A stretch of DNA of 55,927 nucleotides, taken from Sashavirus 536P12. The notes below the pieces were generated by a model. That model was not told the DNA's origin, did no database searches, and was given only the letters and a program-made list of their open reading frames with translations. Location of the stretch: sequence record OZ035768.1; one strand, given 5' to 3'. The position numbers were made by a program, and so were the translations under genes. The stretch's first letter is position 1. Each line of letters opens with the position of its first letter. Below, piece after piece: positions 1 to 55,927 of this stretch.

Positions 1-29
1 CTAATTTAAAATTTATGGGAGACAAATTT

Positions 30-665
30 ATGAAAATTTCAGACCGGGCTAAAAGGGCTGCTCTGGAGTTGTCGCCGGAACAGCTTAAGTTCGCCAACCT
101 GTGGTTAGATCGTGTCAATAACGGCTTCAGCAATACGCGATGCGTTTTAGAGGCTTATCCGGGTCACACATCTGATGCAGCCGCTGCAACGACCGCACAC
201 CGCCTCCTGTCGAATACGAAGGTGTTGAACTATCTGGACGCGATGGGAAGTCATGCGCTTGAGTCTGTCGGGGAATCGTTAACGAGTCGTGTCGAGTGGT
301 GGAAACGAGCGGCAAGTACGGCTGAAGAATTACTGGAACCGTATTGTCAACGTGTCATCGTTCCTGGCGAAGACGACACAGAAGCGAAACACCTGTGGGT
401 GAACAGTACCGACGATATCCCCAGCCATCTGCAACAGTACGTAGTTTGCTACAAACGTTACATGCGGGGTGGATACATTCTGGTGACACGTGAACTGTTC
501 GACCCGAAAACTCGTGCAAAAGCGTCTGAACAACTGGATAAGATCACCGGGAACAGTATCGATCGTGTGGAATTGTCTGGCGTGGTTGGTAACGTGGTTC
601 AGAGTGTTCCTGAAGGTGCAACTATCGACGACATCGCGCAACTGTATCAGAAGGCGCTTAAATAA
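30..665 (+). CDS. terminase small subunit (TerS) candidate
   Basis: ORF 15..665; likely start ATG at 30 with GGGAGA SD 7 nt upstream; N-terminal HTH-like segment (AKRAALELSPEQLKFANLW) and GFSNTRCVLEAYPG...AHRLLSN pattern typical of phage TerS; lies upstream of TerL. Confidence 0.55.
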   Translation: MKISDRAKRAALELSPEQLKFANLWLDRVNNGFSNTRCVLEAYPGHTSDAAAATTAHRLLSNTKVLNYLDAMGSHALESVGESLTSRVEWWKRAASTAEELLEPYCQRVIVPGEDDTEAKHLWVNSTDDIPSHLQQYVVCYKRYMRGGYILVTRELFDPKTRAKASEQLDKITGNSIDRVELSGVVGNVVQSVPEGATIDDIAQLYQKALK

Positions 666-781
666 CGCCGGAAACCGTTTGCTTTTTCGATAAACAGGGT
701 TGGGTGGTGCGATGGTACAGTGTGGGGTGTTAAGTTCGTCAGAGAGCGTTTTAGAAAGCCCGGTTAATTCCGGGCGATGTT

Positions 782-970
782 TTACACAACAACTTCAAAA
801 ACTGTTTCACCGTTACCCATCGTGTAGTAACCATCGTCAGTTTTACGAACATTCCATTCCAGACCCTTGTGATAAACAACCATGTCGTCAGTATCCAGAT
901 CAACAACGGTTCCGATTTTAAAAGCACCGGGTGTCAGGTCTTTAGCGCGTTTGATTACTTTCAGTTCCAT
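782..970 (-). CDS. hypothetical small protein (62 aa)
   Basis: ORF directly downstream of conserved promoter copy P1; GAGGAA SD before ATG at 970. Confidence 0.5.
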   Translation of the reverse strand: MELKVIKRAKDLTPGAFKIGTVVDLDTDDMVVYHKGLEWNVRKTDDGYYTMGNGETVFEVVV

Positions 971-999
971 TTTTCAGTTCCTCACAGTTCGTTTCAATG

Positions 1000-1047
1000 A
1001 GGTCATTATAGGTTATTTTACTGTAATCCGTCAAGAATTATTTTAAA
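1000..1047 (-). promoter_or_regulatory. conserved sigma70-type promoter element (P1)
   Basis: plus-strand GTCAAGAATTATTTTAAA at 1030-1047 is the reverse complement of TTTAAAATAATTCTTGAC; -35 TTGACG, ~18-nt spacer, -10 TATAAT (1005-1010, minus strand); AT-rich UP-like segment. Confidence 0.7.
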
Positions 1048-1215
1048 CTGTCCGTCACTGTCTGCAGCGTAACAAATACCGTGACTGTAGATTGTCGCAG
1101 TTCGTGTAATTCGTTGATAGTCTGAGCATTGGTTACGAATACGCAGGTCATACCCGGACTGTATGATCAGCCAGGTTGCAATGATGGCGAGTAACTTTAA
1201 AACGTATCTGAACAT
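1018..1215 (-). CDS. small hydrophobic protein (possible membrane protein)
   Basis: ORF 1018..1224 begins with GTG; internal ATG at 1215 preceded by AGGAG at 9-nt spacing; hydrophobic N-terminus FRYVLKLLAIIATWLII; 3' end overlaps promoter P1. Confidence 0.3.
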   Translation of the reverse strand: MFRYVLKLLAIIATWLIIQSGYDLRIRNQCSDYQRITRTATIYSHGICYAADSDGQFKIILDGLQ

Positions 1216-1276
1216 GTTCCACACTCCTGTTTGATAATTTCAGGGTAGTGTGGAACTGGTGAAGATGGTATAGGAT

Positions 1277-1717
1277 TTACGATAATTTAACAGTTAATCC
1301 GGCATTGGTCAGAACGTTAGCAACATCACGCACACCAGCTTCATATCCGTCTATAGGTGTTGCGGGTGATTTAATACAAATGCCAGCATGCTTTGGTAAT
1401 TCAATTACCAACTGTTCCCGACTGACTTTCCACCCTTCCCACATTGCGCTCATGGTGATAAACCAGACACTACCTAAACTGGCTTTCTTGTTCTCCCAAA
1501 ACCAGTCGATGAACTCTATCGACATTCCATGCTGTTTTGCAATTTCATAACGGTCATCCACTTTTTCAACCCTCCACCCATATTTAGCACGATTCATAGC
1601 AGTCCGTTCATCATTTGTGGTGAACAGTACGCGCCCGGATTTATGACAAATGTTCCACATTATTTTGAAAACCATCCTCCTCAAGCTCACCAAGATACGC
1701 ACATTGCCAATCTGCAT
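1277..1717 (-). CDS. hypothetical protein
   Basis: 146-aa ORF in reverse-strand cassette between TerS and TerL; no recognisable motif. Confidence 0.4.
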   Translation of the reverse strand: MQIGNVRILVSLRRMVFKIMWNICHKSGRVLFTTNDERTAMNRAKYGWRVEKVDDRYEIAKQHGMSIEFIDWFWENKKASLGSVWFITMSAMWEGWKVSREQLVIELPKHAGICIKSPATPIDGYEAGVRDVANVLTNAGLTVKLS

Positions 1718-2001
1718 CGCAAAGTACAGGACGGTCAGTTGTTACCAATAGATTTAAACATTCAAATACGGTCATACTTCTGTAATCAAACATAACCTAA
1801 TAACCCCTTTTAATCTTTTCCAGTGCGCGTTGCACGATCTGTCAGGATGACAACATGAATAATTGTGCGTATTGCCCCAGTGCTAAATTTCGTGGTTTAT
1901 CCTGATAAGCGTAAATCGTTGCAACGTCATCACCATTTAAACGGATCCGCCACGGTGTCAGAGTTGGTTTATCACCCATGTTCGATGCTCTCCAGTAATT
2001 T

Positions 2002-2586
2002 TTACTCAGTGAAAAGTTTCACCAACAGTTTGTTAATGTCAGCATCATAAGCATCATAAGCAGCACGAGCAGCATAAGCATCAGCAGCACGAGCAGCACG
2101 AGCAGCACGAGCAGCACGAGCAGCACGAGCAGCATCATAAGCAGCACGAGCAGCATAAGCAGCAGCATAAGCAGCAGCACGAGCAGCACGAGCAGCATAA
2201 GCAGCATAAGCAGCAGCATAAGCAGCACGAGCAGCACGAGCAGCATCAGCAGCATCAGCAGCATCATAAGCAGCACGAGCAGCATAAGCAGCATAAGCAG
2301 CATTCTGTGATGGATTGTTAAGAAAATCCTGAATCAGATTAAAGTCATTCGTATAAGGTCGAATCAATTCGATATTCAACAAAGCACAATCGCAAGCGAA
2401 CCGAACGATTTTTTCTTTCGATAAGATTTTCCCGGCTAACCATAACAAGTCTGAAACGGTGTTTTCACCACCGATTAGACTAATAACTTCAACAGGTTCG
2501 TCAGTGTTGTTAGTCTGAATGATGAAACGTTTAAAACCTTCCTGACATGCGCCAAAATTTTTCAGTTCTTGTTTAGTGATTTTCAT
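2002..2586 (-). CDS. protein with N-terminal globular domain and C-terminal Ala-Ala-(Arg/Tyr/Asp) tripeptide repeat array
   Basis: 194-aa ORF; residues ~95-185 are AAY/AAR/AAD repeats encoded by a near-perfect 9-bp tandem DNA array; GAGGG SD upstream of ATG at 2586; driven by promoter P2. Confidence 0.6.
   Translation of the reverse strand: MKITKQELKNFGACQEGFKRFIIQTNNTDEPVEVISLIGGENTVSDLLWLAGKILSKEKIVRFACDCALLNIELIRPYTNDFNLIQDFLNNPSQNAAYAAYAARAAYDAADAADAARAARAAYAAAYAAYAARAARAAAYAAAYAARAAYDAARAARAARAARAARAADAYAARAAYDAYDADINKLLVKLFTE
2035..2303. repeat. tandem 9-bp (3-codon) repeat array (agcacgagc / agcataagc / agcatcagc), ~30 units
   Basis: directly visible periodicity in sequence 2035-2303; lies inside the 2002..2586 CDS. 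Confidence 0.9.
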
Positions 2587-2809
2587 ACCTGTAACCCTCT
2601 TGTTTTTTGTTTAGTGACAAGATATCTCTTCAACCCGTCGCAACTAATTTCACAATCCCCGCAGGAACCACCATCCAACCAGATGATGCATAGTGTGTGA
2701 TTTCGTGGGGTGAGTTACGCTTTATACTCACCGTAGCGCCTGACAATCAGCGGTATCTTCAGCCGGACAATTCCGGGTTACTACATACTTGGTCAGGTAT
2801 CTTGTCTAT

Positions 2810-2858
2810 GGCAATAACTATACAGATACATGAGTAATCTGTCAAGAATTATTTTAAA
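2810..2858 (-). promoter_or_regulatory. conserved promoter element (P2)
   Basis: GTCAAGAATTATTTTAAA at 2841-2858; minus-strand -35 TTGACA, 17-nt spacer, -10 TATAGT; ~220-nt leader before the ATG at 2586. Confidence 0.7.
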
Positions 2859-2921
2859 TCTCTGTTACCACCAATCACCCGTGGTAAACTGTACAGAACA
2901 GTTACAAACGGACCGACAATC

Positions 2922-4685
2922 ATGATTAAGTTTACTGGAAATATTCATAATTACCCGCGCTGGCGGGATGCTTACGCAAACGACGAACGTATCTGGCGAA
3001 AAGGTCATCCACGCCCGGATTACAAACAGTGTTACATTGACCGCATTAACCTGTTAAATCGTATGCGCATGGATCGGGTCATTGTCCCGGTGCTGAAAAA
3101 GTATTACGAAACAAACCCGGTAGCATTCATTCTCGACTGGGCGTTTACTTATGACCCGCGTAACGTCGGTACTGAATACCCGCCAAACATGCCTTTCTGC
3201 CTTTTCGAACGTCAGATCGACATGGTTCAGTTTGTTTACGAAGCGCTTGAAGACAAAGAAAAAGGGCTTTGGGAAAAATCGCGAGACTATGGTGCGACCT
3301 GGGTAGCCTGTGGTTTGTCCGTGTGGGCGTGGCTGTATCGTCCCGGTTCTTCAGTTGGCTGGGGATCACGTAAAGAGCAACTTGTTGATAAACTGGGCGA
3401 CCCGGATAGTATTTTTGAAAAGATTCGCCAGATTATCCGTGCATTACCACCGGAATTACGCCCTGTTGGTCTGCGTGAAAAAGACCATCTGGTTTACATG
3501 AAATGTATCAACCCTGAAAACGGTGCAACAATTACTGGCGAAGCTGGTGACAACATCGGTCGTGGTGGTCGTAAATCTGTCTATTTCTTGGATGAAGCGG
3601 CACACGTAGATCGTCCTGAACTGATTGAAGCGTCGTTGTCAGCTAACACCAACGTTCGTATCGACATCAGTTCAGTTAATGGCGTTGGTAATGTTTTTTA
3701 TCGTAATCGTAAAGCTGGTCTGGAATGGGAACCGGGTAAGAAATTACCCCGTGGTAAATTGCGTGTCATGGTTCTGGACTGGCGCGATCACCCGGCTAAA
3801 GACGACGAATGGTATAAGCGAGAAAAACAATCGTTCGCTGAAAAAGGTTTACAGCATATTTTCGCACAGGAAGTCGATCGCGACTATGCCGCTGCTGTTC
3901 AGGGTGTACTGATTAAAGCTGAATGGGTGCGCGCTGCTTTTGACGCGTTCCGTGATACAGAATGGCGCAAAGCTAACGACTTACTTACACCAACAGGTCA
4001 ACGTATCGCCGGACAGGATGCCGCAGACGGTGGTGAAGATGCAAGTGCATTGGTAATTGCTCACGGTGTATTCCTGACACATCTACAGCTTGACCACAGG
4101 GGCGCTGAACTGGCTGCACCAGGGATGTTGACGATGGCTAATATGCTGGGTGTTGATGAATACTGGTACGAAGTTAACGGTGTTGGTACAGGCGTTAAAG
4201 TAGCGGCAAATGACCGGAAAGATATTTTACGCTTCCGTGTGCGTCCGTGGTTACCGAATGGAAAAGTTGTGGATCCGGGTGGTGATATTATCGGTGGTAC
4301 GAAACCTGGTGACAAAGACCGTAAATCAAACAAAGATTATTTCTCAAATTATAAAGCACAGGCATCATGGGCGCTGCGTCTGCGTTGTCAGCGAATTTAT
4401 AAATGGTATGTGGAAGGTCAACCACAGGATCCAGACGAAATCATTCTGATTGATCCATCACTGGAAAACGCACAACGGTTAGAAGCTGAGTTAAGTCAGC
4501 CAACGTATACCAGTAACGGTGCCGGGAAGATTGTGATCGACAAGAAACCAAACGGAAGTAAGTCACCAAACTTTTTCGATGCTGCGGTTATTGCACTATC
4601 ACCAAAACGCACTGAATTTGTCGAAGAACCATTTACTGGTGGTGTGAATCCTGTTGGTACTCCTGAATACGGTGACATTTTTTAA
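2922..4685 (+). CDS. terminase large subunit (TerL)
   Basis: 587 aa; Walker A-like EKSRDYGATW, Walker B-like VYFLDEAAH, C-terminal nuclease-like region; size and position typical of TerL. Confidence 0.75.
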   Translation: MIKFTGNIHNYPRWRDAYANDERIWRKGHPRPDYKQCYIDRINLLNRMRMDRVIVPVLKKYYETNPVAFILDWAFTYDPRNVGTEYPPNMPFCLFERQIDMVQFVYEALEDKEKGLWEKSRDYGATWVACGLSVWAWLYRPGSSVGWGSRKEQLVDKLGDPDSIFEKIRQIIRALPPELRPVGLREKDHLVYMKCINPENGATITGEAGDNIGRGGRKSVYFLDEAAHVDRPELIEASLSANTNVRIDISSVNGVGNVFYRNRKAGLEWEPGKKLPRGKLRVMVLDWRDHPAKDDEWYKREKQSFAEKGLQHIFAQEVDRDYAAAVQGVLIKAEWVRAAFDAFRDTEWRKANDLLTPTGQRIAGQDAADGGEDASALVIAHGVFLTHLQLDHRGAELAAPGMLTMANMLGVDEYWYEVNGVGTGVKVAANDRKDILRFRVRPWLPNGKVVDPGGDIIGGTKPGDKDRKSNKDYFSNYKAQASWALRLRCQRIYKWYVEGQPQDPDEIILIDPSLENAQRLEAELSQPTYTSNGAGKIVIDKKPNGSKSPNFFDAAVIALSPKRTEFVEEPFTGGVNPVGTPEYGDIF

Positions 4686-4690
4686 ACAGT

Positions 4691-4724
4691 GTGGCGGGAT
4701 TATTCCCGCCCGTTTTCTTTTTTT
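4691..4724 (+). terminator. rho-independent terminator
   Basis: GGCGGGATTATTCCCGCC hairpin followed by a T-run immediately after the TerL stop. Confidence 0.7.
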
Positions 4725-4725
4725 A

Positions 4726-4760
4726 ATTCTTGACAAATTACATTATAAATGTTTGTAAAT
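4726..4760 (+). promoter_or_regulatory. promoter (partial copy of conserved element, + orientation)
   Basis: AATTCTTGACA with TTGACA at 4730-4735; -10 unclear (TGTAAAT near 4754-4760 or TATACT at 4787-4792); upstream of the strong AGGAG RBS of the gene at 4849. Confidence 0.4.
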
Positions 4761-4848
4761 TATCTGTTAGATTAATGTAACGCGTTTATACTCCTGTAGG
4801 TAACCGATCGGTTACAGTTAATTAACATTCTCTCACAGGAGTTTCAAC

Positions 4849-5526
4849 ATGTCTGACATGACTTTAGTTCCCACTGGCGGTTTCGGCGGTGAAGCTGGCG
4901 CGGCTGCACTTGGCGGTGGCATCGGTGGTCTTATCGGTTCCTGGTTCGGTAACGGTTGGGGTGGCGGTGGTAACTTTGGTGGTCCTGTAGAAGTTCAAGC
5001 CTCTGTAGATACCAACGCTATTCTGCAAGCCATCAATAACGGTGCTCTTCAGACCATTCAGGGTCAGAATGGTACAAACCTGACCGTTGAACGCGCTGCA
5101 GCTTCCACTTTTAACGGTATCACTCAACAGAACACACAAAACCTGCTGGCATCTGTACAAGGTTTTGCAGGTCTGAACACTCAGATTCAGCAGGGTACGA
5201 ACACTGTGACCAATGCGATCTGTGCATCTGAAACTGCGGCACTGACTCGTTCTTTCCAGGCACAGTTAGCGGCTGAGAAGTGTTGCTGCGAAACCAACCT
5301 GAATATCGAACGTCAGGCAGAAGCAACTCGTGCACTGATCCGTGATCAGTTCGCACAGTCTCAGGCTGTTCTGATTTGTGACCTGAAATCTCAGATTCAA
5401 ACCCGTGACTTCCAGTTGTCTCAATTGTCACAAACGTCTCAGTTGGCGTGCAAAATTAACCAGGTCGATCAGCTTATTAACTTCAAGCTGCCTACTCCGC
5501 AAACTCCACCGACTGGCTGCTGCTAA
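4849..5526 (+). CDS. Gly-rich / glycine-zipper N-terminus, Gln/Thr-rich, Cys-containing protein of unknown function
   Basis: 225 aa; N-terminal GGFGGEAGAAALGGGIGGLIGSWFGNGWGGGGNFGG, internal CCC, C-terminal GCC; strong SD AGGAG; first gene after TerL terminator. Confidence 0.6.
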   Translation: MSDMTLVPTGGFGGEAGAAALGGGIGGLIGSWFGNGWGGGGNFGGPVEVQASVDTNAILQAINNGALQTIQGQNGTNLTVERAAASTFNGITQQNTQNLLASVQGFAGLNTQIQQGTNTVTNAICASETAALTRSFQAQLAAEKCCCETNLNIERQAEATRALIRDQFAQSQAVLICDLKSQIQTRDFQLSQLSQTSQLACKINQVDQLINFKLPTPQTPPTGCC

Positions 5527-5576
5527 TTGGTTAACTAAGCGCCTCTGTACGGGGCGCTTTAACAGGAGATAAGAGT

Positions 5577-5936
5577 ATGCATTACAAACCGTATTACGTT
5601 ATCAAAAAAGACGATGATGACGATGAAGAGGAAGATGTAGAAATTCATCACCACCATCATTATCACCACGGACATCACCCGGACACGATGGGAGTATTTC
5701 ATCATGATAGCTCTGTTAGCGAACATGGTTCAGTTATGGCCCATGTTAAAGCACGTATGGATAACCCTCCTTCGACTTGGGCGTCGTACCACGATAAGCC
5801 CGGCGGGATGATGTCCATTGTTGAAATGGAATATCGCGAACTGATGGAAGAAAAAGCCGAAGGTTCGACGTCTGGTATTAAAAAAGAGCTAACAGATCTG
5901 GCTGCAGCCTGTATCAACGCGCTTAAAAAGATGTAA
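5577..5936 (+). CDS. histidine-rich acidic protein (putative metal-binding)
   Basis: 119 aa; DDDDDEEEDVEIHHHHHYHHGHHPD natural poly-His tract; good SD (AGGAGA). Confidence 0.6.
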   Translation: MHYKPYYVIKKDDDDDEEEDVEIHHHHHYHHGHHPDTMGVFHHDSSVSEHGSVMAHVKARMDNPPSTWASYHDKPGGMMSIVEMEYRELMEEKAEGSTSGIKKELTDLAAACINALKKM

Positions 5937-5952
5937 CTAACAGGAAACCGAC

Positions 5953-6456
5953 ATGCAGAATATTAACGCAGGTATGGGTGTCACCCAGTTTAACGGCATG
6001 AAACCGCGAAGCACTATTAACATTGGTGGTGTGGAGTGGTCATTACGTCGGGATGCCACTGACTCAACAACAATGTTTCCTCATCCGAAGGTAAGCTGGC
6101 TTAACGCTGGTTGTGAACCGATGGGTGATGGTCGTTTTCATTACTGTTGGATTTTGGGTGTGATTCCCCCGACACCGGGGACAATCGAACGACCTGTTAA
6201 TGTGATGTATGTTGGTTTCCATCAATTTAAAATTAATATTGCACCTAATTCAATTAGTCAGGCTGATTTGGACAGGATGCATGTTTATGTCAGCGACACT
6301 TCACATTTTGCTGGTGAATTTGTCAGTAAGTTTTTAGGTACAGAACCTGAACCTGTGGAAACTCGTGAAAATATCAGCCCGTGGCCCCCGATGAATGATC
6401 CTCGTGAGCAACCAAAAGTAGCCAAAAATAAGGTAAACGAAGATGACGAAGAATGA
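5953..6456 (+). CDS. hypothetical protein
   Basis: 167-aa ORF in the same operon; acidic C-terminus. Confidence 0.5.
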   Translation: MQNINAGMGVTQFNGMKPRSTINIGGVEWSLRRDATDSTTMFPHPKVSWLNAGCEPMGDGRFHYCWILGVIPPTPGTIERPVNVMYVGFHQFKINIAPNSISQADLDRMHVYVSDTSHFAGEFVSKFLGTEPEPVETRENISPWPPMNDPREQPKVAKNKVNEDDEE

Positions 6457-6697
6457 AGGGGTAGACAAAGTAGTCGAAAGTCTGGGGTTACGCGCACACG
6501 TAATCGTAGACGAAGGTCACAGTCAAGAAGTGATCATGAAGTCGGCATTTAACGATTTTAAAGCGTTGGGTTCAATGAGTGGGATCATGGCAGTGATGGC
6601 TACCGGGAAATTAAGTCAGCAACAGTTAGATCTGGCACAACGTATCGCTGTGAAAGTAATTGCCGTTTTAGGTCTTAAAGAGTCAGAAAAAGCGTAA
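6443..6697 (+). CDS. hypothetical protein
   Basis: 84-aa ORF overlapping the upstream gene end (translational coupling). Confidence 0.45.
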   Translation: MTKNEGVDKVVESLGLRAHVIVDEGHSQEVIMKSAFNDFKALGSMSGIMAVMATGKLSQQQLDLAQRIAVKVIAVLGLKESEKA

Positions 6698-6710
6698 AAA
6701 GGGGGTTATT

Positions 6711-6875
6711 ATGTGTTGTAGAACATCGTGTTGTCTGGGAAGTCCTGTTACGCAATTTGGTCTTCTTCAGTCACAGATTGCACATACTCAGGTCGTTTTC
6801 AGAGGGTTTACCAGTCCGTTCATAGTACCGTTACAGTTTTCCGCGTTCACGTTTAGGCCTTTTGTATTTTACTGA
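6711..6875 (+). CDS. small Cys-rich protein (54 aa), unannotated in the ORF track
   Basis: ATG at 6711 preceded by AAGGGGG SD at 7-nt spacing; N-terminus MCCRTSCC; ends just before the terminator hairpin. Confidence 0.3.
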   Translation: MCCRTSCCLGSPVTQFGLLQSQIAHTQVVFRGFTSPFIVPLQFSAFTFRPFVFY

Positions 6876-6883
6876 TCGACTTT

Positions 6884-6909
6884 GCCCCAGACAGTTCCGG
6901 GGCTTTTTT
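6884..6909. terminator. rho-independent terminator between convergent operons
   Basis: GCCCCAGACAGTTCCGGGGC hairpin followed by TTTTTT on the + strand. Confidence 0.6.
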
Positions 6910-7184
6910 CAACGTCTGAAAGATGAAAGAACAGCGAGGCTAACAGAACCTAAACCGAATATGACGGCGTATGTTAGCTGATGTTGAAGTTTCACAAAAC
7001 CGTAATAATCGCTTTGTAATTCCACGATGTCAAAAGCAATTGAAAAACTGGTTACCAGCAACATGATTGAAAGAACACGAATCAGAGCAACTGCTAATCC
7101 TATCACCCCTTGTTCTTTTTTCTCAGTTGTAATAACGACAACAATTATTAACAGAAGTGAAAAAGCAATGTACATGTATTCCAT
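6909..7184 (-). CDS. small membrane protein (2 predicted TM helices)
   Basis: 91 aa; hydrophobic segments IAFSLLLIIVVVI and VLSIMLLVTSFSIAF. Confidence 0.5.
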   Translation of the reverse strand: MEYMYIAFSLLLIIVVVITTEKKEQGVIGLAVALIRVLSIMLLVTSFSIAFDIVELQSDYYGFVKLQHQLTYAVIFGLGSVSLAVLSSFRR

Positions 7185-7344
7185 AATGATTAGTCCCGAT
7201 AAACTTCAGCACACCCATAAACTTTACCAGGGTTGTAAGCCTGTTCAGCTTGTAAAGCACCCTGACACTGTTCGAACGTCATGATACGTTCTGTCACAGG
7301 TTCAATAGTCACACCATGCAGAACAAGCACCAGTACATAACCAA

Positions 7345-7674
7345 TTAACATTTTCTTAGAGTCTCCCGCCAGTTCAGCCCGTGTAGGTTTACTTTACATA
7401 TATGAATAAACGGAATATCAGGATCATACCACGAGCTACCGCTAATGTATGGGTCGTGTTCCCACGCGTAAACTTCACCATCAGCATCAGTAGTAATAAC
7501 TGTATAGTTTTCTGGTATAGTTACTGACAATCCAAAATACATTACAGTTTTATAAAGATTCATTTCAACCAGTGTCATTTTACAATCCGGCGCTTCTTCG
7601 TGGATATCCCACGATTTACCACAGTGTGAACACTGATATTCATCGTTACAACGAATAGCGTTTACATGATTCAT
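7345..7674 (-). CDS. hypothetical protein with CxxC motif
   Basis: 109-aa ORF; CNDEYQCSHCG...C near N-terminus. Confidence 0.5.
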   Translation of the reverse strand: MNHVNAIRCNDEYQCSHCGKSWDIHEEAPDCKMTLVEMNLYKTVMYFGLSVTIPENYTVITTDADGEVYAWEHDPYISGSSWYDPDIPFIHICKVNLHGLNWRETLRKC

Positions 7675-7676
7675 GA

Positions 7677-7964
7677 TTATTCTCCGATTGCTTTTTTGAT
7701 TGCTTCACGAGCACCTTCAATACGTGCTAAACCATCAAAACCTGTACTTGGTAAGTATGACATAAACTCTTCACATAACTGCAAGGCTTCTAACAGTTCC
7801 GGCGCTGCAGCGATTAATCGTGCGTTTGCTAATTGTTCTGTTTTGTCACCGTTATAAGTTGGTGTATATGCAATCTCAACACCTGAGTCTGAAACAATAT
7901 CGGGAGTATTATCATCATTGATAATAACTTTCCACGAACCTTTTGTACCTTTAAATTGGTTCAT
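7677..7964 (-). CDS. hypothetical protein
   Basis: ORF 7677..7997; likely start at internal ATG 7964 preceded by GGGGTG SD. Confidence 0.45.
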   Translation of the reverse strand: MNQFKGTKGSWKVIINDDNTPDIVSDSGVEIAYTPTYNGDKTEQLANARLIAAAPELLEALQLCEEFMSYLPSTGFDGLARIEGAREAIKKAIGE

Positions 7965-7969
7965 AATTA

Positions 7970-8392
7970 TCACCCCGCGTCCTGAATATCTTCCCATTCT
8001 TCGTCAGATATATTTTGCCCAAAAACACCGCCGTAAAAGTAATCTTCACCAGGCCAAACAATACTGCCACCATAATAACCATTAGAACTGTTACGATAAT
8101 CAATGACTAAATCACCTTTATCGGTGGTTATTTTTGCACCATAGAATTGAAGATAATCATATTCTTCATTTGCTAACGGTTCTTTATTCATATCTAAATC
8201 ATCGCAAGCAATGACGGTAAACGGAAAACCTAATGCTGGAAGTTCTACTGATTCAATCCATGTGTGTGAATAACAGTCAGCATCAACACGAACGATCAGT
8301 TGTTGACCATCATCAGTGACAAAAAGAAGTGCTTTTTTATCCGAAGCGATTTGCATTTTAACTATTTTCTTATTCAATAATAAGTTATTCAT
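7970..8392 (-). CDS. hypothetical protein
   Basis: 140-aa ORF in minus-strand operon. Confidence 0.5.
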   Translation of the reverse strand: MNNLLLNKKIVKMQIASDKKALLFVTDDGQQLIVRVDADCYSHTWIESVELPALGFPFTVIACDDLDMNKEPLANEEYDYLQFYGAKITTDKGDLVIDYRNSSNGYYGGSIVWPGEDYFYGGVFGQNISDEEWEDIQDAG

Positions 8393-8395
8393 AAT

Positions 8396-8545
8396 TCAAA
8401 ACCCCTTACTTTTAGCAATTTGTTGTGCGCGTTTTTTAGTGTGACCAGCGGTAACCAAGCGTTTAACTTCTGCTTTACGGCGTTCGAAGTGATCGGAGCG
8501 TGAATTTTCAACCCACGGGCGACTAATATTCTCGTTCGGATTCAT
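8396..8545 (-). CDS. small basic protein (49 aa), unannotated in the ORF track
   Basis: ATG at 8545 with AAAGGA SD; stop overlaps the start region of the 7970..8392 gene. Confidence 0.3.
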   Translation of the reverse strand: MNPNENISRPWVENSRSDHFERRKAEVKRLVTAGHTKKRAQQIAKSKGF

Positions 8546-8557
8546 TTTAGTGTCCTT

Positions 8558-8854
8558 TCATTTGTAATAAAGTTCTTTTTCAAGCCTGATGATTTCTTCT
8601 TTCAACCACGAAAGTTCTAAAAGAGTTTGTTTACCCCACGCCGTCACTTCGGCATACCGTTTACACTCATAACTGTGTTTTTTACGCTCGTAACAGGTAA
8701 GATGTCGTTGACAACGCGTGCTATTTGAAAGGTGAAACCTTATGTTTACACTAACGCGGTTTTCAATTAAATCATCATTTATACAATCGTTTACGTTGCG
8801 CCAGTCTTGTCGCATTTTAGCTAGTACAACAAGTTTTTCAGCCCGTGTGGTCAT
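8558..8854 (-). CDS. hypothetical Cys-rich protein
   Basis: 98-aa ORF; several Cys/His. Confidence 0.5.
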   Translation of the reverse strand: MTTRAEKLVVLAKMRQDWRNVNDCINDDLIENRVSVNIRFHLSNSTRCQRHLTCYERKKHSYECKRYAEVTAWGKQTLLELSWLKEEIIRLEKELYYK

Positions 8855-9163
8855 TTAACTGTCTCCGGTACAAACCACATTGACGCGAGATACGCACACC
8901 CGGCAATTTTATGTTCGTGTTTAGGTTCGAAACTACCCAGAATCACGCTGATGTGTGCGTGGGCCTGTTTAAAATCCACACCTTTAACAGCAACCGCGTA
9001 TTCTTTCAGACCATTGAAAAACCATTTGCTGATCCACTGATTCCACGGGTTAGAATTTTCGAAAAAATTCTTTCGGAATACTACCCATCGTCGGGAGGAA
9101 TTCAGCAATGTTTTTAGGTCCAAAAGCAATATCCAGTTGTGTAATATTTTCATTCGGTTTCAT
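8851..9163 (-). CDS. hypothetical protein interrupted by a frameshift at a T6/A6 homopolymer
   Basis: ATG at 9163 with AAGGGTGA SD opens a 37-codon frame (MKPNENITQLDIAFGPKNIAEF...) that stops just after the A6 run at 9062-9067; the protein-like continuation lies in the +1 frame (ORF 8851..9153); removing one nucleotide from the run fuses them into ~103 aa. Confidence 0.35.
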
Positions 9164-9189
9164 AGTTATCACCCTTCGTTCATTTGATG

Positions 9190-9235
9190 ACTAAAGCATA
9201 ATCGCATGTTTGCAATCTGTCAAGAATTATTTTAA
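9190..9235 (-). promoter_or_regulatory. conserved promoter element (P4)
   Basis: GTCAAGAATTATTTTAA at 9219-9235; minus-strand -35 TTGACA, 17-nt spacer, -10 TATGCT. Confidence 0.65.
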
Positions 9236-9305
9236 CACCGTGCAAAAAAACCATCACTGATATAACATACGTTAAGAACCGTAAACCGTATGGAGCCTGT
9301 AGAAC

Positions 9306-10661
9306 ATGGCTGATCAACAATTCGAACAACTAGCCGTTGCCGGGTACAGTCGAACAGGCAACCAGGTAAACGACGATTTCCTTCCTAAACTGAATGGTAA
9401 ACAAGGCCGTCGTATTCTTCGTCAGATGGCTGAGAACGACGAAACGATCGGTGGTGTACTGTTTGCTATGAGTAGCGTTTATCGTTCTGTACAGTGGATT
9501 TTTGACCCGTCTGACAAAGATGATCCAGAAGCTATCCGTTATTCAGAATGGTTACAGGATGCTATTGAAAATAAAATGGGTGATCCGCGTGGTGCACTCC
9601 CGGATGATACCTGGTCTGCGTTCGTTCAGACATGGACAGACGTTGATGTATTCGGCTGGGGTTGGTATGACATTTGGGTGAAAGATCTTGATGACGGCAC
9701 GGTGGGTATTGCCCGTCTGGTTCCTGTAGCGCCTGAAACGCTTGCTGGATGGGATATAGAAGAACCGACAGGTTATGTTCGTGGTATTTATCAACGTTCA
9801 CCTAACCAGGGTACAACGACGTTAATCACGCGTGACCGTTCGCTTCATTTGATTTCAAGTCCGAATAAAGGTAACCCGGAAGGTTTATCACTGCTGCGCA
9901 CAGCTTATCGTCCGTGGTACTACAAAAAAGTGAATATGGAAATCGAATCCATACTTGCCGAACGTGGTACAGGGTTCCCGGTAATTACTGTTAACGCAGA
10001 TATTAAGAAAGCGGCTAATGACCCCAACGTTCCTGAACAACAGCGTCAGGCAGCACAGGCGATGATTGATAACTATGAAAACATCGTCGCTAATATCAAA
10101 CGCAATGAACAATCAGGGCTGGTGATTTATTCTAAACCGTATATCATGGGTTACGATAACGAAACAGGTGTTACTACGTACGGTGGTGAACAACAGGTGA
10201 AACTGGAATTCGTTACACCTAACCAGACCAGTTCCGTGGATATTGACCGGACGATTAAACGCCTGGATACCAGTATTGCCCGTGCGTTACTGGCTGATTT
10301 CATGTTTTTCGGAACGGGTGGTAATACCGGGAATAACGCTAATCTGGGTAGTCGTACTGAATTATGGATCCGCGCAATGCAATCACGTATTGACAGCATT
10401 GTAGAATGTGTTAATCGTCAGTTGATACCGCAGTTATGGTCGTTAAACGCATTCCCGAATGAATACCGCCCGTCGATTCGCGCCGGGTCGATCAGTAAAG
10501 ACAGTATCGAGACGTTGACCACTGCACTTGCACGACTTGCACAAGCTGGTGCGCCTGTATTCCCGGATCCAGACCTTCAGGAATACGTATATAAAGAGGC
10601 TGGTCTACCTATTACGGGGATTGATAAAGCAGGGGACGGATTACCGTCTATTGACGACTGA
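9306..10661 (+). CDS. portal protein candidate
   Basis: 451 aa; size and position (after terminase, before MuF-like protein and capsid genes); no motif checked by search. Confidence 0.5.
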   Translation: MADQQFEQLAVAGYSRTGNQVNDDFLPKLNGKQGRRILRQMAENDETIGGVLFAMSSVYRSVQWIFDPSDKDDPEAIRYSEWLQDAIENKMGDPRGALPDDTWSAFVQTWTDVDVFGWGWYDIWVKDLDDGTVGIARLVPVAPETLAGWDIEEPTGYVRGIYQRSPNQGTTTLITRDRSLHLISSPNKGNPEGLSLLRTAYRPWYYKKVNMEIESILAERGTGFPVITVNADIKKAANDPNVPEQQRQAAQAMIDNYENIVANIKRNEQSGLVIYSKPYIMGYDNETGVTTYGGEQQVKLEFVTPNQTSSVDIDRTIKRLDTSIARALLADFMFFGTGGNTGNNANLGSRTELWIRAMQSRIDSIVECVNRQLIPQLWSLNAFPNEYRPSIRAGSISKDSIETLTTALARLAQAGAPVFPDPDLQEYVYKEAGLPITGIDKAGDGLPSIDD

Positions 10662-10664
10662 ATG

Positions 10665-10697
10665 AAAAAGGGACCAGAAACGGTCCCTTAATTTTTA
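10665..10697. terminator. bidirectional rho-independent terminator
   Basis: AGGGACCAGAAACGGTCCCT hairpin flanked by an A-run and a T-run between convergent genes. Confidence 0.7.
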
Positions 10698-11027
10698 CTT
10701 AGTTTCAGGCTGCACGATTGACAGTAATTTACTCGCTTCATCAACAGCAGTCTGAATACGAGTCTGTAACGGGTAACTGTTGTTGATCGCGCGTTCCAGC
10801 GTTTTATCAAGCAGTTGCAGTTTGACTTCATCATCGCCAGTGAACGCGTACATGTCAGCGACAACTTCCTTAAACTGTGATGCTTTCTCAACGATAGTTG
10901 TGGTTACAATGTAGTTCCAGACTTTGTTAAGTAGTTTAAATTTCACTTCGTTGTCAGCAACTGCATCAACCAGAATTTCAGCAGCAGTCTTATCATATTT
11001 AACAAGCTCAAGAATTTCAAAACGCAT
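10695..11027 (-). CDS. hypothetical protein
   Basis: 110-aa ORF. Confidence 0.5.
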   Translation of the reverse strand: MRFEILELVKYDKTAAEILVDAVADNEVKFKLLNKVWNYIVTTTIVEKASQFKEVVADMYAFTGDDEVKLQLLDKTLERAINNSYPLQTRIQTAVDEASKLLSIVQPETK

Positions 11028-11042
11028 TTAAGTTTTCTCCTG

Positions 11043-11387
11043 TCAGTTAACGTACTTCGCGATCAGTTTATCACAGTCCTCGCGACAGGTAGCATACTTA
11101 AACAGGTCACTGGCTGCTTCTGCCCGGTAGTCAGTATCAATGGTGTAATGTTCATTAACATAGTTATAGGCTGCAAGGTAATTGCTGAACATCCCCGTGG
11201 TTACCACTTTCGGTTGTTCCCTTACGACCTTACCGTTAAACAGATATACTATTAGCAAAATCAGACCACCGATCACAGGACTTGTGAGAAATGCGATAAA
11301 GAACCATACACCAGGGTTACGACCTGTTTGTTTGGCAACACCCGCGACAACCAGAGAGAAAAGAATCCATAAAATAGCGAATAACAT
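11043..11387 (-). CDS. membrane protein (2 TM helices at N-terminus)
   Basis: 114 aa; MLFAILWILFSLVVAGVA and VWFFIAFLTSPVIGGLILLIVYLF. Confidence 0.5.
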   Translation of the reverse strand: MLFAILWILFSLVVAGVAKQTGRNPGVWFFIAFLTSPVIGGLILLIVYLFNGKVVREQPKVVTTGMFSNYLAAYNYVNEHYTIDTDYRAEAASDLFKYATCREDCDKLIAKYVN

Positions 11388-11411
11388 GATTGTGCCCTCC
11401 TTTGTTTTGAT

Positions 11412-11459
11412 GTTTGTAGGTTACACGTCCTTGTGTAATCCATCAAGAATTATTTTAAA
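11412..11459 (-). promoter_or_regulatory. conserved promoter element (P5, -35 variant TTGATG)
   Basis: ATCAAGAATTATTTTAAA at 11442-11459. Confidence 0.6.
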
Positions 11460-11698
11460 TTATCGTAGACAGGCGGTAAACCCATTGCGGCCTGTACAGA
11501 CCGTTTTTCGTATTCCTCCCGCAGTTTCTGAAGCTGTTCAATACCGATGTCACAACCACGCATAATATCAGCGCACAGGTCGTTGTAGGTCGCTTCAGAT
11601 TGCTTGCAGTGTGGGTAATCAACACAGGATGGATCTGCAATAATGACTTTCGGCAGATACGCGACAGTATCGCCCATTGCGTTCTTAAATATCGTCAT
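11450..11698 (-). CDS. hypothetical protein
   Basis: 82-aa ORF; last codons overlap the UP-like part of P5. Confidence 0.45.
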   Translation of the reverse strand: MTIFKNAMGDTVAYLPKVIIADPSCVDYPHCKQSEATYNDLCADIMRGCDIGIEQLQKLREEYEKRSVQAAMGLPPVYDNLK

Positions 11699-12024
11699 AA
11701 ATACGACCCCACAATTGCTGCACAGTTGACGATCGCTAAACGCGTTGCTTTTTCACGGTCTTCTCCGTGGCTAACTGGTTGCTTATAACTAACGCCAGTG
11801 TCAGGGTTATTAACCGTCACTTCGTTGTCACGAACATCCAGATCCATGTACATGTTAACCATCAGACTGAAAGCATCCTCATTACGTGTAAGAGGATTCC
11901 ACAGGCGACCATTACCTATATCAATACCTTCGTTTATGTAACGTTCGTCGTACGCGACGTAATATTTACCCTGGATTTCAGCAGCCCGTGCTGCGTTGAC
12001 TAATAAATCACGATTGTTCATCAT
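11695..12024 (-). CDS. hypothetical protein
   Basis: 109-aa ORF overlapping neighbours by 4 nt. Confidence 0.5.
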   Translation of the reverse strand: MMNNRDLLVNAARAAEIQGKYYVAYDERYINEGIDIGNGRLWNPLTRNEDAFSLMVNMYMDLDVRDNEVTVNNPDTGVSYKQPVSHGEDREKATRLAIVNCAAIVGSYL

Positions 12025-12524
12025 ACCCGTCCTGTTGATCCAAACCCGCCATTACGCTGACTATCAACATCTGGTAATTCTTCCACTTCAACCAGGTTAA
12101 CAGGTTCGACACGTTCAACCATAAGCTGGCAAACGCGTTCACCGTCTGCGATGGTCTGTAATTTCTGCCCGTGGTTAGTCAGCGTAACGTAGTATTCTTC
12201 TTTGTAATCACGATCACCGATACCCACACAGTTGATTAGTGACAAACCGTGTTTAAGACTCATGCCGGAACGTGGATAGAATTTAATGCAATATCCGCTA
12301 TCAACTGACATTTTCAGACCAGTGGGGATCATAGCGCGGTCGCTGGGCCATAATGCGATTGTTCCTGCAACAACCGGACGTTCCACTTTAGCACCCGATT
12401 CCGTGAATACCGTTACCGATTCTTCCCACAGGCAAGCACGAACGTCTAACCCGGCGCTGTCTGGTGTTGCACGTGTCGGAAGTTCGGCGCGGGGTGTTAG
12501 TTTTTTGATATACAGGTTAGTCAT
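12021..12524 (-). CDS. dut: dUTPase (trimeric dUTP diphosphatase / dCTP deaminase superfamily)
   Basis: motifs AGLDV (I), PRSGMSLKHGL (III), GIGDRDYKEEY (IV), RNGGFGSTG (V). Confidence 0.8.
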   Translation of the reverse strand: MTNLYIKKLTPRAELPTRATPDSAGLDVRACLWEESVTVFTESGAKVERPVVAGTIALWPSDRAMIPTGLKMSVDSGYCIKFYPRSGMSLKHGLSLINCVGIGDRDYKEEYYVTLTNHGQKLQTIADGERVCQLMVERVEPVNLVEVEELPDVDSQRNGGFGSTGRV

Positions 12525-12554
12525 TGTTTGATTCCTCAGTGTGTTTCGTTCGTG

Positions 12555-12602
12555 ACAAATGTTAGTGTTACTGCTTGCAATGTGTCAAGAATTATTTTAA
12601 AC
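12555..12602 (-). promoter_or_regulatory. conserved promoter element (P6)
   Basis: GTCAAGAATTATTTTAAAC at 12584-12602; minus-strand -35 TTGACA. Confidence 0.6.
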
Positions 12603-12631
12603 TTCTGTCAACGTTAACCAATGAGGAATAA

Positions 12632-13291
12632 ATGATGCGTAACTTTAACTGGAGTGAAGCACCGGACTGGGCTACTTGTGTTGTTAAACCAAAAATTAAT
12701 AAATTCAGTGTTGATTATCACTGGTCAGAAGAACCCCGTGCAGATGCACGCATGATGAGAATTGAAACCGGTACTGAATTTACAATGATCAGTGAAAATT
12801 TCTGGGAAATCATCGCAAAACGCCCTGTAGGTTCACCACGGGATGTAACGGTTACTCGTGTTAACGACGACCAGTTAGTCAAACATGGTTATTCTATTCG
12901 TACTAATGATGAAATAACAAAATATGAACAACCATCAACAGTAACCAGTGCATCTAGACCAACACCACCTTCAAACTGTCGGTGTACATTTACACCTGTT
13001 CAACAACCATCAACAGCGTCTGACTTGCTGAAACAGGCTGAACAGCTACTGACAGAACGTGGTAAGCAGTACGACACGTCTGGTCAGGAACGTTCGTCAG
13101 CTAAAATCGTTGCTGCGTTTAACACAATTACCGGGCGCGACTTAACACCGGGTGAAGGGTGGTTATTCCTGATGCTGTTAAAAGCGGTTCGTTTCTATTC
13201 CAACACTGAAACACCACATCGTGACAGTCTGGAAGACCTGATCAGCTATGCTGCTTTACACGCAGAGGAATATCTTAACGATGAACGGTGA
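12632..13291 (+). CDS. hypothetical protein
   Basis: 219-aa ORF; GAGGAA SD. Confidence 0.5.
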   Translation: MMRNFNWSEAPDWATCVVKPKINKFSVDYHWSEEPRADARMMRIETGTEFTMISENFWEIIAKRPVGSPRDVTVTRVNDDQLVKHGYSIRTNDEITKYEQPSTVTSASRPTPPSNCRCTFTPVQQPSTASDLLKQAEQLLTERGKQYDTSGQERSSAKIVAAFNTITGRDLTPGEGWLFLMLLKAVRFYSNTETPHRDSLEDLISYAALHAEEYLNDER

Positions 13292-13463
13292 ACAAGCATT
13301 CGACCTTCTGGTTAAATACGACATTATTGTTATTCACTGTGACCGTGAACAGATCGTTTTTACAGACGATCTTCGTTATGAAGAACCTTATGATGGTGAT
13401 AAACGGTCTGCCACGATTCGGTTAATCGAACGTGTGGCACGTGACAGAGGGGAACTATTATAA
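13281..13463 (+). CDS. hypothetical small protein
   Basis: ORF 13248..13463; likely start ATG 13281 after GAGGAA. Confidence 0.4.
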   Translation: MNGEQAFDLLVKYDIIVIHCDREQIVFTDDLRYEEPYDGDKRSATIRLIERVARDRGELL

Positions 13464-13657
13464 TGGTTCAAACTATTTCTGAATTACTACCCACCGTTTA
13501 TGGCAACGTGACAGAACTTGCCAGGCGGATTGGGTGTAACAAAGCGACAGTTTATAAATATATGGATGACACCAACGGTGAATTTCACGCAGTGGTGAAT
13601 GGTAAGTTGATGGTCAGACCCGGTTTTAAAGGACGTTATAATCGTGACAAAAGATGA
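13463..13657 (+). CDS. small HTH DNA-binding protein candidate
   Basis: 64 aa; NVTELARRIGCNKATVYKYM resembles a helix-turn-helix; start overlaps the previous stop (TAATG). Confidence 0.4.
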   Translation: MVQTISELLPTVYGNVTELARRIGCNKATVYKYMDDTNGEFHAVVNGKLMVRPGFKGRYNRDKR

Positions 13658-13788
13658 AAAATTATTACGTGAACTTGAAATAGACTACGAACGAGCACAA
13701 AAAGCGTTACAGTTTCTGGAAGAACAGATCCGCGAAGTTAAGAACCGCATTCAGGGAACTGAAAAACGTAATCTTCCACGCCCGTAAC

Positions 13789-13830
13789 ACGTGATATAAT
13801 CGGCCTCAGTGTGTTAACTGAGGCTTTTTT
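13789..13830 (+). promoter_or_regulatory. extended -10 promoter plus palindromic hairpin element abutting the start codon
   Basis: TGaTATAAT at 13792-13800; palindrome GCCTCAG-N8-CTGAGGC (13803-13824) followed by T6 and the ATG at 13831; the GAGG inside the 3' arm is the only SD-like sequence. Confidence 0.45.
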
Positions 13831-14790
13831 ATGGCTACTAAAGACCCATACCCGGATATTTCAGACAAGTATGACGCTCGTATTCGCGAAGCACTTGATA
13901 TTGTGTGGGAAAACGTGCGTCGTAGTGAGTCGTTAGCTAACCTGGAATACATCATTGAAACTCAGGGTATTGCCGGACTACTCCCCATTCTTGAAACACT
14001 TCCTGATGAACTTAGTGCACAGTTGCGCCCGGTTATTGAAGACGCGATCGCCGAATCAGGTCGTATAGTCGTTCAGGTTTTACCGAAAGCGGCTGTGACA
14101 GGTCCGGTTGTGTTCAGTCTGGTCACCCCACAGGTCAGTACATACATCAACAACTATGTCGGACAACTGATCCGTGAAGTCAGTGATGAAACAGTCAAAG
14201 CTGTTCAGATTGCAGTTAACCAGGGTGTGGTAACCGGACGAAATCCGCGTCAGATAGCCCGTGATTTTCGATCATCAATAGGGTTAACCACACGGCAGGA
14301 AATGACGGTTCAACGTCTGCGATCAGCACTGGAAAAAGGTGAATCAGGTTATGTGAACAGTCTGACCACAGTTACAGACAGTGCGAAGAACGCTGTAAGT
14401 GCCGGGAAACTATCACAGGCGAAGATTGACCAGATAATCGAACAGACACGCTTGCGTTACGTAAAACAGCGCACAGAGACAATAGCGCGTACTGAATCAC
14501 TTCGTGCTGTATCCGTTGGTCAGGACCAGGCTATTCGTCAGGGTCAGGTTACGGGGTCGATCAGTAATGAATTATTAAAACGTTGGTTGTACAGGAAGGA
14601 TGGTCGGACACGTGACGCGCATATTTCCACAGGTGAAACGAATGGCTGGATACCAATGGACAGACCGTTTTCAACGCCGTTAGGACCACTTATGTTTCCT
14701 CGTGATCCTAACGGTAGTGCCGCGAATGTGATTAATTGCCGTTGCCGGGTACAGTACAGTTTGCCGGAAGATATTGGTTCGTTTGGTTAA
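13831..14790 (+). CDS. minor head protein (Mu F-like / SPP1 gp7-like head morphogenesis protein)
   Basis: 319 aa; C-terminal NCRCRV motif characteristic of the family. Confidence 0.65.
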   Translation: MATKDPYPDISDKYDARIREALDIVWENVRRSESLANLEYIIETQGIAGLLPILETLPDELSAQLRPVIEDAIAESGRIVVQVLPKAAVTGPVVFSLVTPQVSTYINNYVGQLIREVSDETVKAVQIAVNQGVVTGRNPRQIARDFRSSIGLTTRQEMTVQRLRSALEKGESGYVNSLTTVTDSAKNAVSAGKLSQAKIDQIIEQTRLRYVKQRTETIARTESLRAVSVGQDQAIRQGQVTGSISNELLKRWLYRKDGRTRDAHISTGETNGWIPMDRPFSTPLGPLMFPRDPNGSAANVINCRCRVQYSLPEDIGSFG

Positions 14791-15017
14791 TCAGGTTCAC
14801 GCCAGTCAAGAGGTCGCACATCACATAACAGACGAACATTATCTTCAAATTTTATGTTTATCCTGTGATGTGCAGTATCATTTTCATAAACAGAAGGCCA
14901 TATTTCATAACCCTGAACAGTTCGTGCCACCCACTTGTTAATGCTTGCCAGATGGATCAACACTTCACAACCAACTGGAGGTAGGTTTTTACCATCCCAA
15001 ATCTGTTTCATTCCCAT
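14787..15017 (-). CDS. hypothetical protein
   Basis: 76 aa; AGGAG SD 9 nt upstream. Confidence 0.5.
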   Translation of the reverse strand: MGMKQIWDGKNLPPVGCEVLIHLASINKWVARTVQGYEIWPSVYENDTAHHRINIKFEDNVRLLCDVRPLDWREPD

Positions 15018-15244
15018 AGTGGTTACTCCTGTTCTGGTTTAAACACGCGACTGTTTTAAGTGCCATTGAGCAATGCAGAAGAACGTTGAACCGGGGGGGC
15101 ACTAAAACCGTTAAACAAACCGCCATTTTTTACGCTTATCAATGGTCATTCCTGTTTCTCCCCGCAGAACGGACAATAAGACATTTTGATGTTGATTTCC
15201 AGGCGTGTGAAGTTTGTCACCAACTTTTTTCATACAATCACACA

Positions 15245-15406
15245 TTACGCGTACCTCGATAGTCGTCTTAATTTAACGATCAACCTTGTGACTTTACTCC
15301 AGTCAGATTCAGTAAAGTAGTCCACATCTTTAGCCCATAACTCATTAACATGTCGTGGGTTATATGGTTCTTTCTTAACTGGCGGTTTCCTTTTCTTTTT
15401 ACCCAT
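15245..15406 (-). CDS. small basic protein (53 aa), unannotated in the ORF track
   Basis: ATG at 15406 with GGAGAA SD; N-terminal MGKKKRKPPVKK; stop TAA verified at 15245-15247. Confidence 0.3.
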   Translation of the reverse strand: MGKKKRKPPVKKEPYNPRHVNELWAKDVDYFTESDWSKVTRLIVKLRRLSRYA

Positions 15407-15409
15407 AGG

Positions 15410-15790
15410 TTATTCTCCAGGGTGACGGATGTTTAGATCCGGGAGAATTTGCATCGGGTTAAACGTAACACGATAACGATACTGATCTGTTGGCGAGGGG
15501 TCTGTTTGTTCAATGAAATAAGTTACCTCCGTGGTTAACCCCATAAAGTGTTTCTTAACGTCGTTCGGACCAGTTTTACAGGTGATTTCGATCTCTTTAC
15601 TAGTGTTCTCACGGGCACAACGACCTTCGATAGACAAAAGATACTCACCGTTACGAACGTTATAGAAAACGATACGACGATTTACTTCAAAGTTAGCTGC
15701 AGCGGTTGCAACGTTACGACTGGCAACATCAGCAGCGTTATCACAGGCTGTCAGGGTTGTTAACATTGCGCATAGAATCAGTTTCTTCAT
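15410..15790 (-). CDS. lipoprotein (candidate superinfection-exclusion lipoprotein)
   Basis: signal peptide plus lipobox MKKLILCAMLTTLTAC; 126 aa. Confidence 0.6.
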   Translation of the reverse strand: MKKLILCAMLTTLTACDNAADVASRNVATAAANFEVNRRIVFYNVRNGEYLLSIEGRCARENTSKEIEITCKTGPNDVKKHFMGLTTEVTYFIEQTDPSPTDQYRYRVTFNPMQILPDLNIRHPGE

Positions 15791-15805
15791 TTTAGTGTCT
15801 CGGAG

Positions 15806-16189
15806 TTATTTAATGATTAATGTTGGTTGTAAGTCTTCTTCATACCAAGTCCAACCAATGCATGTACCATCTTCAGCATCAACATATGGTTTCAACCAAT
15901 CGATAAATTGTTCAATCTCACTATCATAATTTTTAATATCGCTACGACTAAAAATATATTGAGTATCGGTGAAATCAAATTTAGGACAACTATTTATTAC
16001 TTCCGGGTGATGATAAAAACTGCTACAACTACCAATAAAATTCCACCTGGGGAGACTGAAAAACTTATGTTGTGGTAGTTTCTCTGGTTCTTTTTCACCA
16101 CAGAACATGTGTGCAATAACAGCTTTCACATCCACAGGTACATCTGCTTTAATCTGACACTTCAATACTAATTCGGTATACATTCCCAT
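15806..16189 (-). CDS. hypothetical protein
   Basis: ORF 15806..16264 over-extends into promoter P7 (TTG start); likely start ATG 16189 preceded by GAGGGTG. Confidence 0.45.
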   Translation of the reverse strand: MGMYTELVLKCQIKADVPVDVKAVIAHMFCGEKEPEKLPQHKFFSLPRWNFIGSCSSFYHHPEVINSCPKFDFTDTQYIFSRSDIKNYDSEIEQFIDWLKPYVDAEDGTCIGWTWYEEDLQPTLIIK

Positions 16190-16229
16190 TTTCACACCCT
16201 CGTTCATAAGCAACCCATCACTGCTTCCC

Positions 16230-16277
16230 GTGATAAAGATACCCCACCGCTTGTAATCCGTCAAGAATTATTTTAAA
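16230..16277 (-). promoter_or_regulatory. conserved promoter element (P7)
   Basis: GTCAAGAATTATTTTAAA at 16260-16277; minus-strand -35 TTGACG, -10 TATCTT. Confidence 0.65.
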
Positions 16278-16560
16278 GGTACAGCTAATACAGAACGTGT
16301 ACTAACTGCACATAGTTCTACATAGGTTTCATGATTTTGAGTTGCAGCTAATACAGAACGTGTATTAGTAGATCATGGGTTCATAGATTTCGTCATGTTT
16401 ATTTTTTAACCAACCTCTCTCTATCTTATTCTTTTTATTATCTTTTTATAATAAACATGATAAACATAGATAAATAGAAGAGTAGTATAAGTAGTATAAG
16501 TTGCTGCAAGTAGGAGAGGTTTAAAAGGTATAGGGAGTCGCATACTTCCCATGAATCTAT
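16278..16560. repeat. iteron-rich AT-rich region A (candidate origin or regulatory hub)
   Basis: two copies of AGCTAATACAGAACGTGTA; a 69-bp block (16382-16450) ~97% identical to 55578-55646; inverted arms CATAGATTTCGTCATG / CATGAATCTATACG flank the AT-rich core. Confidence 0.7.
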
Positions 16561-16603
16561 ACGTAAAATAATTCTTGACGGATTACACCGACACAACTAC
16601 CCT
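16561..16603 (+). promoter_or_regulatory. conserved promoter element (P8, + orientation)
   Basis: AAAATAATTCTTGACGGATTACA with TTGACG at 16575-16580; divergent from P7 across region A. Confidence 0.6.
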
Positions 16604-16633
16604 GTGGTTAAGAAAACAAGAAGGGTTGAATGT

Positions 16634-17002
16634 ATGGATCCGAACATCAGAATTGCTACAGACGAATTCATTCGTCGCGCCCGTAAAATTCACGGTGATC
16701 GTTACGACTACTCATTCAGCATTGTTGAAGATAGTTCCAGCACCGTGGTTATTATTGACCGTGAAACTAACACAGTGTTTTTCCAGGTTGTCGCTGAACA
16801 TCTGGACGGTGTTGAACCGGTAACGACTGCTGTTGAACCGGTAACGACTGCTGTTGAACCGGTAACGACTGCTGTTGAACCGATCAAGAATCTTTCTGAG
16901 ATATTCGGTAACGTCGTAAACAGCGTGTATCACCAGTGCAATTATTCATCTGAAATGTTAGAATTTAGTCATGTTGAAACAATACGAGGACAATCCCCGT
17001 GA
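16634..17002 (+). CDS. hypothetical protein with tandem VEPVTTA heptad repeats
   Basis: ORF 16604 begins with GTG; likely start ATG 16634 after AAGGG; N-terminal EFIRRARKIHGDRYDYS resembles the repeats of the 25306..26217 protein. Confidence 0.5.
   Translation: MDPNIRIATDEFIRRARKIHGDRYDYSFSIVEDSSSTVVIIDRETNTVFFQVVAEHLDGVEPVTTAVEPVTTAVEPVTTAVEPIKNLSEIFGNVVNSVYHQCNYSSEMLEFSHVETIRGQSP
16811..16882. repeat. 21-bp tandem repeat x3.4 (gttgaaccggtaacgactgct)
   Basis: perfect direct repeats inside the CDS, in frame. Confidence 0.9.
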
Positions 17003-17409
17003 TTAACATAAAAGTTAATAAGGTTGACAACTCACTACGTATGGTGTTCGGTTGGGGTAGTATCTGTAAAAAACGCAATCAGGAGACAGGCCAGTTAGAA
17101 ATTTACACAGACACGGACAACGAGCAATTTCCCGAGGATGTCACTCTGAAAGCATGGTTGGACTTCATGAATTCTGATCAGCGCATCATGGACAATATGC
17201 ACAATGAACAATCTGTTGGGAAAGTTGTGTTTGCGTTCCCGATGACTGAAGACATTGCGGCAAGTTTTGGACTGGTTGATAAACTGGATCAGACAGGCGT
17301 CATTGTTGGTACGTTGATAACTGATGACGAAGTTTTGAAAAAGTTTCAGACTGGTGAATATACGGGATATAGTATCGGTGGAACTGCATATTATGAGGAT
17401 GTGGAATAA
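16999..17409 (+). CDS. prohead protease-like protein (XkdF / S78-like) candidate
   Basis: 136 aa; N-terminal KVDNSLRMVFGWGSI and C-terminal GYSIGG resemble this family; sits just before the scaffold and capsid genes. Confidence 0.4.
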   Translation: MINIKVNKVDNSLRMVFGWGSICKKRNQETGQLEIYTDTDNEQFPEDVTLKAWLDFMNSDQRIMDNMHNEQSVGKVVFAFPMTEDIAASFGLVDKLDQTGVIVGTLITDDEVLKKFQTGEYTGYSIGGTAYYEDVE

Positions 17410-18674
17410 TGCGTACAGATGGTACTAATCATTTACGCCGCGCTAAATCGATGAAGATCGGTTTTCTGTCCGGCGTGACAAAACCTGCTCACGAGGGGGC
17501 AAACGCTCTTGTTCTTAAATCACATTCAGAACCGCCTGCTGTTGTTCTTTTAAAGTCAACATTTAGTGCAGCACTGGCTGAAAAAGAACTTGAACAGAAA
17601 GTTCGCGATTTCCTCTCTAATTCGTGGATGTTGAATGATGCGCTTTATGAAGCAGCAGAGGATATTGCAAAAGATGATTCTATTACCGATAAACAAGCAG
17701 CATTGCGTGACGCGGTAAATGAATATATTATAACGTTGCAACAGGCCGCTGGTATTTCGCTGAATAAAGCGAAAGGTGGTAAAACTGAAGGCGGTGAAGT
17801 TTTCCCGGCATCTGATTATGCATATGTACCAGATCCAGAAAAACCTTCAACCTGGAAACTTCGTTTAACAGCTACCCCTGGCGGTGAACCTGATGCGCGT
17901 ATTGTAGGCGCTGCACTTGCTGCATTAGGTCCGGGTTATCGCGGTAACAAAGTTGAAATCCCTGAAGCCGATTTAGCAGGTGTGAAAAACAAAGTCCGAT
18001 CCGCGTGGAAAAAATTACACCCGGACCAGGAAGTACCTCAAGTTTTAAAAACGGCAGAGGAAATCGAAATGTCCGAACTGGAACTGGAAAAATACAAAGC
18101 CCTGGCTGAGATGAACGACGTCCATAAGGCGTATCATAATTCTCTGCCTGAATCTGATCAGGAAGCATTCCGTAAAATGGATGCGACTGCTCGCGATGCC
18201 CTCGTGACGATGGCTAAACAGGCTGATGAATCGTTTACCACGATTGCGGGTCAGGTTGTTCAGAAATCTGTAGCTGGTCCGATGTATGACGTTCTGAAAT
18301 CTCAGGACGAACAACTTCGCAAAGCTCAGACTGAAGCGGCACTGGCGAAAGCTAAAGAAACCGTGAACACTGATTTCGCACATATTCCGGGTGAAATGGT
18401 ACAGAAAACCCAGATGGTCATGACTCTTGATCGTTTACCGGAAGCGGATCGTAACTTCCTGGTTGAAAAACTCAAACAGGCCGACGAACTCTGGAAAGCA
18501 CGTAAAGAACCAGCCGCGCCGAACGGCAGTGGTAAAGGTTCCAGTGCACTGGAAGACATGATTAACGAATGGCTGAAAGCAAATCCGGGTAAAACACGCA
18601 CCCAGGCTATGCAAGCTATTTCTGCAACTAAAAAAGGTCAGGAAGCAATCGAAGCGATGCGAGGTGACGAATAA
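17409..18674 (+). CDS. scaffolding protein candidate
   Basis: 421 aa, Ala/Glu/Lys-rich with helical/coiled-coil character; upstream of decoration and major capsid genes. Confidence 0.5.
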   Translation: MRTDGTNHLRRAKSMKIGFLSGVTKPAHEGANALVLKSHSEPPAVVLLKSTFSAALAEKELEQKVRDFLSNSWMLNDALYEAAEDIAKDDSITDKQAALRDAVNEYIITLQQAAGISLNKAKGGKTEGGEVFPASDYAYVPDPEKPSTWKLRLTATPGGEPDARIVGAALAALGPGYRGNKVEIPEADLAGVKNKVRSAWKKLHPDQEVPQVLKTAEEIEMSELELEKYKALAEMNDVHKAYHNSLPESDQEAFRKMDATARDALVTMAKQADESFTTIAGQVVQKSVAGPMYDVLKSQDEQLRKAQTEAALAKAKETVNTDFAHIPGEMVQKTQMVMTLDRLPEADRNFLVEKLKQADELWKARKEPAAPNGSGKGSSALEDMINEWLKANPGKTRTQAMQAISATKKGQEAIEAMRGDE

Positions 18675-19084
18675 TGGCTAAGAACAGCAAAATCTACTGG
18701 AACTATGAGCGCCCGACCCGTGCCGTTGCATCCGTGGATATTTCGGCAGGTATTGGTCTTGTTCTGGATACCAGTTTAGGTGACACTAACCAATGTGTAC
18801 CTAAATACAAATTCCCAACGGCTGACGGTCGTATTGACGGTGTAGCTGTTGATGATGCCACTGCTGGTGTATTCTTCGACCTGGTAAACGAAAAAGAAAA
18901 ATTCGTACCAGTAAAAGCTGCTGCACCGTTCGCCACAGGTGTTGAGCTTGCTGTTGGTGATGACGGACGATTCAAGGCCGCTACTGCTAAACAACTGGTT
19001 GTGGCTATTTCTCAAACTAATGCCACTGATAAAAACCAGGTAGTTACCGCATTACTTATTGCACCGTATTCTAAAGGAGCATAA
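18674..19084 (+). CDS. head decoration / cement protein candidate
   Basis: 136-aa ORF immediately upstream of the major capsid gene. Confidence 0.35.
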   Translation: MAKNSKIYWNYERPTRAVASVDISAGIGLVLDTSLGDTNQCVPKYKFPTADGRIDGVAVDDATAGVFFDLVNEKEKFVPVKAAAPFATGVELAVGDDGRFKAATAKQLVVAISQTNATDKNQVVTALLIAPYSKGA

Positions 19085-19087
19085 CCG

Positions 19088-20110
19088 ATGAGTTACAAAC
19101 AGAATTTTCGCGACGTTGGCGCACCAGATACATTCCTGTCTAACTTTTCTGTAAGTTACTGGCAGGATACATCACTGTTTGTCGGCACTCGTTATTTCCC
19201 GGTAGTTCCTGTTAATCAGGCTGCTGGTAAGTTTCTGACTTACCCGAAAGGGTATTTCGGTCGTCCGGTTAACTCCAAACGTGCCGAAGATGGTGTTGCT
19301 AACACTATTGGTTACAAAACCAAAAACCAGGGTTACACCGTTGATGACGATGCGATCCGTATCTTCATTTCTGACAAAAAACGTGCAAACGTTCAGAACG
19401 GTCAGCAACTGGATATGGAAGCATCTGCAGTAACCACGGACGCGTTGTTGATTAACAAAGAAGTGGATTTTGCTGAAAAATTCCTGACCGCTGGTAAATG
19501 GGGTCTTAATTTCCAGGGTAATAAAGATGCGTCTTTGTCCACGGGTGAATTCCTGAAATGGTCTAATGCGAATGCCGATCCGATTGGTGACATCCTGTCA
19601 CGGCGTGTTGCGTTCTCCCTGGCATCCGGTGGTCGTCGCTGGAACAAAGCACTGATGACGCTGGACGTGTATGACGCACTGACCCGTAGCCCGGCTGTTA
19701 TTGACCGTATTAACGGTGGTTCTACCACTCAGAATCCGGGAATCGTGACTAAACAGGCACTGGCTGCACTGCTGGAAGTTGACGAACTGGAAATCATGCA
19801 ATCTGTGGTCAACATGGCTACTGATGGCGTTGAAGACGTTAACGGCAATCCGCTGTCAAACTTCCAGTTTGCTAAAACTGGTGTGCTGATGCTCAACTAT
19901 GTTGAACCGACTGTTGGTAACATGAAACCTGTTGCTGCTGCTGGTTTCGTGTGGAACGAATTCATCGGTCTGGGTGTTAACAACGGTCCGTCTATCCGCA
20001 CCTATCCGGGTGTTGAAGGTCGTCGTGGTAATTTCGTTGAAGCGGAATTTGCCATTGATGTTCAGATGGTTGCACCTGATCTGGGCGTTCTGTTCTACGA
20101 CGCGGTTTAA
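19088..20110 (+). CDS. major capsid protein (lambda gpE-like)
   Basis: 340 aa; position after scaffold/decoration genes and followed by a strong terminator. Confidence 0.7.
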   Translation: MSYKQNFRDVGAPDTFLSNFSVSYWQDTSLFVGTRYFPVVPVNQAAGKFLTYPKGYFGRPVNSKRAEDGVANTIGYKTKNQGYTVDDDAIRIFISDKKRANVQNGQQLDMEASAVTTDALLINKEVDFAEKFLTAGKWGLNFQGNKDASLSTGEFLKWSNANADPIGDILSRRVAFSLASGGRRWNKALMTLDVYDALTRSPAVIDRINGGSTTQNPGIVTKQALAALLEVDELEIMQSVVNMATDGVEDVNGNPLSNFQFAKTGVLMLNYVEPTVGNMKPVAAAGFVWNEFIGLGVNNGPSIRTYPGVEGRRGNFVEAEFAIDVQMVAPDLGVLFYDAV

Positions 20111-20130
20111 TAACAACTGTGGTATTATTA

Positions 20131-20158
20131 AGGGGTGGCTTGTGCTGCCCCTTTTTTT
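20131..20158 (+). terminator. rho-independent terminator after major capsid gene
   Basis: AGGGGTGGCTTGTGCTGCCCCT hairpin plus T7. Confidence 0.7.
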
Positions 20159-20173
20159 CATGAGGTTAAAATC

Positions 20174-20527
20174 ATGCGTAATTCATATGATCCGTCACTG
20201 AAATATGTTTTCACCCGTCCGATACTGTGGAATGGTAAACAGATGTCCGCTGGCGATAAAGTATCAACATCAAAAGCTATCCCGGCTGTTTTAAATGCCC
20301 TTGTGCGTATGCGCCACATTGAACCAGCTACTGTGACCGTTGAAGAACCAGTGACTGTAGCAACCGAAGAATCGGCATCAACCACAGCTGCTGAAATCCG
20401 ACGTGACGCGCCAAAAACCTATAACGTTTATGTTATGGGTATGCCGATGAATTCAGAATCGTTTAGTAGTAAAAGTGCCGCTGCTGAATGGTGTGAATCA
20501 CAAGGCTTGACATATAACTATTCTTGA
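20174..20527 (+). CDS. hypothetical protein
   Basis: ORF 20135..20527; likely start ATG 20174 after GAGG. Confidence 0.4.
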   Translation: MRNSYDPSLKYVFTRPILWNGKQMSAGDKVSTSKAIPAVLNALVRMRHIEPATVTVEEPVTVATEESASTTAAEIRRDAPKTYNVYVMGMPMNSESFSSKSAAAEWCESQGLTYNYS

Positions 20528-20560
20528 CCTATTGTTAAGTCAGTGACAGAACTGCATAGC
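20517..20560 (+). promoter_or_regulatory. degenerate copy of conserved promoter element (+ orientation)
   Basis: TATAACTATTCTTGACC with TTGACC ~20523-20528; -10 not obvious. Confidence 0.25.
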
Positions 20561-20942
20561 AGACACTATCACTTAATCGGTCGAAAGACGCCGGATAAAC
20601 GTAACCGGCACATAACAGATAAGAGCATTGAGTTGTTTAAAGTGGTGCTGCGACGATTATCATACATCTCAGTGCTCTTATCGTTGTGGTGAATTGCAGT
20701 TCTTAGAAACAACCAGAAGATAAGCGCCTGGCACCGCAACCCAAACACTCGCTGATAAGGAGGTGATCCTTATCTTGCTGGCGGGAAAGCCGCAAATCGT
20801 GGGTAAAGCATGTTGTGAAACATCCTGAACTGCGTGTCGTTTTACATAACTGGTTATTCACGTGTCACGCATAGGGGTATGTTGGGACGTCAGGTGTGGA
20901 TGACCAGTTATGTAAAACCCTCATTATCACCCAGAGCCATTT

Positions 20943-20968
20943 GCCGTCTGTTTAAGACGGCTTTTTTT
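20943..20968 (+). terminator. rho-independent terminator inside noncoding island
   Basis: GCCGTCTGTTTAAGACGGC hairpin plus T7. Confidence 0.7.
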
Positions 20969-21007
20969 CGTGCTAATATAACGAAAACATTTCTCACAGG
21001 TGATCAC

Positions 21008-21418
21008 ATGGCTATTACAGTTGAAGGTATTCGTTATTTGATCAGTGTCCCTGATGTTACTGATGAACAAATTCAGTGGTACATTGACAACGGTTATACA
21101 AATCCTCTCAGTATTTGCGTCGCTCTCTGTGATTATATGGCGTCTATTGCCAGCAACGATACTGATATTAAAGTAGGCCCGATCTCACTCAGCAGTAGTC
21201 AGTCAGCAGACGCCTGGAATAAACTTAAAAAAGATTTTATTTTACGTATTAATACTGGCGCTGATTCAGGTGGCGGTTTGTTAGGTAATTTTATGGGTGT
21301 CGGTGGAGCTACATTAACTGGCGCTGGTATGCAACCTGCTATTCAGCGTGGTCAGTTCGACAACCCACCTGTAACACTTGAAAGTGGTGATCGTGCACTT
21401 AACGAGGGTGAACGGTGA
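21008..21418 (+). CDS. head-tail connector / adaptor protein candidate
   Basis: ORF 20834..21418 has an implausible N-terminal extension containing a terminator; likely start ATG 21008. Confidence 0.4.
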   Translation: MAITVEGIRYLISVPDVTDEQIQWYIDNGYTNPLSICVALCDYMASIASNDTDIKVGPISLSSSQSADAWNKLKKDFILRINTGADSGGGLLGNFMGVGGATLTGAGMQPAIQRGQFDNPPVTLESGDRALNEGER

Positions 21419-21792
21419 TGGCAGACAAACGTCAAAGTGTCCTGAACGGTGTTACTCGTGCACTTGCTGAAGTAGGTGAGGATTTGACGGTAAAACGTGT
21501 GACAACAGTTCCCAACCCGTCTAATCCTACATTACCGGGTACAACCGTTACTGAATCGCATACGTGCCGTGGTTATATTTACCCATTAGAAAAGTGGGAT
21601 CCGACTACTATGACCAGAATAACCACAACAATGGTAATTATGGATAGTCAGAGTTTTGAACCACGATTCGTTCCCGATCGGGGGGATGTTGTGGTTGATG
21701 AACGTGGTAAAGAATATCGCCTTCTTGATCGTCAAAACCCACGATTGTTAGGTGACGATATGGCGTTTATTCACCCTGTTGGAGCGGCCTGA
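21415..21792 (+). CDS. head closure / head-tail joining protein candidate
   Basis: 125 aa; C-terminal RGDVVVDERGKEYRLLD pattern; position. Confidence 0.4.
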   Translation: MMADKRQSVLNGVTRALAEVGEDLTVKRVTTVPNPSNPTLPGTTVTESHTCRGYIYPLEKWDPTTMTRITTTMVIMDSQSFEPRFVPDRGDVVVDERGKEYRLLDRQNPRLLGDDMAFIHPVGAA

Positions 21793-21793
21793 T

Positions 21794-22225
21794 ATGGCTA
21801 AGACTAACGTTAACGATATAAACCGGATAACAGGTGTCTTTAAAGACATTAAAGCCGACCTGCGAGATTTTACCGATCGTGAAGTCATCCGGTATGTCCT
21901 GACGTTACGTAATATTCTTGTCAGTGAACCACCTGACGGTACACCTGTGGATACAGGCTGGGCAAGCAACAACTGGTGGTTCGATCAGGGGCAACCCGCT
22001 AATAGTCCTGATACACCAACAGGTAATGTTGAAGCCAGTAAAGCACGTATCGAACAGGATACGGTCACTATCAGCAGTATTAAAGTTAATGGTCAGGAAC
22101 TGCATATTACTAACAACGTTCCTTACATTGGTGTTCTCAATGGTGGTAGCAGTACACAGACACCTTCCGGGTTTGTCGAACGTGCTATATTAAAAGCCGG
22201 AATAATGGTGAGGTTTAATCAGTGA
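21794..22225 (+). CDS. HK97 gp10-like neck / tail component candidate
   Basis: ORF 21752; likely start ATG 21794; DTGWASNNWWFD motif. Confidence 0.4.
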   Translation: MAKTNVNDINRITGVFKDIKADLRDFTDREVIRYVLTLRNILVSEPPDGTPVDTGWASNNWWFDQGQPANSPDTPTGNVEASKARIEQDTVTISSIKVNGQELHITNNVPYIGVLNGGSSTQTPSGFVERAILKAGIMVRFNQ

Positions 22226-22647
22226 TGACACTCTCAGATGTTTCAGGAATTGTTTATAATCGCGTTCTGGCGAATCTCCCCGTGGAAATTACACCTGACC
22301 GATTTACAATCGCTTCTGGTCAACTCCCTGATGACACTACAGAAAAACCCGGTCTGATTCTGACACACAATCCCGGCCCGTGGACAATAACCACGCTGGG
22401 TGGGGAAGGTGTTTGTCGCCGTCGTTTAAGAACAGGAAACGTTTTTTTACAGGTACGCACACCTGCTCAGTATGGTATGGACACTTTAAGTATTGATATT
22501 GCGGATCGGCTTGTAAAATTATTTGAAGGTGTCTGGCAGGATCGCCCGTTAATTTACACGAGTGTTGATATTCGTCATCAGGGTCGTGATAACGCGTGGT
22601 TTTTAACGAATGTCGTACTTAGTTACGAATACGAAGAAATATATTAA
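22222..22647 (+). CDS. tail terminator / tail completion protein candidate
   Basis: 141-aa ORF immediately upstream of the major tail protein gene. Confidence 0.35.
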   Translation: MMTLSDVSGIVYNRVLANLPVEITPDRFTIASGQLPDDTTEKPGLILTHNPGPWTITTLGGEGVCRRRLRTGNVFLQVRTPAQYGMDTLSIDIADRLVKLFEGVWQDRPLIYTSVDIRHQGRDNAWFLTNVVLSYEYEEIY

Positions 22648-22683
22648 ACTACGAATGATTGCAATCAAACGAGGCTTAGAACA

Positions 22684-24141
22684 ATGGCTGAATCAATTTT
22701 TAAATGTTCGCAAACACCTGCGGCTGATGTAAACGCAACACGACTCAGTGTAGCAAAAGTCTGTGAACCTGTTTTTGGTACACCCTGGACGGTTCAACAA
22801 CCGAATGAAATCAGTTCTTACAGTGCTGATATTACAAAGACTCAGCGTACACCGATCAGTACGGACCGATCTGCACGTAAAGGCACGGTAACTAACGTTG
22901 AAGTTGCACCGGGCTTTCAGACAGACCTGACACTTGATACGTTCCGCTACTGGGGTGACGGATTCCTTTATAGTAAATGGGTCGGTGCTGGTGCAATTGA
23001 TATTGATGTTACCAGTGTTGGCGCTGATGCTTATAACGTTACTACTCTTGATGCGGCATTACCTGAAGGTGCTCTTGTTTATGCGACAGGTTTTACACTG
23101 GCTGCAAACAACGGTTTGAAAACTGTAGGCGCTAATAGTACCACTACTGCTATCAACGTGTCAGGGCTTACTGCTGAAGCGTCACCGCCTACTGAAGCTC
23201 GTTTATATCTCGTGGGGTATGCTGCAGCGTCTGATGACATCGCTGTTAACAGTAATGGTCAGTTGACGTCTACCACCCCGTATTTTTCCACACTGGGTTT
23301 AGTACCGGGACAGTATATTTATATTGATGGTCTAACACAGTCTGTAACCAGTAAAATGGCCCGTGTGACTATGGTTAGCGATCATGTTCTGACTCTCGCT
23401 AACAGTGAATTCACCACTGAAGAAGGTACGGGTAAAACTGTACGTTTATTTGTTTCCAGTTTTGTTCGAAACGTTCCTGTTGACTCTGCAGAGTTCGTTA
23501 AAACTGAATACACAATGGAAGCACGTTACAACACGACACCTGTTATTTATGAATATGCGCGTGCTGTAGCTGCAAACCAGATGACGATCAACGCACCGTT
23601 GACTGAAAAAATGACAATGGATCTGACGTTTGTAGCACAGGATTTATCAGCACCGTCAAAAACCGCGCTACCTGGTTCCGGGTATGTTGAATTCGTGGCT
23701 AACGAAGCGTACAACACCGTAACGAACCTGAACCGTGTACGACTGACCGGGATTGATGATAGTGGACTCAGTACGTTCCTGAAAGACGTTACTGTCACAG
23801 TGAATAACAACGTGTCAGGCGAAAACGTGCTGGGCGTGATGGGTGCTGCGTTTACTAACATCGGTAACCTGGAAATCACGATGGAAACTGAAACAGTGAT
23901 GACTGACGGTGCTGTACTGACTGCGATCCGTAACAACGCGACCGTCAACTTCGAACTTGCCGGGGTAAACGGTGACGGTGCAATTGTGGTTAATATCCCC
24001 GCTATGACACTGGGTGACGGTTCTAAGAACCTTGCAACTGGCGAAAAAGTGAAAGTCACTGTGTCAGGTAACGCCCACGAAGAAGAGTCAATCGGTTTTA
24101 TGATTGGTTTCAGCTTGTTCCCGTACTTGCCTACAGCATGA
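22684..24141 (+). CDS. major tail (tube) protein candidate
   Basis: 485 aa, Thr/Val/Asn-rich beta-type composition; followed by a terminator and then tail chaperone genes. Confidence 0.55.
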   Translation: MAESIFKCSQTPAADVNATRLSVAKVCEPVFGTPWTVQQPNEISSYSADITKTQRTPISTDRSARKGTVTNVEVAPGFQTDLTLDTFRYWGDGFLYSKWVGAGAIDIDVTSVGADAYNVTTLDAALPEGALVYATGFTLAANNGLKTVGANSTTTAINVSGLTAEASPPTEARLYLVGYAAASDDIAVNSNGQLTSTTPYFSTLGLVPGQYIYIDGLTQSVTSKMARVTMVSDHVLTLANSEFTTEEGTGKTVRLFVSSFVRNVPVDSAEFVKTEYTMEARYNTTPVIYEYARAVAANQMTINAPLTEKMTMDLTFVAQDLSAPSKTALPGSGYVEFVANEAYNTVTNLNRVRLTGIDDSGLSTFLKDVTVTVNNNVSGENVLGVMGAAFTNIGNLEITMETETVMTDGAVLTAIRNNATVNFELAGVNGDGAIVVNIPAMTLGDGSKNLATGEKVKVTVSGNAHEEESIGFMIGFSLFPYLPTA

Positions 24142-24161
24142 CATGGTGGATGGTAGTGGTT

Positions 24162-24186
24162 GCCCGGTTAACGCCGGGCTTTTTTG
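24162..24186 (+). terminator. rho-independent terminator after major tail gene
   Basis: GCCCGGTTAACGCCGGGC hairpin plus T-run. Confidence 0.7.
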
Positions 24187-24215
24187 TTTATATTTTACCC
24201 TCCTGCATCAATCCT

Positions 24216-24452
24216 TCAGCAACAGTCATTTGGTAACGTGGTGCTTTCCATGCTTGAAGTGCTTTTTCTGCGCTTTTTTTGTGTTTTATACGGTTTGATA
24301 CTTGTTAAAATAGCAGTTGTAATACCTGCACCATAACCACGGTCTGTTTCCTGACAAACTCGAAACAAACCATCAATTTGTTTAACTACTAAACGTTTGA
24401 ACGCAATATTGCCCGTTTCTTTGTTGATGTAGCGTTGAATTACCCGTTCCAT
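24216..24452 (-). CDS. hypothetical protein
   Basis: 78 aa; GAGGG SD; driven by P9. Confidence 0.4.
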   Translation of the reverse strand: MERVIQRYINKETGNIAFKRLVVKQIDGLFRVCQETDRGYGAGITTAILTSIKPYKTQKKRRKSTSSMESTTLPNDCC

Positions 24453-24479
24453 TATTTTAACCCTCAGTTCGTTTCGTTG

Positions 24480-24526
24480 AGTTAAAGATACCTTAACAGG
24501 TGTAATTCGTCAAGAATTATTTTAAA
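24480..24526 (-). promoter_or_regulatory. conserved promoter element (P9)
   Basis: CGTCAAGAATTATTTTAAA at 24508-24526; minus-strand -35 TTGACG, -10 TATCTT. Confidence 0.65.
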
Positions 24527-24590
24527 TATCTTGCGTAATTTGTACAGAACTATTACTATCTAATCGTCTACTACATAAAAGGTAAAAACC

Positions 24591-25013
24591 ATGTCAAAGT
24601 TTGACCATCTGAAAAAAGCACTTTCTCCATTAGTGCTGAAGTCTTCTGCTGAACTGATTTTAAATGAAAATTTCAGTATCACCGTGTTGAACCTGAACAC
24701 CGCTAACCAGGTATATAACGTAACAGTCGCGGACTATGTAAAACAGAACGGTGTGTTGTCTGAAAACTTCTTTGAAAAACTGTGGAATCAGGAATATACA
24801 CCAGAAGGTGTTAAGTTCGTGGCTAACGTTCTTATGCTGGACTGGAAACTGATTGGTGAAGATGACAAACCGGAACCATTCAGTGTTGAAGAAGCTATTG
24901 AACTGTTAAGTGATGAACGTTTCGGTCAGGTGATCTACAGTCGTGTTATTCAGTTCGCAATTAATTCCGCATTCTTCCAGGACGAATGGGAAAAACAGAT
25001 TGAAAAAAACTGA
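24591..25013 (+). CDS. tail assembly chaperone (gpG-like)
   Basis: 140-aa acidic protein immediately upstream of the frameshift partner and tape measure gene. Confidence 0.55.
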   Translation: MSKFDHLKKALSPLVLKSSAELILNENFSITVLNLNTANQVYNVTVADYVKQNGVLSENFFEKLWNQEYTPEGVKFVANVLMLDWKLIGEDDKPEPFSVEEAIELLSDERFGQVIYSRVIQFAINSAFFQDEWEKQIEKN

Positions 25014-25309
25014 TCGACTTCCTCTTGTGGAACGATAAGACAGACGGGGACGACCTGGACTGGGTTACACAAGGGGCGGCTGCACGTGGTATATCTGTTC
25101 CGAGTGTTGTACAGAAACGTCCTGAATTGCGACCTGATGCTATCTTTTACTGGAATGCTTATCTTGATTTGATAAATAGTGATTGGGTTGCTTGTGAGCG
25201 GTATGCACGGGTGTATAACGTTGATGTACAGTTCCTATGGAAATTATTGGTAGCATTGCGGTCTGCACGTGTTGTCGAGATGAAGAAAAATAAACATAAG
25301 CCCGGTTAG
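24591..25309 (+). CDS. tail assembly chaperone frameshift product (gpGT-like), -1 frameshift at A_AAA_AAC (25004-25010)
   Basis: slippery heptamer A AAA AAC just before the G stop (25011-25013); -1 frame is open from 25004 to 25309 (ORF 25025..25309). Confidence 0.5.
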
Positions 25310-25322
25310 TTCCGGGCTTTTT
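25299..25322. terminator. bidirectional terminator hairpin
   Basis: AAGCCCGGTTAGTTCCGGGCTT followed by a T-run, at the junction of convergent genes. Confidence 0.6.
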
Positions 25323-26217
25323 CATTTATGTAGTCGAGGATTGCGGGAGAATATTTAAACCACTCTGTAGCACCGTCAAAGCCTTTGAGACGCGCATTAA
25401 GTTCACGGAAGACCTTGTGTACCTCTTGTTCCAGTTTGTAAGCATCAGCGCCGTGTGGAAATGGATACGACACGAGTTTAACCACGGGGTGCGGAGTTCG
25501 TCGTTGTAGTTGTCGTAGTCGCTGTTTTAAGTCGTTTGTAACACCGACTTTAAGCAGAGTGGGACACTGTTTATCATCGGTTAACACGTAGAGTGTACCG
25601 GGTTCAAGTGGGTTGAAACCCGCTTGTGAACATTGTGGGCAAGCGTTTAAACAGCAATGGTTATTAGGAGTCTGTTCAAACACCCCATGCTCGGGACATA
25701 TTATTTTTACTCGAGTGAAATTATTAATATACTCCACCAGTGAGTAATCGTATTTGTTTCCGTGAATTTCACGAGCACGATTGACGAATTCTTCAGTAGT
25801 CAAGCGTTGTTGTTCAGACGACTGTTCCCGAGCACATTGTGGGCAACCTCTCCCGTGAACATGGTTGTTAGGAGTCTGTTCAAACACCCCATGCTCTGGG
25901 CATGTTATTTTTACTTTAGTATGAGCGCCTTTATGTTCCACCAACGAGTAATCGTATTTGTGTCCATGGAGTTCACGCGCCCGTGTGATGAATTCTTCTA
26001 CAGGTGATCGTTTTTGTTCTACCGCACACCATGGACACCCATGTTTCAAAGAAACATGATTATTAGGAATCTGTTCAAACACACCATGTTCTGGACAGGT
26101 GACCTTCACAGGAGTACACCAATTCACATACTCCACTAGCGAGTAATCGTATTTGTGCCCGTGAAGTTCACGGGCACGCGTGATAAACTCTTCTGTGGTT
26201 AAACGTTTCCTACTCAT
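25306..26217 (-). CDS. T5orf172 (GIY-YIG-like) domain protein with three N-terminal zinc-ribbon-like repeats (homing-endonuclease-like)
   Basis: 303 aa; three ~65-aa repeats (TTEEF..RARELHGHKYDYSLVEY...CPEHGVFEQ.PNNH...GCPxC); C-terminal LYVLTDD...LLKVGVTNDLKQRL matches the T5orf172 signature. Confidence 0.55.
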   Translation of the reverse strand: MSRKRLTTEEFITRARELHGHKYDYSLVEYVNWCTPVKVTCPEHGVFEQIPNNHVSLKHGCPWCAVEQKRSPVEEFITRARELHGHKYDYSLVEHKGAHTKVKITCPEHGVFEQTPNNHVHGRGCPQCAREQSSEQQRLTTEEFVNRAREIHGNKYDYSLVEYINNFTRVKIICPEHGVFEQTPNNHCCLNACPQCSQAGFNPLEPGTLYVLTDDKQCPTLLKVGVTNDLKQRLRQLQRRTPHPVVKLVSYPFPHGADAYKLEQEVHKVFRELNARLKGFDGATEWFKYSPAILDYINEKARN

Positions 26218-26218
26218 C

Positions 26219-26398
26219 TTATTTGTCGCTTTTTAACACAGACCAGATTAACGCACCTAACCAACCGATGAATGTCCAACCCGCAAAGATGTTAAGTAAA
26301 ATAATTGCTGTTTGTTGTTTATGTTTAACGTTAATCGCGATGAGTGCTGGGATCAGATATACAGCAGCGATTAAGAAAAGAATGATGAAACTAGCCAT
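26219..26398 (-). CDS. superinfection immunity (Imm-like) small membrane protein
   Basis: 59 aa; strong SD GGAGGG; two TM segments and LLNIFAGWTFIGWLGALIW motif; the + ORF 26223..26405 is its mirror. Confidence 0.55.
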   Translation of the reverse strand: MASFIILFLIAAVYLIPALIAINVKHKQQTAIILLNIFAGWTFIGWLGALIWSVLKSDK

Positions 26399-26452
26399 TT
26401 TGTAACCCTCCGTTGTTTTGTTGATTGTAGTTTACACACCATTGTGCAATCC

Positions 26453-26470
26453 GTCAAGAATTATTTTAAA
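26453..26470 (-). promoter_or_regulatory. conserved promoter element (P10)
   Basis: GTCAAGAATTATTTTAAA at 26453-26470; minus-strand -35 TTGACG. Confidence 0.65.
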
Positions 26471-26514
26471 CATTTGTCGCTTTTTAGACCCGTGTTAAAC
26501 TGTGTATATGCTTC

Positions 26515-29103
26515 GTGAAAAGGTTAACCACAATGGCACAGTATCCGATTGATATAAAAATAGACACTGGTAACGCTGACAGAAATCTTAACAGCCTTAA
26601 TAACCAGTTAGACCAAACAGCTAATTCTGCAAAATCTGCTGCACAAGCGGCAAACACTTTATCAAAAAGTGAACAGCAAGCTGCAAAATCTGCACAAGTA
26701 ATGGCGTCAAATACTGGTAACGCTACATCATCTTTAAAGACGATGGCATCTGGCGTAAATCTTGCAACAAACGCCGTTCGTGGTTTTATGGCAATAGGTG
26801 CGGTGTCTTCTGCTATTGAGTTAGGAAAAGCGTTTATTGTTGCGGGTGATGCAGCTAATCAACTCGAAGCTCGTATTGCAAGATTGACCGGGAGTACATC
26901 ATCAGCCGAACAAACATTTCAAACACTCGCGGATATTGCCTCTAAAACAGGTGGTGGTCTTGCTGATACTGAACGTTTATGGGAAACCTTATCATCATCA
27001 TTAAAGGATAGCGGCGCAACAAACGATCAGATATTACGATTAACTGAAACACTTCAAAAAATAGGTCGTGTTGGTGGTTCATCTGCTGAAGAAATGTCTA
27101 ACGCATTACGTCAGTTTGGTCAGTCAATTTCATCTGGTGTAGTTCGTGCAGAAGAATTTAACAGCATTGTTGAACAGATGCCAGAACTGGCAAGACAGAT
27201 GGCTGCTGGTTTAGGTATTTCAATGGGTGAGTTACGTCAGCAAATGCTGAATGGTGAACTTACAGCGGAACAAGCATTGAATGCTATCATTCGTCAAACG
27301 CAAAATGTTGATGAAGAATTTAGCAAATTGCCACGGTCTTTAGATCAGGCCACAAATTCGTTATCTGTATCGTTAGCCACGTTTGTTGCAAGCATGAATG
27401 ATGTGACTGGAGCATCAAATCTTGCTGTAAACGCTATTGATACACTTACAGGTTTCATCAATAAATTAGGCGATGATTCAACAACAACTGCTGATAAATT
27501 GTGGTCAATAGCTGGCGTAATATCTAAGTTACAACCTGGTGCTATCGGAGCATCCCTTGCCGATCTGGTCTGGTCTAATGACGATGTAAATAATGCAAAA
27601 GCGTACAATGACCAGGTTGACAGATTTGTTAAAGCATCTGCTGCTGGATACGAACAAGCTGAAAAAAACCGTAATGCTACAAAACCTATTTCTATAAAAG
27701 GGACAAATGCATCAGACGCGGAAGCACAAAAACAGATTAAAAACCTGAAAGAGCAGATCACCTACACCCAGGCGCTTGCTGACGGTAACTATGAACTGGC
27801 AGCAAGTCAGAAACTGGGTAATAAAGCAACAAAGGAACAGATTGCAGACTATGCTGCGTTGTTGAAGCAACAGGCAGAATATAAAGAAAATCAAAAGAAC
27901 CAGAAGAAATCAGCGAGTGCTGAAGCATCTGCGGCTAAACGTGCACAGAAAGAACTGGAACGTAATCAGGCTGCTAACCAGAAATACCTGAAAACGCTTC
28001 AGGATAAAATCAATGCTGGTAATTATGATGTTCAGTTAGCACGTGAACTGGTTCAGATCGCTTTAACACAGGGGTCGTCTGTTGAACAACTTACAGCAAT
28101 GTATCAGAAAGAATATCAGGTACGTCAACAGTTAACGCTGGCTTCACAACAAGCAGAAGCACAGTCACGACTGAATAAAGACGCGACTGATGCTGAACGT
28201 GCCGCTGTTGATGCGCATGTGGCTGCATTGCAACGACAACAGCAGATAGCACAGTTAAGCGCAGATGTAAAACAAGTTGAATTAGATACCACAGGTATTC
28301 TTAATCCTGAGCAAGCCAAACTGGATGCTATAAACCAGCAAGAAGCCACTCGTCTTAGTATTGTTCAGGCGGCCCGTGAACAAGATTTAATCAACGAGCA
28401 ACAATACCAGGACATGAAAACGCAGATTCAACAGGCCGGGGAATTGCAACGTAATGATATGATGATGCAAAACAATGCATTACTATTGTCATCTACTGGT
28501 GATTTTTTCGGTGCAATGGGTGATGTTCTGAAAAATGCTAAAGGCGAACAGTCAGGCATTTATAAAGCGATGTTTGCCGCAAGTAAAGCGTTTGCCATAG
28601 CATCTGCATCAATTAACCTGTGGCAAAACGTCAGTAAAGCAATGTCTGTTGGTTTCCCAATGAACATTCCATTCATTGCCGGGGCTATGGCACAAGGTAC
28701 GGCAATTCTTCAAAGTTTATCATCTGTACAGGCTGCGGGGTTCGCTACGGGTGGTTTAGTTACTGGTCCTGGTACTGGTCAAAGTGATAGCATTAACGCA
28801 CGTTTAAGTAATGGGGAATTTGTCAGTACCAAACAGGCTACTAGTCGTTACCGTAATACACTGGAAGCAATGAACCGTGGTACATACACAGAGAACGGTC
28901 AGGGTAGTTCAGGTGTAAACGTACAGGTTTCCAATTATGGTGGTGAACGTGTTCGTGTGCAACAAGGCTTAACTCCCGATGATGTTCGTATTATCATAGG
29001 TGAAGAAGTACCCCGTATTAACCAACGTGAATTTAATGACCCTTATAGTAAAACAAATAAAGCGTTTCGTACTAACTATGAAGCACAAAGGAAAACATCA
29101 TGA
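26515..29103 (+). CDS. tape measure protein
   Basis: 862 aa, long helical Ala/Gln-rich protein downstream of the G/GT chaperones. Confidence 0.8.
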   Translation: MKRLTTMAQYPIDIKIDTGNADRNLNSLNNQLDQTANSAKSAAQAANTLSKSEQQAAKSAQVMASNTGNATSSLKTMASGVNLATNAVRGFMAIGAVSSAIELGKAFIVAGDAANQLEARIARLTGSTSSAEQTFQTLADIASKTGGGLADTERLWETLSSSLKDSGATNDQILRLTETLQKIGRVGGSSAEEMSNALRQFGQSISSGVVRAEEFNSIVEQMPELARQMAAGLGISMGELRQQMLNGELTAEQALNAIIRQTQNVDEEFSKLPRSLDQATNSLSVSLATFVASMNDVTGASNLAVNAIDTLTGFINKLGDDSTTTADKLWSIAGVISKLQPGAIGASLADLVWSNDDVNNAKAYNDQVDRFVKASAAGYEQAEKNRNATKPISIKGTNASDAEAQKQIKNLKEQITYTQALADGNYELAASQKLGNKATKEQIADYAALLKQQAEYKENQKNQKKSASAEASAAKRAQKELERNQAANQKYLKTLQDKINAGNYDVQLARELVQIALTQGSSVEQLTAMYQKEYQVRQQLTLASQQAEAQSRLNKDATDAERAAVDAHVAALQRQQQIAQLSADVKQVELDTTGILNPEQAKLDAINQQEATRLSIVQAAREQDLINEQQYQDMKTQIQQAGELQRNDMMMQNNALLLSSTGDFFGAMGDVLKNAKGEQSGIYKAMFAASKAFAIASASINLWQNVSKAMSVGFPMNIPFIAGAMAQGTAILQSLSSVQAAGFATGGLVTGPGTGQSDSINARLSNGEFVSTKQATSRYRNTLEAMNRGTYTENGQGSSGVNVQVSNYGGERVRVQQGLTPDDVRIIIGEEVPRINQREFNDPYSKTNKAFRTNYEAQRKTS

Positions 29104-29597
29104 CAGATAACTTACCACGGTTGATGTATGGTGGTGAAATGGTATTACCGGAACGTGACAGTTATAGTTACAACCCTCCGTGGGGGATTGTTAAATCTGA
29201 TATTGCCGGAACATTATCACGTTTACAAAGGGCTAGTTTTGGCAGTCCTGCTAATGTGTCTTGTTCTGTTCAATTATATTCACCAGCAATGCTTCAGTGG
29301 TGGGATGATTTTTATAATTATACAATTGCCGAAGGGTCTAAACGTTTTTTAATGCGTTTGTTTGTTAATGGTTTGATTCAGGATCATGTTTGTCAGATTG
29401 TTAATCAAGTACAATCTGACGTAGTAGGTTGGAAGGGGACTGTTCAGTTACAACTAGAAGCAATTCCTGTAATAGATCGTTGTGCAATGGCATCACGTAT
29501 TATCATTACTCAGTGTCAGGGTGATCGTGCGTTATGTTATTTACATGAAATCATTGATGTTGGTTTACTTCTGAATAATGCGTGGACACCAGAATGA
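29100..29597 (+). CDS. minor / distal tail protein candidate (gpM-like position)
   Basis: 165-aa ORF overlapping the tape measure stop. Confidence 0.4.
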   Translation: MTDNLPRLMYGGEMVLPERDSYSYNPPWGIVKSDIAGTLSRLQRASFGSPANVSCSVQLYSPAMLQWWDDFYNYTIAEGSKRFLMRLFVNGLIQDHVCQIVNQVQSDVVGWKGTVQLQLEAIPVIDRCAMASRIIITQCQGDRALCYLHEIIDVGLLLNNAWTPE

Positions 29598-30100
29598 AAG
29601 ATGAATTACGGGAACTACTAACTGTCGCTACTACAGGTAAAGGTGTGGTAGATGGTGTTGAAATAAATCATTCATCATGGTCTGAACCTGTTTATTTAAC
29701 ATCGTCTTACCCAGGTTTCACCGCCATACATGAAGATGGTAAGGAATATGATTACCTGTATGTGCCAATGGCTGTAAAAAAAGCAAACAAACAAACAGAT
29801 TTATCACAGGAGTTTAGTTTTACAATACAGGATCTGAATGAAATTGTGGCGGTTAAATGTGATGAAATACCTTTAGATACTGATGAAAAACCAACAGTAA
29901 CGTTAAGAACTTTTGTGTACCGTGAAGACGGGTCTATATCAGATATTCAGGATGGTCCATATATTTTAAATTCAGGTGATATAACTTTTTCACCTGAAGG
30001 TTGTACTTTTACAGCTAACCCACCGTTAACAAATTATGCTGGAACTGGCGAATTATATACGTTTGAACGTTTCCCGACACTTTTGGCATATGCATCATGA
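29582..30100 (+). CDS. minor tail protein candidate (gpL-like position)
   Basis: 172-aa ORF. Confidence 0.4.
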   Translation: MDTRMKDELRELLTVATTGKGVVDGVEINHSSWSEPVYLTSSYPGFTAIHEDGKEYDYLYVPMAVKKANKQTDLSQEFSFTIQDLNEIVAVKCDEIPLDTDEKPTVTLRTFVYREDGSISDIQDGPYILNSGDITFSPEGCTFTANPPLTNYAGTGELYTFERFPTLLAYAS

Positions 30101-30480
30101 TCGGTGATCGTTATGATATTGACAAGTGGAATTGCACACACGAGGTTGCGCAATGGTACGCTATAAACGGCTATCCCGGTGCAGTAGAACCTGTATCATC
30201 TTTACAATGGGATATTCGTTTTGTGCTATGGATGAGGCGACATTTTACACCTATTGAAAACACTGAACAGGGTGCTTTGGTAGTAATGCGTAATAAGTAC
30301 AGTGGCGGTTTACATGTTGGTGTGTGGGATAAGGGAATGGTTCATCATTGTTTCCAACCACTAACAGGAGGTCCCGGTCAGACTATACGATCCCCGTTGT
30401 GTCTGTTAAAATCAAACCATGTAATTCTAAAATATGGTAGATATAATGGCACGGATCCTTTACTTCAAACCAGGTCATGA
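30097..30480 (+). CDS. tail tip protein with NlpC/P60-type peptidase motifs (gpK-like)
   Basis: 127 aa; Cys (NCTHEVAQWY) and His (GGLHVGVW...MVHH) spacing consistent with an NlpC/P60 catalytic core. Confidence 0.5.
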   Translation: MIGDRYDIDKWNCTHEVAQWYAINGYPGAVEPVSSLQWDIRFVLWMRRHFTPIENTEQGALVVMRNKYSGGLHVGVWDKGMVHHCFQPLTGGPGQTIRSPLCLLKSNHVILKYGRYNGTDPLLQTRS

Positions 30481-32998
30481 TGTAATTGATGAACAGGCTG
30501 AAAACCTTGCTGAATGGTTGCTCGCAACATGGCCTGTCGGATCTGTTCGTCCACGTGGCCTTAAACTCTATAAAAATGAGGTTACTCCAGAAAATGACAT
30601 AACTCACGCGTGGGTTGGTGATCCGTCTGTAGTGATGGACAATAGTGCTAATTATATCGTTGTGGAACTTCCTAAAGGTCCGGTTGCTGCATTTGTTCCG
30701 TATATCATAGCAGCTATAGTTGCTGTTGCCGCAACTATTATTTTAACACCTAATGCGGGGCTATCTGCATCACTTAAAAATACTCGTTCAGCTTCTTCAA
30801 ATAACGCATTGCAAGGCCGTACCAACGCACCACGACCCGGTGAACGTATAGCAGATATCCGTGGTTATGTTCGTGCATACCCAGATCTTCTGATGGATTA
30901 TAAAATTTTCATTGACCGCACTGAATACGAAGTTCAGTTTCTATGTTTAGGCGCTGGTGAATATAAAATCGAAGATGTAAGAGATGGTATTACACCTGCG
31001 TTAAATATCAGTGGCGAACAGCTTGATTTTTATAAAAACAGTGCGGCACCTGGTTATGGTTCGCCATATATGAATATTGGCGGTGGTATCGATCTGTCTA
31101 AATTTCCAATAATGACAGCTAAATCATCAAATGAAGCCGATGGTTCTGAAGTCAAACCGCCTAATTATGCAGATATTAGTAACGCCAAATTTAAAATATT
31201 TAGCACGGGTGAAATTAATACCAGTATCACATCAGGAAGTGGTAACACTACTATTGATTGGACTGAACGTGCATCTACTGGTCAGGTTCGTCTTTCTGGT
31301 TTTTATAGTTTTACACCAAACACATTACCACTTAATACGTATACAAGAAATGATTTAAGCGGTTTATATGATGTTATATCATCCGGTGATGATTTTTTAA
31401 TACTTGACACTACTGGTCATGATGGGTGGGATGAATTATCATCTTCAGGTCAAGATGCGTATACACAGGCTTATTTGCGAAAAGACGGTTACTGGGAATT
31501 TGAAGCCACTGAAGGAAGCGAAAGTTTTTTATACAAATTTTCACCTGTTGTTGAAAGTACCGCACCTTATCAGGTTGGACCATACTTGTTAGATAGTGCA
31601 GATCGTGTAATGGTGAATTTGTATGCACAGTCTGGCGTATATAAAACAGATGGTGATATTTATCCTTTCACCTGTGATTTTCTTGTCATACTATCAGACC
31701 CCAATCATGTTCACGGGGATATTAGCCATTCTATGTCTGTTGTTGGTCGATATGATGAGGCTGTAGGTGCTACATTAATCGTAGATAATCCATTTAACGG
31801 ACCCGTTAATGTATCTGTTCGTCGTACTACTAATACAGATAAAGATTTCGAAGGTACTGTTGTAGATACGGTAAAATGGCGAGATTTATATGCTATAACT
31901 AATGTTCCCGCTCGTTCATATGGTGATGTAACATTAATTCATACAGTGACTAAAGCAACTAACGCAGCTTTAAAACAGAAAGAACGAAAACTAAACATGC
32001 TTGCAACCCGAGTGTATAATGGTGTTGCAAGTAGAAATTTTGCAGATGTAATAATGTCGATGCATACAGATCCATTTTTCGGTCGTCGAACTGTTGAAAG
32101 TATTGATGTTGACGCATTATATGACGTACAACAGCAGATATTAGATTATTTTGGTGATGGTCGTGCAATTGAAGTTGGTTATACATTTGACAGTAATAAC
32201 ACCACATATGAAGAAGCATTACAGGTTATTTGTGGACCAGTTAATATAATGCCCTATCAGGTCGGTAGTGTATTGTATTTCTGGCCTGAATTACCACAAG
32301 ACCAGTCCGCAATGCAGTTTGGTCATGCGTTTAAAGTACCAGATACTGATAAACGTACCCGGAGTTTTGCATCTAATAAAGATTTCACGGGTGTACAGGT
32401 GAAATATTTTGATCACGATGCTAAATCTTATTTATATATAACCAAAGGCGAAGAAACAAACCTTAATAAGATAGATCTTGTTGCGTGTCAGTCACGATAC
32501 CTTGCAAATATCCGTGCTAATCGTGAGATGAATAAATTACGTTATCAACGTATTACTCACGAGTGCACAGCGCTTAGTATCGGGTTACAGGCTACCCCGG
32601 GTATGCGTGTGGATATGATTGATAACACCCGTATGAAACAACACGAAGGTGTCGTAGTTGATGTTGACGGTTTAACGCTTATTCTTAGTGATCCTGTTAC
32701 GTTCACTACGGGTAATATATACAGCATAACGTTAACACACCGACTGGGAACACTTGAAAATATTCCTGTAACTGCCGGGGATGATGAATTTTCAGTGGTA
32801 ATGGCTTATCAACCGTCTGAAGAAATTTACACGGGGTGGTTACGTGACCGTACCGCATATGTTATCCGTGCTGATGACGAACGTAGCAAATTAGCGATGC
32901 TTGTTCAGAGTATGGAACCGTCAGGAAGAGATAATAACTATCAGGTAGGTTTAACGTGCATCAATTACGATGCACGTTATTATCAGGATGATTTATAA
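30434..32998 (+). CDS. tail tip / host-specificity protein candidate (gpI/gpJ-like region)
   Basis: 854 aa following the gpK-like gene; start uncertain (overlaps upstream gene by 47 nt). Confidence 0.5.
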   Translation: MVDIMARILYFKPGHDVIDEQAENLAEWLLATWPVGSVRPRGLKLYKNEVTPENDITHAWVGDPSVVMDNSANYIVVELPKGPVAAFVPYIIAAIVAVAATIILTPNAGLSASLKNTRSASSNNALQGRTNAPRPGERIADIRGYVRAYPDLLMDYKIFIDRTEYEVQFLCLGAGEYKIEDVRDGITPALNISGEQLDFYKNSAAPGYGSPYMNIGGGIDLSKFPIMTAKSSNEADGSEVKPPNYADISNAKFKIFSTGEINTSITSGSGNTTIDWTERASTGQVRLSGFYSFTPNTLPLNTYTRNDLSGLYDVISSGDDFLILDTTGHDGWDELSSSGQDAYTQAYLRKDGYWEFEATEGSESFLYKFSPVVESTAPYQVGPYLLDSADRVMVNLYAQSGVYKTDGDIYPFTCDFLVILSDPNHVHGDISHSMSVVGRYDEAVGATLIVDNPFNGPVNVSVRRTTNTDKDFEGTVVDTVKWRDLYAITNVPARSYGDVTLIHTVTKATNAALKQKERKLNMLATRVYNGVASRNFADVIMSMHTDPFFGRRTVESIDVDALYDVQQQILDYFGDGRAIEVGYTFDSNNTTYEEALQVICGPVNIMPYQVGSVLYFWPELPQDQSAMQFGHAFKVPDTDKRTRSFASNKDFTGVQVKYFDHDAKSYLYITKGEETNLNKIDLVACQSRYLANIRANREMNKLRYQRITHECTALSIGLQATPGMRVDMIDNTRMKQHEGVVVDVDGLTLILSDPVTFTTGNIYSITLTHRLGTLENIPVTAGDDEFSVVMAYQPSEEIYTGWLRDRTAYVIRADDERSKLAMLVQSMEPSGRDNNYQVGLTCINYDARYYQDDL

Positions 32999-33024
32999 CA
33001 AGTTATCTAAGCCGTTGGCTTGTT

Positions 33025-33395
33025 TCCGTTGCAACATCTGAGCAGTGGAAAGATAAGCAGACAGGAGAAAAGAAAGAACAGACTGAATGGCATCCGTGGT
33101 CATCTTCGGAAAGCTTGCTGAGGTTGCAGGAGAATACCTTAGCAAAGGCTCGCAGGTTTACATCGAAGGACAACTTCGCACTCGTAAGTGGACTGACAGC
33201 AATGGCGTGGACAAATACACCACTGAGATTGTCATTCCGCAGATGGGTGGCTTTATGCAGATGCTTGGCGGTAAACGTGATGATTCTGGTCAGCAACAAC
33301 AACGCCAGCAACGACAACAACAGCAACCACCAAAACAACAAAGCTCACAAGGAGGAAATGAGTCTCCTATGGACTTCGAAGATATTCCGTTTTGA
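33025..33395 (+). pseudogene. ssb: single-stranded DNA-binding protein (ssb) remnant: N-terminally truncated and frameshifted
   Basis: frame 1 encodes [21 protein letters not shown], then a 1-nt frame change near 33092 continues as [34 protein letters not shown]...MDFEDIPF (ORF 33087..33395); collinear with E. coli SSB residues ~36-178 as recalled; first ~35 residues absent; no SD before ATG 33087. Confidence 0.6.
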
Positions 33396-33406
33396 TGATA
33401 AAACTA

Positions 33407-33431
33407 GCCCCGCCGAAGCGGGGTTTATTTT
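33407..33431 (+). terminator. rho-independent terminator
   Basis: CCCCGCCGAAGCGGGG hairpin followed by TTTATTTT. Confidence 0.6.
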
Positions 33432-33537
33432 ACGGTGACACAGATGCTACCGTATACTCAACAGTAAGCCATGATCCGCATTCATTTTACTTTTATTATA
33501 CACAGTAGTTTAAAGTTCGTGCAGATCAAGGTCCCTG

Positions 33538-36081
33538 TTACTGTGAAACTAATTTCTCCTCAATGATGCTCAGTCTCTCTGACAGACCACGCATCACGAA
33601 TCTGTCAAATTCCTGATCGCGTAATTGCCATACAGAACCAGACTCACGTACTAATTGCAGTTCGCCAGTTTCAACGACTTCGCCATCTACCTCAATGGTT
33701 ACCGGGGTATATTCATCATCCCACTCATCAAAACAGATAAATCCATAGCTCCGCCAGTCTAGACCTTCCTCTTCCAGAACAGCTAACACTGCTTGAACCG
33801 TAGTCCCTGCATGCAAACGCTTACTGTCATCATCAAGCCACGTCCAGAATCCAAACATTTTCGAGATGCGCATTGCTGCATTGAGTTCGGCCTGATTGAA
33901 CTCCCGGATAGGGTCTTTAAGTGTGGCATCTGAAGTTGACTGTGTTCCGCCAGCGAAGAAACCAACATTGTAGCGATTGCTTGCCCTGCCAAGGTTCTGC
34001 GTGGCGTCATTGACTGGATGCTGGGTTCCGTCAGATTTGAATACATACAGGGGGGTTAATGCACCCGAGGATGTGTTTCTTTGCGAGACGGTGAGATCGC
34101 CTATTGATGATGCCGTGACATCAGCACCGGAAAGATTGGCGTTACGAATAGAAAGGATGCTTTGCGGGCCAGCATTCCTCGGCAGCATAGTACCATCTGG
34201 CTTGATTATTGTGCTCTCGCCGTTATTGATGTAATCTCCCGTTGTGTTACCAGTCACTTCTCCAGAGCCTTTAAGCACAATTTTTGCGTGAGTTACGTTA
34301 ACCCCATAGCGACCGTTGCTCGTTGAATTGGCATTGGCGGCAGATATTAAGCCATCGTAAACAGCAACCAGACCATCCGTGCCATTTTGTGTGGCAGTTG
34401 AGTTAGTGAAAATAACTGCACCGCTATTTGAAGCGGTTACACCAATTAGCCTGTTTAAATAGCTCTTCCCATTTTGCAGATTTAATGCACCTGGTCCGCG
34501 TGATTCACCACCATTGGTATAGTTACCGCACGCAATCCCCCCTGGTGCCCCCAAAAAACCATGATTAAAAGACCAGAACCCATTCAACCCATTGCCAGAG
34601 CAAACTGATCCGTTAGCCTGTATTGCGCCACCAATATCAGCAATAATCCCATCCTCACCATTCCCTGAGCAAAGCATAAATTTACCGCGTATATGAGCGC
34701 CTTCAGAATATACACCGCGCTTGCGGTTAGAGCATGAAGATATAAAGTTTGAAACCACACCAGATCTTTCTGAAGCCACGACCCCCTGTTCTCCGAACCC
34801 AACGATCGCCAGATCAGGCCCAATTGCTATACATCCTGACGCATCAAAAACCACGTTGGATGGGTCTTGGATGGCAACAGTTATATCTGGAGTGGCAAGG
34901 GAGAAGCCATGTGCCCCGATAGTGCCAGTGCCGGCCACAAGGTCATAATCACCAACAATTGCGACACCGTTTATTGTCTTAATGCACCCAGCACCTGCAG
35001 CCACAATCCCATCACATCCGGCATATCTCAGAATACTTTTTAGTATGACTACTGTTCCGCCTGTAATCGTTGACGTTGGTAATTCAGACAGGTGGCAGGT
35101 GTTTTTTACGGTAACATTTTTGCCAGACACGGCAGTCACAACCCATCCGCCACAATGGATGTGATATCCTCCTGTCCCCGTTATATCGTGACGAATCATC
35201 ACGATGTCGCCTACAGAAACGTTTGAAGCATCAGCCAGAGAGAGCGTAACTAGGTATGATTTGGGGATACCAGATACACCCACTAAGCCAGTTAGCGTAG
35301 TTGAATACGTAATACCAGAAATAGAAAGTTTATGAACATTTTGTGATCTGATTAGCGTCTTTTCTGATAGGTTAACAGTTCCAACAGGAAGATTGATGGT
35401 CAAAGAACCTCTAAACTCTGCTCGTGAAAGCAATTTCAGTACAGAAGGAACCTGCGACAAGGTTGGCGTGGCCGTATAATCGCCTGGAGGCACAATGATG
35501 GTGCCGCTTGTCGCCGCTACCGCCTTAATGATTGCTCCCGCAACATCACCTCCGGTCAGGTAATCTGCAATGCTTATCGACTCCAGCATTTTGTCGTGAA
35601 CGGTTCTGACGACCGAGTCGCCTGGCTGCTTAACTACAACCAATGCATCTCCAGCCCCATCATGAGGACTACCCAGAACAGCCGAGCCAACTCCCAGCCA
35701 TTTTCCGATCCCAACACCACCTGCCGTGTCAGGAGTGGAACCTGGTGGAACAATTTTTCCTGATGGCAGAAATGCGCCATCCCAGCGGTAATATTCGCCA
35801 GTTGCCTTATATCGCAGCACCTGATTAGATAATGTAAGTGTCGCACCATCTTCGAAGCTATCCATCGTTATATAGCCGACCCGAGATATAGCCTGATTAT
35901 ACAGGTTTTCTAAACCATCAAGTGTCTTGTTAGTAACTGATTCGCCACGGATTGTATCGGTTGCTTCCAGTGCAGGTTTACCGGTAGCGTCACGACTTTT
36001 TGCAACGTGTTCAATATGTAAAATCGCTTGTTTGCCTGTTTTCAAATCATCAGCACTGATATAATCGTTACAGTTAGCCAT
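33538..36081 (-). CDS. tailspike / tail fibre with beta-helix region and C-terminal intramolecular chaperone (peptidase S74-like) domain
   Basis: ORF 33538..36108 begins with TTG; likely start ATG 36081 with GGAGA SD; Gly/Asn/Ser-rich central region; C-terminal TSDATLKDPIREFNQAELNAA matches the autoproteolytic chaperone motif. Confidence 0.75.
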   Translation of the reverse strand: MANCNDYISADDLKTGKQAILHIEHVAKSRDATGKPALEATDTIRGESVTNKTLDGLENLYNQAISRVGYITMDSFEDGATLTLSNQVLRYKATGEYYRWDGAFLPSGKIVPPGSTPDTAGGVGIGKWLGVGSAVLGSPHDGAGDALVVVKQPGDSVVRTVHDKMLESISIADYLTGGDVAGAIIKAVAATSGTIIVPPGDYTATPTLSQVPSVLKLLSRAEFRGSLTINLPVGTVNLSEKTLIRSQNVHKLSISGITYSTTLTGLVGVSGIPKSYLVTLSLADASNVSVGDIVMIRHDITGTGGYHIHCGGWVVTAVSGKNVTVKNTCHLSELPTSTITGGTVVILKSILRYAGCDGIVAAGAGCIKTINGVAIVGDYDLVAGTGTIGAHGFSLATPDITVAIQDPSNVVFDASGCIAIGPDLAIVGFGEQGVVASERSGVVSNFISSCSNRKRGVYSEGAHIRGKFMLCSGNGEDGIIADIGGAIQANGSVCSGNGLNGFWSFNHGFLGAPGGIACGNYTNGGESRGPGALNLQNGKSYLNRLIGVTASNSGAVIFTNSTATQNGTDGLVAVYDGLISAANANSTSNGRYGVNVTHAKIVLKGSGEVTGNTTGDYINNGESTIIKPDGTMLPRNAGPQSILSIRNANLSGADVTASSIGDLTVSQRNTSSGALTPLYVFKSDGTQHPVNDATQNLGRASNRYNVGFFAGGTQSTSDATLKDPIREFNQAELNAAMRISKMFGFWTWLDDDSKRLHAGTTVQAVLAVLEEEGLDWRSYGFICFDEWDDEYTPVTIEVDGEVVETGELQLVRESGSVWQLRDQEFDRFVMRGLSERLSIIEEKLVSQ

Positions 36082-36107
36082 CTTTAAGTCTCCAGGAGTG
36101 TAGAACA

Positions 36108-36428
36108 ATGTCTGATAACCCAGTGTTAAGGTATTGGCCTATAATAGCATTTGTTGCCACGGGGTTGGTAGGTTACGGAGTAACTCAAAACCAAATCAAT
36201 TCTAATGAAAAAGATATTACTGATGCAAAAACCTATGCGCATGAGGCGCTTAATCTGGCAAAGCGAGTGGAATCCCGAGTGGATGTTCACGACATCAAAA
36301 TCGAATATCAGGCCACACAGAACGCTGAAATCCTCACTAGTGTTAAAGAGCTAACACAGTCAACAAATGACCTGAAAGTTGTTATTGAAGGTTTGAAAGC
36401 GGAACAACGTAAAACCGGGAGTAAGTGA
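36108..36428 (+). CDS. membrane protein with N-terminal TM helix and coiled-coil (holin/antiholin-like lysis protein candidate)
   Basis: 106 aa; YWPIIAFVATGLVGYGV TM; immediately upstream of the endolysin gene. Confidence 0.4.
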   Translation: MSDNPVLRYWPIIAFVATGLVGYGVTQNQINSNEKDITDAKTYAHEALNLAKRVESRVDVHDIKIEYQATQNAEILTSVKELTQSTNDLKVVIEGLKAEQRKTGSK

Positions 36429-36817
36429 TGAATAACTTTAAATTCAGTCAGAGAAGTGAAAATAATCTGAAAGGGGTTAACCCAGATCTTGTGAAAATCG
36501 TGCGTCGGGCACTTCAGTTATCACCCGTTGATTTCGGTATCACAGAAGGTTTACGAACTGTTGAACGACAACGACAACTGGTTGCTGCAGGTAAAAGTCA
36601 GACAATGAACAGTCGTCATATTTCGGGTCACGCAGTGGATGTATTTGCTTATCCTACATCTGCCGGGTCGTGGGAGTGGAAGTATTACGAACAAATTGCC
36701 ACTGCATTTAAACAGGCTGCAAAAGAACTGAATATCCCTGTTGAATGGGGTGGTGACTGGAAAACACTGAAAGATGGTCCACACTTCCAGTTACCACATG
36801 CGAAATATCCGGCGTGA
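36425..36817 (+). CDS. endolysin, L-alanyl-D-glutamate peptidase (peptidase M15 / T5-type)
   Basis: 130 aa; metal-binding motif SRHISGHAVDV...; overlapping start with the upstream gene. Confidence 0.75.
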   Translation: MMNNFKFSQRSENNLKGVNPDLVKIVRRALQLSPVDFGITEGLRTVERQRQLVAAGKSQTMNSRHISGHAVDVFAYPTSAGSWEWKYYEQIATAFKQAAKELNIPVEWGGDWKTLKDGPHFQLPHAKYPA

Positions 36818-36827
36818 GATAACAATC

Positions 36828-37058
36828 ATGGATAAATTCAGCATATTACGTAACACAACCGGGGGGATCTCTTTAAGCCGCGCACAAGCGGCTTTAGGCT
36901 TCCTCGTGGTAACAGGTATTCTGATTTATCAGACCGTGGACCGCACACTTGATGATACAGTGCTGTTAACCTATTTCGGTTTCTGTATAGGTCAGTATGT
37001 TGGTGCTAAAAAAATCGCTGTAGATAAACAACGAGGTACACCAAATGACAACCCGTAG
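36828..37058 (+). CDS. holin-like small membrane protein (2 TM)
   Basis: ORF 36774; likely start ATG 36828; hydrophobic segments AALGFLVVTGILIY and VLLTYFGFCIGQYVGA. Confidence 0.4.
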   Translation: MDKFSILRNTTGGISLSRAQAALGFLVVTGILIYQTVDRTLDDTVLLTYFGFCIGQYVGAKKIAVDKQRGTPNDNP

Positions 37059-37443
37059 TGTGTTAATCACCGTTGTTGCAACTGTTCTGGTATTAGGCGC
37101 TGGTGCGTATACGTGTTACCACGCGGGATATAAAGCACGGGTAAATGAAGAACGTCAGGAACGTTTAGACGATGCACAACGGGAACAACAACGGTTAAAG
37201 GCACAACAGGAACTGGCAGATGATGTACTTCGTGGTTTAGCTGACTGGTCGCAGAATACTAAAATCGTGGAAATACGACATGAAAAGACTAATACTGTTT
37301 TTCGTAACGAGTGTCTTACTTCTGAATATCAACGCTTGTACAACGAACGAGTTACCGAAGCAGAAGCCCGTTTATCAGGCCGCATTAGTTCAGAAGTGTC
37401 AGACCGAAAACCTTCCACGGCTGAACGGTCTGACAGGAAGTGA
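37045..37443 (+). CDS. i-spanin (Rz-like)
   Basis: 132 aa; N-terminal TM (VLITVVATVLVLGAGAY) then charged coiled-coil; contains an out-of-frame lipoprotein gene. Confidence 0.55.
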   Translation: MTTRSVLITVVATVLVLGAGAYTCYHAGYKARVNEERQERLDDAQREQQRLKAQQELADDVLRGLADWSQNTKIVEIRHEKTNTVFRNECLTSEYQRLYNERVTEAEARLSGRISSEVSDRKPSTAERSDRK

Positions 37444-37528
37444 TTCAACAGATGTTAATGACCAGTGGTTAGATATTTATTTCAAATGTGCAACTATTCA
37501 CAACGCATTAGTAGACAGTCTTCAGTAA
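37280..37528 (+). CDS. o-spanin (Rz1-like outer-membrane lipoprotein)
   Basis: 82 aa; signal peptide and Cys (MKRLILFFVTSVLLLNINAC); starts inside the Rz-like gene in a different frame and extends past its stop. Confidence 0.5.
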   Translation: MKRLILFFVTSVLLLNINACTTNELPKQKPVYQAALVQKCQTENLPRLNGLTGSDSTDVNDQWLDIYFKCATIHNALVDSLQ

Positions 37529-37741
37529 ATCTTCAACCGATACTTCAATCCACGATGCGGGAACCGGATATTCAGTCCGGTACATGAACAAGGATGTTCC
37601 AATCAACCCGTGTGGATCTGTTTTAATCCCTCGCATGTTCAACAACGGAAAAAACTGTTCACGCGTTTGTGGCAACCTTGCAAAGCGCCCTGTGGGACGT
37701 TTCGCCGGGTCCATAGGGTTAAACTCAACGATTGTGGACAT
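37508..37741 (-). CDS. hypothetical protein
   Basis: 77-aa ORF overlapping the 3' end of the Dam-like gene by 17 nt; could instead be a frameshifted Dam C-terminus. Confidence 0.3.
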   Translation of the reverse strand: MSTIVEFNPMDPAKRPTGRFARLPQTREQFFPLLNMRGIKTDPHGLIGTSLFMYRTEYPVPASWIEVSVEDLLKTVY

Positions 37742-38246
37742 AACAATAACTCCTGTATGCTTGTCGTTTTATTTTCTGATAGTCAGAAACTTTTACAGAT
37801 CTCGTTTTACATTCACCAATACGATACGGGTCGAAAATAAACATTACCTGTGAACGATCATTTCCTCCTGCTGGTAACCCGGTGTCAGGGTCTACAAATG
37901 CTATACGGCCTTTAAACACCCATAGTTCCGAACAATGTGTCAGTGCTTTGTGAAACCAGTCTGCAGACGTCATAGCGTTCACGAGTAATAACGAACCAGT
38001 TCCCTGATGAACAGTGGTTATTATTTTATTAACCCAGGGAGACGGATCGCTGTACGGTGGGTTACACCAGATGAACCCACCACCATTACTTTGAACAATC
38101 GAATGCCAGTCTTTATTCAGACTATCAGTGATAAACAACGAACATTTAGCGTTAGAACCATCGGTACACACATCAAGAACAAGTGGGAATTCACGAGAAA
38201 CGTTATCAATAAAATCCCACGGTGTTTCCCAGTTGTCTTTAGCCAT
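37725..38246 (-). CDS. DNA N6-adenine methyltransferase (phage Dam / T1-Dam-like)
   Basis: N-terminal WETPWDFIDNV and catalytic CNPPYS motif. Confidence 0.65.
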   Translation of the reverse strand: MAKDNWETPWDFIDNVSREFPLVLDVCTDGSNAKCSLFITDSLNKDWHSIVQSNGGGFIWCNPPYSDPSPWVNKIITTVHQGTGSLLLVNAMTSADWFHKALTHCSELWVFKGRIAFVDPDTGLPAGGNDRSQVMFIFDPYRIGECKTRSVKVSDYQKIKRQAYRSYCYVHNR

Positions 38247-38592
38247 GTTCCGGTACGCTCTCCACGCTGTAGTAAACAGGAATACCCAACCGTTCAGCTT
38301 CTACAATTTCTGCCAGCGTACCAGATGAACGACGATAATCAGGAAGCACCAGAACAGCGTCACAACGGCGCATAACTTCTAATGTGCCTGACAGGTAGTA
38401 TTCAGGTTGTACATTGCGTAAACCGCCGTCAAAGTCCCACAATTCGGTGTTCTTGTGAGGGATAACCGGGAACCACCCCGGACGTTGTAAAGCAAGTCGT
38501 TTACCTGCCTGTTCAGCGCGTGACACGTTACGGGATGTTTTAAGCGCACAATCAGCACGATAAGGCCCGGCAATGTAACAGAGTTTAATCAT
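38239..38592 (-). CDS. DUF4406 / nucleoside 2-deoxyribosyltransferase-like protein
   Basis: ORF 38239..38622; likely start ATG 38592 (MIKLCYIAGPYR...); Rossmann-like pattern with conserved AGPY and trailing acidic residue. Confidence 0.45.
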   Translation of the reverse strand: MIKLCYIAGPYRADCALKTSRNVSRAEQAGKRLALQRPGWFPVIPHKNTELWDFDGGLRNVQPEYYLSGTLEVMRRCDAVLVLPDYRRSSGTLAEIVEAERLGIPVYYSVESVPEHG

Positions 38593-38926
38593 GGTTGTTT
38601 TCCTGCATCTGTAAGAACACAATCATTGCGGCACGGAGTGGGTTAGCGTGAATAACACATGAGTCATCCGCATAAATCATTTCTGTCGCATCACCAGTAA
38701 TTCCATCAATAGCAGCATTGTCAGGTAAAGCGATCCATGATGAATCTGTTGAAACAATACTAATTTTATTTTCAATAATAATCGGCATTGCATCGTTTGG
38801 TTTATTACAATAATCGACTACTTGATTCACCAGTTCGAGACGATGTTCATGTGATGGTTCACCGTACAATTTACGACTAACCATTGCGTTGATTGAAATA
38901 TCACTTAAAACGCTGTAATCAGTCAT
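38585..38926 (-). CDS. hypothetical protein
   Basis: 113-aa ORF. Confidence 0.45.
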   Translation of the reverse strand: MTDYSVLSDISINAMVSRKLYGEPSHEHRLELVNQVVDYCNKPNDAMPIIIENKISIVSTDSSWIALPDNAAIDGITGDATEMIYADDSCVIHANPLRAAMIVFLQMQENNHD

Positions 38927-39455
38927 GACGATTCATTCCTTCTAACATATCCCAGATAAGTGCAACACGACGCGGGTCAGTGCTGATAGTGTGTAGAGTT
39001 TCACACCCGTAATGCCACCCCCAGCGAACGGATAATTCTGACAGTAGGTAACCACGAGAATTAGCCAGTTCAGCCAGTTCACCGGGTTTAAACGTCGCTG
39101 TATTAGGTTCTGTAAGAACACGAGTACCACAGATAGCGTCACTGATGCGCCACGGTTTCATCAGGTTATCAACCTTATACCAGTTACTGATACTGATTTC
39201 AGACGTTCCCCAGCGTGCAGCCAGTTTAAGACGTTCCTGACGGGCCGGGAACATTGGCATCTGTGGTAAACGCAGTTGGATCTGTTCTGCAGGTTCGAAC
39301 ATGTCATCGTCTGTTAAACGGAATTCACCACGGTCATCAATATAAAAACCACGGGAACGACCATCACGGGTGAACCCGTCAACACGGTTGTAAATTTTAC
39401 CGGGAGTAAAGACACCAATCGGTGAACCAGCTACAAATTTGTGTGAAGTATGCAT
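38919..39455 (-). CDS. hypothetical protein
   Basis: 178-aa ORF directly downstream of the DNA polymerase gene. Confidence 0.5.
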   Translation of the reverse strand: MHTSHKFVAGSPIGVFTPGKIYNRVDGFTRDGRSRGFYIDDRGEFRLTDDDMFEPAEQIQLRLPQMPMFPARQERLKLAARWGTSEISISNWYKVDNLMKPWRISDAICGTRVLTEPNTATFKPGELAELANSRGYLLSELSVRWGWHYGCETLHTISTDPRRVALIWDMLEGMNRHD

Positions 39456-39494
39456 TGTTATCGCCTCAATAAGTTTTAAATAATTCTATACGGT

Positions 39495-41351
39495 TTACCG
39501 AAGTGGTGCAACGAGTTTTTCAGCTTCTTTGATGTAAAAATCATAATTGAGCGTTGCCCGGTTAAAACGTTTCATGTCGTTACATTCCGTGGTCAACCAA
39601 CCTTTGCACACGGACATACGGCGCTCAGGCGCGTCAGGGTTCAGTTTCAGTGATTTTGCCAGCGGTGGCATGACTTTTGTCAAAGGTGCACCATCTGTAC
39701 TGACGTAATAACGGGTAATGTTCTGAACCTGTTTATCACCCCATAGTAATTTGCTGTTACGCGGTACTTTCGTCACTAACATGAAATCGTGAATATCTTC
39801 GTGTGATGTTATAAAATCACGAATGTCTTTATTGTGTACCAGTGCTGCTTCAGCCGCTTTTGCGACAACCTGCATGCTGTGGTTTTGATGCCAACCAAGG
39901 TCAACACTGTGACAATAAGCACCTTTACGTTTAACTTTCTTACCACCTTCGTAAACAGCGATGTAGTTGTTTACGTCGCGAATAAACATCACGTCATAAA
40001 TCGCTTCTTCAAGCTGGAGTCTGGTTAATTTTTCCCACGCGTGACGAACCTGTTCTACTTGTCCGGTAAACACTCGTGGTACGTAAACCGTAAGACCATC
40101 TGTGTTAGCCTGGATCATGGACAAACCAGGGATTTTCAGAAGTTCTTCAGCCAACATGCACAAAAGTAATTGTCCGTTAATCGTAATAGCCATTGTATAA
40201 GCAGGATCGTAGAACGGGCTGTATACGTTATTACTGTCACCATACACACCGTTTAACGCCAGTTTTAACATTGCATTTTCTGGTGTACCTTTCGGGTAAC
40301 TGGAACGCATGTCATAAACATTTTTATAAATGGTGCAAAATTGTTTACCCAGATGTGCCGGATAAAGTTCATTACTGATCGCAAGGTTCGGGTAAAAACT
40401 GGCAACGTCCAGATCGATGATCACATAATTTTCAGTGGACCTGATAGTTTGAGACTCAATAGACCCGTGGATACCACCCGTACCAAAATCAAACGAGAAC
40501 CCGTTAATGTCTGCGCTTAAATCTGTAAATACACCTTTTGTTTCAGTGATGACCTGCTGACGTAACCAGTTAAGAACACGATTAAATTCAGGCTGTTCAA
40601 AACGGACATAAGGGAAAATCACGCTGTTTAATGCAATTGATAGTCTGTGCGTCTGTCGTGGTTTTCTACTACCCGGTTCGAAACATTGAATACCTGATTT
40701 TTCAAGTTCCATGATGAAATAGTCTTTACCGATTTTCGTGTCGTTATGGTTCATGAAATTACGACCGTATTTAGCAGAAAGTTCACGACGAAAATCTATC
40801 AGCTTTTTACTATGTTTATAAAACATCAAAGTCGCTTTCAAATCGTGTATCAGATATTGACGAAGCGTATCAATTTGAGAATCGGTTAAATAAGTCCCTG
40901 GGATAAACGGAAGGTCTTCAATGTTTTCCATTCTCATATTGAATTCAAGTGTTTTCAGACTTGTTCGTTTTGCCTGATTGTCGAAATGATGAATTTTATA
41001 CAAATCAAGCTGGGGAACTATCCAGTCTTTTTCCCACACCATATGAGCAAAACGATTTTCATCACCAGCGTTAATTATTGAATCACCTTTTTTATAAATG
41101 TCTGCGTTGGTGATATACATGATGTTGTTCAAAATAGAATGCTGAACAGGATAGTCGTAACCCAGATTGTTATAACCAATTTCTTCAGCACGATGTTCAC
41201 GCAAATATTCTGTGAACAGGTAAAAAGCCTGACGATCATCGCGACGATGTGAAATCTCAAAAATATAAGGCGTTTCAGTTAACGCGTGAATAGCACCGAA
41301 CAGAAAAACATTAGGATAGTTTTCAATATCGTGAACGTAAGCATCTGACAT
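39495..41351 (-). CDS. DNA polymerase (compact family-B-like with 3'-5' exonuclease motifs)
   Basis: 618 aa; Exo I-like HDIEN; motif A-like DLDVASFYPNL (DxxSLYPS); motif B-like KLALNGVYG (Kx3NSxYG); motif C-like ANTDGL (DTDS variant). Confidence 0.65.
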   Translation of the reverse strand: MSDAYVHDIENYPNVFLFGAIHALTETPYIFEISHRRDDRQAFYLFTEYLREHRAEEIGYNNLGYDYPVQHSILNNIMYITNADIYKKGDSIINAGDENRFAHMVWEKDWIVPQLDLYKIHHFDNQAKRTSLKTLEFNMRMENIEDLPFIPGTYLTDSQIDTLRQYLIHDLKATLMFYKHSKKLIDFRRELSAKYGRNFMNHNDTKIGKDYFIMELEKSGIQCFEPGSRKPRQTHRLSIALNSVIFPYVRFEQPEFNRVLNWLRQQVITETKGVFTDLSADINGFSFDFGTGGIHGSIESQTIRSTENYVIIDLDVASFYPNLAISNELYPAHLGKQFCTIYKNVYDMRSSYPKGTPENAMLKLALNGVYGDSNNVYSPFYDPAYTMAITINGQLLLCMLAEELLKIPGLSMIQANTDGLTVYVPRVFTGQVEQVRHAWEKLTRLQLEEAIYDVMFIRDVNNYIAVYEGGKKVKRKGAYCHSVDLGWHQNHSMQVVAKAAEAALVHNKDIRDFITSHEDIHDFMLVTKVPRNSKLLWGDKQVQNITRYYVSTDGAPLTKVMPPLAKSLKLNPDAPERRMSVCKGWLTTECNDMKRFNRATLNYDFYIKEAEKLVAPLR

Positions 41352-41431
41352 AATAAAACCCTGATAAGTAAATGGGGCACTATGGCCCCATGTCTGTTTA
41401 AAGCGGTATGTCGTCCCAGTTCCAGTAACTA

Positions 41432-42235
41432 TCAGTAACCGTTACCGTTGAGAAAATTCGGGGCCGGGGTGGTCATTACCATATAACCGTTAGCGATCAA
41501 TTGTTCATCGTTCCAACCTTGCGCAATAAACTGTTCGTAAGTAGCACCACCTGCTTTTTCAGTCATTACCTTCACAGGTGCTGCCGCTGGTGTAGGCGCT
41601 GCTACAGGTGCTGCCGCTGGTGTAGGCGCTGGTGTTACGCCGATCGGACGTGCACCTTCAGGCATTGCAGGAGCAGCACCGAACACAGAGGCAGGAGCCG
41701 GACCAGAAATAATTTCTTCACCTGCATAAAGCAATTGCGCCATTTCCATGTTGATATATACACCAGCCTGATTACCTGTACGACCGTTTGCAACAGATGA
41801 CCCGCTGATACGGTAGTAATAACCTTTTTTCGCCAGATTTTTATCAATAACTGGCTGGTACGCTGCGTTATAAACAGGACACGCGTCAATAGCCACGTTG
41901 CGTGAGAAACCAATTACCCAGTGACCAGCATAACCAGTTTTACTCGCATGTTTCGGATCGTCACCGTTAATAATTTTCCATGCGAAAGTGGGTTGTTGTG
42001 GTTCGCCGTTCACATAGTGTGAGTTAGCCGCTCGCATGATGGCCTGGAACACCGCACCAAGTTCACCTTGTTCTTCCCACCAGTTCGCAGCTGTTTTAGG
42101 AAATGCCAGACCAACCCACCAGTTATGTTTTTCAGGTGCTAACGGTTTATTTTCGTGGTCATGAGTGTTGATATCGAAAAAAGAACCGCCAACCAGACGA
42201 CCAACCGGAGTTACAAAAGATTCTTTCTGTGCCAT
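41432..42235 (-). CDS. ssDNA-binding protein candidate (gp2.5 / DUF2815-like)
   Basis: 267 aa; N-terminal FVTPVGRLVGGSFFD...KHNWWVGLAFPK pattern, Pro/Ala-rich linker, aromatic C-terminus; sits in the replication module. Confidence 0.35.
   Translation of the reverse strand: MAQKESFVTPVGRLVGGSFFDINTHDHENKPLAPEKHNWWVGLAFPKTAANWWEEQGELGAVFQAIMRAANSHYVNGEPQQPTFAWKIINGDDPKHASKTGYAGHWVIGFSRNVAIDACPVYNAAYQPVIDKNLAKKGYYYRISGSSVANGRTGNQAGVYINMEMAQLLYAGEEIISGPAPASVFGAAPAMPEGARPIGVTPAPTPAAAPVAAPTPAAAPVKVMTEKAGGATYEQFIAQGWNDEQLIANGYMVMTTPAPNFLNGNGY
41575..41636. repeat. 30-bp tandem repeat x2 inside CDS (encodes PAPTPAAAPV linker)
   Basis: CAGGTGCTGCCGCTGGTGTAGGCGCTG(C/G)T repeated directly. Confidence 0.8.
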
Positions 42236-42250
42236 GTTATTAACCTTCTT

Positions 42251-43396
42251 TTAAAGTGGACGTGCGCCAGTCGGCATCGTCACGGGTTTATTAAAAACAG
42301 ATTCTGCCAGTGTGCTGTGACCTTTACGCGGGTCACTGTCAGGTACTAAAACTGGCTGACCTTCTGGTTTTGTCGTACACATGTCAACAAGTGCCGGAGG
42401 CAGTGATTTTTCCAGTGTTGACAACGGTTTTAATTTACGTTCGTACAATGTTTCAGGGTTTACACCAAACATGGGTGCAGCACCGATCAGTTTTCCTTCG
42501 TCCGTAAGCTGACGTCGGGTTTGCTTTGTTGCAAGTTTAAAACCCGGTAAAGCCTTACCCATGCGAACAAAATGTAACCCCTGAGTATGTAACGCTGTTT
42601 TTGCTTCAGAAGAACGTGTATACAGTTCTTCAAGAAGTGCCAGACGACGCGCTACTTCTTCTGGCGTAAGTGATGGTGGTGCATCAAGAACAGTAGCCAA
42701 TTCTAAAACCCTCTCATACATTGCCGGACACATACCACGCGCCGGACAGTAATGACAATGACTACCAACATTTAACGGTGCGTCTGGTTTATGTGCTTCG
42801 TTAAACCCGTGTTTAAATCGTTCAGCCCATTCCATCAATGTTGCCCGGTTAAACTCCCATCGTCTTACAGGTCCGAGTGGGTGATAAGCCCGTGGCTGAA
42901 CAATTGTGAACACAACGCGCTTAACAGTGTCGATGCAACGTTGGTCCAGTGCATAATAGACCCCCTGTGAGTTATCAACTGCGTCAACTGCAACATGACC
43001 GTATTTATAATCCCATACGTAAAGCGTATCAGTATTAAAGTCATACCAGCGATAATCACAGGTTCCGTACTGACCGGGTAACAACCAGTCAATGTGAATG
43101 CGAACTTCTGAAAACAGCGGATCAAGTTTCGCACCAACTGAAAGAACATCTGCTATAAAGTCACCCGCGTAAATATGCATGTCTTCAGTAACCTGAACAC
43201 CGTTAGGAGCAAGACACGGCATTAATGGCGGTTTACCTTTAATCTTCTGTTCTAACACCCAGTGTCCGGCTGTACCTTCTTCAGCACTGGGTGATGATGG
43301 TTCTACATAATCAATCCGCTGTGACAGTTGAACGCTACCCGGACAAGCTAACCAACGTTTTGATCCACTGGCACTAAAGGTAGCGTGACTGGTCAT
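42251..43396 (-). CDS. PD-(D/E)xK nuclease with Cys cluster (Cas4 / DUF2800-like exonuclease)
   Basis: 381 aa; N-terminal SASGSKRWLACPGS, DYKYG (D/ExK), and CHYCPARGMC cysteine cluster. Confidence 0.55.
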   Translation of the reverse strand: MTSHATFSASGSKRWLACPGSVQLSQRIDYVEPSSPSAEEGTAGHWVLEQKIKGKPPLMPCLAPNGVQVTEDMHIYAGDFIADVLSVGAKLDPLFSEVRIHIDWLLPGQYGTCDYRWYDFNTDTLYVWDYKYGHVAVDAVDNSQGVYYALDQRCIDTVKRVVFTIVQPRAYHPLGPVRRWEFNRATLMEWAERFKHGFNEAHKPDAPLNVGSHCHYCPARGMCPAMYERVLELATVLDAPPSLTPEEVARRLALLEELYTRSSEAKTALHTQGLHFVRMGKALPGFKLATKQTRRQLTDEGKLIGAAPMFGVNPETLYERKLKPLSTLEKSLPPALVDMCTTKPEGQPVLVPDSDPRKGHSTLAESVFNKPVTMPTGARPL

Positions 43397-44166
43397 CAGA
43401 ATGCCCCACCCATTTGTTTAACAGACTCAGCCTGACCGACAATATTTTCAGCATCAGCAGGGGCAGCGTTAATACGTTCAATCAGTTCGATGATAGATTT
43501 CAGTTTTACTGGGTCGTCAATCTGCATCACGTTCTGAGTTTCATACAGTCCCATGATTCGCTGACTTAATGGCGCAGCACGGTCACCCGTAATTTGTCCA
43601 AACATCTGCATCAGTGCTGACTGAAGAACCTGTGTGTTATAAACTTTAGCCGGATCCGTGGTTACATGTTGCTCGATTGGTGCAGCCGGTGCTGCTGGTA
43701 CAACTGGAGCTACCGGAGCTACCGGAGCGGCAGGAACCGCTGGAGCAGGATCAACAGGTGCTACATAACCCGGTGCAAGTTCTGCAGGTCCGGTATAACG
43801 CCCTGCTTCAACTGCTTCAGCGATAAGTTCACGTTTAACACCGTCAACAAACGCTTCATCCAGTTTTTTCTTTTGACGCCACAGACCATCACCTTTGTTC
43901 AGGGATTTACTGTCAGTGTGGATACGCGGATCATGACGCAAACCCCATTTGTCGAACTCTTCAGTGCTGGTTTCATTATCGTCAACATCTTCAGTTGGTG
44001 CAGATACAACAGGCAATGATTCAGCAACGACAGTCACAGTTTCTTTAGTGATACCATCACCCTGAGCAGTCATGAGTGGTGCAGCACCAGTCGCAATAGC
44101 ATTTGCCAGATTGTTGATCGCAGTTTCCAGACCCGGAGCAGTTACAAGTAATTTAACTTCGAACAT
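43396..44166 (-). CDS. hypothetical protein with Pro/Ala-rich linker
   Basis: 256 aa; first gene of the minus-strand replication operon; PAPAVPAAPVAPVAPVVPAAPAAP linker. Confidence 0.5.
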   Translation of the reverse strand: MFEVKLLVTAPGLETAINNLANAIATGAAPLMTAQGDGITKETVTVVAESLPVVSAPTEDVDDNETSTEEFDKWGLRHDPRIHTDSKSLNKGDGLWRQKKKLDEAFVDGVKRELIAEAVEAGRYTGPAELAPGYVAPVDPAPAVPAAPVAPVAPVVPAAPAAPIEQHVTTDPAKVYNTQVLQSALMQMFGQITGDRAAPLSQRIMGLYETQNVMQIDDPVKLKSIIELIERINAAPADAENIVGQAESVKQMGGAF

Positions 44167-44192
44167 TACGTTTTCCTCTTGTTGTTTGGTTG

Positions 44193-44240
44193 TCGCTAAC
44201 TTTAAAAGGTGTTGTGTAATCTGTCAAGAATTATTTTACA
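44193..44240 (-). promoter_or_regulatory. conserved promoter element (P11)
   Basis: GTCAAGAATTATTTTACA at 44223-44240; minus-strand -35 TTGACA, -10 TAAAGT. Confidence 0.6.
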
Positions 44241-44255
44241 CTCGCCTTTCGTTGA

Positions 44256-44303
44256 TGCAGATGTTAGAGGAATGAGTTGCAATACGTCAAGAACTATTTT
44301 AAA
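44256..44303 (-). promoter_or_regulatory. conserved promoter element (P12, tandem with P11)
   Basis: GTCAAGAACTATTTTAAA at 44286-44303; minus-strand -35 TTGACG. Confidence 0.55.
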
Positions 44304-44336
44304 CTTTTTTCACGATTCGATATTACAGGGTAGAAA

Positions 44337-45998
44337 ATGAAAGCTCGTTATTATCAGACTGAAGCTATCAATAACGTATGTCAGGCATGGTCAAGCGGTG
44401 CTGACGACGTGATTCTTGTGCTTCCCACGGGGGCAGGAAAAACGTTCTGTATGTCTGAACTGGTAAAAACAAGAGACGGTGTAAAAGTCATTCAGGCGCA
44501 CCGTAAGGAACTGGTTAGCCAAATCGCAATGGCTGTTGCTCGTCAGGGGTTAGCACACAGATTTATAGCGCAAAAAGATACTGTTAAGTTTGCAACTAAT
44601 CAGCAGATGAAAACGCTTGGTTACAGTACCTATTCCCCCGGCGCTGACATCGTTATTACCAGTTCACAAACGTTAAGAACAAAACAGTACGAACGGTGGT
44701 ACAACGATGTGTCTCTTGTGTTCAGCGACGAAGCGCATCACCTGGTGCGTGGCACACAGTGGGGAGACTGCCGGGAAAAATTCCCTAACGCTAAAGGTCT
44801 GGGTGTTACAGCTACACCGATCCGTGCTGACGGTAAAGGCTTGGGTCGTCATGCGTCAGGTTACGCAGATCAGATGATCATTGGTCCGTCAATGCGTGAG
44901 TTAATCAGTCAACAACACTTGGCTGATTATCGTCTGATTATGGCTGAAACAGACCTGGAATTAACTGCAGAAATGATTTCCCATACTACGGGTGATTACA
45001 AACCCTCTGCGTTAAAAAAAGCGATGGAAGATTCAAACATCGTTGGTGATACCGTCAGTACGTGGAAAACATATGCAGATGGTTTACTCACTGTTGTGTT
45101 TACGTGTGATGTGGATTCTGCTGAAGCACTTGCAAAAGAATTTCGCGATGCTGGCATTCCTGCAGAGGCGATCAGCTCACGAAACAGCAATCAGGAACGA
45201 GCGGATATTCTGGAACGTTTTGAACGACGTAAAACACTCGTGCTATGTAACAACGATTTATTCGGTGAAGGGTATGATTGCCCGGCGATGGAATGTGCTG
45301 TAATGGACCGTCCAACAGAATCTTACTCTTTGTTTGTACAACAGATGGGTCGTCCGTTGCGTTTCAAACCGGGTAAAAAAGCACTGATTATTGATAAAGT
45401 AGGTAATGTTCGTCGATTTCTGGCCCGTGGTTTTCCACTTCCTGATCAGCACTACAACTGGTCTTTAGATGACCGTGACCGTCGTTCATCTAACAGCAGC
45501 GGGAACAGTAACACAACATGCACAAACAAGGGTGATCCTGATAATGGTATTCCACCGTGTCTAAAGCCTTATCCGTCTGGTCTGCCATGCTGCCCATATT
45601 GTGGTCATATTCCTGAAAAAGCCGAACGCTCAGGCCCGGATCGTGTAGAAGGTAATTTACGTGAACTGACACCTGAAGAACTGGAAGAATTACGCCGGGC
45701 AGTTGTGATAATCGACCGTGACCCTGTTGCGGTAAAAGAACAAATGTTGAACGCTGGTGCACCCCCTGTTGCAGCTTACAGTGCAATGAAAAACATTCAG
45801 GCAATGAATGATGCACAGCGTAAGTTACGTAGCATGATTACCACATGGGCGGGTATTCAGCGTGATAAAGGTATACCCGTTGATGACGCTTACAAGATGT
45901 TTTACAGGGTGTTTGGTGTTGATGTACTTAGCGCTCAGGGGTTACGTACTCGTGAAGCTAATGAACTTGCCGCAAGGGTTGCAAGTTCATTAATCTGA
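44337..45998 (+). CDS. SF2 DEAD/DEAH-box DNA helicase
   Basis: 553 aa; Walker A LPTGAGKT, motif II FSDEAHH, C-terminal Cys-rich CPYCGH. Confidence 0.7.
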   Translation: MKARYYQTEAINNVCQAWSSGADDVILVLPTGAGKTFCMSELVKTRDGVKVIQAHRKELVSQIAMAVARQGLAHRFIAQKDTVKFATNQQMKTLGYSTYSPGADIVITSSQTLRTKQYERWYNDVSLVFSDEAHHLVRGTQWGDCREKFPNAKGLGVTATPIRADGKGLGRHASGYADQMIIGPSMRELISQQHLADYRLIMAETDLELTAEMISHTTGDYKPSALKKAMEDSNIVGDTVSTWKTYADGLLTVVFTCDVDSAEALAKEFRDAGIPAEAISSRNSNQERADILERFERRKTLVLCNNDLFGEGYDCPAMECAVMDRPTESYSLFVQQMGRPLRFKPGKKALIIDKVGNVRRFLARGFPLPDQHYNWSLDDRDRRSSNSSGNSNTTCTNKGDPDNGIPPCLKPYPSGLPCCPYCGHIPEKAERSGPDRVEGNLRELTPEELEELRRAVVIIDRDPVAVKEQMLNAGAPPVAAYSAMKNIQAMNDAQRKLRSMITTWAGIQRDKGIPVDDAYKMFYRVFGVDVLSAQGLRTREANELAARVASSLI

Positions 45999-46038
45999 TG
46001 GTAATCTGCATAGAAATATTTAAACGTAAGGAACTGTA

Positions 46039-46545
46039 ATGCGTGATTTGATGGTTGACATTGAAACGTGTGGTACTAAACCGGGTTGTGTAGTGCTGTC
46101 AATTGGCGCTGTTTACTTTGACCGTCAGGGTAACATTGGTGAAACGTTTTACGCATCAATGGGTTTTAATGCGCTCGCTTATGGTCACACAGACCCTGAC
46201 ACTATGAAGTGGTGGTCGCAGCAGTCAGAACAAGCACAAAAAGATGCTTTTGGTGGTACTGCCGATCCTGTTCAGGTTGCTAAAGATTTTGCCAAATTCA
46301 TCTGGCACGATGCTAAACCGTGGGGCAATGGTTCCACATTCGATATCACTATTCTGGAAGCATGGTTTAATGCGGTTGGTGTTCGTTGCCCGTGGAAGTT
46401 CTGGAACGTCCGTGATGTTCGTACCGCTGTTGATTTGCTGGGTATTAACCCGAAAGAATTTACCCGTGACGGTACTTACCACAATGCGTTAGACGACTGT
46501 TTACACCAGATTAAATATCTTACTAGCGGGACTAAAACATTATGA
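46039..46545 (+). CDS. DEDDh 3'-5' exonuclease (DnaQ-like)
   Basis: 168 aa; Exo I DIETCG, C-terminal H..LDDC motif. Confidence 0.65.
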   Translation: MRDLMVDIETCGTKPGCVVLSIGAVYFDRQGNIGETFYASMGFNALAYGHTDPDTMKWWSQQSEQAQKDAFGGTADPVQVAKDFAKFIWHDAKPWGNGSTFDITILEAWFNAVGVRCPWKFWNVRDVRTAVDLLGINPKEFTRDGTYHNALDDCLHQIKYLTSGTKTL

Positions 46546-47033
46546 CAACGCTTGAACAATGGGCGATTCGTCACGGTATTAGTCAGATGGCGTTGTACGA
46601 GTTATACGCTCTTTATCAGCCTGATGGAACACCACACGAAGACGGTGTAAGTGAAAGCGCTACCAGTAAAGAGTGTGAACTGATTGCGGCACGTGCAGGG
46701 CAACGTATCTGGCGTAATAACTCAGGTGCTCTGAAAAACAAAAAAGGAATGATGGTTCGTTATGGTCTTGGTAACACCAGTGCGAAAATCAACGCTGTTA
46801 TGAAGTCAAGCGACTACATCGGCATTAAAACCAAAATCGTTACACCAGACATGGTAGGTTCGAAAGTGGGTGTCTTTATTGCTGCCGAAATGAAACGCCC
46901 TGACTGGCACATGATCCCCAGTGATAAACGTGCACAAGCACAAGCCACTTTCGGTGCGATTGTTGAAAACGCAGGTGGTGAATTTCGTTTCATCACCCAT
47001 CCTTCACAATTTGAAAAATGGATTAAACAATGA
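46542..47033 (+). CDS. VRR-NUC domain nuclease candidate
   Basis: 163 aa; WRNNSGA...DYIGIK...AAEMKR pattern consistent with a PD-(D/E)xK VRR-NUC core. Confidence 0.5.
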   Translation: MTTLEQWAIRHGISQMALYELYALYQPDGTPHEDGVSESATSKECELIAARAGQRIWRNNSGALKNKKGMMVRYGLGNTSAKINAVMKSSDYIGIKTKIVTPDMVGSKVGVFIAAEMKRPDWHMIPSDKRAQAQATFGAIVENAGGEFRFITHPSQFEKWIKQ

Positions 47034-47305
47034 ATAAAAAATCTTTAATCGCAACAATTGTAAGTCCTGAATACAAACAAAAACGTGAATCAATAACGTC
47101 TGAAATTGTTTCTGAATTTGATGACGTTAAAAAAACAAACCAGCGCGTATCACGTCTACAAAAACTGATTGATAACCACGGTATTGAAGCTGTTGCTAAA
47201 CGTCTGAACGTTACTGAAATTCATGTTAAACGTAATCTGCTTACCGGGCGATCTGCTATCAACCTGGTCAAACTGATGGCTGCTGAACGTCAGTTCGGAG
47301 CGTAA
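47030..47305 (+). CDS. small HTH-like protein
   Basis: 91 aa; IEAVAKRLNVTEIHVKRNL resembles a helix-turn-helix. Confidence 0.4.
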   Translation: MNKKSLIATIVSPEYKQKRESITSEIVSEFDDVKKTNQRVSRLQKLIDNHGIEAVAKRLNVTEIHVKRNLLTGRSAINLVKLMAAERQFGA

Positions 47306-47308
47306 ATT

Positions 47309-49663
47309 ATGAAAGGGTTACTGAACCGTAAACAGTGGGTCATGTGGCGACTTGAGACAGTCGCCGATCGTCCAAAACCAACGAAAGTACCATACAGCCC
47401 GGTACACGGTTATAAAGCCAGTACCACTAACCCTAACGACTGGTCTGACTATCACACCGCGTTAGGTATGGCGCAAATGTACGGTATGTCTGGTGTTGGT
47501 TTTGTATTCACAGAAAATGACCCTTATTTCTTTATCGATATTGATAACTGTCTGGTAGATCAGGCAACAGCTACGTGGTCACCACTGGCGCATGAATTCG
47601 TAAACCGTTTTCCAAATGCTTACACTGAAGTCAGTCAGTCAGGAACAGGTTTGCATATCATCTGTGCTTATACCAGCATACCGGAAGGTTTTAACAGTCT
47701 GAACGACCAGAAAACCGGGCTGGAAATGTACTGGCGTGATCGTTTCGTCGCGATGACGCTCACGGGTAATGGTGATGTTGATATTGATTATACCCAGGGC
47801 ATTCATGATTCTATTGCCCGGTATGGTCGTATCCGTTCAGACCGTTCCGCACGCTGGACAACAGCACCTTGTGATGACTGGTCAGGTCCGGCAGACGATG
47901 ATGAACTGATTAAAATGGCGTTAAATTCGTCCAGTGCTGCTTCAGTATTTGGCAATAAAGCGTCATTTGCAGATCTGTGGAATGCAAACGTTGAACGTCT
48001 GTCTGTGTCATATCCTAGCGACCAGGGAAAAGACTACAATGCATCTGCCGCTGATGCTGCCCTGTGCTCACACCTTGCGTTCTGGACCGGGAAAGATTGC
48101 GAACGTATTGAACGATTGTTTAACCGTTCCGGGCTGGTTCGTGGTAAATGGACAGATCGTCAGGATTACCGTGAAAACACAATTCTGGGCGCTGTGGAAC
48201 GTTGTGATACGGTTTATCGTAGTCAACCGACGCTGACACCAGAACTGATGAAAGCAGTCACACCAGCGCCTACCATCGTTCCTAACGGTGGAACACCTGC
48301 GTACATGAGTGTGAAACCCGGTGAAGGTGCATATGGTTCAAACCATACTGTTAATGCATCCACTTTCGTTAATAACTATTATCCGAACAACACATTGATT
48401 TTCGTCCAGCAACAGCCGTACCGGTTCAACGGTCGCGTGTGGGAACGTGTGAGTGAAGATGAACTGAAACATCAGATATCTATGGCAATGCTCGCCAGCG
48501 AACCAAAAGCTGACGTAATTAACGGTACGTACAAGGTTTTGTCGTATTTATTCACACGCGCTGATCGTGAGCTTGGAACATGGCCAGGTGTTGATGTGTC
48601 ACACTACATTGTATGTCAGAACGGGATACTGGATGTACACACGGGTAAATGTGATGCACATAACCCGGATTTCTTTACGACCAGTATTTTACCGTATAGC
48701 TACGATCCGTTTGCCCGTGCGCCAGCATTTGAACAGTTTTTAAATACAACTCTGGAAGGTGATCAGGAACGTATTGCACTGTTGCAGGAATGGCTGGGTT
48801 ACATGCTTGTCAACTCATATGACTATCAGAAAGCGATGCTGTTGATTGGTGCACCACGTTCCGGTAAAGGTACGATTGGTCGCATCATTCAGGCACTGGT
48901 AGGTGATGAAGCGTATGCAGGGATCACACTAGAGGGTTTAGCTAGTGATGCGGTACTTGAAACTGTGTTGGATAAATCTGTGCTGTTTATTGGTGATGCT
49001 CACAGTGTGTCCGGGCCTGATCGCAACCGAATTCTGGACCGTTTCAAATCTATTACAGGTTGTGATGCGATTCCGGTTAATCGTAAATATAAAGGTGCAT
49101 GGAACGGTCGTTTACCGGGACGTATGACACTGGCTGCTAACAACATTCCGGCATTTGCTGATGATTCAGGTGCAATGGCTAACCGTTTGCTGATCCTGCC
49201 ATTCAACATTTCGTTCCTGGGTCGTGAAGATACCACTCTGGAAGCACGACTGATGAAAGAACTACCGGGGATCTGTAACTGGGCGATTGAAGGTTTACAA
49301 CGGTTACGTGCTAACGGACGATTTTCTGAACCAAAAGCAAGTCTGGAAGAACGTCAGGAAATTATGGATCAACAATCACCACTTAGAAGTTTTATCAGAG
49401 ATTGTTGCGAATTGGTATCTGATGGTGAGGTGCACACTGAAGAACTCTATGGTCGTTATCGTCTCTGGAAAACACAGGAAGGTGGTCCAGCAATGACTAA
49501 AACTGCATTTAGTCGGGCATTTAAATCCACCCTTCGTGGTAAAGTGAAAAAAGACGTCGTTAATATAAATAACGTTCGACTAAACGGTTTCAGGGGTATT
49601 CGTCTTCTCCCTTTTCAGTCAACAGCTAATGTAGTGCCTTTCCCACCTGCGAGTAACGGTTAG
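47309..49663 (+). CDS. primase-helicase (prim-pol N-terminal domain plus D5/SF3-type P-loop NTPase)
   Basis: 784 aa; prim-pol motifs FIDIDN and GLHIICAY; Walker A GAPRSGKGT. Confidence 0.75.
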   Translation: MKGLLNRKQWVMWRLETVADRPKPTKVPYSPVHGYKASTTNPNDWSDYHTALGMAQMYGMSGVGFVFTENDPYFFIDIDNCLVDQATATWSPLAHEFVNRFPNAYTEVSQSGTGLHIICAYTSIPEGFNSLNDQKTGLEMYWRDRFVAMTLTGNGDVDIDYTQGIHDSIARYGRIRSDRSARWTTAPCDDWSGPADDDELIKMALNSSSAASVFGNKASFADLWNANVERLSVSYPSDQGKDYNASAADAALCSHLAFWTGKDCERIERLFNRSGLVRGKWTDRQDYRENTILGAVERCDTVYRSQPTLTPELMKAVTPAPTIVPNGGTPAYMSVKPGEGAYGSNHTVNASTFVNNYYPNNTLIFVQQQPYRFNGRVWERVSEDELKHQISMAMLASEPKADVINGTYKVLSYLFTRADRELGTWPGVDVSHYIVCQNGILDVHTGKCDAHNPDFFTTSILPYSYDPFARAPAFEQFLNTTLEGDQERIALLQEWLGYMLVNSYDYQKAMLLIGAPRSGKGTIGRIIQALVGDEAYAGITLEGLASDAVLETVLDKSVLFIGDAHSVSGPDRNRILDRFKSITGCDAIPVNRKYKGAWNGRLPGRMTLAANNIPAFADDSGAMANRLLILPFNISFLGREDTTLEARLMKELPGICNWAIEGLQRLRANGRFSEPKASLEERQEIMDQQSPLRSFIRDCCELVSDGEVHTEELYGRYRLWKTQEGGPAMTKTAFSRAFKSTLRGKVKKDVVNINNVRLNGFRGIRLLPFQSTANVVPFPPASNG

Positions 49664-49681
49664 TCATTGCACAAGGATGTG

Positions 49682-49723
49682 TAAAATAATTCTTGACGAA
49701 TTACAGAGGTGTGCGCTATAGTC
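49682..49723 (+). promoter_or_regulatory. conserved promoter element (P13, + orientation)
   Basis: TAAAATAATTCTTGACGAATTACA; -35 TTGACG 49693-49698, 18-nt spacer, -10 TATAGT 49717-49722. Confidence 0.7.
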
Positions 49724-49753
49724 TGTACATCAAGTGAACAAGGAGTGATTGTT

Positions 49754-49966
49754 ATGAAACCACACTACCGATTAATGAGACTTTCACAGTGTCCTAATGG
49801 AACACGGTTTTATTTTTATCGTCTGAAGCAACTATTACCTTTCACGTTAATTGCTAACAGCTTCAAGAAATACGAAAGTATTTATCACGAGGGTCACGAT
49901 TTTAATATTACCGCGAGAAAATACAGAACGTCTATTCATAAACTTGTGTGGGCTAAGGTGAACTAA
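49754..49966 (+). CDS. hypothetical early protein
   Basis: ORF 49709 begins with GTG; likely start ATG 49754 after AAGGAG. Confidence 0.45.
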   Translation: MKPHYRLMRLSQCPNGTRFYFYRLKQLLPFTLIANSFKKYESIYHEGHDFNITARKYRTSIHKLVWAKVN

Positions 49967-49968
49967 TA

Positions 49969-50208
49969 ATGGGTGGTCGTGGATCATGTCGTCGAACTCG
50001 TTCATTACGCTGCAGTAAGTGTTATGAGCGAAACCTACGTGATTATTTATTAGGGTTTGGTACACGCAACTGGGAAAACGTTGAAGTTACTGGTGAAAAT
50101 GGAAACACTTACACCTGCCGTTGTGAATCCTGTGGTCACACTTATCAAACAACATCAGCGGCTGCACGTCGCGAATGGAAGTGGAAGAAAAACCATGTTA
50201 ATAACTAG
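49969..50208 (+). CDS. small Cys-rich zinc-finger-like protein
   Basis: 79 aa; CSKCYER...CRCESCGH. Confidence 0.45.
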   Translation: MGGRGSCRRTRSLRCSKCYERNLRDYLLGFGTRNWENVEVTGENGNTYTCRCESCGHTYQTTSAAARREWKWKKNHVNN

Positions 50209-50452
50209 TATTTTCATACTTGTATTTTGGATAATCATCGTTATACGTATAATTATTTGTGCTGTCATACAAAGAAAAATGATTGATTTTTATTATTCTG
50301 ATAAAAGTGGTTGGGACACACATCAACAGAGTATGTTTGATGCTTACCCACAATTAGATACTTTCAAAATGATTTTTAAATTCTGGGTATGGCCTATGTC
50401 AAAATTCTATCCTGAATACAGGAAAGGTAAAAACCATGAAAAACATATTTGA
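50195..50452 (+). CDS. small membrane protein
   Basis: ORF 50057; likely start ATG 50195; hydrophobic LITSIFILVFWIIIVIRIIICAVI. Confidence 0.35.
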   Translation: MLITSIFILVFWIIIVIRIIICAVIQRKMIDFYYSDKSGWDTHQQSMFDAYPQLDTFKMIFKFWVWPMSKFYPEYRKGKNHEKHI

Positions 50453-50633
50453 CCGTTTAATTACTGTTATCGTATTTCTTGTATCCGTAACGCTCGCGTC
50501 TTGTATTGTCGGACTAATGACCCGTGGTAATCATGCGGAAACACCGTGGTGGTTTCTGGCAGGTATTGGATTATTAGCGGCTGCGGCATCAATTGATGCT
50601 TGCATGTGGGGAGTGAAAAACGATCATGACTGA
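50436..50633 (+). CDS. small membrane protein (2 TM)
   Basis: 65 aa; LITVIVFLVSVTLASCIVGLM and WWFLAGIGLLAAAASI. Confidence 0.45.
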   Translation: MKNIFDRLITVIVFLVSVTLASCIVGLMTRGNHAETPWWFLAGIGLLAAAASIDACMWGVKNDHD

Positions 50634-50841
50634 ATTCGGTGCTGTAATCAAAAAAGAAGACCGTTATGCACATATTGATACCCGGATTACCTGGGTTGAT
50701 ATCAGTGAAGCTACTCTGTTCAGTTCAACTTACATGGCTGGTGTTGCACTTAAATCACTTCGCGATCAGGGTTTCAATTGCAGAAAAGTAACAATTGCTC
50801 CTGTTAAAATCACGCGGATCGTAGAGGAAACAGAAGGATGA
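50626..50841 (+). CDS. hypothetical protein
   Basis: 71-aa ORF. Confidence 0.4.
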   Translation: MTEFGAVIKKEDRYAHIDTRITWVDISEATLFSSTYMAGVALKSLRDQGFNCRKVTIAPVKITRIVEETEG

Positions 50842-50865
50842 ATATTGCTGGTAGGAGTATTGATT

Positions 50866-51063
50866 ATGCAAGTAGGTAATTGTTATTTATATCCTAAAAC
50901 AGATCTGTTTGAAAAATGTTGGGTGGTAATAACCTATTCAAATCCGTGTCAGGGAGTTATCATGTGGGATGATGGTAAATGTCAGACTTCAATGATAAAT
51001 GATCAGGACATGCGAGGCTGTCAATTAGTTGGATGTAATATGAAGATGAGATCAACACAATGA
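50866..51063 (+). CDS. hypothetical Cys-containing protein
   Basis: ORF 50845 begins with TTG; likely start ATG 50866 after AGGAG. Confidence 0.35.
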   Translation: MQVGNCYLYPKTDLFEKCWVVITYSNPCQGVIMWDDGKCQTSMINDQDMRGCQLVGCNMKMRSTQ

Positions 51064-51455
51064 TAATCGTCGTCACAGGTGGTCGTGACTTCAACGACAG
51101 AGTAGCAGTATTTTCCGCGTTAGGACTACTTCACAAACAATTCCCCATTACCGAACTAATTGAAGGTGGTGCGTCAGGTGTTGATAACCTGTGTAAGCAA
51201 TGGGCGCAGTTACACAGTATTCCTGTGCGTAGTTGCCCGGCAGCGTGGGACGATCTGACTGTACCTGGTGCGGTTGTAAAACAGGGCAAGCACGGGCCTT
51301 ATAACGCTGTTGCAGGTCATCAACGTAATCAGGCGATGTTAGAGGGTGAGCCACGCCCTACATATGGTGTTGTGTTCCCCGGTGGGCGTGGTACTGCTGA
51401 TATGCATCGTCGCATGTTGAAAGCTGGTTTAACTGTGTGGGTTCCATATCCTTAA
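51060..51455 (+). CDS. DUF2493 / SLOG-family protein (predicted nucleotide-binding)
   Basis: 131 aa; MIIVVTGGRDF...GGASGVDNL...GHQRNQAM...VVFPGGRGT pattern; stop overlaps promoter P14. Confidence 0.5.
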   Translation: MIIVVTGGRDFNDRVAVFSALGLLHKQFPITELIEGGASGVDNLCKQWAQLHSIPVRSCPAAWDDLTVPGAVVKQGKHGPYNAVAGHQRNQAMLEGEPRPTYGVVFPGGRGTADMHRRMLKAGLTVWVPYP

Positions 51456-51493
51456 AATAATTCTTGACAGATTACCAACCCTCCCCGATAATT
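51452..51493 (+). promoter_or_regulatory. conserved promoter element (P14, + orientation)
   Basis: TTAAAATAATTCTTGACAGATTACCA; -35 TTGACA 51464-51469, 17-nt spacer, -10 GATAAT 51487-51492. Confidence 0.7.
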
Positions 51494-51518
51494 AGCCTCA
51501 GTTAACACACATGAGGCT
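51494..51518. promoter_or_regulatory. palindromic element AGCCTCA-N11-TGAGGCT at the transcription start region (operator or leader hairpin candidate)
   Basis: inverted repeat directly visible; near reverse complement of the element at 13803-13824; GAGG in its 3' arm is the SD for the ATG at 51527. Confidence 0.45.
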
Positions 51519-51526
51519 AAACACAA

Positions 51527-51622
51527 ATGGCTAACATTAACTCCCTTCGCAAGCTATCTGATACCGATAAAACCAATGTAAAACGTGGTAATGCGTATCA
51601 TCAAGATTCGTCCAGGGCATAA
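51527..51622 (+). CDS. small ORF (31 aa) downstream of P14
   Basis: ATG 51527 nine nt after GAGG; stop TAA at 51620-51622. Confidence 0.25.
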   Translation: MANINSLRKLSDTDKTNVKRGNAYHQDSSRA

Positions 51623-51894
51623 CCCACGCGGTGAATGGTCTGTAACCCGTTCGGAAAGTGGTAAAGTCCTGGTTGAACTTACCACTGAACAGTTCGAAGC
51701 GTTAAAAGCACTGAAGGAGCACCAGTTATGAAAACTATGTCAGACAACTTAACATCAATTTACGGTACGTTGACCTGTCGTTCTAAATTTAAACCGTTGA
51801 CAAAAGAAGAAGAACGTCAGTGTAAGTTTAATAACAGTTTTCCCAGCGTTAATGAAAATCGTTGGATTGCCAAACTGACCGGGAGTAAAAAGAA

Positions 51895-52119
51895 ATGACT
51901 ATCCGACTGATGAATCCAACCGTTGCCCGTAATATTAAACCGGGCGACAAGATTGAAGTATTTAATGAATGGTACTGGGTACGCTATATCAATTACCACG
52001 GGGCAACACTTACCCTTCGCTTACAACCGGAAGATGAACCGCTATCACCATTTTGCGAAAACGACCGCGTTGTGGTGACAGTACCAGAAGATTTAACGAT
52101 TGATGTCGAGGTGCGTTAA
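51895..52119 (+). CDS. hypothetical early protein
   Basis: 74-aa ORF. Confidence 0.45.
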   Translation: MTIRLMNPTVARNIKPGDKIEVFNEWYWVRYINYHGATLTLRLQPEDEPLSPFCENDRVVVTVPEDLTIDVEVR

Positions 52120-52443
52120 ATGACTGTATATGAAATGGAAGGTTTTCTTCGTGGTAAATGTGTTCCGGGCGACCTGAAAGTTAACGAAACAAACGCTGAA
52201 TATCTGGTACGTAAATTTGGTGAACTTGAAAATAAATGTGCGGCGCTGGTTACGGAGAATGTTCGACTTAAGTCAGGTATAGCTGGCCTGATACATCTCG
52301 GTATTCGATACGCAGATGTTGATGTAATGAAAATTGCTGGAGACGCACAGCTTTCCACTCCATGTACTGATGACATCATAAACAGCATTACCCAAAAAGA
52401 AACCAGTGATAAAAGTGCACAAGCACAAAATGTTCCCTCGTAA
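52120..52443 (+). CDS. hypothetical early protein
   Basis: 107-aa ORF. Confidence 0.45.
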   Translation: MTVYEMEGFLRGKCVPGDLKVNETNAEYLVRKFGELENKCAALVTENVRLKSGIAGLIHLGIRYADVDVMKIAGDAQLSTPCTDDIINSITQKETSDKSAQAQNVPS

Positions 52444-52672
52444 TGGTTTGAAGTGGTCCGCACGAGATCTGACGTTATTAAAAATTAATGCAGGAAAGAT
52501 CAGTGCGGACGAAATAGCGTATTACCTTCGCCGGGACGTTGAAGCGGTGCACATTAAAGCGTCACGTCTCGGTATATCACTGGTAACCAATAAATGTAAA
52601 CGTGGTCATACGCGAGTTTACCAAAAAGGTAGATGGCGCTGTCCTGAGTGTAGAAAATTAAAAGGGTATTAA
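52430..52672 (+). CDS. small protein with C-terminal zinc-ribbon-like motif
   Basis: ORF 52406; likely start ATG 52430; CKRGHTRVYQKGRWRCPEC. Confidence 0.35.
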   Translation: MFPRNGLKWSARDLTLLKINAGKISADEIAYYLRRDVEAVHIKASRLGISLVTNKCKRGHTRVYQKGRWRCPECRKLKGY

Positions 52673-52674
52673 AG

Positions 52675-52908
52675 ATGAAAATTAAAAACATGGCTACAAG
52701 TGGTCTGTCAGGCCGTATCTTTTACGGTACGATGGAAACAAAAGACGGTGGTCAGTCTGGTAAATGGTTAGCAGGAAAGCAAGACGTTACTGATATGGCG
52801 ATCCGCGCCGTTGCTGAACATTGTCATCTGACAGGGAACGAATATTCATTTACGCTTAACGACGGTCGTGTGATTACACTGGCAGTAACAGAGGTACAAC
52901 CATCATGA
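52675..52908 (+). CDS. hypothetical early protein
   Basis: 77-aa ORF. Confidence 0.4.
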   Translation: MKIKNMATSGLSGRIFYGTMETKDGGQSGKWLAGKQDVTDMAIRAVAEHCHLTGNEYSFTLNDGRVITLAVTEVQPS

Positions 52909-53474
52909 CACCTGAACAATTCGCAACAGCAGCACACGGTGATCAACTTCGTAAGTACACCAACGACCCATATGTGAACCACTGCCGGAACGTTGCTGAA
53001 CTGGTTAAACGCTATGGTGGTACGCCGGATATGGTTACCGCTGCCTGGCTGCATGACGTCGTTGAAGATACACCCGTGACCGTGGGTGATGTGTGTTCGC
53101 AGTTCGGTGAGACTGTGGCACGTTATGTTGATCAGCTTACTGATGTGAGTCGTCCACACCACGGCAACCGTGTTAAGCGTAAAGCACGGGACATCGACCA
53201 TTTATCACGGGCTGAACCTGTAGTGAAAACTATAAAACTGTGTGATCTGCTAGATAACACCTCTTCAATTGTCCGACACGATCCGAAGTTTGCTGTAACA
53301 TACCTGGCTGAAAAACAACTCATGCTTGCTCACCTGTCAGACACCAGTAATCAGGAGTTATACGCGCTTGTTGAGCGTGAATTGTTTAAAGCCAAATACA
53401 AACTAACGAACGTCCAGTTGACCGCGTTTGACAAACACTACGACGCACTGGTTAAAGCGATGGGGGAGTTGTGA
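52905..53474 (+). CDS. HD-domain hydrolase, SpoT/Mesh1-like small alarmone hydrolase candidate
   Basis: 189 aa; AAHGDQLRKYTNDPYVNHCRNVA and AAWLHDVVEDT match the HD signature of (p)ppGpp hydrolase domains. Confidence 0.6.
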   Translation: MTPEQFATAAHGDQLRKYTNDPYVNHCRNVAELVKRYGGTPDMVTAAWLHDVVEDTPVTVGDVCSQFGETVARYVDQLTDVSRPHHGNRVKRKARDIDHLSRAEPVVKTIKLCDLLDNTSSIVRHDPKFAVTYLAEKQLMLAHLSDTSNQELYALVERELFKAKYKLTNVQLTAFDKHYDALVKAMGEL

Positions 53475-53783
53475 TTATGAAAGAAATAGAACAACTGGTT
53501 AAACGTTTACGTGCTGCTGATCATCAACTTACTGTTGAAAATAACTGGATAGTGGTTAATCCACCATGTTCTTTATCTGATACGCTTTTAATTCAGAAAT
53601 TGAATAAAGGTGAAAAACTGGCTAAGTATATTAAGGAAAACCCGTAATGAAACTAAAACTTCCAGGATACTGGTTTTCCGTAAGCTGGAACAATTACAGT
53701 AATTGGGGTTATTTCAAACTATGGTATGACGGCCCGTACCGCGCATTCTGGATCGGTCGTCTTTGTTTCGAATGGTGGTGGCG

Positions 53784-54005
53784 ATGATTGCAGATCACTT
53801 ACTGTGTAAACTACGTGCGGACCTGATTAATAAAAAGTTTTGTCGTGATATAAACAAACCACTTGTATTTGTAAAAATGCTCAACGTCTATAGAGCAGGT
53901 CGTGGTTTTAAGGTCATGTTCAGATACGGTGATGACGGTCATGTCGTATATTGTGGTTACACCAATTTTTTGAAACGTTACCCGGAGGAACTAACACATG
54001 AATAA
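53784..54005 (+). CDS. hypothetical early protein
   Basis: ORF 53763; likely start ATG 53784 after GGTGGTGG. Confidence 0.35.
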   Translation: MIADHLLCKLRADLINKKFCRDINKPLVFVKMLNVYRAGRGFKVMFRYGDDGHVVYCGYTNFLKRYPEELTHE

Positions 54006-54207
54006 AGCATCGCCTGTAGAAATACGTAAGTGTCTTGAAATGGCAAACAGTCTTGCACATGCCGGGATTAGATTTGTCCCTGTACCAGTAACCAGTGATG
54101 ATGAATTTAATTCGCTGGTTTCTCATTCGTACGGGATGCTAAACAAAATAGCAGACGATTGTGATACAACTAACCGCCAGTTCGAAAGCCTGGCTAATCA
54201 TAAATAA
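53998..54207 (+). CDS. hypothetical early protein
   Basis: 69-aa ORF; GGAA SD. Confidence 0.4.
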   Translation: MNKASPVEIRKCLEMANSLAHAGIRFVPVPVTSDDEFNSLVSHSYGMLNKIADDCDTTNRQFESLANHK

Positions 54208-54270
54208 CTACCCGTTCATACTAATCATCAGTGCGCTCTATGTGGCGCACGTTTTCTGGGAGATGTACCG

Positions 54271-54558
54271 ATGACCATAAGACGTGTTGTGTGTGCGGCA
54301 AATAAATATGAACTTAACGATGGTTCAACTAAAATTTTCACGGGTATCCGACACTATTGTCCCGTTATGCGTCAGAATATGGAGTTCTGGAAATTATCCA
54401 TCAAACGTTCTACAGAAATACAAGGCTTTGTAGATCAGTATGGTGTTTTTATGGACCGTTTTGAAGCACTTCAGGTTGCAAAAGATTCCGGGCAACTGAA
54501 TATCGCCAGACCAAAAACATCACCTGAAGATCGGTTATTTAGCAAGGACTTATACTAA
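54271..54558 (+). CDS. hypothetical protein
   Basis: 95-aa ORF followed by a terminator. Confidence 0.45.
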   Translation: MTIRRVVCAANKYELNDGSTKIFTGIRHYCPVMRQNMEFWKLSIKRSTEIQGFVDQYGVFMDRFEALQVAKDSGQLNIARPKTSPEDRLFSKDLY

Positions 54559-54584
54559 CAAAAAAGCGGGGCTAACTACCCCGC
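54559..54584. terminator. bidirectional terminator hairpin
   Basis: AAAAAA + GCGGGGCTAACTACCCCGC between convergent genes. Confidence 0.6.
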
Positions 54585-54589
54585 TATCT

Positions 54590-55345
54590 TTATTGACCCA
54601 TCATATCTTTATACATCATCAAAACAACATCATCCGGCATATTGTCTACATCACAATGTGGGTTGTGTGATAACGCATACAGTCTGATTTTCTCCTTCAA
54701 ATCGCTGACATCGACTACAGGTGGTTCCACTCGTGTTACAGGTGGTTCCACTCGTGTTACAGGTGGTTCCACTCGTGTTACAGGTGGTTCACAAACCATC
54801 ACGTTAAACGGTGTACCGGTGCCTTCGTATTTTTCAAGCAAATCGACCATTACGTTTACACATTCCGGGATCCAGCCCCGGCGCAAACCATTCTGAATCC
54901 AACTGTCAGTAATTGTGTGTTCGTTTAAATTTCTGCGTAGCACATATCTTGCACATTCAAAATTACCGCACATCGCCTCAAACCGTGTCCACACGTCGTG
55001 ACCGTGAACAGCTTCCAGGATCTGTGAATCAACGTATCTGACACGTTGCCAGTATTTATTAGCAAAACGCCTGTGTGGTAATTTCTGACGCAGTTCGGTA
55101 ACCGGTATTGTGTGTTTAAGAACAATATTTTCGTCAGAATGTTGTACTGGCAAGGGTGACAGTGTGAAGTCAGTAATCTCTTCAAGAATAATACTGATCG
55201 TTTCATATTTAGGATGAAACCTACCGCTTAACCATTGGTTGTAACGACCAACAGTTACCTTAACACCCCGACGATTAAGGTATTCAACAGCGTTTTGTAC
55301 CCCGCCTTTTAAATCTATCAATTCGTCTAAAAGGTTCTTTTTCAT
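54590..55345 (-). CDS. HTH-like protein with C-terminal VEPPVTR tandem repeats (candidate regulator of adjacent operator-like repeats)
   Basis: ORF 54590..55381; likely start ATG 55345 with AAGGGTG SD; N-terminal LIDLKGGVQNAVEYLNRRGVKVTVGRYNQW resembles an HTH. Confidence 0.45.
   Translation of the reverse strand: MKKNLLDELIDLKGGVQNAVEYLNRRGVKVTVGRYNQWLSGRFHPKYETISIILEEITDFTLSPLPVQHSDENIVLKHTIPVTELRQKLPHRRFANKYWQRVRYVDSQILEAVHGHDVWTRFEAMCGNFECARYVLRRNLNEHTITDSWIQNGLRRGWIPECVNVMVDLLEKYEGTGTPFNVMVCEPPVTRVEPPVTRVEPPVTRVEPPVVDVSDLKEKIRLYALSHNPHCDVDNMPDDVVLMMYKDMMGQ
54718..54790. repeat. 21-bp tandem repeat x3.5 (caggtggttccactcgtgtta)
   Basis: perfect direct repeats inside the CDS, in frame. 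Confidence 0.9.
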
Positions 55346-55380
55346 TATCACACCCTTCTTGTTTGACCACGGGTAAATCA

Positions 55381-55927
55381 TAACGCGCGTTAGCAGCTAG
55401 TGCAAGACGTGCTTTATATGTTAGTGTGTTTACACCTAATGCATGTTGTGCATTAGCAGTTAGTGCAAGATGCACGTTGTGTATTAGCTGTTAGTGCACG
55501 TTGTGTATCTATGTTGGTACAGCTAATGCACGTTGTGAATTATATAATGCATGTTGTGCATTAAAGTTATACTTAACATAGATTTCGTCATGTTTACTTT
55601 TTAACCAACCCCTCTCTATCTTATTCTTTTTATTATCTTTTTATAGATAACATAGAAAACATAGATATAAAGAAGAAGTAGTATAGAAAGATAGAGATAG
55701 TGCATATAGTGTATTAGCTGTAAATAGAGCTAAAATAAAAGTCTGGGAGATACCTATTGTAATCTATGTTTTTATGCAAGTCTTTGAATTGATTGTGATT
55801 ATGGGCTACGTATTTATGTATGTAATCGAAAATTAGTGCATGTTGTGCACTAACTGTAAAATTAATACTAACGTTGTATTAGCTGTAAAACAGGGCGTGT
55901 GGACAACCCGTGGGTATCTGTGGGAAA
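55381..55927. repeat. iteron / operator-rich AT-rich region B (candidate origin, pac-proximal or regulatory region)
   Basis: multiple copies of TGCACGTTGTG / TATTAGCTG motifs; palindrome TTAGTGCA-N5-TGCACTAA (~55840-55860); 69-bp block 55578-55646 ~97% identical to 16382-16450; AT-rich core. Confidence 0.7.

What the first reader, a model, noticed from the sequence alone, without database searches (positions are those of the whole stretch)
8851..9163. Gene split by a +1/-1 frame change at a T6/A6 homopolymer
The well-initiated frame (ATG 9163, SD AAGGGTGA) stops a few codons after the homopolymer at 9062-9067, and the protein-like continuation is in the adjacent frame down to 8851. One nucleotide fewer in the run gives a single ~103-aa protein. 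This is either a homopolymer sequencing error, a phase-variable gene or a programmed frameshift.
Basis: seen in the sequence. Interest (0 to 1): 0.45.

Follow-up and report, generated by a model that had tools for sequence, protein, structure and literature searches.

The report
One-base frameshift in small phage gene
A small phage gene of unknown function is split in two by one extra T in a run of Ts, an ordinary slippage mutation (or possibly a sequencing error) at a site that mutates repeatedly in related phages, and not a programmed frameshift.

Summary
On the minus strand, ATG 9163 opens a frame that reads GAA TTT TTT CGA AAA TTC TAA and stops at 9052-9050 after 37 codons. The protein-like continuation runs in the +1 frame to TGA 8853-8851. 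Removing one T from the T6 run (9067-9062) gives a 103-aa protein.

The window appears to be a complete genome of a 9NA/Sasha-like siphophage. The gene belongs to the 9NA gp20 family (PHROG 36680, function unknown). All five GenBank relatives that carry the whole gene, eight further viral or metagenome contigs, and 62 diverse homologues encode one uninterrupted ORF. The repaired 103-aa sequence occurs exactly in six independent assemblies. An AlphaFold model folds both halves into one compact all-helical domain (pLDDT 95).

The T6C allele was found only in this window. The same T run carries other natural out-of-frame alleles: T5 (-1) in at least six samples, T7 (+1) with a second indel upstream, and a neighbouring A3 to A4 change. 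This is therefore a slippage hot spot in a dispensable early gene.

Most likely this is a real null or leaky allele (about 0.6). A homopolymer sequencing error remains possible (about 0.3). Programmed frameshifting or phase variation is not supported (about 0.05). Interest is low.

The parts
9195..9223 (-). Sigma-70-like promoter TTGACA-17-TATGCT for the leftward operon of small early genes, divergent from the portal gene (9306-10661, + strand)
   Evidence: 10 of 12 consensus matches; sequence. This is a consensus match only; function is inferred.
9169..9176 (-). Shine-Dalgarno AAGGGTGA, 5 nt upstream of ATG 9163
   Evidence: read directly from the sequence.
9050..9163 (-). Frame-0 ORF: 34 native N-terminal residues of the gp20-family protein followed by RKF and a stop (37 aa, MKPNENITQLDIAFGPKNIAEFLPTMGSIPKEFFRKF*)
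   Evidence: The 37-aa product is on record only for the 55,927-nt NCBI contig.
9062..9067 (-). T6 run (A6 on the + strand), the site of the one-base insertion. In-frame relatives have T5C or T6 without the C.
   Evidence: Alignments A1, A2 and A3; allele census; homopolymer list.
9052..9070 (-). AT-rich inverted repeat AGAATTTT/AAAATTCT. The variable T run sits in its 5' arm and loop, and the repeat forms an 8-bp hairpin in single-stranded DNA.
   Evidence: -4.7 to -5.3 kcal/mol, z about -2.3 to -3.1. Any role in promoting slippage is inferred.
8851..9061 (-). +1-frame continuation encoding the native C-terminal 69 residues (ENSNPWNQW...GSFEPKHEHKIAGCAYLASMWFVPETVK*). Its stop overlaps the ATG of the next gene (ATGA at 8854-8851).
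   Evidence: family alignment A4.
8851..9153 (-). ORF B: the +1 frame is open from an ATG 10 nt downstream of the true start. It would give 100 aa: 31 out-of-frame residues followed by the native C-terminus. The SD spacing is poor (about 15 nt).
   Evidence: Equivalent ORFs were called in other frameshifted alleles (P0090, P0012).

Best explanation
This is one gene, not two. It is the first gene of a leftward early operon in a 9NA/Sasha-like siphophage and encodes a 103-aa all-helical protein of the 9NA gp20 family (PHROG 36680, function unknown). In this genome a run of five Ts has gained one T (TTTTTC to TTTTTTC). This looks like Streisinger-type replication slippage at a mononucleotide run inside a small inverted repeat. 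Ribosomes starting at ATG 9163 therefore stop after 37 codons, and the conserved C-terminal two-thirds of the protein is left out of frame. The allele is most likely a real null or strongly reduced-function variant of a dispensable accessory gene. The same T run is a natural indel hot spot in this phage group. A low level of spontaneous +1 slippage of tRNA-Phe on UUU_UUU_C (UUU to UUC, before the minority Arg codon CGA) would regenerate exactly the wild-type protein, so the allele may be leaky. That would be adventitious, not programmed. What is shown: the insertion relative to the ancestral state, the single-ORF family, and the other natural alleles at the site. What is inferred: that the extra T is in the DNA rather than only in the assembly, that the allele is null or leaky, and that the hairpin contributes to slippage.
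For: (1) The five GenBank relatives with the whole gene (Bas82, AVIO78A, SP069, 9NA gp20, SP-062) have GAATTTTTC where the window has GAATTTTTTC, and each annotates one 312-nt CDS.
(2) The repaired 103-aa sequence exists exactly on six Logan contigs, of which the four shown come from four sequencing runs.
(3) In 62 homologues down to about 40% identity, both halves lie in one ORF, with invariant residues on each side of the site (F14 and P24; F48, A67, P80, H82, E83, H84, K85).
(4) AlphaFold gives one compact domain spanning both halves (pLDDT 94.9, pTM 0.88).
(5) The census of the site shows these alleles:
- In-frame: TTTTTCGAA, TTTTTTGAA and TTTTTCAAA.
- Out of frame, T5 (-1): 12 contigs. 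The six shown are from six different runs, and three of those have also lost the 3' end of the gene.
- Out of frame, T7 (+1) together with A5 to A4 51 nt upstream: 4 contigs, at least 2 runs.
- Out of frame, A3 to A4 (+1).
Alleles shared by independent samples and carrying further changes cannot be read errors, so real slippage and real gene decay occur here.
(6) The frameshift scan found no split in any large gene. The window-specific small indels (9062, 15093, 20152, 24275, 33095, 46019) lie between genes or in small accessory ORFs. Yet ORFs of at least 150 aa hold 62% of the bases and about half of the runs of 6 or more. That is the pattern expected after selection, not of random error.
(7) The window's 49-aa neighbour protein is EEO8517467.1 from a Salmonella Rubislaw genome, on a 55,927-nt NCBI contig. 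From my own knowledge, such surveillance genomes are normally Illumina assemblies, in which T5/T6 consensus errors are rare.
(8) UUU_Ynn is described as especially prone to +1 shifting in bacteria, and UCC_UUU_CGU is the influenza A shift cassette (PMC5009743). CGA makes up 10% of Arg codons in this phage's large ORFs.
Against: The T6C allele was found nowhere else: there were no hits in viral, genome or metagenome contigs, and the C-terminal ORFs of the window are absent from the 15-billion-protein collection. It is therefore a singleton, which is also what an assembly error looks like. The window has a second unique frame change at a homopolymer (T7 on the + strand at 24274-24280) and a unique one-base deletion in an SSB remnant (33095). 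An error-prone assembly could produce these too. No reads are available. The sequencing platform is inferred, not known. Leaky +1 slippage is inferred from general knowledge. In-frame UUU_Y occurs 68 times in the large ORFs of this phage, so the site alone signals nothing special.
Confidence: 0.6

Rival explanations
1. Homopolymer sequencing or assembly error: the phage DNA really has T5C and an intact 103-aa gene, and the extra T exists only in the deposited contig.
For: The allele is unique to this contig. The change is a one-base expansion of a mononucleotide run, the classic error of flow-based and nanopore chemistries. The window has other unique length differences in T or A runs: 20152 (T7 against T6), 24275, and 15093 (G7 against G5).
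Against: No frameshift affects any large or essential gene, although those genes hold about half of all runs of 6 or more. At about 96-97% identity to the nearest relatives, a handful of real small indels is expected. The second frame change (24275) is a cluster of one insertion plus two substitutions, and the third (33095) is not in a homopolymer, so neither looks like a simple homopolymer miscall. The probable source is a surveillance genome that is likely Illumina-based (the platform rests on my own knowledge). Real indel alleles at the same site are documented.
Confidence: 0.3
2. Programmed +1 ribosomal frameshift, or transcriptional slippage, that normally produces both a 37-aa peptide and a 103-aa fusion from two overlapping ORFs.
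For: The site UUU_UUU_CGA contains the +1-shift-prone tetranucleotide UUU_C followed by a minority Arg codon (PMC5009743). The shift would give a sensible full-length protein.
Against: The defining feature, conservation of the two-frame arrangement, fails. All GenBank relatives, all eight viral or metagenome contigs, and 62 homologues have a single in-frame ORF. T6C is a singleton. No stimulatory element was identified (no SD-like sequence just upstream was seen in the sequence read, and the A-site codon is not a stop), and the only structure contains the site itself rather than lying downstream. T6 is too short for efficient transcriptional slippage (established knowledge). By contrast, the real programmed site in this genome, the tail assembly chaperone A7 at 25003-25009, is conserved in relatives.
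Confidence: 0.03
3. Contingency (phase-variable) locus: the T run within the inverted repeat toggles the first gene of the early operon on and off in phage populations, and the window captures an OFF state.
For: Several tract-length alleles occur at one spot in nature (T5C, T6, T5, T7, T6C and the neighbouring A4), both in frame and out of frame, in independent samples. That is four of about six distinct frameshift alleles seen in a 312-nt gene. The site lies in a hairpin-forming inverted repeat.
Against: Tracts of 5-7 nt are below the length at which slippage rates give useful switching (established knowledge of bacterial contingency loci). OFF alleles go on to decay (3' truncation in L014-L016) or acquire a second indel elsewhere (A5 to A4), rather than reverting at the tract. 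In-frame alleles dominate strongly: the main intact cluster alone holds 118 distinct sequences. No within-sample heterogeneity data are available.
Confidence: 0.05

Closest known systems
Streisinger slipped-strand frameshift mutations at mononucleotide runs (classical phage T4 rII and lysozyme hot spots)
   Same: One repeat unit is gained in a short homopolymer during replication. The gene is inactivated by a frame change. The site recurs as a hot spot with both +1 and -1 alleles, and a second nearby indel can restore the frame, as in the T7 plus A4 allele.
   Different: Here the events are inferred from natural sequence variants, not from measured mutation rates. The run is embedded in an 8-bp inverted repeat whose contribution is untested.
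'Savior' or 'problem' indels with low-level compensatory frameshifting (for example herpes simplex thymidine kinase G7 +/-1; Atkins et al. 2016, PMC5009743)
   Same: A one-base indel in a homopolymer inactivates a viral gene, and the run itself is shift-prone. A small fraction of ribosomes could therefore restore the full-length product. Here a UUU to UUC re-pairing would give the exact wild-type sequence.
   Different: There is no evidence here that the indel is advantageous or that compensation occurs. The tract is T6, not G7 or G8, and the direction is +1.
+1 shift-prone UUU_Ynn sites, including Yersinia YopN-TyeA and the influenza A PA-X cassette UCC_UUU_CGU (PMC5009743)
   Same: The window reads UUU_UUU_CGA: a P-site Phe codon followed by C, with an Arg CGN codon in the A site.
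   Different: Those sites are conserved in their two-frame form and yield a functional trans-frame product. This one is a singleton allele of a normally in-frame gene. The family test for conservation was run and failed.
Programmed -1 frameshift of tail assembly chaperones (lambda G/GT type), present in this same genome at 24591-25309
   Same: Two overlapping ORFs are joined at a homopolymer (A7 at 25003-25009).
   Different: The chaperone arrangement is conserved in relatives and is annotated as ribosomal slippage in AVIO78A. The gp20 split is not conserved.
Salmonella phage 9NA gp20 / PHROG 36680 (hypothetical protein family)
   Same: The repaired protein matches the family profile end to end (E = 2.4e-49). 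It shares the motifs DIAFG..LP..IP.EF and GSFEPKHEHK.AGCAYL.S.WF and the position next to the portal gene.

Membership tests
9NA gp20 family (PHROG 36680) | Full-length match to the family profile | tested here: met
   The repaired 103-aa protein matches phrog_36680 with E = 2.4e-49, residues 1-103 against profile positions 1-106 of 116. There are 70 homologous clusters.
9NA gp20 family (PHROG 36680) | A single uninterrupted ORF of about 100-120 aa carrying both the N-terminal DIAFG..LP..IP.EF motif and the C-terminal GSFEPKHEHK motif | tested here: not met
   In the window the two motifs lie in different frames. They lie in one ORF in 62 of 62 aligned homologues. The window copy is a disrupted member.
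Programmed ribosomal frameshift (recoding) site | The two-frame arrangement and shift site are conserved among homologues | tested here: not met
   All five GenBank relatives, eight viral or metagenome contigs and 62 homologues are in frame. T6C gave no other hits.
Programmed ribosomal frameshift (recoding) site | A shift-prone codon arrangement that allows tRNA re-pairing in the new frame | tested here: met
   In UUU_UUU_CGA, tRNA-Phe can re-pair from UUU to UUC. UUU_Ynn is described as +1-prone (PMC5009743). However, 68 in-frame UUU_Y sites occur in the large ORFs, so the feature is not specific.
Programmed ribosomal frameshift (recoding) site | Stimulatory element (upstream SD-like sequence, A-site stop or hungry codon, or downstream structure) | tested here: inconclusive
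   The A-site codon CGA is a minority Arg codon (5.5 per 1000). The only hairpin includes the site itself. No SD-like sequence was seen just upstream in the sequence read; no dedicated scan was run.
Phase-variable contingency locus (simple sequence repeat switch) | A repeat tract long enough for high-frequency slippage (typically 7-8 nt or more for mononucleotides) | tested here: not met
   The tract is T5-T7 across alleles and T6 in the window.
Phase-variable contingency locus (simple sequence repeat switch) | ON and OFF tract-length alleles among close relatives | tested here: met
   T5C and T6 are in frame; T5, T7 and T6C are out of frame.
Phase-variable contingency locus (simple sequence repeat switch) | Tract-length heterogeneity within a clonal population | not testable with these tools
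   This needs read-level data or deep sequencing of lysates.
Slippage-derived frameshift allele (pseudogene or null allele) | Gain or loss of one repeat unit in a mononucleotide run relative to an intact ancestral state | tested here: met
   T5C to T6C against all in-frame relatives. The exact intact protein exists elsewhere.
Slippage-derived frameshift allele (pseudogene or null allele) | The change is present in the DNA molecule, not only in the assembly | not testable with these tools
   No reads are available. Indirect evidence only: no frameshift in large genes, and the probable source record.

The most novel reading that the evidence does not exclude
The T run inside the AGAATTTT/AAAATTCT inverted repeat is a selected hypermutable switch. 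It turns the first gene of the early leftward operon on and off in 9NA/Sasha-like phage populations. OFF alleles such as the window's T6C remain partly expressed through +1 tRNA-Phe slippage at UUU_UUU_CGA. This would be a phage contingency locus combined with compensatory recoding.
Probability: 0.05. Interest if true: 0.55.

Novelty: already known. Interest (0 to 1): 0.15.

Why it matters
The main value is for annotation. The locus should be recorded as one frameshifted gp20-family gene (a disrupted copy or pseudogene), not as two small ORFs and not as a recoding site. It also shows that this family of small early genes is dispensable and repeatedly inactivated, truncated or recombined in nature, which is useful when choosing candidates for functional work on 9NA/Sasha-like phages. 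The recurring indels at one T run within an inverted repeat give a small natural example of a slippage hot spot. If a phenotype for gp20 is ever found, the natural T5, T6C and T7 alleles are ready-made nulls.

Tried and rejected
- **Programmed frameshift:** rejected, because homologues are uniformly in frame.
- **Two separate conserved ORFs:** rejected for the same reason, and because the AlphaFold model is a single domain.
- **Other copies of the T6C allele:** searches of viral, genome and metagenome contigs found nothing. E. coli complete genomes and PLSDB plasmids have no match to the locus at all.
- **Source record:** a look-up with the 37-aa product found nothing. The exact-sequence look-up gave only indirect identification through EEO8517467.1.
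- **Function of the protein:**
  - Pfam gave no hit.
  - The PDB sequence profile gave only E of at least 1.1.
  - Foldseek against PDB had a best E of 0.74 and TM of about 0.2.
  - BFVD gave two unnamed viral proteins at E of about 3e-4.
  - The afdb50 library was unavailable.
  - Function stays unknown.
- **Rfam:** no RNA family anywhere in the window.
- **Raw indel listing:** the first listing against relatives was dominated by alignment noise in divergent regions and was replaced by an isolated-indel filter.
- **Quasi-palindrome correction as the cause:** considered and rejected as a template-switch event. T5 to T6 does not make the repeat more perfect; it only enlarges the loop.
- **The compensated T7 plus A4 allele as proof of selection:** not claimed. 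It replaces 16 conserved residues and could be two neutral events.

Full report
**What is in the sequence**

Read on the minus strand, the region has four features in order:
- a promoter-like TTGACA-17-TATGCT at 9223-9195;
- an SD AAGGGTGA at 9176-9169;
- an ATG at 9163;
- the reading frame MKPNENITQLDIAFGPKNIAEFLPTMGSIPKEFF RKF*.

The codons around the site are GAA TTT TTT CGA AAA TTC TAA, so the frame stops at 9052-9050 after 37 codons. The T6 run is at 9067-9062 (A6 on the + strand). The +1 frame continues ENSNPWNQWISKWFF...GSFEPKHEHKIAGCAYLASMWFVPETVK* to TGA 8853-8851. That stop overlaps the ATG of the next gene (ATGA). The +1 frame happens to be open from a second ATG at 9153, giving a 100-aa ORF B. 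Removing one T gives a 103-aa protein. The frame change is +1, meaning one extra base.

**What the window is**

Megablast places the window among 9NA/Sasha-like siphophages (Nonanavirus/Sashavirus). It is about 96% identical to Escherichia phages AVIO78A, PJ16, Bas82 and PDP46 and to Sashavirus BDX09P1 over most of the first 25 kb. Identity is lower to Salmonella phages Sasha, Sergei, SP069 and 9NA.

The window is not itself in the phage collection. Exact-sequence look-ups place its proteins on a 55,927-nt NCBI contig, which is the full length of the window. Its 49-aa protein (8396-8545) is EEO8517467.1 from a Salmonella enterica serovar Rubislaw genome. The window is therefore probably a phage contig in a surveillance genome assembly. 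That such assemblies are normally Illumina-based is my own knowledge, not a tool result.

**Comparison with relatives**

The gene lies next to the portal gene and diverges from it. Five GenBank relatives carry the whole gene: Bas82_0012, AVIO78A_027, SP069_00100, 9NA gp20 and SP062_00430. Each annotates a single 312-nt CDS.

In the DNA alignment every one of them has GAATTTTTC where the window has GAATTTTTTC (A1). BDX09P1 has a different 5' part and shares only the 3' half. Identity to Bas82 is 98.0% over the 550 nt that match, which span this gene, the intergenic region and the start of the portal gene.

The repaired protein is identical to P0076, called on six Logan contigs; the four shown come from four sequencing runs. 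Contig L024 is 99.2% identical to the window over 508 nt, and its only gap is at this T.

**The family**

The repaired protein matches PHROG 36680 (unknown function) end to end (E = 2.4e-49). It has no Pfam hit.

A search of the 5.8-billion-sequence set returned 70 clusters, nearly all 100-130 aa and covering 88-100% of the query. An alignment of 62 full-length members, down to about 40% identity, shows conserved motifs on both sides of the frameshift site in one polypeptide:
- DIAFG..LP..IP.EF before the site;
- W..WFF.GL...GVD..A..HI.AILGSFEPKHEHK.AGCAYL.S.WF after it.

Invariant residues lie on both sides: F14 and P24 before; F48, A67, P80, H82, E83, H84 and K85 after (A4). AlphaFold2 on this alignment gives one compact five-helix domain spanning residues 1-103 (pLDDT 94.9, pTM 0.88).

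No solved structure resembles it significantly:
- PDB sequence profile E of at least 1.1;
- Foldseek against PDB E of at least 0.74;

BFVD returns only two unnamed viral proteins. The function stays unknown. The 37-aa product lacks three of the five helices and the invariant PKHEHK motif, so it is very unlikely to be functional (inference).

**Other alleles at the same site**

Short or odd homologues turned out to be products of other disrupted alleles.

In-frame alleles:
- TTTTTCGAA: 11 loci, from nine distinct sources because Bas82 and AVIO78A were each fetched twice.
- TTTTTTGAA: a synonymous C to T change, in four IMG/VR or metagenome contigs.
- TTTTTCAAA: the 9NA and SP069 type.

Out-of-frame alleles:
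- TTTTTGAA (T5, -1): 12 contigs. The six shown come from six different runs and have different downstream genes. Three of them (L014-L016) have also lost the 3' end of the gene.
- TTTTTTTGAA (T7, +1) together with A5 to A4 51 nt upstream, which restores the C-terminal frame: 4 contigs, at least two runs, one from DDBJ and one from SRA.
- TTTTTCAAAAGA (A3 to A4, +1): P0012, P0090 and P0091.
- The window's TTTTTTCGAA (T6C, +1).

Out-of-frame alleles that are shared by independent samples and carry further changes cannot be read errors. Real slippage and real decay therefore occur at this spot, and the gene is dispensable in nature.

The run sits in the 5' arm and loop of an 8-bp inverted repeat (AGAATTTT/AAAATTCT). 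As single-stranded DNA this folds at -4.7 to -5.3 kcal/mol in the different alleles. That it promotes slippage is plausible but untested.

The T6C allele itself was found nowhere else. The locus has no match in E. coli complete genomes or in plasmids.

**Real mutation or sequencing error?**

I looked for other frame-changing differences across the genome. A six-frame scan of relatives against the window found no split in any large gene.

Isolated small indels specific to the window are:
- 9062, this site;
- 20152, T7 against T6, in the terminator after the capsid gene;
- 46019, intergenic;
- 24275, where a 78-aa gene at 24216-24452 has a unique C-terminus, against an 87-aa form on 82 contigs, through one inserted base plus two substitutions next to an A run;
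- 33095, a one-base deletion outside any homopolymer, in a remnant of an E. coli-like SSB gene;
- 15093, G7 against G5, in a 49-codon ORF annotated only in Bas82.

ORFs of at least 150 aa cover 62% of the window and hold 47-55% of the runs of 5 or 6 bases and longer. None of these indels falls in them. Under random error that pattern would be unlikely, a few percent by my rough estimate. It is what purifying selection on real mutations produces.

Relatives show the same kind of variation. AVIO78A has two genes split relative to the window, and L013 and L017 differ in an A run in the 49-aa gene.

Against this, the allele is a singleton and no reads can be inspected. I put a real mutation at about 0.6 and an assembly error at about 0.3.

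**Programmed frameshift or phase variation?**

The defining feature of a recoding site, conservation of the two-frame arrangement, was tested and failed. This genome's real programmed site is the tail assembly chaperone pair at 24591-25013 and 25025-25309, with A7 at 25003-25009. It is conserved in relatives and is annotated as ribosomal slippage in AVIO78A.

The site itself, UUU_UUU_CGA, does contain the +1-prone UUU_C tetranucleotide. [quoted passage not shown] CGA is a minority Arg codon here, at 5.5 per 1000. A +1 re-pairing of tRNA-Phe from UUU to UUC would regenerate exactly ...KEFFENSNPW..., the wild-type protein.

The allele may therefore be slightly leaky, in the sense of the compensatory frameshifting described for indels in viral genes (PMC5009743). 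That is an inference. In-frame UUU_Y occurs 68 times in the large ORFs, so the motif alone is no sign of a programme.

Phase variation is unlikely for three reasons. The tract is only 5-7 nt long. OFF alleles decay or acquire second-site indels rather than reverting. In-frame alleles predominate.

**Verdict**

This is one gene of the 9NA gp20 family, interrupted by a one-T expansion at a natural slippage hot spot. It is most likely a real null or leaky allele, possibly a homopolymer assembly error, and not a programmed event. It is an ordinary kind of feature and should be annotated as a frameshifted gene. Interest is low, at 0.15. The only mildly unusual aspect is the recurrence of independent indel alleles at a single short run.

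Noticed in passing
window 24216-24452 (- strand); T7 on the + strand at 24274-24280: A second frame change unique to the window. The 78-aa product ends QKKRRKSTSSMESTTLPNDCC*. Bas82_0044 and a 19-member cluster, whose Bas82 form alone is on 82 contigs, are 87 aa and end QKGAEKALQAW...EGKI. The DNA change is AAAAAGGTGCAG to AAAAAAAGCGCAG: one inserted base plus two substitutions in an otherwise 99% identical region.
   Followed up: partly
window 33019-33395 (+ strand); deletion at about 33095: Remnant of an E. coli-like SSB gene. The window ORF (102 aa, ending MDFEDIPF) starts at an ATG created or exposed where relatives read ...EWHRVVIFGK. Bas82_0054 (130 aa) and BDX09P1 have ATGGCATCGCGTGG, while the window has ATGGCATCCGTGG, one G fewer and not in a homopolymer. 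The window product is unique in the protein collection.
   Followed up: partly
window 24591-25013 and 25025-25309 (+ strand); A7 at 25003-25009: Tail assembly chaperone pair with the slippery run ATTGAAAAAAACTGA. The same sequence is annotated as ribosomal slippage in AVIO78A (27291). This is a conserved programmed frameshift and serves as a positive contrast to the gp20 split.
   Followed up: partly
window 4822-5523 and about 15809-16267, against AVIO78A (L008 7056-7713 and 18215-18599): The deposited AVIO78A genome has two genes split into overlapping CDS pairs (016/017 and 044/045) where the window and Bas82 have single ORFs. One difference is T5 against T6 at window 16091. Frameshift differences in small genes are common across this phage group.
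   Followed up: partly
related proteins P0015/P0017, P0068, P0047 (BDX09P1, L005) and P0027: The conserved C-terminal module of gp20 (GLKEYAVAV...GSFEPKHEHKIAGCAYL...) occurs fused to unrelated N-termini. One fusion partner is the start of the neighbouring 106-aa gene (window 7677-7997). Conversely, the gp20 N-terminus occurs fused to a PF27050-family gene. This points to frequent illegitimate recombination within this block of early genes.
   Followed up: no
window 8396-8545 (- strand); A6 on the coding strand at 8432-8437: The 49-aa neighbour gene also varies at a homopolymer. L013 and L017 have A5 where the window, L021 and L023 have A6, which changes the C-terminus (51 aa against 49 aa). 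This protein is EEO8517467.1 (Salmonella Rubislaw), which identifies the probable source of the window.
   Followed up: partly
window 25306-26217 (- strand): A 303-aa ORF with three internal repeats of a motif resembling ...EEFI(T/N)RAREL/IHG.KYDYSLVE....CPEHG.FEQ.PNNH.... It lies on the opposite strand between the tail chaperone genes and the tape measure gene. Bas82 annotates an endonuclease at the equivalent place (Bas82_0047). It is probably a homing-endonuclease-like insertion.
   Followed up: no
window 8851-8854 (- strand): The stop codon of gp20 overlaps the start of the next 98-aa gene (ATGA), which suggests translational coupling. In the frameshifted allele, ribosomes stop 196 nt upstream, so expression of the downstream gene may fall. 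That gene does have its own GGAG 8 nt upstream of its start.
   Followed up: no

What the first reader, a model, noticed from the sequence alone, without database searches (positions are those of the whole stretch)
13789..13830. Palindromic GCCTCAG...CTGAGGC element at two promoters, in opposite orientation
At 13803-13824 (before the MuF-like gene) and 51494-51518 (after P14) nearly the same palindrome occurs as reverse complements, each immediately after a -10 box and 2-8 nt before an ATG, with the only SD-like GAGG inside the 3' arm. It could be an operator for a dimeric regulator, a 5' leader hairpin that occludes the RBS, or at 13803 (which has a T-run) a terminator that gates read-through into the head genes.
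Basis: seen in the sequence. Interest (0 to 1): 0.45.

Follow-up and report, generated by a model that had tools for sequence, protein, structure and literature searches.

The report
Promoter nested inside an RBS-hiding hairpin
In this 9NA-like E. coli phage the same short hairpin sits between the -10 box and the start codon of two genes. It probably blocks expression from upstream read-through RNA while each gene's own promoter starts inside the hairpin and escapes it, a trick already known from phage T4.

Summary
GGCCTCAGT-GTGTTA-ACTGAGGCT (13802-13825) and AGCCTCA-GTTAACACACA-TGAGGCT (51494-51518) are the only two such palindromes in the window. Each starts 2 nt after a -10 box, carries the only GAGG in its 3' arm, and ends 5-8 nt before an ATG.

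The window is a 9NA-like (Nonanavirus/Sashavirus) E. coli siphovirus. Both elements are conserved in E. coli, Salmonella and Klebsiella relatives. In Vibrio relatives the MuF-gene hairpin keeps its position but has different, compensating arms and a 15-17 nt loop.

The "opposite orientation" is a flipped loop. Relatives carry site 1 in the same orientation as site 2; only the E. coli clade has the loop inverted.

Best reading (confidence about 0.55):
- It is an RNA hairpin that forms only on read-through transcripts.
- At site 1 it is also an intrinsic terminator (T6). At both sites it buries the Shine-Dalgarno sequence.
- The expected start site, 7-8 nt after the -10, is the last base of the 5' arm. 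Locally started mRNAs therefore lack that arm and are unstructured.
- This is the T4 e/soc/I-TevI logic with sigma-70-type promoters.

An operator, for example for the ParB-HTH protein that relatives encode after site 2, is not excluded. No transcript ends have been mapped. The element is ordinary but neat.

The parts
13792..13800 (+). Extended -10 promoter TGaTATAAT of the MuF-like gene, with no good -35.
   Evidence: Read. TGnTAnnnT is kept before the MuF gene in every lineage examined: E. coli, 9NA, Sasha, Klebsiella-like, Vibrio, L044, L045 and L134, with a weaker form in the Proteus group. The rest of the intergenic region cannot be aligned across these lineages.
13802..13825 (+). Site 1 hairpin GGCCTCAGT-gtgtta-ACTGAGGCT. 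The 5' arm is 13802-13810, the loop 13811-16, the 3' arm 13817-25. The loop is inverted relative to orthologues.
   Evidence: Centroid structure -15.9 kcal/mol. Scored as terminator-like. Arms are conserved or covary in relatives.
13808..13808 (+). Predicted transcription start: A, the 8th nt after the -10, preceded by C. It is the second-last base of the 9-nt 5' arm (13802-13810), which corresponds to the last base of the 7-nt core arm.
   Evidence: Inference from promoter geometry. A CA dinucleotide sits at nt 6-7 or 7-8 after the -10 in all lineages. No experimental mapping exists.
13820..13823 (+). Shine-Dalgarno GAGG inside the 3' arm, 7 nt before the ATG.
   Evidence: The Sasha record annotates the RBS inside the annotated terminator.
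13825..13830 (+). T6 run, the terminator tail, which also serves as the SD-ATG spacer.
   Evidence: It is T6 in the E. coli clade and 9NA, TTTTCT in Sasha and Klebsiella, and GAATC in L008.
13831..14790 (+). MuF-like (SPP1 gp7-type) head morphogenesis gene, 319 aa.
   Evidence: PF04233, E = 7.5e-11. GenBank relatives annotate it the same way.
51459..51492 (+). Strong sigma-70-type promoter AATTCTTGACA-17-GATAAT. It belongs to a class of about 12 promoters that share TAAAATAATTCTTGAC(A/G)gATTaC.
   Evidence: 11 of 12 consensus matches. Class defined. Annotated as a promoter in AVIO78A.
51494..51518 (+). Site 2 hairpin AGCCTCA-gttaacacaca-TGAGGCT. It can extend by T-A pairs to 51492-51520. No T-run follows.
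   Evidence: -14.5 kcal/mol, z = -4.6. Only two alleles exist across all enteric relatives, differing in 2 adjacent loop bases (AA vs CT).
51500..51500 (+). Predicted transcription start: A, the 8th nt after the -10, and the last base of the 5' arm.
   Evidence: Inference from geometry. RNA starting here is unstructured: -4.8 kcal/mol with z = +0.7, and 0.0 for the leader alone.
51513..51516 (+). Shine-Dalgarno GAGG inside the 3' arm, 10 nt before the ATG.
51527..51622 (+). 31-aa ORF, the remnant of the ParB-HTH gene that follows this leader in relatives.
   Evidence: BLAST against Bas82 shows a 13-nt and a roughly 540-nt deletion. The intact 255-aa gene is PF17762 HTH_ParB and is present in all other enteric relatives.
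12534..12545 (-). Leader of the leftward promoter P12583. It contains AACACACTGAGG, the exact reverse complement of the site-1 5' arm plus loop. This shows that loop plus 3' arm is this phage's usual CA-rich leader plus SD.

Best explanation
The palindrome encodes an RNA hairpin that insulates a gene from transcription arriving from upstream. The gene's own promoter is nested inside the hairpin and so escapes it.

Shown:
- The 5' arm lies exactly between the -10 hexamer and the expected +1 position.
- The loop plus 3' arm is the gene's short CA-rich leader with its SD.
- The stem ends 0-8 nt before the ATG.

Inferred:
- RNA that starts upstream contains both arms. For site 1 this is the DUF6378-NinH operon; for site 2 it is the primase / P49688 units.
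- At site 1 that RNA folds into a 9-pair stem followed by U6 and terminates. Any RNA that reads through has its SD buried.
- At site 2 there is no U-run, so transcription continues, but the SD of the first gene is buried.
- RNA started at the local promoter begins at the A that closes the 5' arm (A13808, A51500). It lacks that arm, is unstructured and is translated.

The two copies look alike because the 3' arm is the phage's usual SD context (C/A)TGAGG and the 5' arm is its complement. They look 'reverse-complementary' because the 6-nt loop of site 1 was flipped between its perfect arms in the E. coli clade.
For: (1) Geometry is invariant. In E. coli, 9NA, Sasha and Klebsiella-type genomes, at both sites, the -10 is followed by exactly 1 nt and then (A/G/T)GCCTCAG. 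In Vibrio phages the arm abuts the -10. A CA falls at nt 6-8 after the -10 everywhere.

(2) Energies. With the 5' arm, folds are -12 to -22 kcal/mol. From the predicted +1 they are 0 to -4 kcal/mol.

(3) Pairing, not sequence, is kept across lineages. The arm pairs are AGCCTCA/TGAGGCT, AGCCGCA/TGCGGCT and GGCTGCA/TGCAGCC. Three of 7 pairs change on both sides, 97.6% of cells are paired, and slid registers give 24-47%.

(4) The departures are G.U wobbles in the sense strand: 9NA U.G, the E. coli clade's outer G.U, and variant L138. In the antisense strand or as half-sites these would be mismatches.

(5) Loop length varies from 6 to 17 nt. The spacing of the GCCTCA/TGAGGC cores is 10 at site 1 and 11 at site 2 in the same genome.

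(6) Where upstream genes are divergent (Proteus PM-CJR group) there is an extended -10 but no hairpin. Where a canonical terminator precedes the promoter (L134, L044, L045) the wrapped hairpin is weak or absent.

(7) Site 1 scores as an intrinsic terminator and is annotated as one in Sasha.

(8) Precedent. In T4 e, soc, I-TevI, segB and Aeh1 mobE, long transcripts sequester the RBS, while late promoters placed in the 5' strand of the structure give translatable RNA (PMC3014915, PMC2988022).

(9) Loop flip. The flipped loop TAACAC matches 4 of 6 loop positions in the orthologue L008 (AATCAC; aligned by eye), against 0 of 6 unflipped. With its two closing pairs (GTTAACACAC) it matches site 2 at 10 of 10, against 4 of 10 unflipped. 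All E. coli-clade genomes carry the flip.
Against: - No transcript 5' or 3' ends are available for any 9NA-like phage. The start sites are inferred from promoter geometry only.
- Within the enteric phages the arms are invariant at both sites. Structure alone does not require that. I attribute it to the SD, but a sequence-specific factor would explain it too.
- Palindromic operators also 'covary' on both arms.
- The benefit of silencing the first gene of the site-2 operon on read-through RNA is unclear, because its own promoter is of the same strong class as the upstream ones.
- A generic test for '-10-like hexamer directly before a hairpin' in the window is not enriched: 8 observed against 9 expected.
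- The covariation table rests on 6 hand-extracted arm types.
- The correlation with upstream gene orientation has only one negative lineage.
Confidence: 0.55

Rival explanations
1. DNA operator. A dimeric phage regulator binds the inverted repeat, which spans about -5 to +18 of both promoters, and represses them. The obvious candidate is the ParB-HTH protein encoded right after site 2 in relatives. That would be autoregulation plus control of MuF.
For: - The palindrome overlaps +1 at two promoters and nowhere else.
- The arms are sequence-invariant at both sites in all genomes that encode ParB, while flanks and loops drift.
- Site 2 directly precedes an HTH_ParB gene.
- A symmetric dimer would tolerate the loop flip.
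- T4 I-TevI combines an operator with an RBS hairpin (PMC2988022).
Against: - Half-site spacing differs by 1 bp between the two sites of one genome, and is 15-17 bp in Vibrio phages.
- 9NA has a core substitution in one half-site only, and it is a G.U in RNA.
- ParB-less relatives (Vibrio phages, L044) keep a hairpin at the same place with other arms.
- The window phage has lost ParB but keeps both palindromes intact.
- ParB and KorB sites are contiguous 13-16 bp palindromes, not 7-9 bp arms split by 6-11 nt (own knowledge).
Confidence: 0.15
2. Plain terminator or attenuator, with no internal promoter. The -10-like box at site 1 is fortuitous. MuF is made from transcripts that read through the hairpin, which simply sets the level of read-through and stabilises the 3' end of the upstream mRNA. 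The site 2 hairpin is a 3'-end or processing structure for upstream RNA.
For: - Site 1 has the canonical terminator anatomy and is annotated as a terminator.
- The -35 at site 1 is poor.
- Hairpins after -10-like hexamers are not enriched genome-wide.
Against: - TGnTAnnnT is conserved before the MuF gene in lineages with 38-57% protein identity. These include lineages where the terminator lies upstream of it (L134, L044) and lineages with no co-directional upstream gene (Proteus).
- The T-run is lost in L008 and absent in Vibrio phages and at site 2.
- The site 2 promoter belongs to a 12-member conserved class.
Confidence: 0.2
3. Recombination or mobile-element scar. The two inverted copies are ends of an invertible or mobile segment, or copies of a REP/MITE-like palindromic element.
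For: The two near-identical copies are in inverted orientation about 37.7 kb apart.
Against: - Orthologues in 9NA, Sasha and Klebsiella phages have the two sites in the same orientation, so the inversion is confined to the 6-nt loop.
- Gene order between the sites is conserved with relatives.
- There are only two copies, always at the same two promoters.
- There are no target duplications and no associated recombinase.
Confidence: 0.03

Closest known systems
T4-type RBS-sequestering hairpins with an embedded promoter (genes e, soc, 49, I-TevI/II/III, segB; Aeh1 mobE)
   Same: A stable stem buries the SD on long read-through transcripts. A promoter lies in the DNA that encodes the 5' strand, so locally started RNA lacks that strand and is translated (PMC3014915, PMC2988022).
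   Different: - The promoters here are sigma-70-type (an extended -10 at site 1, a full -35/-10 at site 2), not gp55 late promoters (TATAAATA).
- No temporal switch is known.
- The site 1 stem is also followed by a U-run, so it should terminate as well.
- The phage is an unrelated siphovirus.
- Nothing has been mapped experimentally.
Rho-independent (intrinsic) terminators
   Same: Site 1 has a 9-pair GC-rich stem, a 6-nt loop and U6, about 15 nt after the stop codon of a co-directional gene.
   Different: - The 3' arm carries the next gene's SD, and the U-run is the SD-ATG spacer.
- A promoter -10 abuts the 5' arm.
- The U-run is not conserved in all orthologues and is absent at site 2.
Promoter-proximal palindromic operators (lacO-like, centred near +10) and ParB/KorB operators
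   Same: An inverted repeat overlaps +1 of two promoters. One of them precedes an HTH_ParB gene in relatives.
   Different: - The arms are separated by a variable 6-11 nt (15-17 nt in Vibrio relatives).
- Wobble-type asymmetries occur.
- The hairpin is kept, with other arms, in relatives where no ParB homologue was detected.
- No binding protein has been identified.
Small hairpin-loop inversions ('flip-flop' of a loop between perfect inverted repeats, well known in chloroplast non-coding DNA; own knowledge)
   Same: Only the 6-nt loop is reverse-complemented. The arms and flanks are unchanged, and the event is confined to one clade.
   Different: - It is seen here in a phage regulatory hairpin.
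- Ectopic conversion by an inverted copy of site 2 would give the same product and cannot be excluded.

Membership tests
Intrinsic terminator | GC-rich stem of 5-14 pairs with a short loop | tested here: met
   Site 1: 9 pairs, 5 of them GC, 6-nt loop. Site 2: 7-9 pairs with an 11-nt loop, which the scan does not call.
Intrinsic terminator | U-rich tract immediately 3' of the stem | tested here: inconclusive
   Met at site 1 in the window (T6). Weak in Sasha and Klebsiella (TTTTCT). Absent in L008 (GAATC), in Vibrio phages and at site 2 (AAACAC).
Intrinsic terminator | Actual 3' ends or termination in vivo or in vitro | not testable with these tools
   No Term-seq or in vitro data were found for 9NA-like phages.
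T4-type RBS-sequestering hairpin with nested promoter | SD and/or start codon inside a stable stem on the long transcript | tested here: met
   GAGG lies in the 3' arm at both sites, with -15.9 and -14.5 kcal/mol. The same holds in all enteric relatives. In Vibrio phages the SD is paired in the extended stem and the 3' arm abuts the AUG.
T4-type RBS-sequestering hairpin with nested promoter | Promoter placed so that its transcripts lack the 5' strand | tested here: inconclusive
   The geometry fits in every lineage: the 5' arm fills nt 1-8 after a conserved -10. The start sites are predicted, not mapped.
T4-type RBS-sequestering hairpin with nested promoter | Co-directional upstream transcription that reads into the gene | tested here: met
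   Upstream ORFs are co-directional at both sites. Promoter P49688 lies upstream of site 2. In the Proteus lineage the upstream genes are divergent and there is no hairpin. Read-through RNA itself was not observed.
T4-type RBS-sequestering hairpin with nested promoter | Different translation from long and short transcripts | not testable with these tools
   Needs reporter fusions or ribosome profiling.
Dimeric-repressor operator | Inverted half-sites at fixed spacing | tested here: not met
   The spacing of the GCCTCA/TGAGGC cores is 10 at site 1 and 11 at site 2 in the window and in Klebsiella types, and 11 at Sasha site 1. Vibrio arms are 15-17 nt apart.
Dimeric-repressor operator | Cognate DNA-binding protein encoded by the phage | tested here: inconclusive
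   An HTH_ParB protein follows site 2 in relatives. It is deleted in the window, and tblastn found no homologue in Vibrio or Proteus relatives that keep a site-1 hairpin or promoter.
ParB parS / KorB operator | Contiguous 13-16 bp perfect palindrome | tested here: not met
   The arms are 7-9 bp and interrupted by 6-11 non-palindromic nt.
Rfam RNA families | Score at or above the gathering threshold of any family | tested here: not met
   The best hits are far below threshold: Spot_42 18 against 80 bits, SNORD10 22 against 37 bits.
Repetitive or mobile palindromic element | Many copies in varied contexts | tested here: not met
   Two copies in the window and two in 9NA, always at the same two promoters.

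The most novel reading that the evidence does not exclude
The invariant AGCCTCAG/CTGAGGCT arms are a shared recognition site for a phage factor, most plausibly the ParB-HTH protein encoded after site 2, acting on DNA or on the folded read-through RNA. The MuF head-assembly gene and the parB operon would then form a small regulon layered on top of the hairpin and nested-promoter design. The window phage, which has lost ParB, would be a natural deregulated mutant.
Probability: 0.15. Interest if true: 0.5.

Novelty: new member of a known kind. Interest (0 to 1): 0.3.

Why it matters
Little is known about gene regulation in 9NA-like phages. Their isolated structural genes (terminase, portal, MuF) sit between islands of small genes that are driven by strong sigma-70 promoters. 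A hairpin that stops or silences incoming transcripts, while a promoter nested in its 5' arm restarts expression, would explain how a head gene is kept independent of its neighbours within 40 nt of DNA. It would also extend the T4 "RBS sequestered on long transcripts" principle to a host-RNAP-dependent siphovirus.

The practical consequences are modest. Annotation pipelines call this site a terminator in one genome and a promoter in another, and it is probably both. The loop flip is a clean small example of hairpin-mediated micro-inversion in a phage.

Tried and rejected
- Rfam scan of both sites found nothing near threshold.
- A generic genome-wide test for a hairpin starting 0-2 nt after a loose -10-like hexamer showed no enrichment: 8 observed against 9 expected. 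I therefore do not claim a genome-wide design rule.
- Under strict criteria (TGn plus at least 5 of 6), 2 of 26 boxes are followed by strong hairpins (13792 and 20120). The -10 at 20120 is not conserved in Klebsiella-type relatives, so it is reported only in passing.
- Searches for third copies or lone half-sites in the window and in 9NA found none beyond chance.
- The 5'-terminal stabilising hairpin idea is rejected. The 5' arm starts 2 nt after the -10, so it cannot be transcribed from that promoter.
- An RNase III site is rejected because the stems are only 7-10 bp (own knowledge of substrate length).
- A bidirectional terminator is rejected. The antisense tails are CGAUUAUAU and AAUUAUCGG, and no convergent gene ends at either site.
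- The gene after the second Vibrio module (L027 5689) is unrelated to the window's gene at 4849 and to ParB.
- MAFFT could not register the Vibrio 3' arms with the enteric ones. The pair counts therefore use hand-extracted 7-nt arms.
- The key genomics paper on 9NA-like phages (Zeng et al. 2019, J Virol) is not held. No transcriptomic study of these phages was found.
- An IMG/VR search with the Proteus MuF protein found nothing.
- Most metagenomic MuF relatives below about 40% identity sit in ordinary operons without this module.

Full report
IDENTITY OF THE WINDOW. The window is 94-99% identical over the tested segments to the E. coli siphoviruses PJ16, AVIO78A, PDP46, BDX09P1 and KarinMuster (Bas82), and about 80% identical to Salmonella phages 9NA, Sasha and SP069 and to several Klebsiella phages. 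It is therefore a 9NA-like phage (Nonanavirus/Sashavirus). The gene after site 1 is a MuF/SPP1-gp7-type head morphogenesis protein (PF04233).

THE OBSERVATION. Read directly, site 1 is TGaTATAAT(13792-13800)-c-GGCCTCAGT-gtgtta-ACTGAGGCT(13802-13825), followed by a T-run to 13830 and ATG at 13831. Site 2 is TTGACA-17-GATAAT(51464-51492)-t-AGCCTCA-gttaacacaca-TGAGGCT(51494-51518)-aaacacaa-ATG(51527). The reverse complement of site 1 equals site 2 except for one extra A and the terminal base.
- The motif GCCTCA-N3-20-TGAGGC occurs twice against 0.03 expected.
- The 7-mer CTGAGGC occurs only within these two elements.
- In 9NA the paired arms are likewise confined to the two homologous sites.

Two details need correcting. 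The ORF after site 2 is only 31 aa here. Comparison with Bas82 shows that a 13-nt and a roughly 540-nt deletion have removed most of a 255-aa HTH_ParB gene that all other enteric relatives retain. The MuF gene is the last gene of a short rightward unit, and the next genes are on the opposite strand. Nothing is therefore being gated "into the head genes".

CONSERVATION AT SITE 1. I collected the MuF upstream region from IMG/VR, GenBank and metagenomes. An extended -10 (TGnTAnnnT) precedes the gene in every lineage, although the intergenic DNA is otherwise unalignable. The lineages differ as follows.
- E. coli, 9NA, Sasha, Klebsiella-type and L008 genomes: the -10 is followed by exactly one nucleotide and then (A/G/T)GCCTCAG...CTGAGGCT. 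Loops differ: GTGTTA, AACTCT, TACCACG, TAACCACG, AATCAC.
- T-run: T6 in the E. coli clade and 9NA, TTTTCT in Sasha and Klebsiella types, GAATC in L008.
- Vibrio lentus phages: TGcTACAAT|AGCCGCA-(15-17 nt containing GGAG or GAG)-TGCGGCT|ATG.
- Vibrio phage VpaJT_1: TGcTATACT|GGCTGCA-16-TGCAGCC|aATG.
- L044 (52% MuF identity): a canonical terminator, then TGgTATACT, then a weaker bulged hairpin.
- L134 and L045: a terminator-like hairpin upstream of the -10 and no strong hairpin after it.
- Proteus PM-CJR group: the upstream genes are divergent, and there is an extended -10-like box but no hairpin.

CONSERVATION AT SITE 2. Only two alleles exist. One is GATAATtAGCCTCAGTTAACACACATGAGGCT (E. coli clade, Sasha, 9NA). 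The other is CATAATcAGCCTCAGTTACTACACATGAGGCT (SP069, Klebsiella types). The promoter belongs to a class of about 12 in the window that share TAAAATAATTCTTGAC(A/G)gATTaC. It is the only member of that class with a hairpin at +1. The module stays with the promoter rather than with parB. Bas82 and SP069 have an extra 76-aa ORF between the leader and parB, and the window keeps the module without parB.

THE "OPPOSITE ORIENTATION". In all non-E. coli relatives the site-1 loop reads in the same sense as site 2 (GT(T)AAC/TAC..CAC). The window's loop GTGTTA is the reverse complement of TAACAC.
- Flipped, the loop matches 4 of 6 positions of L008's loop (AATCAC; aligned by eye). With its closing pairs it matches site 2 at 10 of 10.
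- Unflipped, the figures are 0 of 6 and 4 of 10.
- All five GenBank E. coli phages and the IMG/VR E. coli-type contigs carry the flip.
This is a micro-inversion of a loop between perfect arms, or an equivalent conversion by an inverted copy of site 2. It is not a regulatory orientation signal.

WHY THE TWO COPIES RESEMBLE EACH OTHER. The leaders of this phage's promoters are CA-rich and end in (C)TGAGG. The leader of P12583 contains AACACACTGAGG, the exact reverse complement of the site-1 5' arm plus loop. "Loop plus 3' arm" is therefore the phage's ordinary leader plus SD, and the 5' arm is simply its complement. This explains most of the arm identity and its invariance among the enteric phages. 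In Vibrio phages the SD core sits in the loop, and there the arms are free to differ.

STRUCTURE OR SEQUENCE. On the six distinct 7-nt arm types, 97.6% of cells pair and 3 of 7 pairs change on both sides (A-U to G-C, C-G to U-A, U-A to G-C). Slid registers pair only 24-47%. This table has six rows with hand-extracted arms, so it is indicative only. Palindromic operators would also change on both arms, but three further points favour RNA.
- The only departures are wobbles in the sense strand: U.G in 9NA, the outer G.U in the E. coli clade, and a further G.U in variant L138.
- Loop length ranges from 6 to 17 nt, and core spacing is 10 at site 1 against 11 at site 2 within one genome.
- The hairpin persists, with different arms, in relatives where tblastn detected no ParB homologue.

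MECHANISM. Sigma-70 holoenzyme normally starts 7 (6-9) nt after the -10 hexamer and prefers a purine preceded by a pyrimidine (established knowledge). In every lineage a CA lies at nt 6-7 or 7-8 after the -10, and that A is the last base of the 7-nt core 5' arm (A13808, A51500). RNA from the local promoter therefore cannot contain the 5' arm. It folds at 0 to -4 kcal/mol, against -12 to -22 kcal/mol for RNA that includes the arm. The longer predicted own-promoter leaders (13808-13860, 51500-51560) fold no more stably than dinucleotide shuffles (z = +1.2 and +0.7).

RNA arriving from upstream contains both arms. At site 1 it meets a textbook intrinsic terminator, which is annotated as such in Sasha. 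At both sites any RNA that continues has GAGG buried. This is the arrangement demonstrated for T4 gene e and I-TevI and inferred for soc, segB and mobE (PMC3014915, PMC2988022). Here it uses sigma-70-type promoters and, at site 1, is combined with termination.

The steps that are shown are the anatomy, the conservation, the covariation and the energetics. The steps that are inferred are the start sites, termination, differential translation and the biological reason for the arrangement.

RIVALS.
- Operator, for example for ParB-HTH (confidence 0.15). It has for it the location over +1, the invariant arms in ParB-encoding phages and the adjacency to parB. It has against it the variable spacing, the wobble asymmetries, the persistence of the hairpin without ParB and the atypical site architecture.
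- Plain terminator or attenuator without an internal promoter (0.2). This is contradicted by the deep conservation of the extended -10, including in lineages where the terminator lies upstream of it or where no upstream transcription exists.
- Recombination or mobile-element scar (0.03). This is contradicted by the same-orientation orthologues and by conserved synteny.

VERDICT. The feature is real and conserved. It is best read as a compact insulator, a promoter nested in an RBS-sequestering hairpin that is also a terminator at site 1. It is a new member of a known regulatory kind, with a small evolutionary curiosity in the loop flip. Interest is modest (0.3). The main uncertainty is the lack of any transcript mapping.

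Noticed in passing
window 51527-51731: The HTH_ParB gene (255 aa in Bas82, AVIO78A, Sasha, 9NA and others) is reduced here to a 31-aa ORF by a 13-nt and a roughly 540-nt deletion. This phage appears to be a natural parB-like deletion mutant. Bas82 and SP069 instead carry an extra 76-aa ORF between the leader and parB.
   Followed up: partly
window 1029, 2840, 4725, 9218, 12583, 16259, 16570, 24508, 26452, 44222, 49688, 51459 (both strands): About 12 promoters share an extended conserved motif TAAAATAATTCTTGAC(A/G)gATTaC-N-(-10): 13 matches against 1.8 expected. The same class is present in 9NA (9 copies). They drive both the small-gene islands and the capsid operon.
   Followed up: partly
window 20120-20157: After the major capsid gene lies TGTGgTATTAT-t-AAGGGGTGGC-ttgt-GCTGCCCCTT-T7. 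This is an extended -10 abutting a strong terminator, the same build as site 1. The hairpin is conserved everywhere. The -10 is conserved only in the E. coli and 9NA clades, not in Klebsiella types.
   Followed up: partly
window 2864-2890 and 9258-9295: The terminase-large and portal genes are also preceded by extended -10-like boxes without a -35: TGgTAAACT and TGaTATAAC. Each has an adjacent short inverted repeat: GTTACCAC/GTGGTAAC overlapping the box, and ATACG/CGTAT right after it and abutting GGAG. This may be a class of -35-less promoters for the isolated structural genes.
   Followed up: no
window 4800-4815 and 18539-18554: Two perfect 16-bp palindromes: GTAACCGATCGGTTAC, between promoter P4725 and gene 4849, and TTCCAGTGCACTGGAA, inside a coding region. 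About 0.85 are expected by chance. The first is not conserved in 9NA.
   Followed up: no
L027 (Vibrio phage 1.285.O) 5649-5688: A second module of the same build occurs in a distant relative: TGaTATACT|AGCCCT-atcttaaccgac-AGGGCT-TTTTATT-ATG, before an unrelated 247-aa gene. Its loop shares CTTAACCG with that phage's MuF-site loop.
   Followed up: partly
L134 about 1125-1160; L045/L046 about 940-975; L044 about 930-960: In intermediate relatives (51-52% MuF identity) a terminator-like hairpin sits upstream of the extended -10 instead of wrapping the leader. In L134 and L045 its arms begin AGCCGC, as in the Vibrio hairpin. This suggests the nested arrangement evolved from, or into, the ordinary terminator-then-promoter order.
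   Followed up: partly
window 10668-10689 and 54565-54585: These hairpins score as terminators on both strands, so they are likely bidirectional terminators between convergent units.
   Followed up: no

What the first reader, a model, noticed from the sequence alone, without database searches (positions are those of the whole stretch)
16278..16560. Two iteron-rich AT-rich regions, bounded by inverted repeats and sharing a ~69-bp block
Region A (16278-16560) and region B (55381-55927) each combine repeated short motifs (AGCTAATACAGAACGTGTA in A; TGCACGTTGTG, TATTAGCTG and TTAGTGCA-N5-TGCACTAA in B), an AT-rich core and flanking inverted arms (CATAGATT... / ...AATCTATG). The block 16382-16450 is ~97% identical to 55578-55646. 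Iterons, an AT-rich unwinding element and inverted repeats together are the classic signature of replication origins; region B lies at the window end just before TerS, so it could also hold a pac or terminal element. The two ~180-bp inverted-repeat-bounded modules could alternatively be copies of a small mobile element.
Basis: seen in the sequence. Interest (0 to 1): 0.65.

Follow-up and report, generated by a model that had tools for sequence, protein, structure and literature searches.

The report
Twin origin-like binding-site arrays
Two non-coding stretches of this 9NA-like phage genome hold clusters of 19-bp palindromic sites, apparently bound by the phage's own helix-turn-helix protein, next to the two most easily melted AT-rich segments of the genome; this looks most like replication origins, but nobody has tested it.

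Summary
The window is a 9NA-like siphovirus (Nonanavirus/Sashavirus).

Region A (16265-16575) and region B (55346-55927, continuing into 1-29) share three things.
- **Sites:** a 19-bp dyad site, TARTRCA-N5-TGYAYTA. There are 2 copies in A and 9 in B, and only one weak match anywhere else in the genome.
- **AT-rich block:** about 110 bp, with a 67/69-identical core. The two blocks are the two least stable 100-bp duplex segments of the genome.
- **Synteny:** the layout is conserved in E. coli, Salmonella and Klebsiella relatives.

Across relatives the sites are replaced wholesale (W, L, 9NA and S/C types), in step with the N-terminal XRE-type HTH domain of the orphan 251-aa gene beside B. That gene is therefore the likely binder. 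Sasha is an exception: its A sites do not match its protein, so the A sites seem dispensable.

The strongest inverted repeat in A (24 bp, perfect) is simply two back-to-back copies of a promoter family found about 14-15 times in the genome.

Best reading (about 0.42): iteron-plus-unwinding-element replication origins, with B primary and A auxiliary. Main rival (about 0.33): an early/late transcription control region. A pac site is unlikely and a mobile element is rejected. Function is inferred, not shown.

The parts
16236..16285 (-). Leftward early promoter of region A. It has a -35 TTGACG (16264-16259), a 17-nt spacer, a -10 TATCTT (16241-16236) and an AT-rich upstream element. It forms the left arm of the 24-bp perfect inverted repeat (16252-16275).
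   Evidence: Promoter scan. Member of a repeated promoter family TTTAAAATAATTCTTGACRGATTACA: 15 matches to the 16-nt core at up to 3 mismatches, against 0.9 expected, about 14 of them with the full upstream element.
16286..16304 (.). Site A1, the 19-bp dyad TAATACA-GAACG-TGTACTA. An AGCT extension lies on its left.
   Evidence: The core is flipped in PDP46.
16349..16367 (.). Site A2, the 19-bp dyad TAATACA-GAACG-TGTATTA, 63 bp from A1.
16382..16520 (.). AT-rich block A. The left half is pyrimidine-rich (about 16395-16447, with two tandem 11-mers TCTTTTTATWA). At about 16448 it switches to a purine-rich half with short tandem units (ATAAACATAG, AGTAGTATA). It is the least stable 100-bp window of the genome.
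16564..16603 (+). Rightward early-type promoter, the right arm of the 24-bp inverted repeat. It has a -35 TTGACG (16575-16580), a 17-nt spacer and a -10 TACCCT (16598-16603), and lies ahead of gene 16634-17002. 9NA, Sasha and Carvaje lack both this promoter and that gene.
54593..55345 (-). Gene for the putative site-binding protein (251 aa). It has a variable N-terminal XRE-type HTH, a conserved second HTH-like domain, a VEPPVTR heptad linker and a conserved acidic C-terminus.
55377..55405 (-). Predicted promoter of the 251-aa gene: TTGCAC, 17 nt, TATGAT on the minus strand. Its -35 (55405-55400) lies inside site B1.
   Evidence: Read directly from the sequence. It is kept in relatives that have lost one 63-bp site unit. 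The consensus scan did not list it.
55398..55563 (.). Left array of six dyad sites: B1 55398-55416, B2 55437-55455, B3 55468-55486, B4 55492-55510, B5 55524-55542 and B6 55545-55563.
   Evidence: The array varies in copy number, by a 63-bp unit, among relatives.
55577..55695 (.). AT-rich block B, with a pyrimidine-rich half, a switch at about 55648, then a purine-rich half with AACATAGAW 9-mers. It ties with block A as the least stable 100-bp window of the genome.
55698..55716 (.). Site B7, directly right of the block. The block in B is therefore flanked by sites on both sides.
   Evidence: In BDX09P1 this site changed type together with the left array, while the block stayed similar to the window's (143/158 matched).
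55834..55881 (.). Sites B8 (55834-55852) and B9 (55863-55881). B9 ends 76 nt before the terS ATG at window position 30.

Best explanation
A and B are two paralogous cis-acting loci. At each, the phage's own 251-aa tandem-HTH protein (gene 54593-55345, minus strand) binds arrays of 19-bp dyad sites next to a conserved AT-rich block of about 110 bp.

Proposed mechanism, modelled on iteron origins:
1. The protein is made from a promoter whose -35 lies inside site B1, so it limits its own synthesis.
2. Dimers fill the six sites left of block B and the one to its right. This bends or wraps the DNA and helps the very unstable block to melt.
3. The block is pyrimidine-rich on one side and purine-rich on the other, with tandem 9-11-mers.
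4. The conserved C-terminal part of the protein then recruits the phage replication proteins. These are the P4-family primase-polymerase/helicase (47309-49663), the Enc34-type SSB and PolA.

B would be the main origin. A has two sites and no site right of its block, so it would be an auxiliary origin or enhancer.

Shown here: the sites, the blocks, their exclusivity, their stability rank, their synteny, and the co-variation with the protein's N-terminal domain. Inferred: binding, melting, recruitment and any role in replication.
For: **The sites are real and local.**
- They are confined to A and B: 9 of 9 at up to 1 mismatch, 11 of 12 at up to 2.
- No other non-coding repeat cluster exists in the genome.

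**The blocks look like unwinding elements.**
- They are the two least stable duplex windows, about 4.5 sd below the genome mean.
- They carry tandem 9-11-mers and a pyrimidine-to-purine strand switch, kept in all relatives.
- All five exact ACATAGAT 8-mers of the genome lie in A or B.

**The binder can be identified.**
- The central domain weakly matches the same fold.

**Sites and protein change together.**
- Window type: TAATRCA-N5-TGYATTA.
- L017 and BDX09P1: TAATMCTRT-N-AYAGKATTA.
- 9NA, L018, L019 and L020: TAACAC-N3-GTGTTA plus a CTGAAAC tail.
- Carvaje: ATCTGGTAAGCYGWAAC.
- SP069 has two HTH ORFs and both site types.
- In 9NA, Carvaje, SP069 and the window lineage, the distant locus A carries the same type as B.
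- In BDX09P1 the sites on both sides of block B changed type, while the block stayed similar to the window's (143/158 matched).

**Parallels with lambda ori (PMC7466680).**
- Its iterons are 19-bp imperfect inverted repeats next to an AT-rich tract.
- Iteron number varies among relatives (4 versus 6). Here one 63-bp unit is present or absent.

**The gene looks indispensable.** It is present in all full-length 9NA-like genomes found.
Against: - No experiment or coverage data shows replication starting here. GC skew follows transcription and says nothing.
- XRE-type HTH proteins are mostly transcription regulators. The best fold matches are autorepressors.
- The protein gene is not in the replication gene cluster. 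It is a single divergent gene right before terS, where late-gene regulators often sit (general knowledge).
- Both loci have the same orientation and both precede virion-gene operons. They also share -10-like AATCTATGAT elements and an ACCCGTGG leader motif, which fits promoter regions.
- P4-family primase-helicases often recognise their origin themselves (general knowledge).
- No DnaA boxes lie in A or B.
- No homologue of the protein is found on plasmids.
- Sasha has window-type protein and B sites but S-type sites in A. Locus A cannot be an essential target of this protein.
Confidence: 0.42

Rival explanations
1. Transcription control regions. The 251-aa protein would be a Cro/CI/Aca-like regulator that represses its own promoter. 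At the two loci it would switch between leftward early and rightward virion-gene transcription. The AT-rich block would serve as bent or upstream-element DNA, or would hold activator-dependent promoters. This would resemble the phi29 p4 early/late control region (from memory).
For: - The fold is XRE-type HTH, and the best matches are phage and anti-CRISPR autorepressors.
- Site B1 overlaps the predicted -35 of the protein's own promoter.
- Site A1 is centred near -66 of the leftward early promoter and abuts its upstream element.
- Site B7, or its counterpart, lies about 68 bp upstream of a conserved -10-like AATCTATGAT in the window, 9NA, L020 and Carvaje.
- B8 and B9 lie just before terS.
- Both loci sit in divergent intergenic regions ahead of virion-gene operons, in the same orientation.
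- The gene sits where late regulators often lie.
Against: - Sites occur at only two of roughly 15 promoter regions, so this is not a general early/late switch.
- A block of about 110 bp that is the genome's stability minimum, with tandem 9-11-mers, conserved across three host genera and less variable than the sites around it (10% against 24% variable columns), is more than a promoter needs.
- Consensus scans find no more sigma-70-like sites in A or B than shuffled sequence gives.
- Nine sites is many for an operator region.
- The mismatch in Sasha shows that control at A is dispensable.
Confidence: 0.33
2. Packaging signal. Region B would hold the pac recognition and cleavage region for headful packaging, with the repeats as terminase-binding sites.
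For: - B lies directly upstream of terS.
- 9NA packages by a pac-directed headful mechanism.
- Several related GenBank records are opened inside this region.
Against: - Site type follows the N-terminal domain of the HTH protein.
- The record starts differ between phages and look conventional.
- The paper that mapped the 9NA pac site (Zeng et al. 2019) could not be read here.
Confidence: 0.05
3. Two copies of a small non-autonomous mobile element (MITE-like), each about 180 bp and bounded by inverted repeats.
For: - A 69-bp core is 97% identical between the two loci.
- Short inverted arms CATAGATT/AATCTATG flank block B.
Against: - There are only two copies, both at the same syntenic positions in E. 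coli, Salmonella and Klebsiella phages.
- The arms are 8 bp, imperfect in A, and belong to the ACATAGAT repeat family.
- No target-site duplication is apparent in the sequence.
- The block's first 20-mer is found only in 9NA-like viral contigs, and a 31-mer from the block has no exact match in 185,579 bacterial and archaeal genomes.
- The high identity is better explained by gene conversion. A resembles its own B (86%) more than Sasha's A (73%).
Confidence: 0.01
4. Nothing special: ordinary promoter clusters and AT-rich spacer DNA.
For: The 24-bp perfect inverted repeat of A is indeed two ordinary early promoters.
Against: The promoter family is absent from B. The dyad sites, the block, their exclusivity and their co-variation with a DNA-binding domain are not features of ordinary promoters.
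Confidence: 0.04

Closest known systems
Lambda-type origin with O protein (PMC7466680; the domain-swap genetics are from memory)
   Same: - Several 19-bp imperfect inverted-repeat sites sit next to an AT-rich tract.
- Site number varies among related phages.
- A variable N-terminal DNA-binding part co-varies with the sites, while the rest of the protein is conserved.
   Different: - Lambda's origin lies inside the O gene, with a single copy and sites on one side only.
- O is not an XRE-type HTH protein.
- Here the sites are intergenic, flank the block on both sides in B, and there are two loci.
SPP1 oriL/oriR with G38P, P4 ori/crr with the alpha protein, and R6K gamma versus alpha/beta origins (all from memory)
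   Same: Two distant loci on one replicon carry the same initiator-binding repeats. One is rich in sites. The other is poorer and accessory, or acts through looping. SPP1 is likewise a pac-type siphovirus.
   Different: The initiators belong to unrelated families. In P4 the primase-helicase itself binds the repeats. Nothing here shows looping or a requirement for A.
SaPI replication origins (from memory; Ubeda et al. 2012 is listed in the references of PMC7145576) and plasmid iteron origins with repeated AT-rich unwinding elements (PMC4081077, seen)
   Same: - Two sets of element-specific repeats flank an AT-rich region.
- Specificity pairs with the element's own initiator.
- The AT-rich part contains short tandem repeats.
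   Different: The SaPI initiator is itself the helicase, and plasmid Rep proteins use winged-helix domains. Here the putative binder has XRE-type HTH domains and no enzymatic domain.
Phage and anti-CRISPR XRE-type autorepressors (Aca7, Aca1, Aca2, Cro, P22 c2) and the phi29 p4 early/late control region (p4 from memory)
   Same: - The fold of the N-terminal domain matches.
- The sites are dyad-symmetric.
- One site overlaps the protein's own predicted promoter.
- The setting is divergent early and late transcription units around bent AT-rich DNA.
   Different: - Those proteins are small and single-domain, with one to four sites.
- This protein has two HTH-like domains (three in Carvaje), a repeat linker and a conserved acidic tail.
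- It has 11 sites at two loci, each tied to a conserved 110-bp stability minimum.

Membership tests
Iteron-type replication origin | A cluster of repeated initiator-binding sites | tested here: met
   There are 2 + 9 dyad sites, exclusive to A and B, and no other non-coding repeat cluster. Binding itself is inferred from co-variation.
Iteron-type replication origin | An adjacent AT-rich DNA unwinding element | tested here: met
   The blocks are the two least stable 100-bp windows of the genome, and they contain tandem 9-11-mers. Actual unwinding was not tested.
Iteron-type replication origin | A cognate sequence-specific initiator encoded nearby, with matching specificity | tested here: inconclusive
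   An adjacent HTH protein co-varies with the sites in four to five specificity types. Nothing shows it is an initiator. Sasha's locus A is mismatched.
Iteron-type replication origin | Replication starts there, or the locus supports autonomous replication | not testable with these tools
   This needs marker-frequency analysis, 2D gels or a plasmid replication assay.
Iteron-type replication origin | Host initiator boxes (DnaA). These are optional for phage origins. | tested here: not met
   No TTATNCACA lies in A or B.
Cro/CI-type operator region | An XRE-type HTH regulator | tested here: met
Cro/CI-type operator region | Dyad operators overlapping core promoter elements | tested here: inconclusive
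   B1 overlaps the predicted -35 of the protein's own promoter. The other sites do not overlap confident promoters.
Cro/CI-type operator region | Part of a lysogeny/immunity module (integrase, a repressor/anti-repressor pair) | tested here: not met
   No such genes appear in the stretches of relatives' annotation that were read. 9NA is described as virulent, with no lysogeny genes identified.
pac site | Lies in or next to terS and is unique in the genome | tested here: not met
   B is next to terS, but the same element recurs at A.
pac site | Terminase cuts there | not testable with these tools
   No reads or restriction data are available. The mapping paper is not held.
MITE-like mobile element | Terminal inverted repeats, a target-site duplication, and scattered non-syntenic copies | tested here: not met
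   There are two syntenic copies only. The arms are 8 bp and imperfect in A. A 31-mer from the block has no exact match in bacterial genomes.
Structured RNA | A match to a known family, or a stable conserved fold | tested here: not met
   Rfam gives no hit. Fold z-scores are -3.0, -0.1, -1.6 and -1.5 for the four strands.

The most novel reading that the evidence does not exclude
The 9NA-like phages use a previously unrecognised kind of replication initiator. It is an orphan protein built from tandem XRE-type HTH domains, whose N-terminal domain and cognate 19-bp sites are exchanged between phages as a specificity cassette. It works on two paralogous origins (B main, A auxiliary) that are kept similar by gene conversion.
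Probability: 0.35. Interest if true: 0.65.

Novelty: new variant of a known kind. Interest (0 to 1): 0.5.

Why it matters
The molecular biology of 9NA-like phages is largely unstudied. They are nevertheless being isolated for biocontrol and for targeting plasmid-bearing bacteria.

This analysis gives a concrete and cheap set of hypotheses to test:
- a named gene;
- eleven mapped sites;
- two candidate unwinding elements;
- natural specificity swaps (W, L, 9NA and S/C types) that act as ready-made controls.

If these are origins, they would add a new initiator architecture to the iteron paradigm. They would also supply parts for engineering or replicon-typing these phages. If they are a transcription switch, they define the early/late control node of the group. 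In either case, pairing a variable HTH domain with its variable sites shows modular co-evolution of a protein and its DNA targets.

Tried and rejected
- **RNA element.** Rfam at gathering thresholds found nothing in the whole window. Folding the block gave only one marginal z-score, and the strands and copies disagreed. An RNA element is not supported.
- **GC skew.** It follows gene orientation and does not mark an origin.
- **DnaA boxes.** None in A or B.
- **Naming the 251-aa protein.** Pfam, NCBIfam and PDB sequence searches gave nothing. PHROGs gave only an unknown-function family. An exhaustive profile search of 1.84 billion proteins found 12 hits, the full-length ones being relatives from the same narrow family.
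- **Plasmids.** A tblastn search found no homologue.
- **Promoter scans.** Consensus scans of A and B found no more sites than shuffled sequence, so promoter arguments rest on reading the sequence by eye.
- **Flanking genes as paralogues.** The two genes flanking A and B share only the heptad-repeat linker.
- **ACCCGTGG motif.** A loose genome-wide search was too noisy to use.
- **Literature.** No held paper describes these elements. Zeng et al. 2019 (J Virol, 9NA-like packaging and genomics) and Ubeda et al. 2012 could not be read.
- **Mobile element.** Rejected.

Full report
**What the window is.** The window is a 9NA-like siphovirus. Segments around both regions are 94-98% identical to Escherichia phages PDP46, AVIO78A and KarinMuster_Bas82, and related to Salmonella phages Sasha, Sergei, Solent and 9NA.
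- Region A lies between a leftward cassette of small genes (ending 15806-16189) and the rightward head genes. The first rightward gene is 16634-17002, followed by an XkdF-like protease, a structural protein and the major capsid protein.
- Region B lies between a single leftward gene (54593-55345) and terS, which starts at window position 30. B therefore runs across the window's ends.

**Checking the observation.**
- The shared block is 16382-16450 versus 55577-55645, one base off the stated coordinates. Identity is 67/69, and weaker similarity continues for about 40 bases.
- The separate short motifs in A and B are fragments of one 19-bp dyad site, TARTRCA-N5-TGYAYTA, often extended by AGCT(G).
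- At up to 1 mismatch the window has 9 such sites against 0.33 expected, all in A or B.
- At up to 2 mismatches there are 12 against 3.2 expected: 2 in A, 9 in B and one inside a tail gene.
- The AT-rich cores are the two least stable 100-bp duplex windows of the whole genome: -103.3 kcal/mol each, against a mean of -133.2 with sd 6.7.
- Each core is pyrimidine-rich on the left and purine-rich on the right, and carries tandem 9-11-mers.
- No other non-coding repeat cluster exists in the genome.

**What the big inverted repeat in A is.** Region A is bracketed by a perfect 24-bp inverted repeat (16252-16275 and 16564-16587).
- It is two back-to-back copies of a promoter family, TTTAAAATAATTCTTGACRGATTACA.
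- The 16-nt core matches 15 times at up to 3 mismatches, against 0.9 expected. About 14 of these carry the full upstream element.
- Each copy lies roughly 60 nt ahead of a ribosome-binding site and a start codon.
- These look like early sigma-70 promoters driving the small-gene cassettes interspersed among the virion genes.
- None lies in region B. To that extent the 'ordinary promoters' reading is right for the outer arms of A, but not for the sites or the block.

**Comparison with relatives.** A and B are syntenic in E. coli, Salmonella and Klebsiella phages of this group. An alignment of seven A regions shows a conserved frame and a conserved block, while the two sites are replaced wholesale from phage to phage. 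The site types are:
- **W type** (window, PDP46, Bas82, AVIO78A, PJ16, Sasha's B): TAATRCA-N5-TGYATTA.
- **L type** (L017, BDX09P1): TAATMCTRT-N-AYAGKATTA.
- **9NA type** (9NA, L018, L019, L020): TAACAC-N3-GTGTTA with a CTGAAAC tail.
- **S/C type** (SP069, Carvaje): ATCTGGTAAGCYGWAAC-like.

**The likely binder.** The gene beside B encodes an orphan protein.
- Only 11 relatives turned up in 5.8 billion clustered proteins, and 12 in an exhaustive profile search of 1.84 billion representatives.
- Wherever its surroundings could be read, it sits in a 9NA-like phage context. Where that side of the contig is present, it faces terS across 500-600 bp.
- Its first 60 or so residues diverge into the same types as the sites, while the rest is highly conserved.
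- The central domain repeats the same sequence pattern and weakly matches the same fold. It is duplicated in Carvaje.

**The most telling comparisons.**
- L017 and BDX09P1 have a protein almost identical to the window's except for the N-terminal domain, and their B-left sites are L type. In BDX09P1 the site just right of the block is L type too, although the block between them stays similar to the window's (143/158 matched).
- 9NA and Carvaje carry their own site type at both A and B.
- SP069 has a stand-alone 9NA-type HTH ORF plus a full-length S-type gene, and both site types at both loci.

I take this as strong indirect evidence (about 0.85) that this protein binds the sites through its N-terminal domain.

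**Exceptions.**
- Sasha has a W-type protein and W-type B sites, but S-type sites in A. Its A region is nearly identical to SP069's.
- In BDX09P1, A and the two sites next to terS stay W-like.
- The A sites are therefore dispensable or tolerant of mismatch.

**Relationship between A and B.** The two loci are old paralogues.
- In the E. coli phages A is closer to its own B (117/136 matched) than to Sasha's A (117/161). This indicates gene conversion between the loci.
- The array in B varies by a 63-bp unit among close relatives.
- The 5-bp core of a site can flip orientation between strains.

**What the loci do.** The facts fit an iteron origin:
- repeated dyad sites for a phage-specific protein;
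- sites on both sides of the genome's weakest duplex segment;
- tandem AT-rich short repeats;
- a strand-composition switch of the kind expected at a bidirectional start;
- a neighbouring, probably self-repressed, binder gene, whose predicted promoter TTGCAC-17-TATGAT has its -35 inside B1;
- a conserved non-DNA-binding tail that could recruit the phage's P4-family primase-helicase, SSB and polymerase.

Lambda's origin likewise has 19-bp imperfect inverted-repeat iterons beside an AT-rich tract, with iteron number varying among relatives. Two-locus arrangements are known from SPP1, P4 and R6K (from memory).

**The case against an origin.**
- XRE-type HTH proteins are usually transcription regulators.
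- The gene lies outside the replication cluster, right before the virion genes.
- Both loci have the same orientation ahead of virion-gene operons.
- Conserved -10-like AATCTATGAT elements sit about 68 bp from site B7 or its counterparts.
- An ACCCGTGG motif recurs in the leaders of terS, terL and other genes.

An early/late transcription control region is therefore a serious rival. The two roles could also coexist.

**Estimates.** Origin 0.42, transcription control 0.33, pac 0.05, ordinary promoters only 0.04, mobile element 0.01. The remainder is for functions not considered.

**Novelty.** No paper I could read describes these elements or this protein. The one paper most likely to mention them, Zeng et al. 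2019, is not held, so prior description cannot be excluded. The architecture is a known kind (sites plus an AT-rich element). The tandem-XRE binder, the duplicated locus and the swappable specificity cassette make it a new variant.

Noticed in passing
window 1022-1037, 2833-2848, 4727-4742, 9211-9226, 11434-11449, 12576-12591, 16252-16267, 16572-16587, 24501-24516, 26445-26460, 44215-44230, 44278-44293, 49690-49705, 51461-51476: A highly uniform promoter family, TTTAAAATAATTCTTGACRGATTACA (upstream element plus -35). Most copies are on the minus strand, each about 60 nt ahead of the first gene of a small-gene cassette set among the plus-strand virion genes. Conservation beyond the -35 (GATTACA) is unusual for plain sigma-70 promoters.
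   Followed up: partly
window 16810-16882 and 54716-54790: The two genes that point away from A and B each carry a perfect 21-bp tandem repeat (3.5 copies). The repeats encode similar heptads, VEPVTTA and VEPPVTR. The proteins are otherwise unrelated, and repeat number varies among relatives.
   Followed up: partly
window 16286-16304; L001 4487-4505; L010 12755-12773: The 5-bp centre of a dyad site is reverse-complemented between strains (GAACG versus CGTTC) while the arms stay the same. The palindrome core has inverted, perhaps by template switching at the hairpin.
   Followed up: partly
window 55906-55916, 2877-2887, 16600-16610, 20795-20805, 26488-26498, 55364-55374 (minus strand): An ACCCGTGG(K)WA-like motif lies about 15-40 nt upstream of the start codons of terS, terL, the 16634 gene, the 20834 gene, the tape-measure gene and the HTH-protein gene. 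It could be a leader or late-promoter element.
   Followed up: partly
L026 1134-1343 (Salmonella phage SP069): A 69-aa ORF encodes only a 9NA-type N-terminal HTH domain, directly upstream of the full-length S-type gene. It is either a recombination remnant or a stand-alone competitor for 9NA-type sites.
   Followed up: partly
L024 597-1532 (Klebsiella phage Carvaje): The Carvaje homologue (311 aa) has its conserved central HTH-like domain duplicated in tandem.
   Followed up: no
window 2023-2328 and 25646-26207: There are long coding tandem repeats. One is a run of about 30 copies of a 9-nt unit in the minus-strand gene 2002-2586. The other is three units of about 200 bp in the minus-strand gene 25306-26217.
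   Followed up: no
L007 and L008 versus window 55383-55445: Two metagenomic relatives lack exactly one 63-bp unit of the left site array in B, leaving one or two sites fewer. The predicted promoter of the HTH gene is rebuilt from the next unit.
   Followed up: partly
window 2890-2906: A 17-bp perfect-armed palindrome, AACTGT-ACAGA-ACAGTT, lies just upstream of terL. A similar TGTACAGAAC lies at 24546, upstream of the 24591 gene. It is not the A/B site type.
   Followed up: no

What the first reader, a model, noticed from the sequence alone, without database searches (positions are those of the whole stretch)
16634..17002. Genes next to both iteron regions carry 21-bp in-frame tandem repeats encoding VEP(V/P)(T/V)T(A/R) heptads
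The gene at 16634-17002 has gttgaaccggtaacgactgct x3.4 (VEPVTTA repeats) and the gene at 54590-55345 has caggtggttccactcgtgtta x3.5 (EPPVTRV repeats on the minus strand). Each gene is transcribed away from its iteron region. Similar peptide repeats encoded by different DNA repeats at two loci suggest selection at the protein level. The repeat proteins may be the iteron-binding factors, or variable surface or regulatory proteins.
Basis: seen in the sequence. Interest (0 to 1): 0.5.

Follow-up and report, generated by a model that had tools for sequence, protein, structure and literature searches.

The report
Variable proline-rich linker repeats, phage genes
Two genes of this 9NA/Sasha-like E. 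coli phage each carry a perfect in-frame 21-bp minisatellite that encodes a floppy proline-rich spacer whose length varies between otherwise near-identical phages; this is an ordinary kind of feature, and only one of the two proteins looks like a binder of the neighbouring DNA repeats.

Summary
16810-16882 (x3.5) and 54716-54790 (x3.6) are perfect, in-frame 21-bp arrays in real genes of a Sashavirus/Nonanavirus phage. Both are hypervariable. Gene 1 has 1-10 heptads in 98 near-identical proteins. Gene 2 has 2-13 heptads in 16 genomes, including 13, 9 and 2 copies in three phages whose gene 2 has no substitution in the 163 flanking codons scored.

The repeats fall in regions that AlphaFold2 models with low confidence, at domain boundaries. 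More distant gene 2 orthologs (9NA, SP-062, Klebsiella phages) have no repeat. Gene 1 itself is missing from Sasha and 9NA. I read the arrays as slippage-driven, largely dispensable Pro-rich linkers.

The resemblance between the two heptads is mostly compositional, and the DNA units are not significantly alike, so "selection at the protein level" is not shown.

Gene 2 has an Xre/Cro-type helix-turn-helix N-terminus. This domain is swapped as one cassette together with the adjacent palindromic sites, so gene 2 is a credible binder of the "iterons". Gene 1 is a degenerate DUF723 homing-endonuclease module that has lost its zinc ligands, inserted into the leader of the head operon. Nothing supports it as an iteron binder.

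The gene 2 repeat is already annotated in GenBank for Sasha and Sergei. Interest is low to moderate.

The parts
16634..17002 (+). Gene 1: 122-aa accessory protein made of a degenerate DUF723-like module, a heptad array and a 40-aa tail. Its stop codon overlaps the GTG start of the XkdF-like protease gene (16999).
   Evidence: ORF. Orthologs are annotated in five E. coli phages. 98 intact variants were found. AAGAAGGG lies 8 nt upstream of the ATG.
16810..16882 (+). 21-bp in-frame minisatellite 1: (GTTGAACCGGTAACGACTGCT)x3 plus a partial unit, encoding (VEPVTTA)3-VEP.
   Evidence: TRF gives 100% matches, score 146. Relatives carry 1-10 copies. AlphaFold2 pLDDT is 25-39 over this region.
16634..16810 (+). 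Gene 1 residues 1-59: a degenerate DUF723-type module (helix plus three strands) lacking the CPEH/CPxC zinc ligands. The heptad array starts where the second zinc knuckle would be.
   Evidence: tblastn to the in-genome homing-endonuclease modules gives E = 6e-9. It is 44-50% identical to phage 'endonuclease' genes. Alignment A6. Precomputed PF05265 hits on homologs.
54590..55345 (-). Gene 2: 251-aa protein made of an Xre/Cro-type HTH (residues 1-60), a helical central domain (about 75-180), a heptad linker (186-209) and a conserved C-terminal 44-aa module.
54716..54790 (-). 21-bp in-frame minisatellite 2: (GAACCACCTGTAACACGAGTG)x3 plus a partial unit on the minus strand, encoding (EPPVTRV)3-EPP.
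   Evidence: TRF gives 100% matches, score 150. Relatives carry 2-13 copies. Residues 180-210 have pLDDT below 50. Sasha and Sergei records annotate it as 'direct tandem repeat region'.
55151..55345 (-). Gene 2 N-terminal HTH domain, type A. This is the part exchanged in BDX09P1 and P0003, which carry type B.
55398..55563 (.). Left block of five 19-bp palindromic sites (TAATRCA-N5-TGYATTA) immediately upstream of gene 2. The first site overlaps a possible gene 2 -35 element (TTGCAC, 55400-55405; -10 TATGAT, 55377-55382).
   Evidence: Pattern search: all 10 genome-wide matches fall in the two intergenic regions, against 1.3 expected. This block is swapped together with the HTH in BDX09P1 and L022. 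The promoter reading is my own reading of the sequence; the scan tool did not call it.
55698..55881 (.). Right block of three related palindromic sites, proximal to TerS. It is conserved even in the type-B phage.
55583..55697 (.). AT-rich, pyrimidine-then-purine block shared with locus 1. The 33-mer at 55613-55645 is identical to 16418-16450.
16286..16367 (.). Locus 1: two palindromic sites (TAATACA-N5-TGTAYTA).
16252..16587 (.). Locus 1 regulatory region, bracketed by a perfect 24-nt inverted repeat (16252-16275 and 16564-16587). Each arm carries the phage's recurrent promoter-like motif AATAATTCTTGACGGATTACA, and the two copies point outward.
25306..26217 (-). Homing-endonuclease-like gene with three DUF723 modules and a T5orf172 domain. 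It is the in-genome paralog of the gene 1 N-terminal module.
54565..54585 (.). Bidirectional terminator-like hairpin just downstream of gene 2.
   Evidence: Annotated as a terminator in the AVIO78A, Sasha and Sergei records.

Best explanation
The two 21-bp arrays are independent coding minisatellites (VNTRs). They expand and contract by replication slippage or unequal recombination. They persist because each encodes a proline-containing, non-helical, probably disordered spacer at a domain boundary, where length changes of 7 residues are tolerated.

In gene 2 the spacer tethers an N-terminal DNA-binding part (Xre/Cro HTH plus a helical central domain) to a small conserved C-terminal module. The HTH most likely binds the palindromic sites directly upstream of its own gene, as an autoregulator and/or organiser of the TerS-proximal control region. 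The heptads only set the reach of the C-terminal module.

In gene 1 the array follows a decayed DUF723 module derived from a homing endonuclease. The whole small ORF is a lineage-specific insertion into the leader of the head-assembly operon.

Shown: copy-number hypervariability, in-frame perfect units, homogenisation within genomes, absence from distant orthologs, low model confidence over the repeats, the HTH fold, and the co-swap of HTH and sites.

Inferred: the slippage mechanism, the linker role, DNA binding by gene 2, and near-neutrality of copy number.
For: - Perfect arrays.
- Gene 1: tally by protein length gives 1, 2, 3, 4, 5, 6, 8 and 10 heptads in 1, 40, 35, 11, 6, 3, 1 and 1 of 98 proteins; every one listed is at least 76% identical overall, the lower values reflecting extra repeat copies.
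- Gene 2: 2-13 heptads in 16 genomes. Sasha, Sergei and Solent show 0 substitutions in 163 flanking codons yet carry 13, 9 and 2 copies.
- Units are identical within a genome but differ between genomes (TRV, ARV, SRV, ARA; P/A at position 2), which indicates concerted evolution.
- Gene 2 orthologs at 38-49% identity (9NA, SP-062, Klebsiella Carvaje-like phages) join the same two domains with 3-12 unrepeated residues.
- Gene 1 is absent from Sasha and 9NA, where the same intergenic region runs straight into the XkdF-like gene.
- AlphaFold2: gene 2 residues 180-210 have pLDDT below 50, between better-modelled helical parts. Gene 1 residues 52-122 have pLDDT 25-39.
- A third duplicated Pro/Ala-rich linker (APTPAAAPV x2) sits in the Enc34-type SSB at 41432-42235, so such expansions recur in this genome.
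- Cassette swap: window 55140-55582 is replaced in BDX09P1 while the flanks stay 90-100% identical. 13 type-A genomes have 5-9 A-sites and no B half-sites. 2 type-B genomes have 6-7 B half-sites.
Against: - No experiment or read-level data show slippage or neutrality.
- Every close relative keeps at least 1 (gene 1) or 2 (gene 2) units, so a minimum spacer may be needed.
- The two arrays share the period (21 bp) and a VEP..VT core. A proteome-wide null makes this unusual: only 53 of 14,912 heptads score as well, and I expect (not counted) that many of those come from the two arrays themselves.
- Both structure models have low overall confidence (mean pLDDT 60 and 42), and low pLDDT is only a proxy for disorder.
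- In BDX09P1 and Sasha the locus 1 sites do not match the type expected from their gene 2 HTH. Gene 2 therefore cannot be the sole binder of all such sites in every phage.
Confidence: 0.72

Rival explanations
1. The two heptad repeats are a shared functional peptide motif kept similar by selection. For example, both could contact the same partner in a nucleoprotein complex at the two repeat-rich regions, making both proteins 'iteron factors'.
For: Both have the same 7-residue period, a shared VEP..VT core, and a position next to the two paralogous control regions. BLASTP of the repeat segments gives E = 5e-6, though this is inflated by repetition. Few other heptads in the proteome score as well.
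Against: - Order adds little beyond composition: 6.5% of permutations score as well.
- The gene 2 unit drifts by non-synonymous changes between phages.
- Distant gene 2 orthologs lack repeats.
- Gene 1 is absent from Sasha and 9NA, which keep the region.
- The C-terminal tails are unrelated (BLASTP finds no hit; hhalign probability 0.1%).
- Copy numbers of the two genes do not track each other (3/3, 2/3, 3/5, 2/4, 2/5, 3/2).
Confidence: 0.1
2. The arrays act at the DNA level as phased (two helical turns) protein-binding sites embedded in coding sequence. The precedent is the lambda origin, whose iterons lie inside gene O in the part that encodes the inter-domain linker.
For: The 21-bp period equals two turns of the helix. 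Gene 2 has an O-like layout (DNA-binding N-terminus, linker, small C-terminal module) and sits beside palindromic sites and an AT-rich block. The lambda comparison comes from my own knowledge.
Against: - The units bear no resemblance to the palindromic sites, and no such site occurs inside either gene.
- Copy number ranges from 1 to 13.
- Unit sequence differs between phages at several positions.
- Distant orthologs lack the array.
- The two units are not significantly similar as DNA.
Confidence: 0.04
3. The arrays are contingency loci. Rapid linker-length variation would be adaptive, for example tuning regulator reach to different hosts or escaping a host defence that recognises these proteins.
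For: Copy number changes faster than point substitution. Non-synonymous changes outnumber synonymous ones in the gene 2 unit. The phages come from different hosts (E. coli O-types, Salmonella serovars).
Against: There is no visible association of copy number with host or with the number of upstream sites. The changes are conservative (A/T/S, V/A, P/A). No defence-related annotation exists, and the PADLOC library was not searched.
Confidence: 0.1
4. Gene 1 is not a functional gene but a decaying homing-endonuclease remnant that is translated only because it sits in an operon leader. Its repeat would then be neutral junk.
For: - The module has lost its zinc ligands and is truncated.
- The AlphaFold2 model is poor.
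- It has no homologs outside the E. coli-infecting sublineage.
- Flank pN/pS is noisy, 0.2-2.2 on 1-8 substitutions per class per pair.
- It is an insertion relative to Sasha and 9NA.
Against: 98 distinct variants all keep an intact frame and the same C-terminus. The gene has its own Shine-Dalgarno sequence and a stop/start overlap with the protease gene. Most pairwise pN/pS values are below 1.
Confidence: 0.3

Closest known systems
Coding minisatellites / VNTR-encoded Pro-rich spacers (e.g. the TonB (Glu-Pro)n-(Lys-Pro)n spacer, Ala/Pro-rich linkers of 2-oxo-acid dehydrogenase E2 chains, staphylococcal surface-protein repeat regions). Comparison from my own knowledge.
   Same: Short in-frame tandem units rich in P, E, V, T and A. 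The segments are non-helical and lie between folded domains. Copy number is polymorphic between close strains, and units are homogenised within a genome.
   Different: Here the repeats are in small cytoplasmic phage proteins (an HTH regulator-like protein and an endonuclease-derived ORF), not envelope or enzyme-complex proteins. No function for spacer length is known.
Phage lambda O initiator and ori-lambda. Comparison from my own knowledge.
   Same: Gene 2 has an N-terminal site-specific DNA-binding domain, a flexible linker and a small C-terminal module. It sits next to multiple dyad-symmetric ~19-bp sites and an AT-rich block. The DNA-binding domain and its sites are exchanged together between relatives.
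   Different: There is no sequence or profile similarity to O or any Rep family. The sites lie upstream of the gene, not within it. A second, similar region exists at 16.3 kb. The phage also encodes a P4-family primase that may carry origin recognition. Origin function is untested.
Cro/CI/Xre-type phage regulators with adjacent palindromic operators, and Aca-type autoregulators
   Different: No Pfam HTH model is matched. About 190 extra residues belong to a family restricted to 9NA-like phages, with 12 hits at E <= 1e-3 among 1.84 billion representatives. There are 8 sites spread over about 500 bp around an AT-rich block. The phage group is described as virulent (my recollection; no lysogeny genes were reported for AVIO78A in PMC10612097).
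DUF723 (PF05265) modules of T5orf172/GIY-YIG-type phage homing endonucleases
   Same: Gene 1 residues 6-59 align at 37-50% identity with these modules, including the FIxRAxxxHGxxYDYS motif.
   Different: It is a single truncated module with no Cys/His zinc ligands and no nuclease domain. It is fused to a heptad array and an unrelated 40-aa tail, and it is below the Pfam threshold in my scans.

Membership tests
Coding VNTR / minisatellite-encoded linker | Head-to-tail units of near-identical sequence whose length is a multiple of three, inside an ORF | tested here: met
   Both arrays have period 21, 100% matches and 3.5-3.6 copies, and both are in frame.
Coding VNTR / minisatellite-encoded linker | Copy-number polymorphism among close relatives that exceeds point divergence, with units homogenised within genomes | tested here: met
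   Gene 1 has 1-10 copies. Gene 2 has 2-13 copies. Flanks with no substitution in the 163 codons scored carry 13, 9 and 2 copies. Unit variants are genome-specific.
Coding VNTR / minisatellite-encoded linker | The encoded segment is an unstructured spacer between domains and is dispensable for the fold | tested here: inconclusive
   pLDDT is below 50 over both arrays, and distant orthologs have no repeat. However, the models have low overall confidence and disorder was not measured.
Alpha-helical coiled-coil heptad repeat | a/d hydrophobic pattern in a helix-forming sequence | tested here: not met
   Every heptad contains one or two prolines. DSSP on the models shows no helix over the arrays.
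Xre/Cro/CI-type helix-turn-helix DNA-binding domain (gene 2 N-terminus) | Compact four- to five-helix fold containing the HTH | tested here: met
Xre/Cro/CI-type helix-turn-helix DNA-binding domain (gene 2 N-terminus) | Sequence match to a curated HTH family model | tested here: not met
   No Pfam or NCBIfam family was matched.
Xre/Cro/CI-type helix-turn-helix DNA-binding domain (gene 2 N-terminus) | Binds dyad-symmetric operators | not testable with these tools
   Indirect support only: 8-5-8 palindromes lie adjacent, and the domain and sites are swapped together.
Iteron-binding replication initiator (lambda O / plasmid Rep type) | Homology to a known initiator family | tested here: not met
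   There are no Pfam, NCBIfam or PDB sequence hits. The family has only 12 relatives at E <= 1e-3, the 8 strongest (E <= 1e-10) being full-length or fragmentary gene 2 homologs.
Iteron-binding replication initiator (lambda O / plasmid Rep type) | Repeated binding sites next to an AT-rich unwinding element that functions as an origin | tested here: inconclusive
   Sites and an AT-rich block are present at both loci. Both regions are also divergent promoter regions in front of virion-gene operons. GC skew is uninformative. Origin activity cannot be tested here.
DUF723 (PF05265) module (gene 1 N-terminus) | Match to the Pfam model at the gathering threshold | tested here: not met
   My scans found 0 families. 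Precomputed PF05265 hits exist for about 20 close homologs. tblastn to the in-genome DUF723 modules gives E = 6e-9.
DUF723 (PF05265) module (gene 1 N-terminus) | Conserved CPEH...CPxC zinc-knuckle residues | tested here: not met
   Alignment A6 shows CPEH replaced by DRET(N). The second knuckle is replaced by the start of the heptad array.

The most novel reading that the evidence does not exclude
Gene 2 founds a previously undescribed family of phage site-specific DNA-binding proteins, either origin organisers or late-operon regulators. Their exchangeable HTH reads the palindromic 'iterons'. Their conserved C-terminal module is held on a naturally length-tunable heptad tether, so copy number (2-13) would set the reach or geometry of a nucleoprotein complex at the TerS and head-operon control regions. 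The gene 1 tether would be a convergent or borrowed copy acting in the same complex.
Probability: 0.1. Interest if true: 0.55.

Novelty: new member of a known kind. Interest (0 to 1): 0.3.

Why it matters
As it stands the finding is modest. It documents two fast-evolving coding VNTRs that could serve as strain-typing markers for Sasha/9NA-like phages. They can also collapse or vary in short-read assemblies, which matters for annotation.

The more useful by-product concerns gene 2. It is a core gene of unknown function, always divergent from TerS in 9NA-like phages. It now has a concrete, testable assignment: an Xre/Cro-type DNA-binding protein whose specificity domain co-varies with the adjacent palindromic sites. 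That gives an entry point to the unexplained repeat-rich, AT-rich control regions of this phage group. The natural series of linker lengths could be used to test whether tether length matters.

Tried and rejected
- Homology between the C-terminal tails of the two proteins. BLASTP found no alignment and hhalign gave probability 0.1%. Rejected.
- Common DNA origin of the two 21-bp units. The local-alignment score is reached by 8% of genome 21-mers. Not supported.
- Pfam, NCBIfam, PHROG and PDB sequence searches for both proteins gave no informative family. The weak DNA_Packaging_2 and DHH_CID hits (E about 0.01-0.1) cover 16-47 residues of the HTH region and were discounted.
- An exhaustive profile search of 1.84 billion representatives with the gene 2 alignment found 12 proteins and no annotated relatives.
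- The AlphaFold2 model of gene 1 was too poor (mean pLDDT 42) to justify a fold search.
- Stand-alone homologs of the HTH (P0116, P0118) lie on short, unrelated contigs and say nothing about locus 1.
- Cumulative GC skew follows transcription direction and does not mark an origin.
- A putative 'TACCCGTGGT' leader motif is not specifically associated with promoters. Dropped.
- Zeng et al. 2019 (J Virol, 9NA-like phages), which probably describes these regions, is not in the library. Other papers on AVIO78A, Sergei and Bas82 do not mention the repeats.

Full report
**Identity of the window.** The window is a complete or nearly complete genome of an E. coli-infecting 9NA/Sasha-like siphophage (Sashavirus/Nonanavirus). 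Over the two regions queried, it is 95-97% identical to phages PDP46, AVIO78A, KarinMuster_Bas82, PJ16 and BDX09P1. Part of the locus 2 region (about 60-65% of that query) also matches Salmonella phages Sasha, Sergei and Solent at 94-96%. The window starts at the small terminase gene (ATG at position 30). The region 55346-55927 is therefore the divergent intergenic region between gene 2 and TerS.

**Check of the observation.** Tandem Repeats Finder reports two perfect 21-bp arrays: 16810-16882 (3.5 copies, score 146) and 54716-54790 (3.6 copies, score 150).
- The first lies in frame in a 122-aa ORF, 16634-17002 (+), reading HLDG-(VEPVTTA)3-VEP-IKN.
- The second lies in frame in a 251-aa ORF, 54590-55345 (-), reading MVC-(EPPVTRV)3-EPP-VVDV.

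Both genes are annotated as CDS in related GenBank records, and both point away from the neighbouring repeat-rich intergenic regions. The heptads align only with a one-residue shift (VEP-VTTA against VEPPVTR).

**Copy-number variation.**
- For gene 1, 98 proteins from genomes and metagenomes have lengths that step by 7 residues. All are at least 76% identical overall, with the lower values reflecting extra repeat copies rather than divergent flanks. They hold 1, 2, 3, 4, 5, 6, 8 or 10 heptads in 1, 40, 35, 11, 6, 3, 1 and 1 proteins respectively.
- For gene 2, sixteen genomes or contigs hold 2 to 13 heptads.
- Sasha, Sergei and Solent have no substitution in the 163 flanking codons of gene 2 that I scored, yet carry 13, 9 and 2 copies. 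Copy number therefore changes much faster than point mutation.
- Units are identical within a genome but differ between genomes: EPPVTRV here, EPPVSRV in AVIO78A, EAPVARV in PDP46, EPPVARA in Sasha. This is the signature of concerted evolution in an unstable array.
- The between-genome differences in the gene 2 unit are mostly non-synonymous but conservative (A/T/S, V/A, P/A).
- Copy numbers of the two genes do not track each other across genomes.
- Gene 2 copy number does not track the number of upstream sites.

**The repeats are dispensable in evolutionary terms.** Gene 2 orthologs at 38-49% identity conserve both flanking domains but join them with 3-12 unrepeated residues. These are 9NA gp84, FSL SP-062/SP069, several metagenomic proteins and the Klebsiella Carvaje-like phages. 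The Klebsiella proteins instead duplicate the central domain. One distant homolog (P0112) has a single 'EPPV' at the same junction, a possible seed for the array.

Gene 1 is absent altogether from Sasha and 9NA. In those phages the homologous intergenic region runs straight into the XkdF-like protease gene; a tblastn search of the phage collection also found full-length gene 1 only in five E. coli-group phage records (PDP46, AVIO78A, KarinMuster_Bas82, PJ16, BDX09P1), so Sergei and Solent appear to lack it too. The alignment places gene 1 as an insertion of roughly 370 bp between the conserved leader (…GTGGTTAA) and the protease RBS (CGAGGA). Its last codons and stop codon are supplied by the old leader, and the stop overlaps the protease GTG start.

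**Structure predictions.**
- The AlphaFold2 model of gene 2 (8-sequence alignment, mean pLDDT 60) has a confident N-terminal four-helix domain (residues 1-60, pLDDT 80-93). It also has a moderately confident helical central domain and a two-helix C-terminal module. Residues 180-210, which span the heptads, have pLDDT below 50.
- The gene 1 model is poor (mean pLDDT 42). It shows a helix plus three strands at residues 3-54, then pLDDT 25-39 from residue 52 to the end.
- With one or two prolines per heptad, the arrays cannot be coiled-coil heptads.
- I read both arrays as extended or disordered spacers. This rests on low model confidence and composition, not on measurement.

**What gene 2 is.** No Pfam, NCBIfam or PDB sequence match exists. 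An exhaustive profile search of 1.84 billion representative proteins found only 12 relatives. This is a narrow family confined to 9NA-like phages, and it always sits next to TerS.

The 'iterons' upstream are 8-5-8 palindromes, TAATRCA-N5-TGYATTA. All ten matches in the genome (1.3 expected) lie in the two intergenic regions: eight between gene 2 and TerS, and two upstream of gene 1. The site nearest gene 2 overlaps a possible -35 element of a TTGCAC-17-TATGAT promoter. That promoter is my own reading of the sequence; the scan tool did not call it.

The strongest evidence is a natural cassette swap. In BDX09P1, window 55140-55582 is replaced by unrelated sequence while both flanks remain 90-100% identical. 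This segment covers the first ~65 codons of gene 2 plus the adjacent ~240 bp holding the left block of sites. The replacement carries a different HTH (about 40% identical) and a different set of half-sites (TAATMCTRTSRTAG). A metagenomic contig with the same type-B HTH has the same type-B sites.

Across 15 genomes, the 13 type-A proteins go with 5-9 A-sites and no B half-sites. The 2 type-B proteins go with 6-7 B half-sites. More distant orthologs each have their own repeated sites upstream: TAACAC-N3-GTGTTA in 9NA and TTTCAGCTTACCAG in Klebsiella phages. I infer that the gene 2 HTH binds the adjacent sites.

Whether it acts as an autoregulator or late-operon regulator, or as an origin-binding protein, cannot be decided here.
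- Both regions carry an identical 33-bp stretch within a larger AT-rich block, and both precede virion-gene operons (TerS; protease, 421-aa protein, capsid).
- At locus 1 the region is bracketed by two outward-facing copies of a promoter-like 21-mer that occurs 13 times in the genome.
- In BDX09P1 and Sasha the locus 1 sites do not match the type expected from their gene 2 HTH. Gene 2 therefore cannot be the only binder everywhere.

**What gene 1 is.** Residues 6-59 are 44-50% identical to modules of phage 'endonuclease'/GIY-YIG/T5orf172 genes. They are 37-40% identical to the three tandem DUF723 modules of this phage's own homing-endonuclease-like gene at 25306-26217, which matches T5orf172 at 8.6e-14 and DUF723 at 1.6e-12.

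The gene 1 copy has lost the CPEH and CPxC zinc-knuckle residues and is truncated. The heptad array begins exactly where the second knuckle would be. The 40-residue tail matches nothing and is not related to the gene 2 tail.

The ORF is intact in all 98 variants, has a Shine-Dalgarno sequence, and is translationally coupled to the protease gene. Flank pN/pS is mostly below 1 but rests on very few changes. It may be a domesticated small protein or a slowly decaying remnant. Nothing links it to the palindromic sites, and phages that lack it keep those regions.

**Similarity of the two repeats.**
- At the DNA level the shared five-codon core (V-E-P…V-T) is 12/15 identical, and the three differences are synonymous. 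The whole-unit alignment is nevertheless unremarkable: 8% of 21-mers from this genome, tandemised, align to unit 1 as well as unit 2 does.
- At the peptide level few other heptads in the phage proteome score as well (53 of 14,912). I expect, but did not count, that many of those come from the two arrays themselves. However, 6.5% of permutations of VEPPVTR do as well. The likeness is therefore mainly V/E/P/T composition, which is typical of flexible linkers.
- A third duplicated Pro/Ala-rich linker (APTPAAAPV x2, 30-bp period) lies in the Enc34-type ssDNA-binding protein at 41432-42235. An Ala-rich 9/18-bp array lies in the ORF at 2002-2586. In-frame expansions are thus a general habit of this genome.

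**Comparison with what is known, and verdict.** The arrays are coding VNTRs that encode proline-rich spacers, a well-known class. The gene 2 array is already flagged as a 'direct tandem repeat region' in the Sasha and Sergei GenBank records. The gene 1 array is not flagged in any of the records retrieved here.

The layout of gene 2 resembles lambda O or Cro/CI-type regulators, but it fails every sequence-based membership test for those families. It meets only the HTH-fold criterion. I rate the finding as a new member of a known kind, with low to moderate interest.

The best-supported mechanism is slippage-driven length variation of tolerated inter-domain linkers (confidence about 0.7). The useful side result is that gene 2, not gene 1, is the credible binder of the neighbouring palindromic repeats.

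Noticed in passing
window 1022-, 2833-, 9211-, 11434-, 12576-, 16252-, 16567+, 24501-, 26445-, 44215-, 44278-, 49685+, 51456+: The 21-bp motif AATAATTCTTGACGGATTACA occurs 13 times with up to 3 mismatches, against 0 expected. It looks like a phage-specific promoter: an A/T-rich upstream part plus a TTGAC -35 element, followed about 17 nt later by a TAxxxT. Two perfect copies in inverted orientation bracket the locus 1 region.
   Followed up: partly
window 16418-16450 and 55613-55645 (wider blocks about 16383-16500 and 55575-55700): An identical 33-bp pyrimidine-rich stretch (TCTCTATCTTATTCTTTTTATTATCTTTTTATA) lies within a larger AT-rich block, followed by a purine-rich stretch. It is present only at the two 'iteron' regions and is conserved in Sasha and 9NA. 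It could be an unwinding element or a shared late-promoter element.
   Followed up: partly
window 55140-55582 vs L013 (BDX09P1) and L022: There is a sharp mosaic replacement of the gene 2 HTH-coding segment together with the adjacent block of binding sites. Two specificity types exist (A and B).
   Followed up: yes
window 25306-26217 (-): A 303-aa homing-endonuclease-like gene with three tandem DUF723 zinc-knuckle modules and a C-terminal T5orf172/MUG113 domain lies in the virion-gene part of the genome (tail region by comparison with the 9NA gene order).
   Followed up: partly
window 2002-2586 (-), array 2041-2303: A 194-aa ORF with no Pfam match has a C-terminal half that is a long Ala-rich array (AAR/AAY/AAD triplets). 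TRF reports periods of 9, 18 and 39 bp, up to 29 copies, at 75-80% matches.
   Followed up: no
window 41432-42235 (-), array 41574-41631: An Enc34-type ssDNA-binding protein carries a perfect 30-bp duplication encoding APTPAAAPV(A) x2, in a Pro/Ala-rich linker before its C-terminal region. This is a third repeated linker in a DNA-binding protein of this phage.
   Followed up: partly
L014 328-1263 and L017 1498-2424 (Klebsiella phages Carvaje, KP13-27): Gene 2 orthologs in Klebsiella 9NA-like phages have a tandem duplication of the whole central helical domain (YG.DVW.RF...) instead of a heptad array. Their upstream repeats are of a different type (TTTCAGCTTACCAG).
   Followed up: partly
L018 3320-3420 (Sasha locus 1) vs L017 and L014: The Sasha locus 1 repeats (ACATATCTGGTAAGAC / ACATATCTGGTTATCTG) resemble the Klebsiella-phage locus 2 repeats (rc ACATCTGGTAAGCTG) rather than Sasha's own locus 2 sites. 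The two control regions of one phage can therefore carry different site types, and it is unclear what binds the locus 1 sites in Sasha.
   Followed up: no
window 33291-33341: A CAA/CAG trinucleotide run (about 16 triplets, 71% matches), probably a poly-Gln/Asn or similar low-complexity stretch in a coding region. The ORF was not examined.
   Followed up: no
window 16999-17409 (+): The gene after gene 1 matches the Pfam family Peptidase_S78_2 (XkdF-type putative prohead serine protease, E = 1.1e-7). The Bas82 record annotates its ortholog as 'DNA methyltransferase', which looks like a mis-annotation.
   Followed up: no
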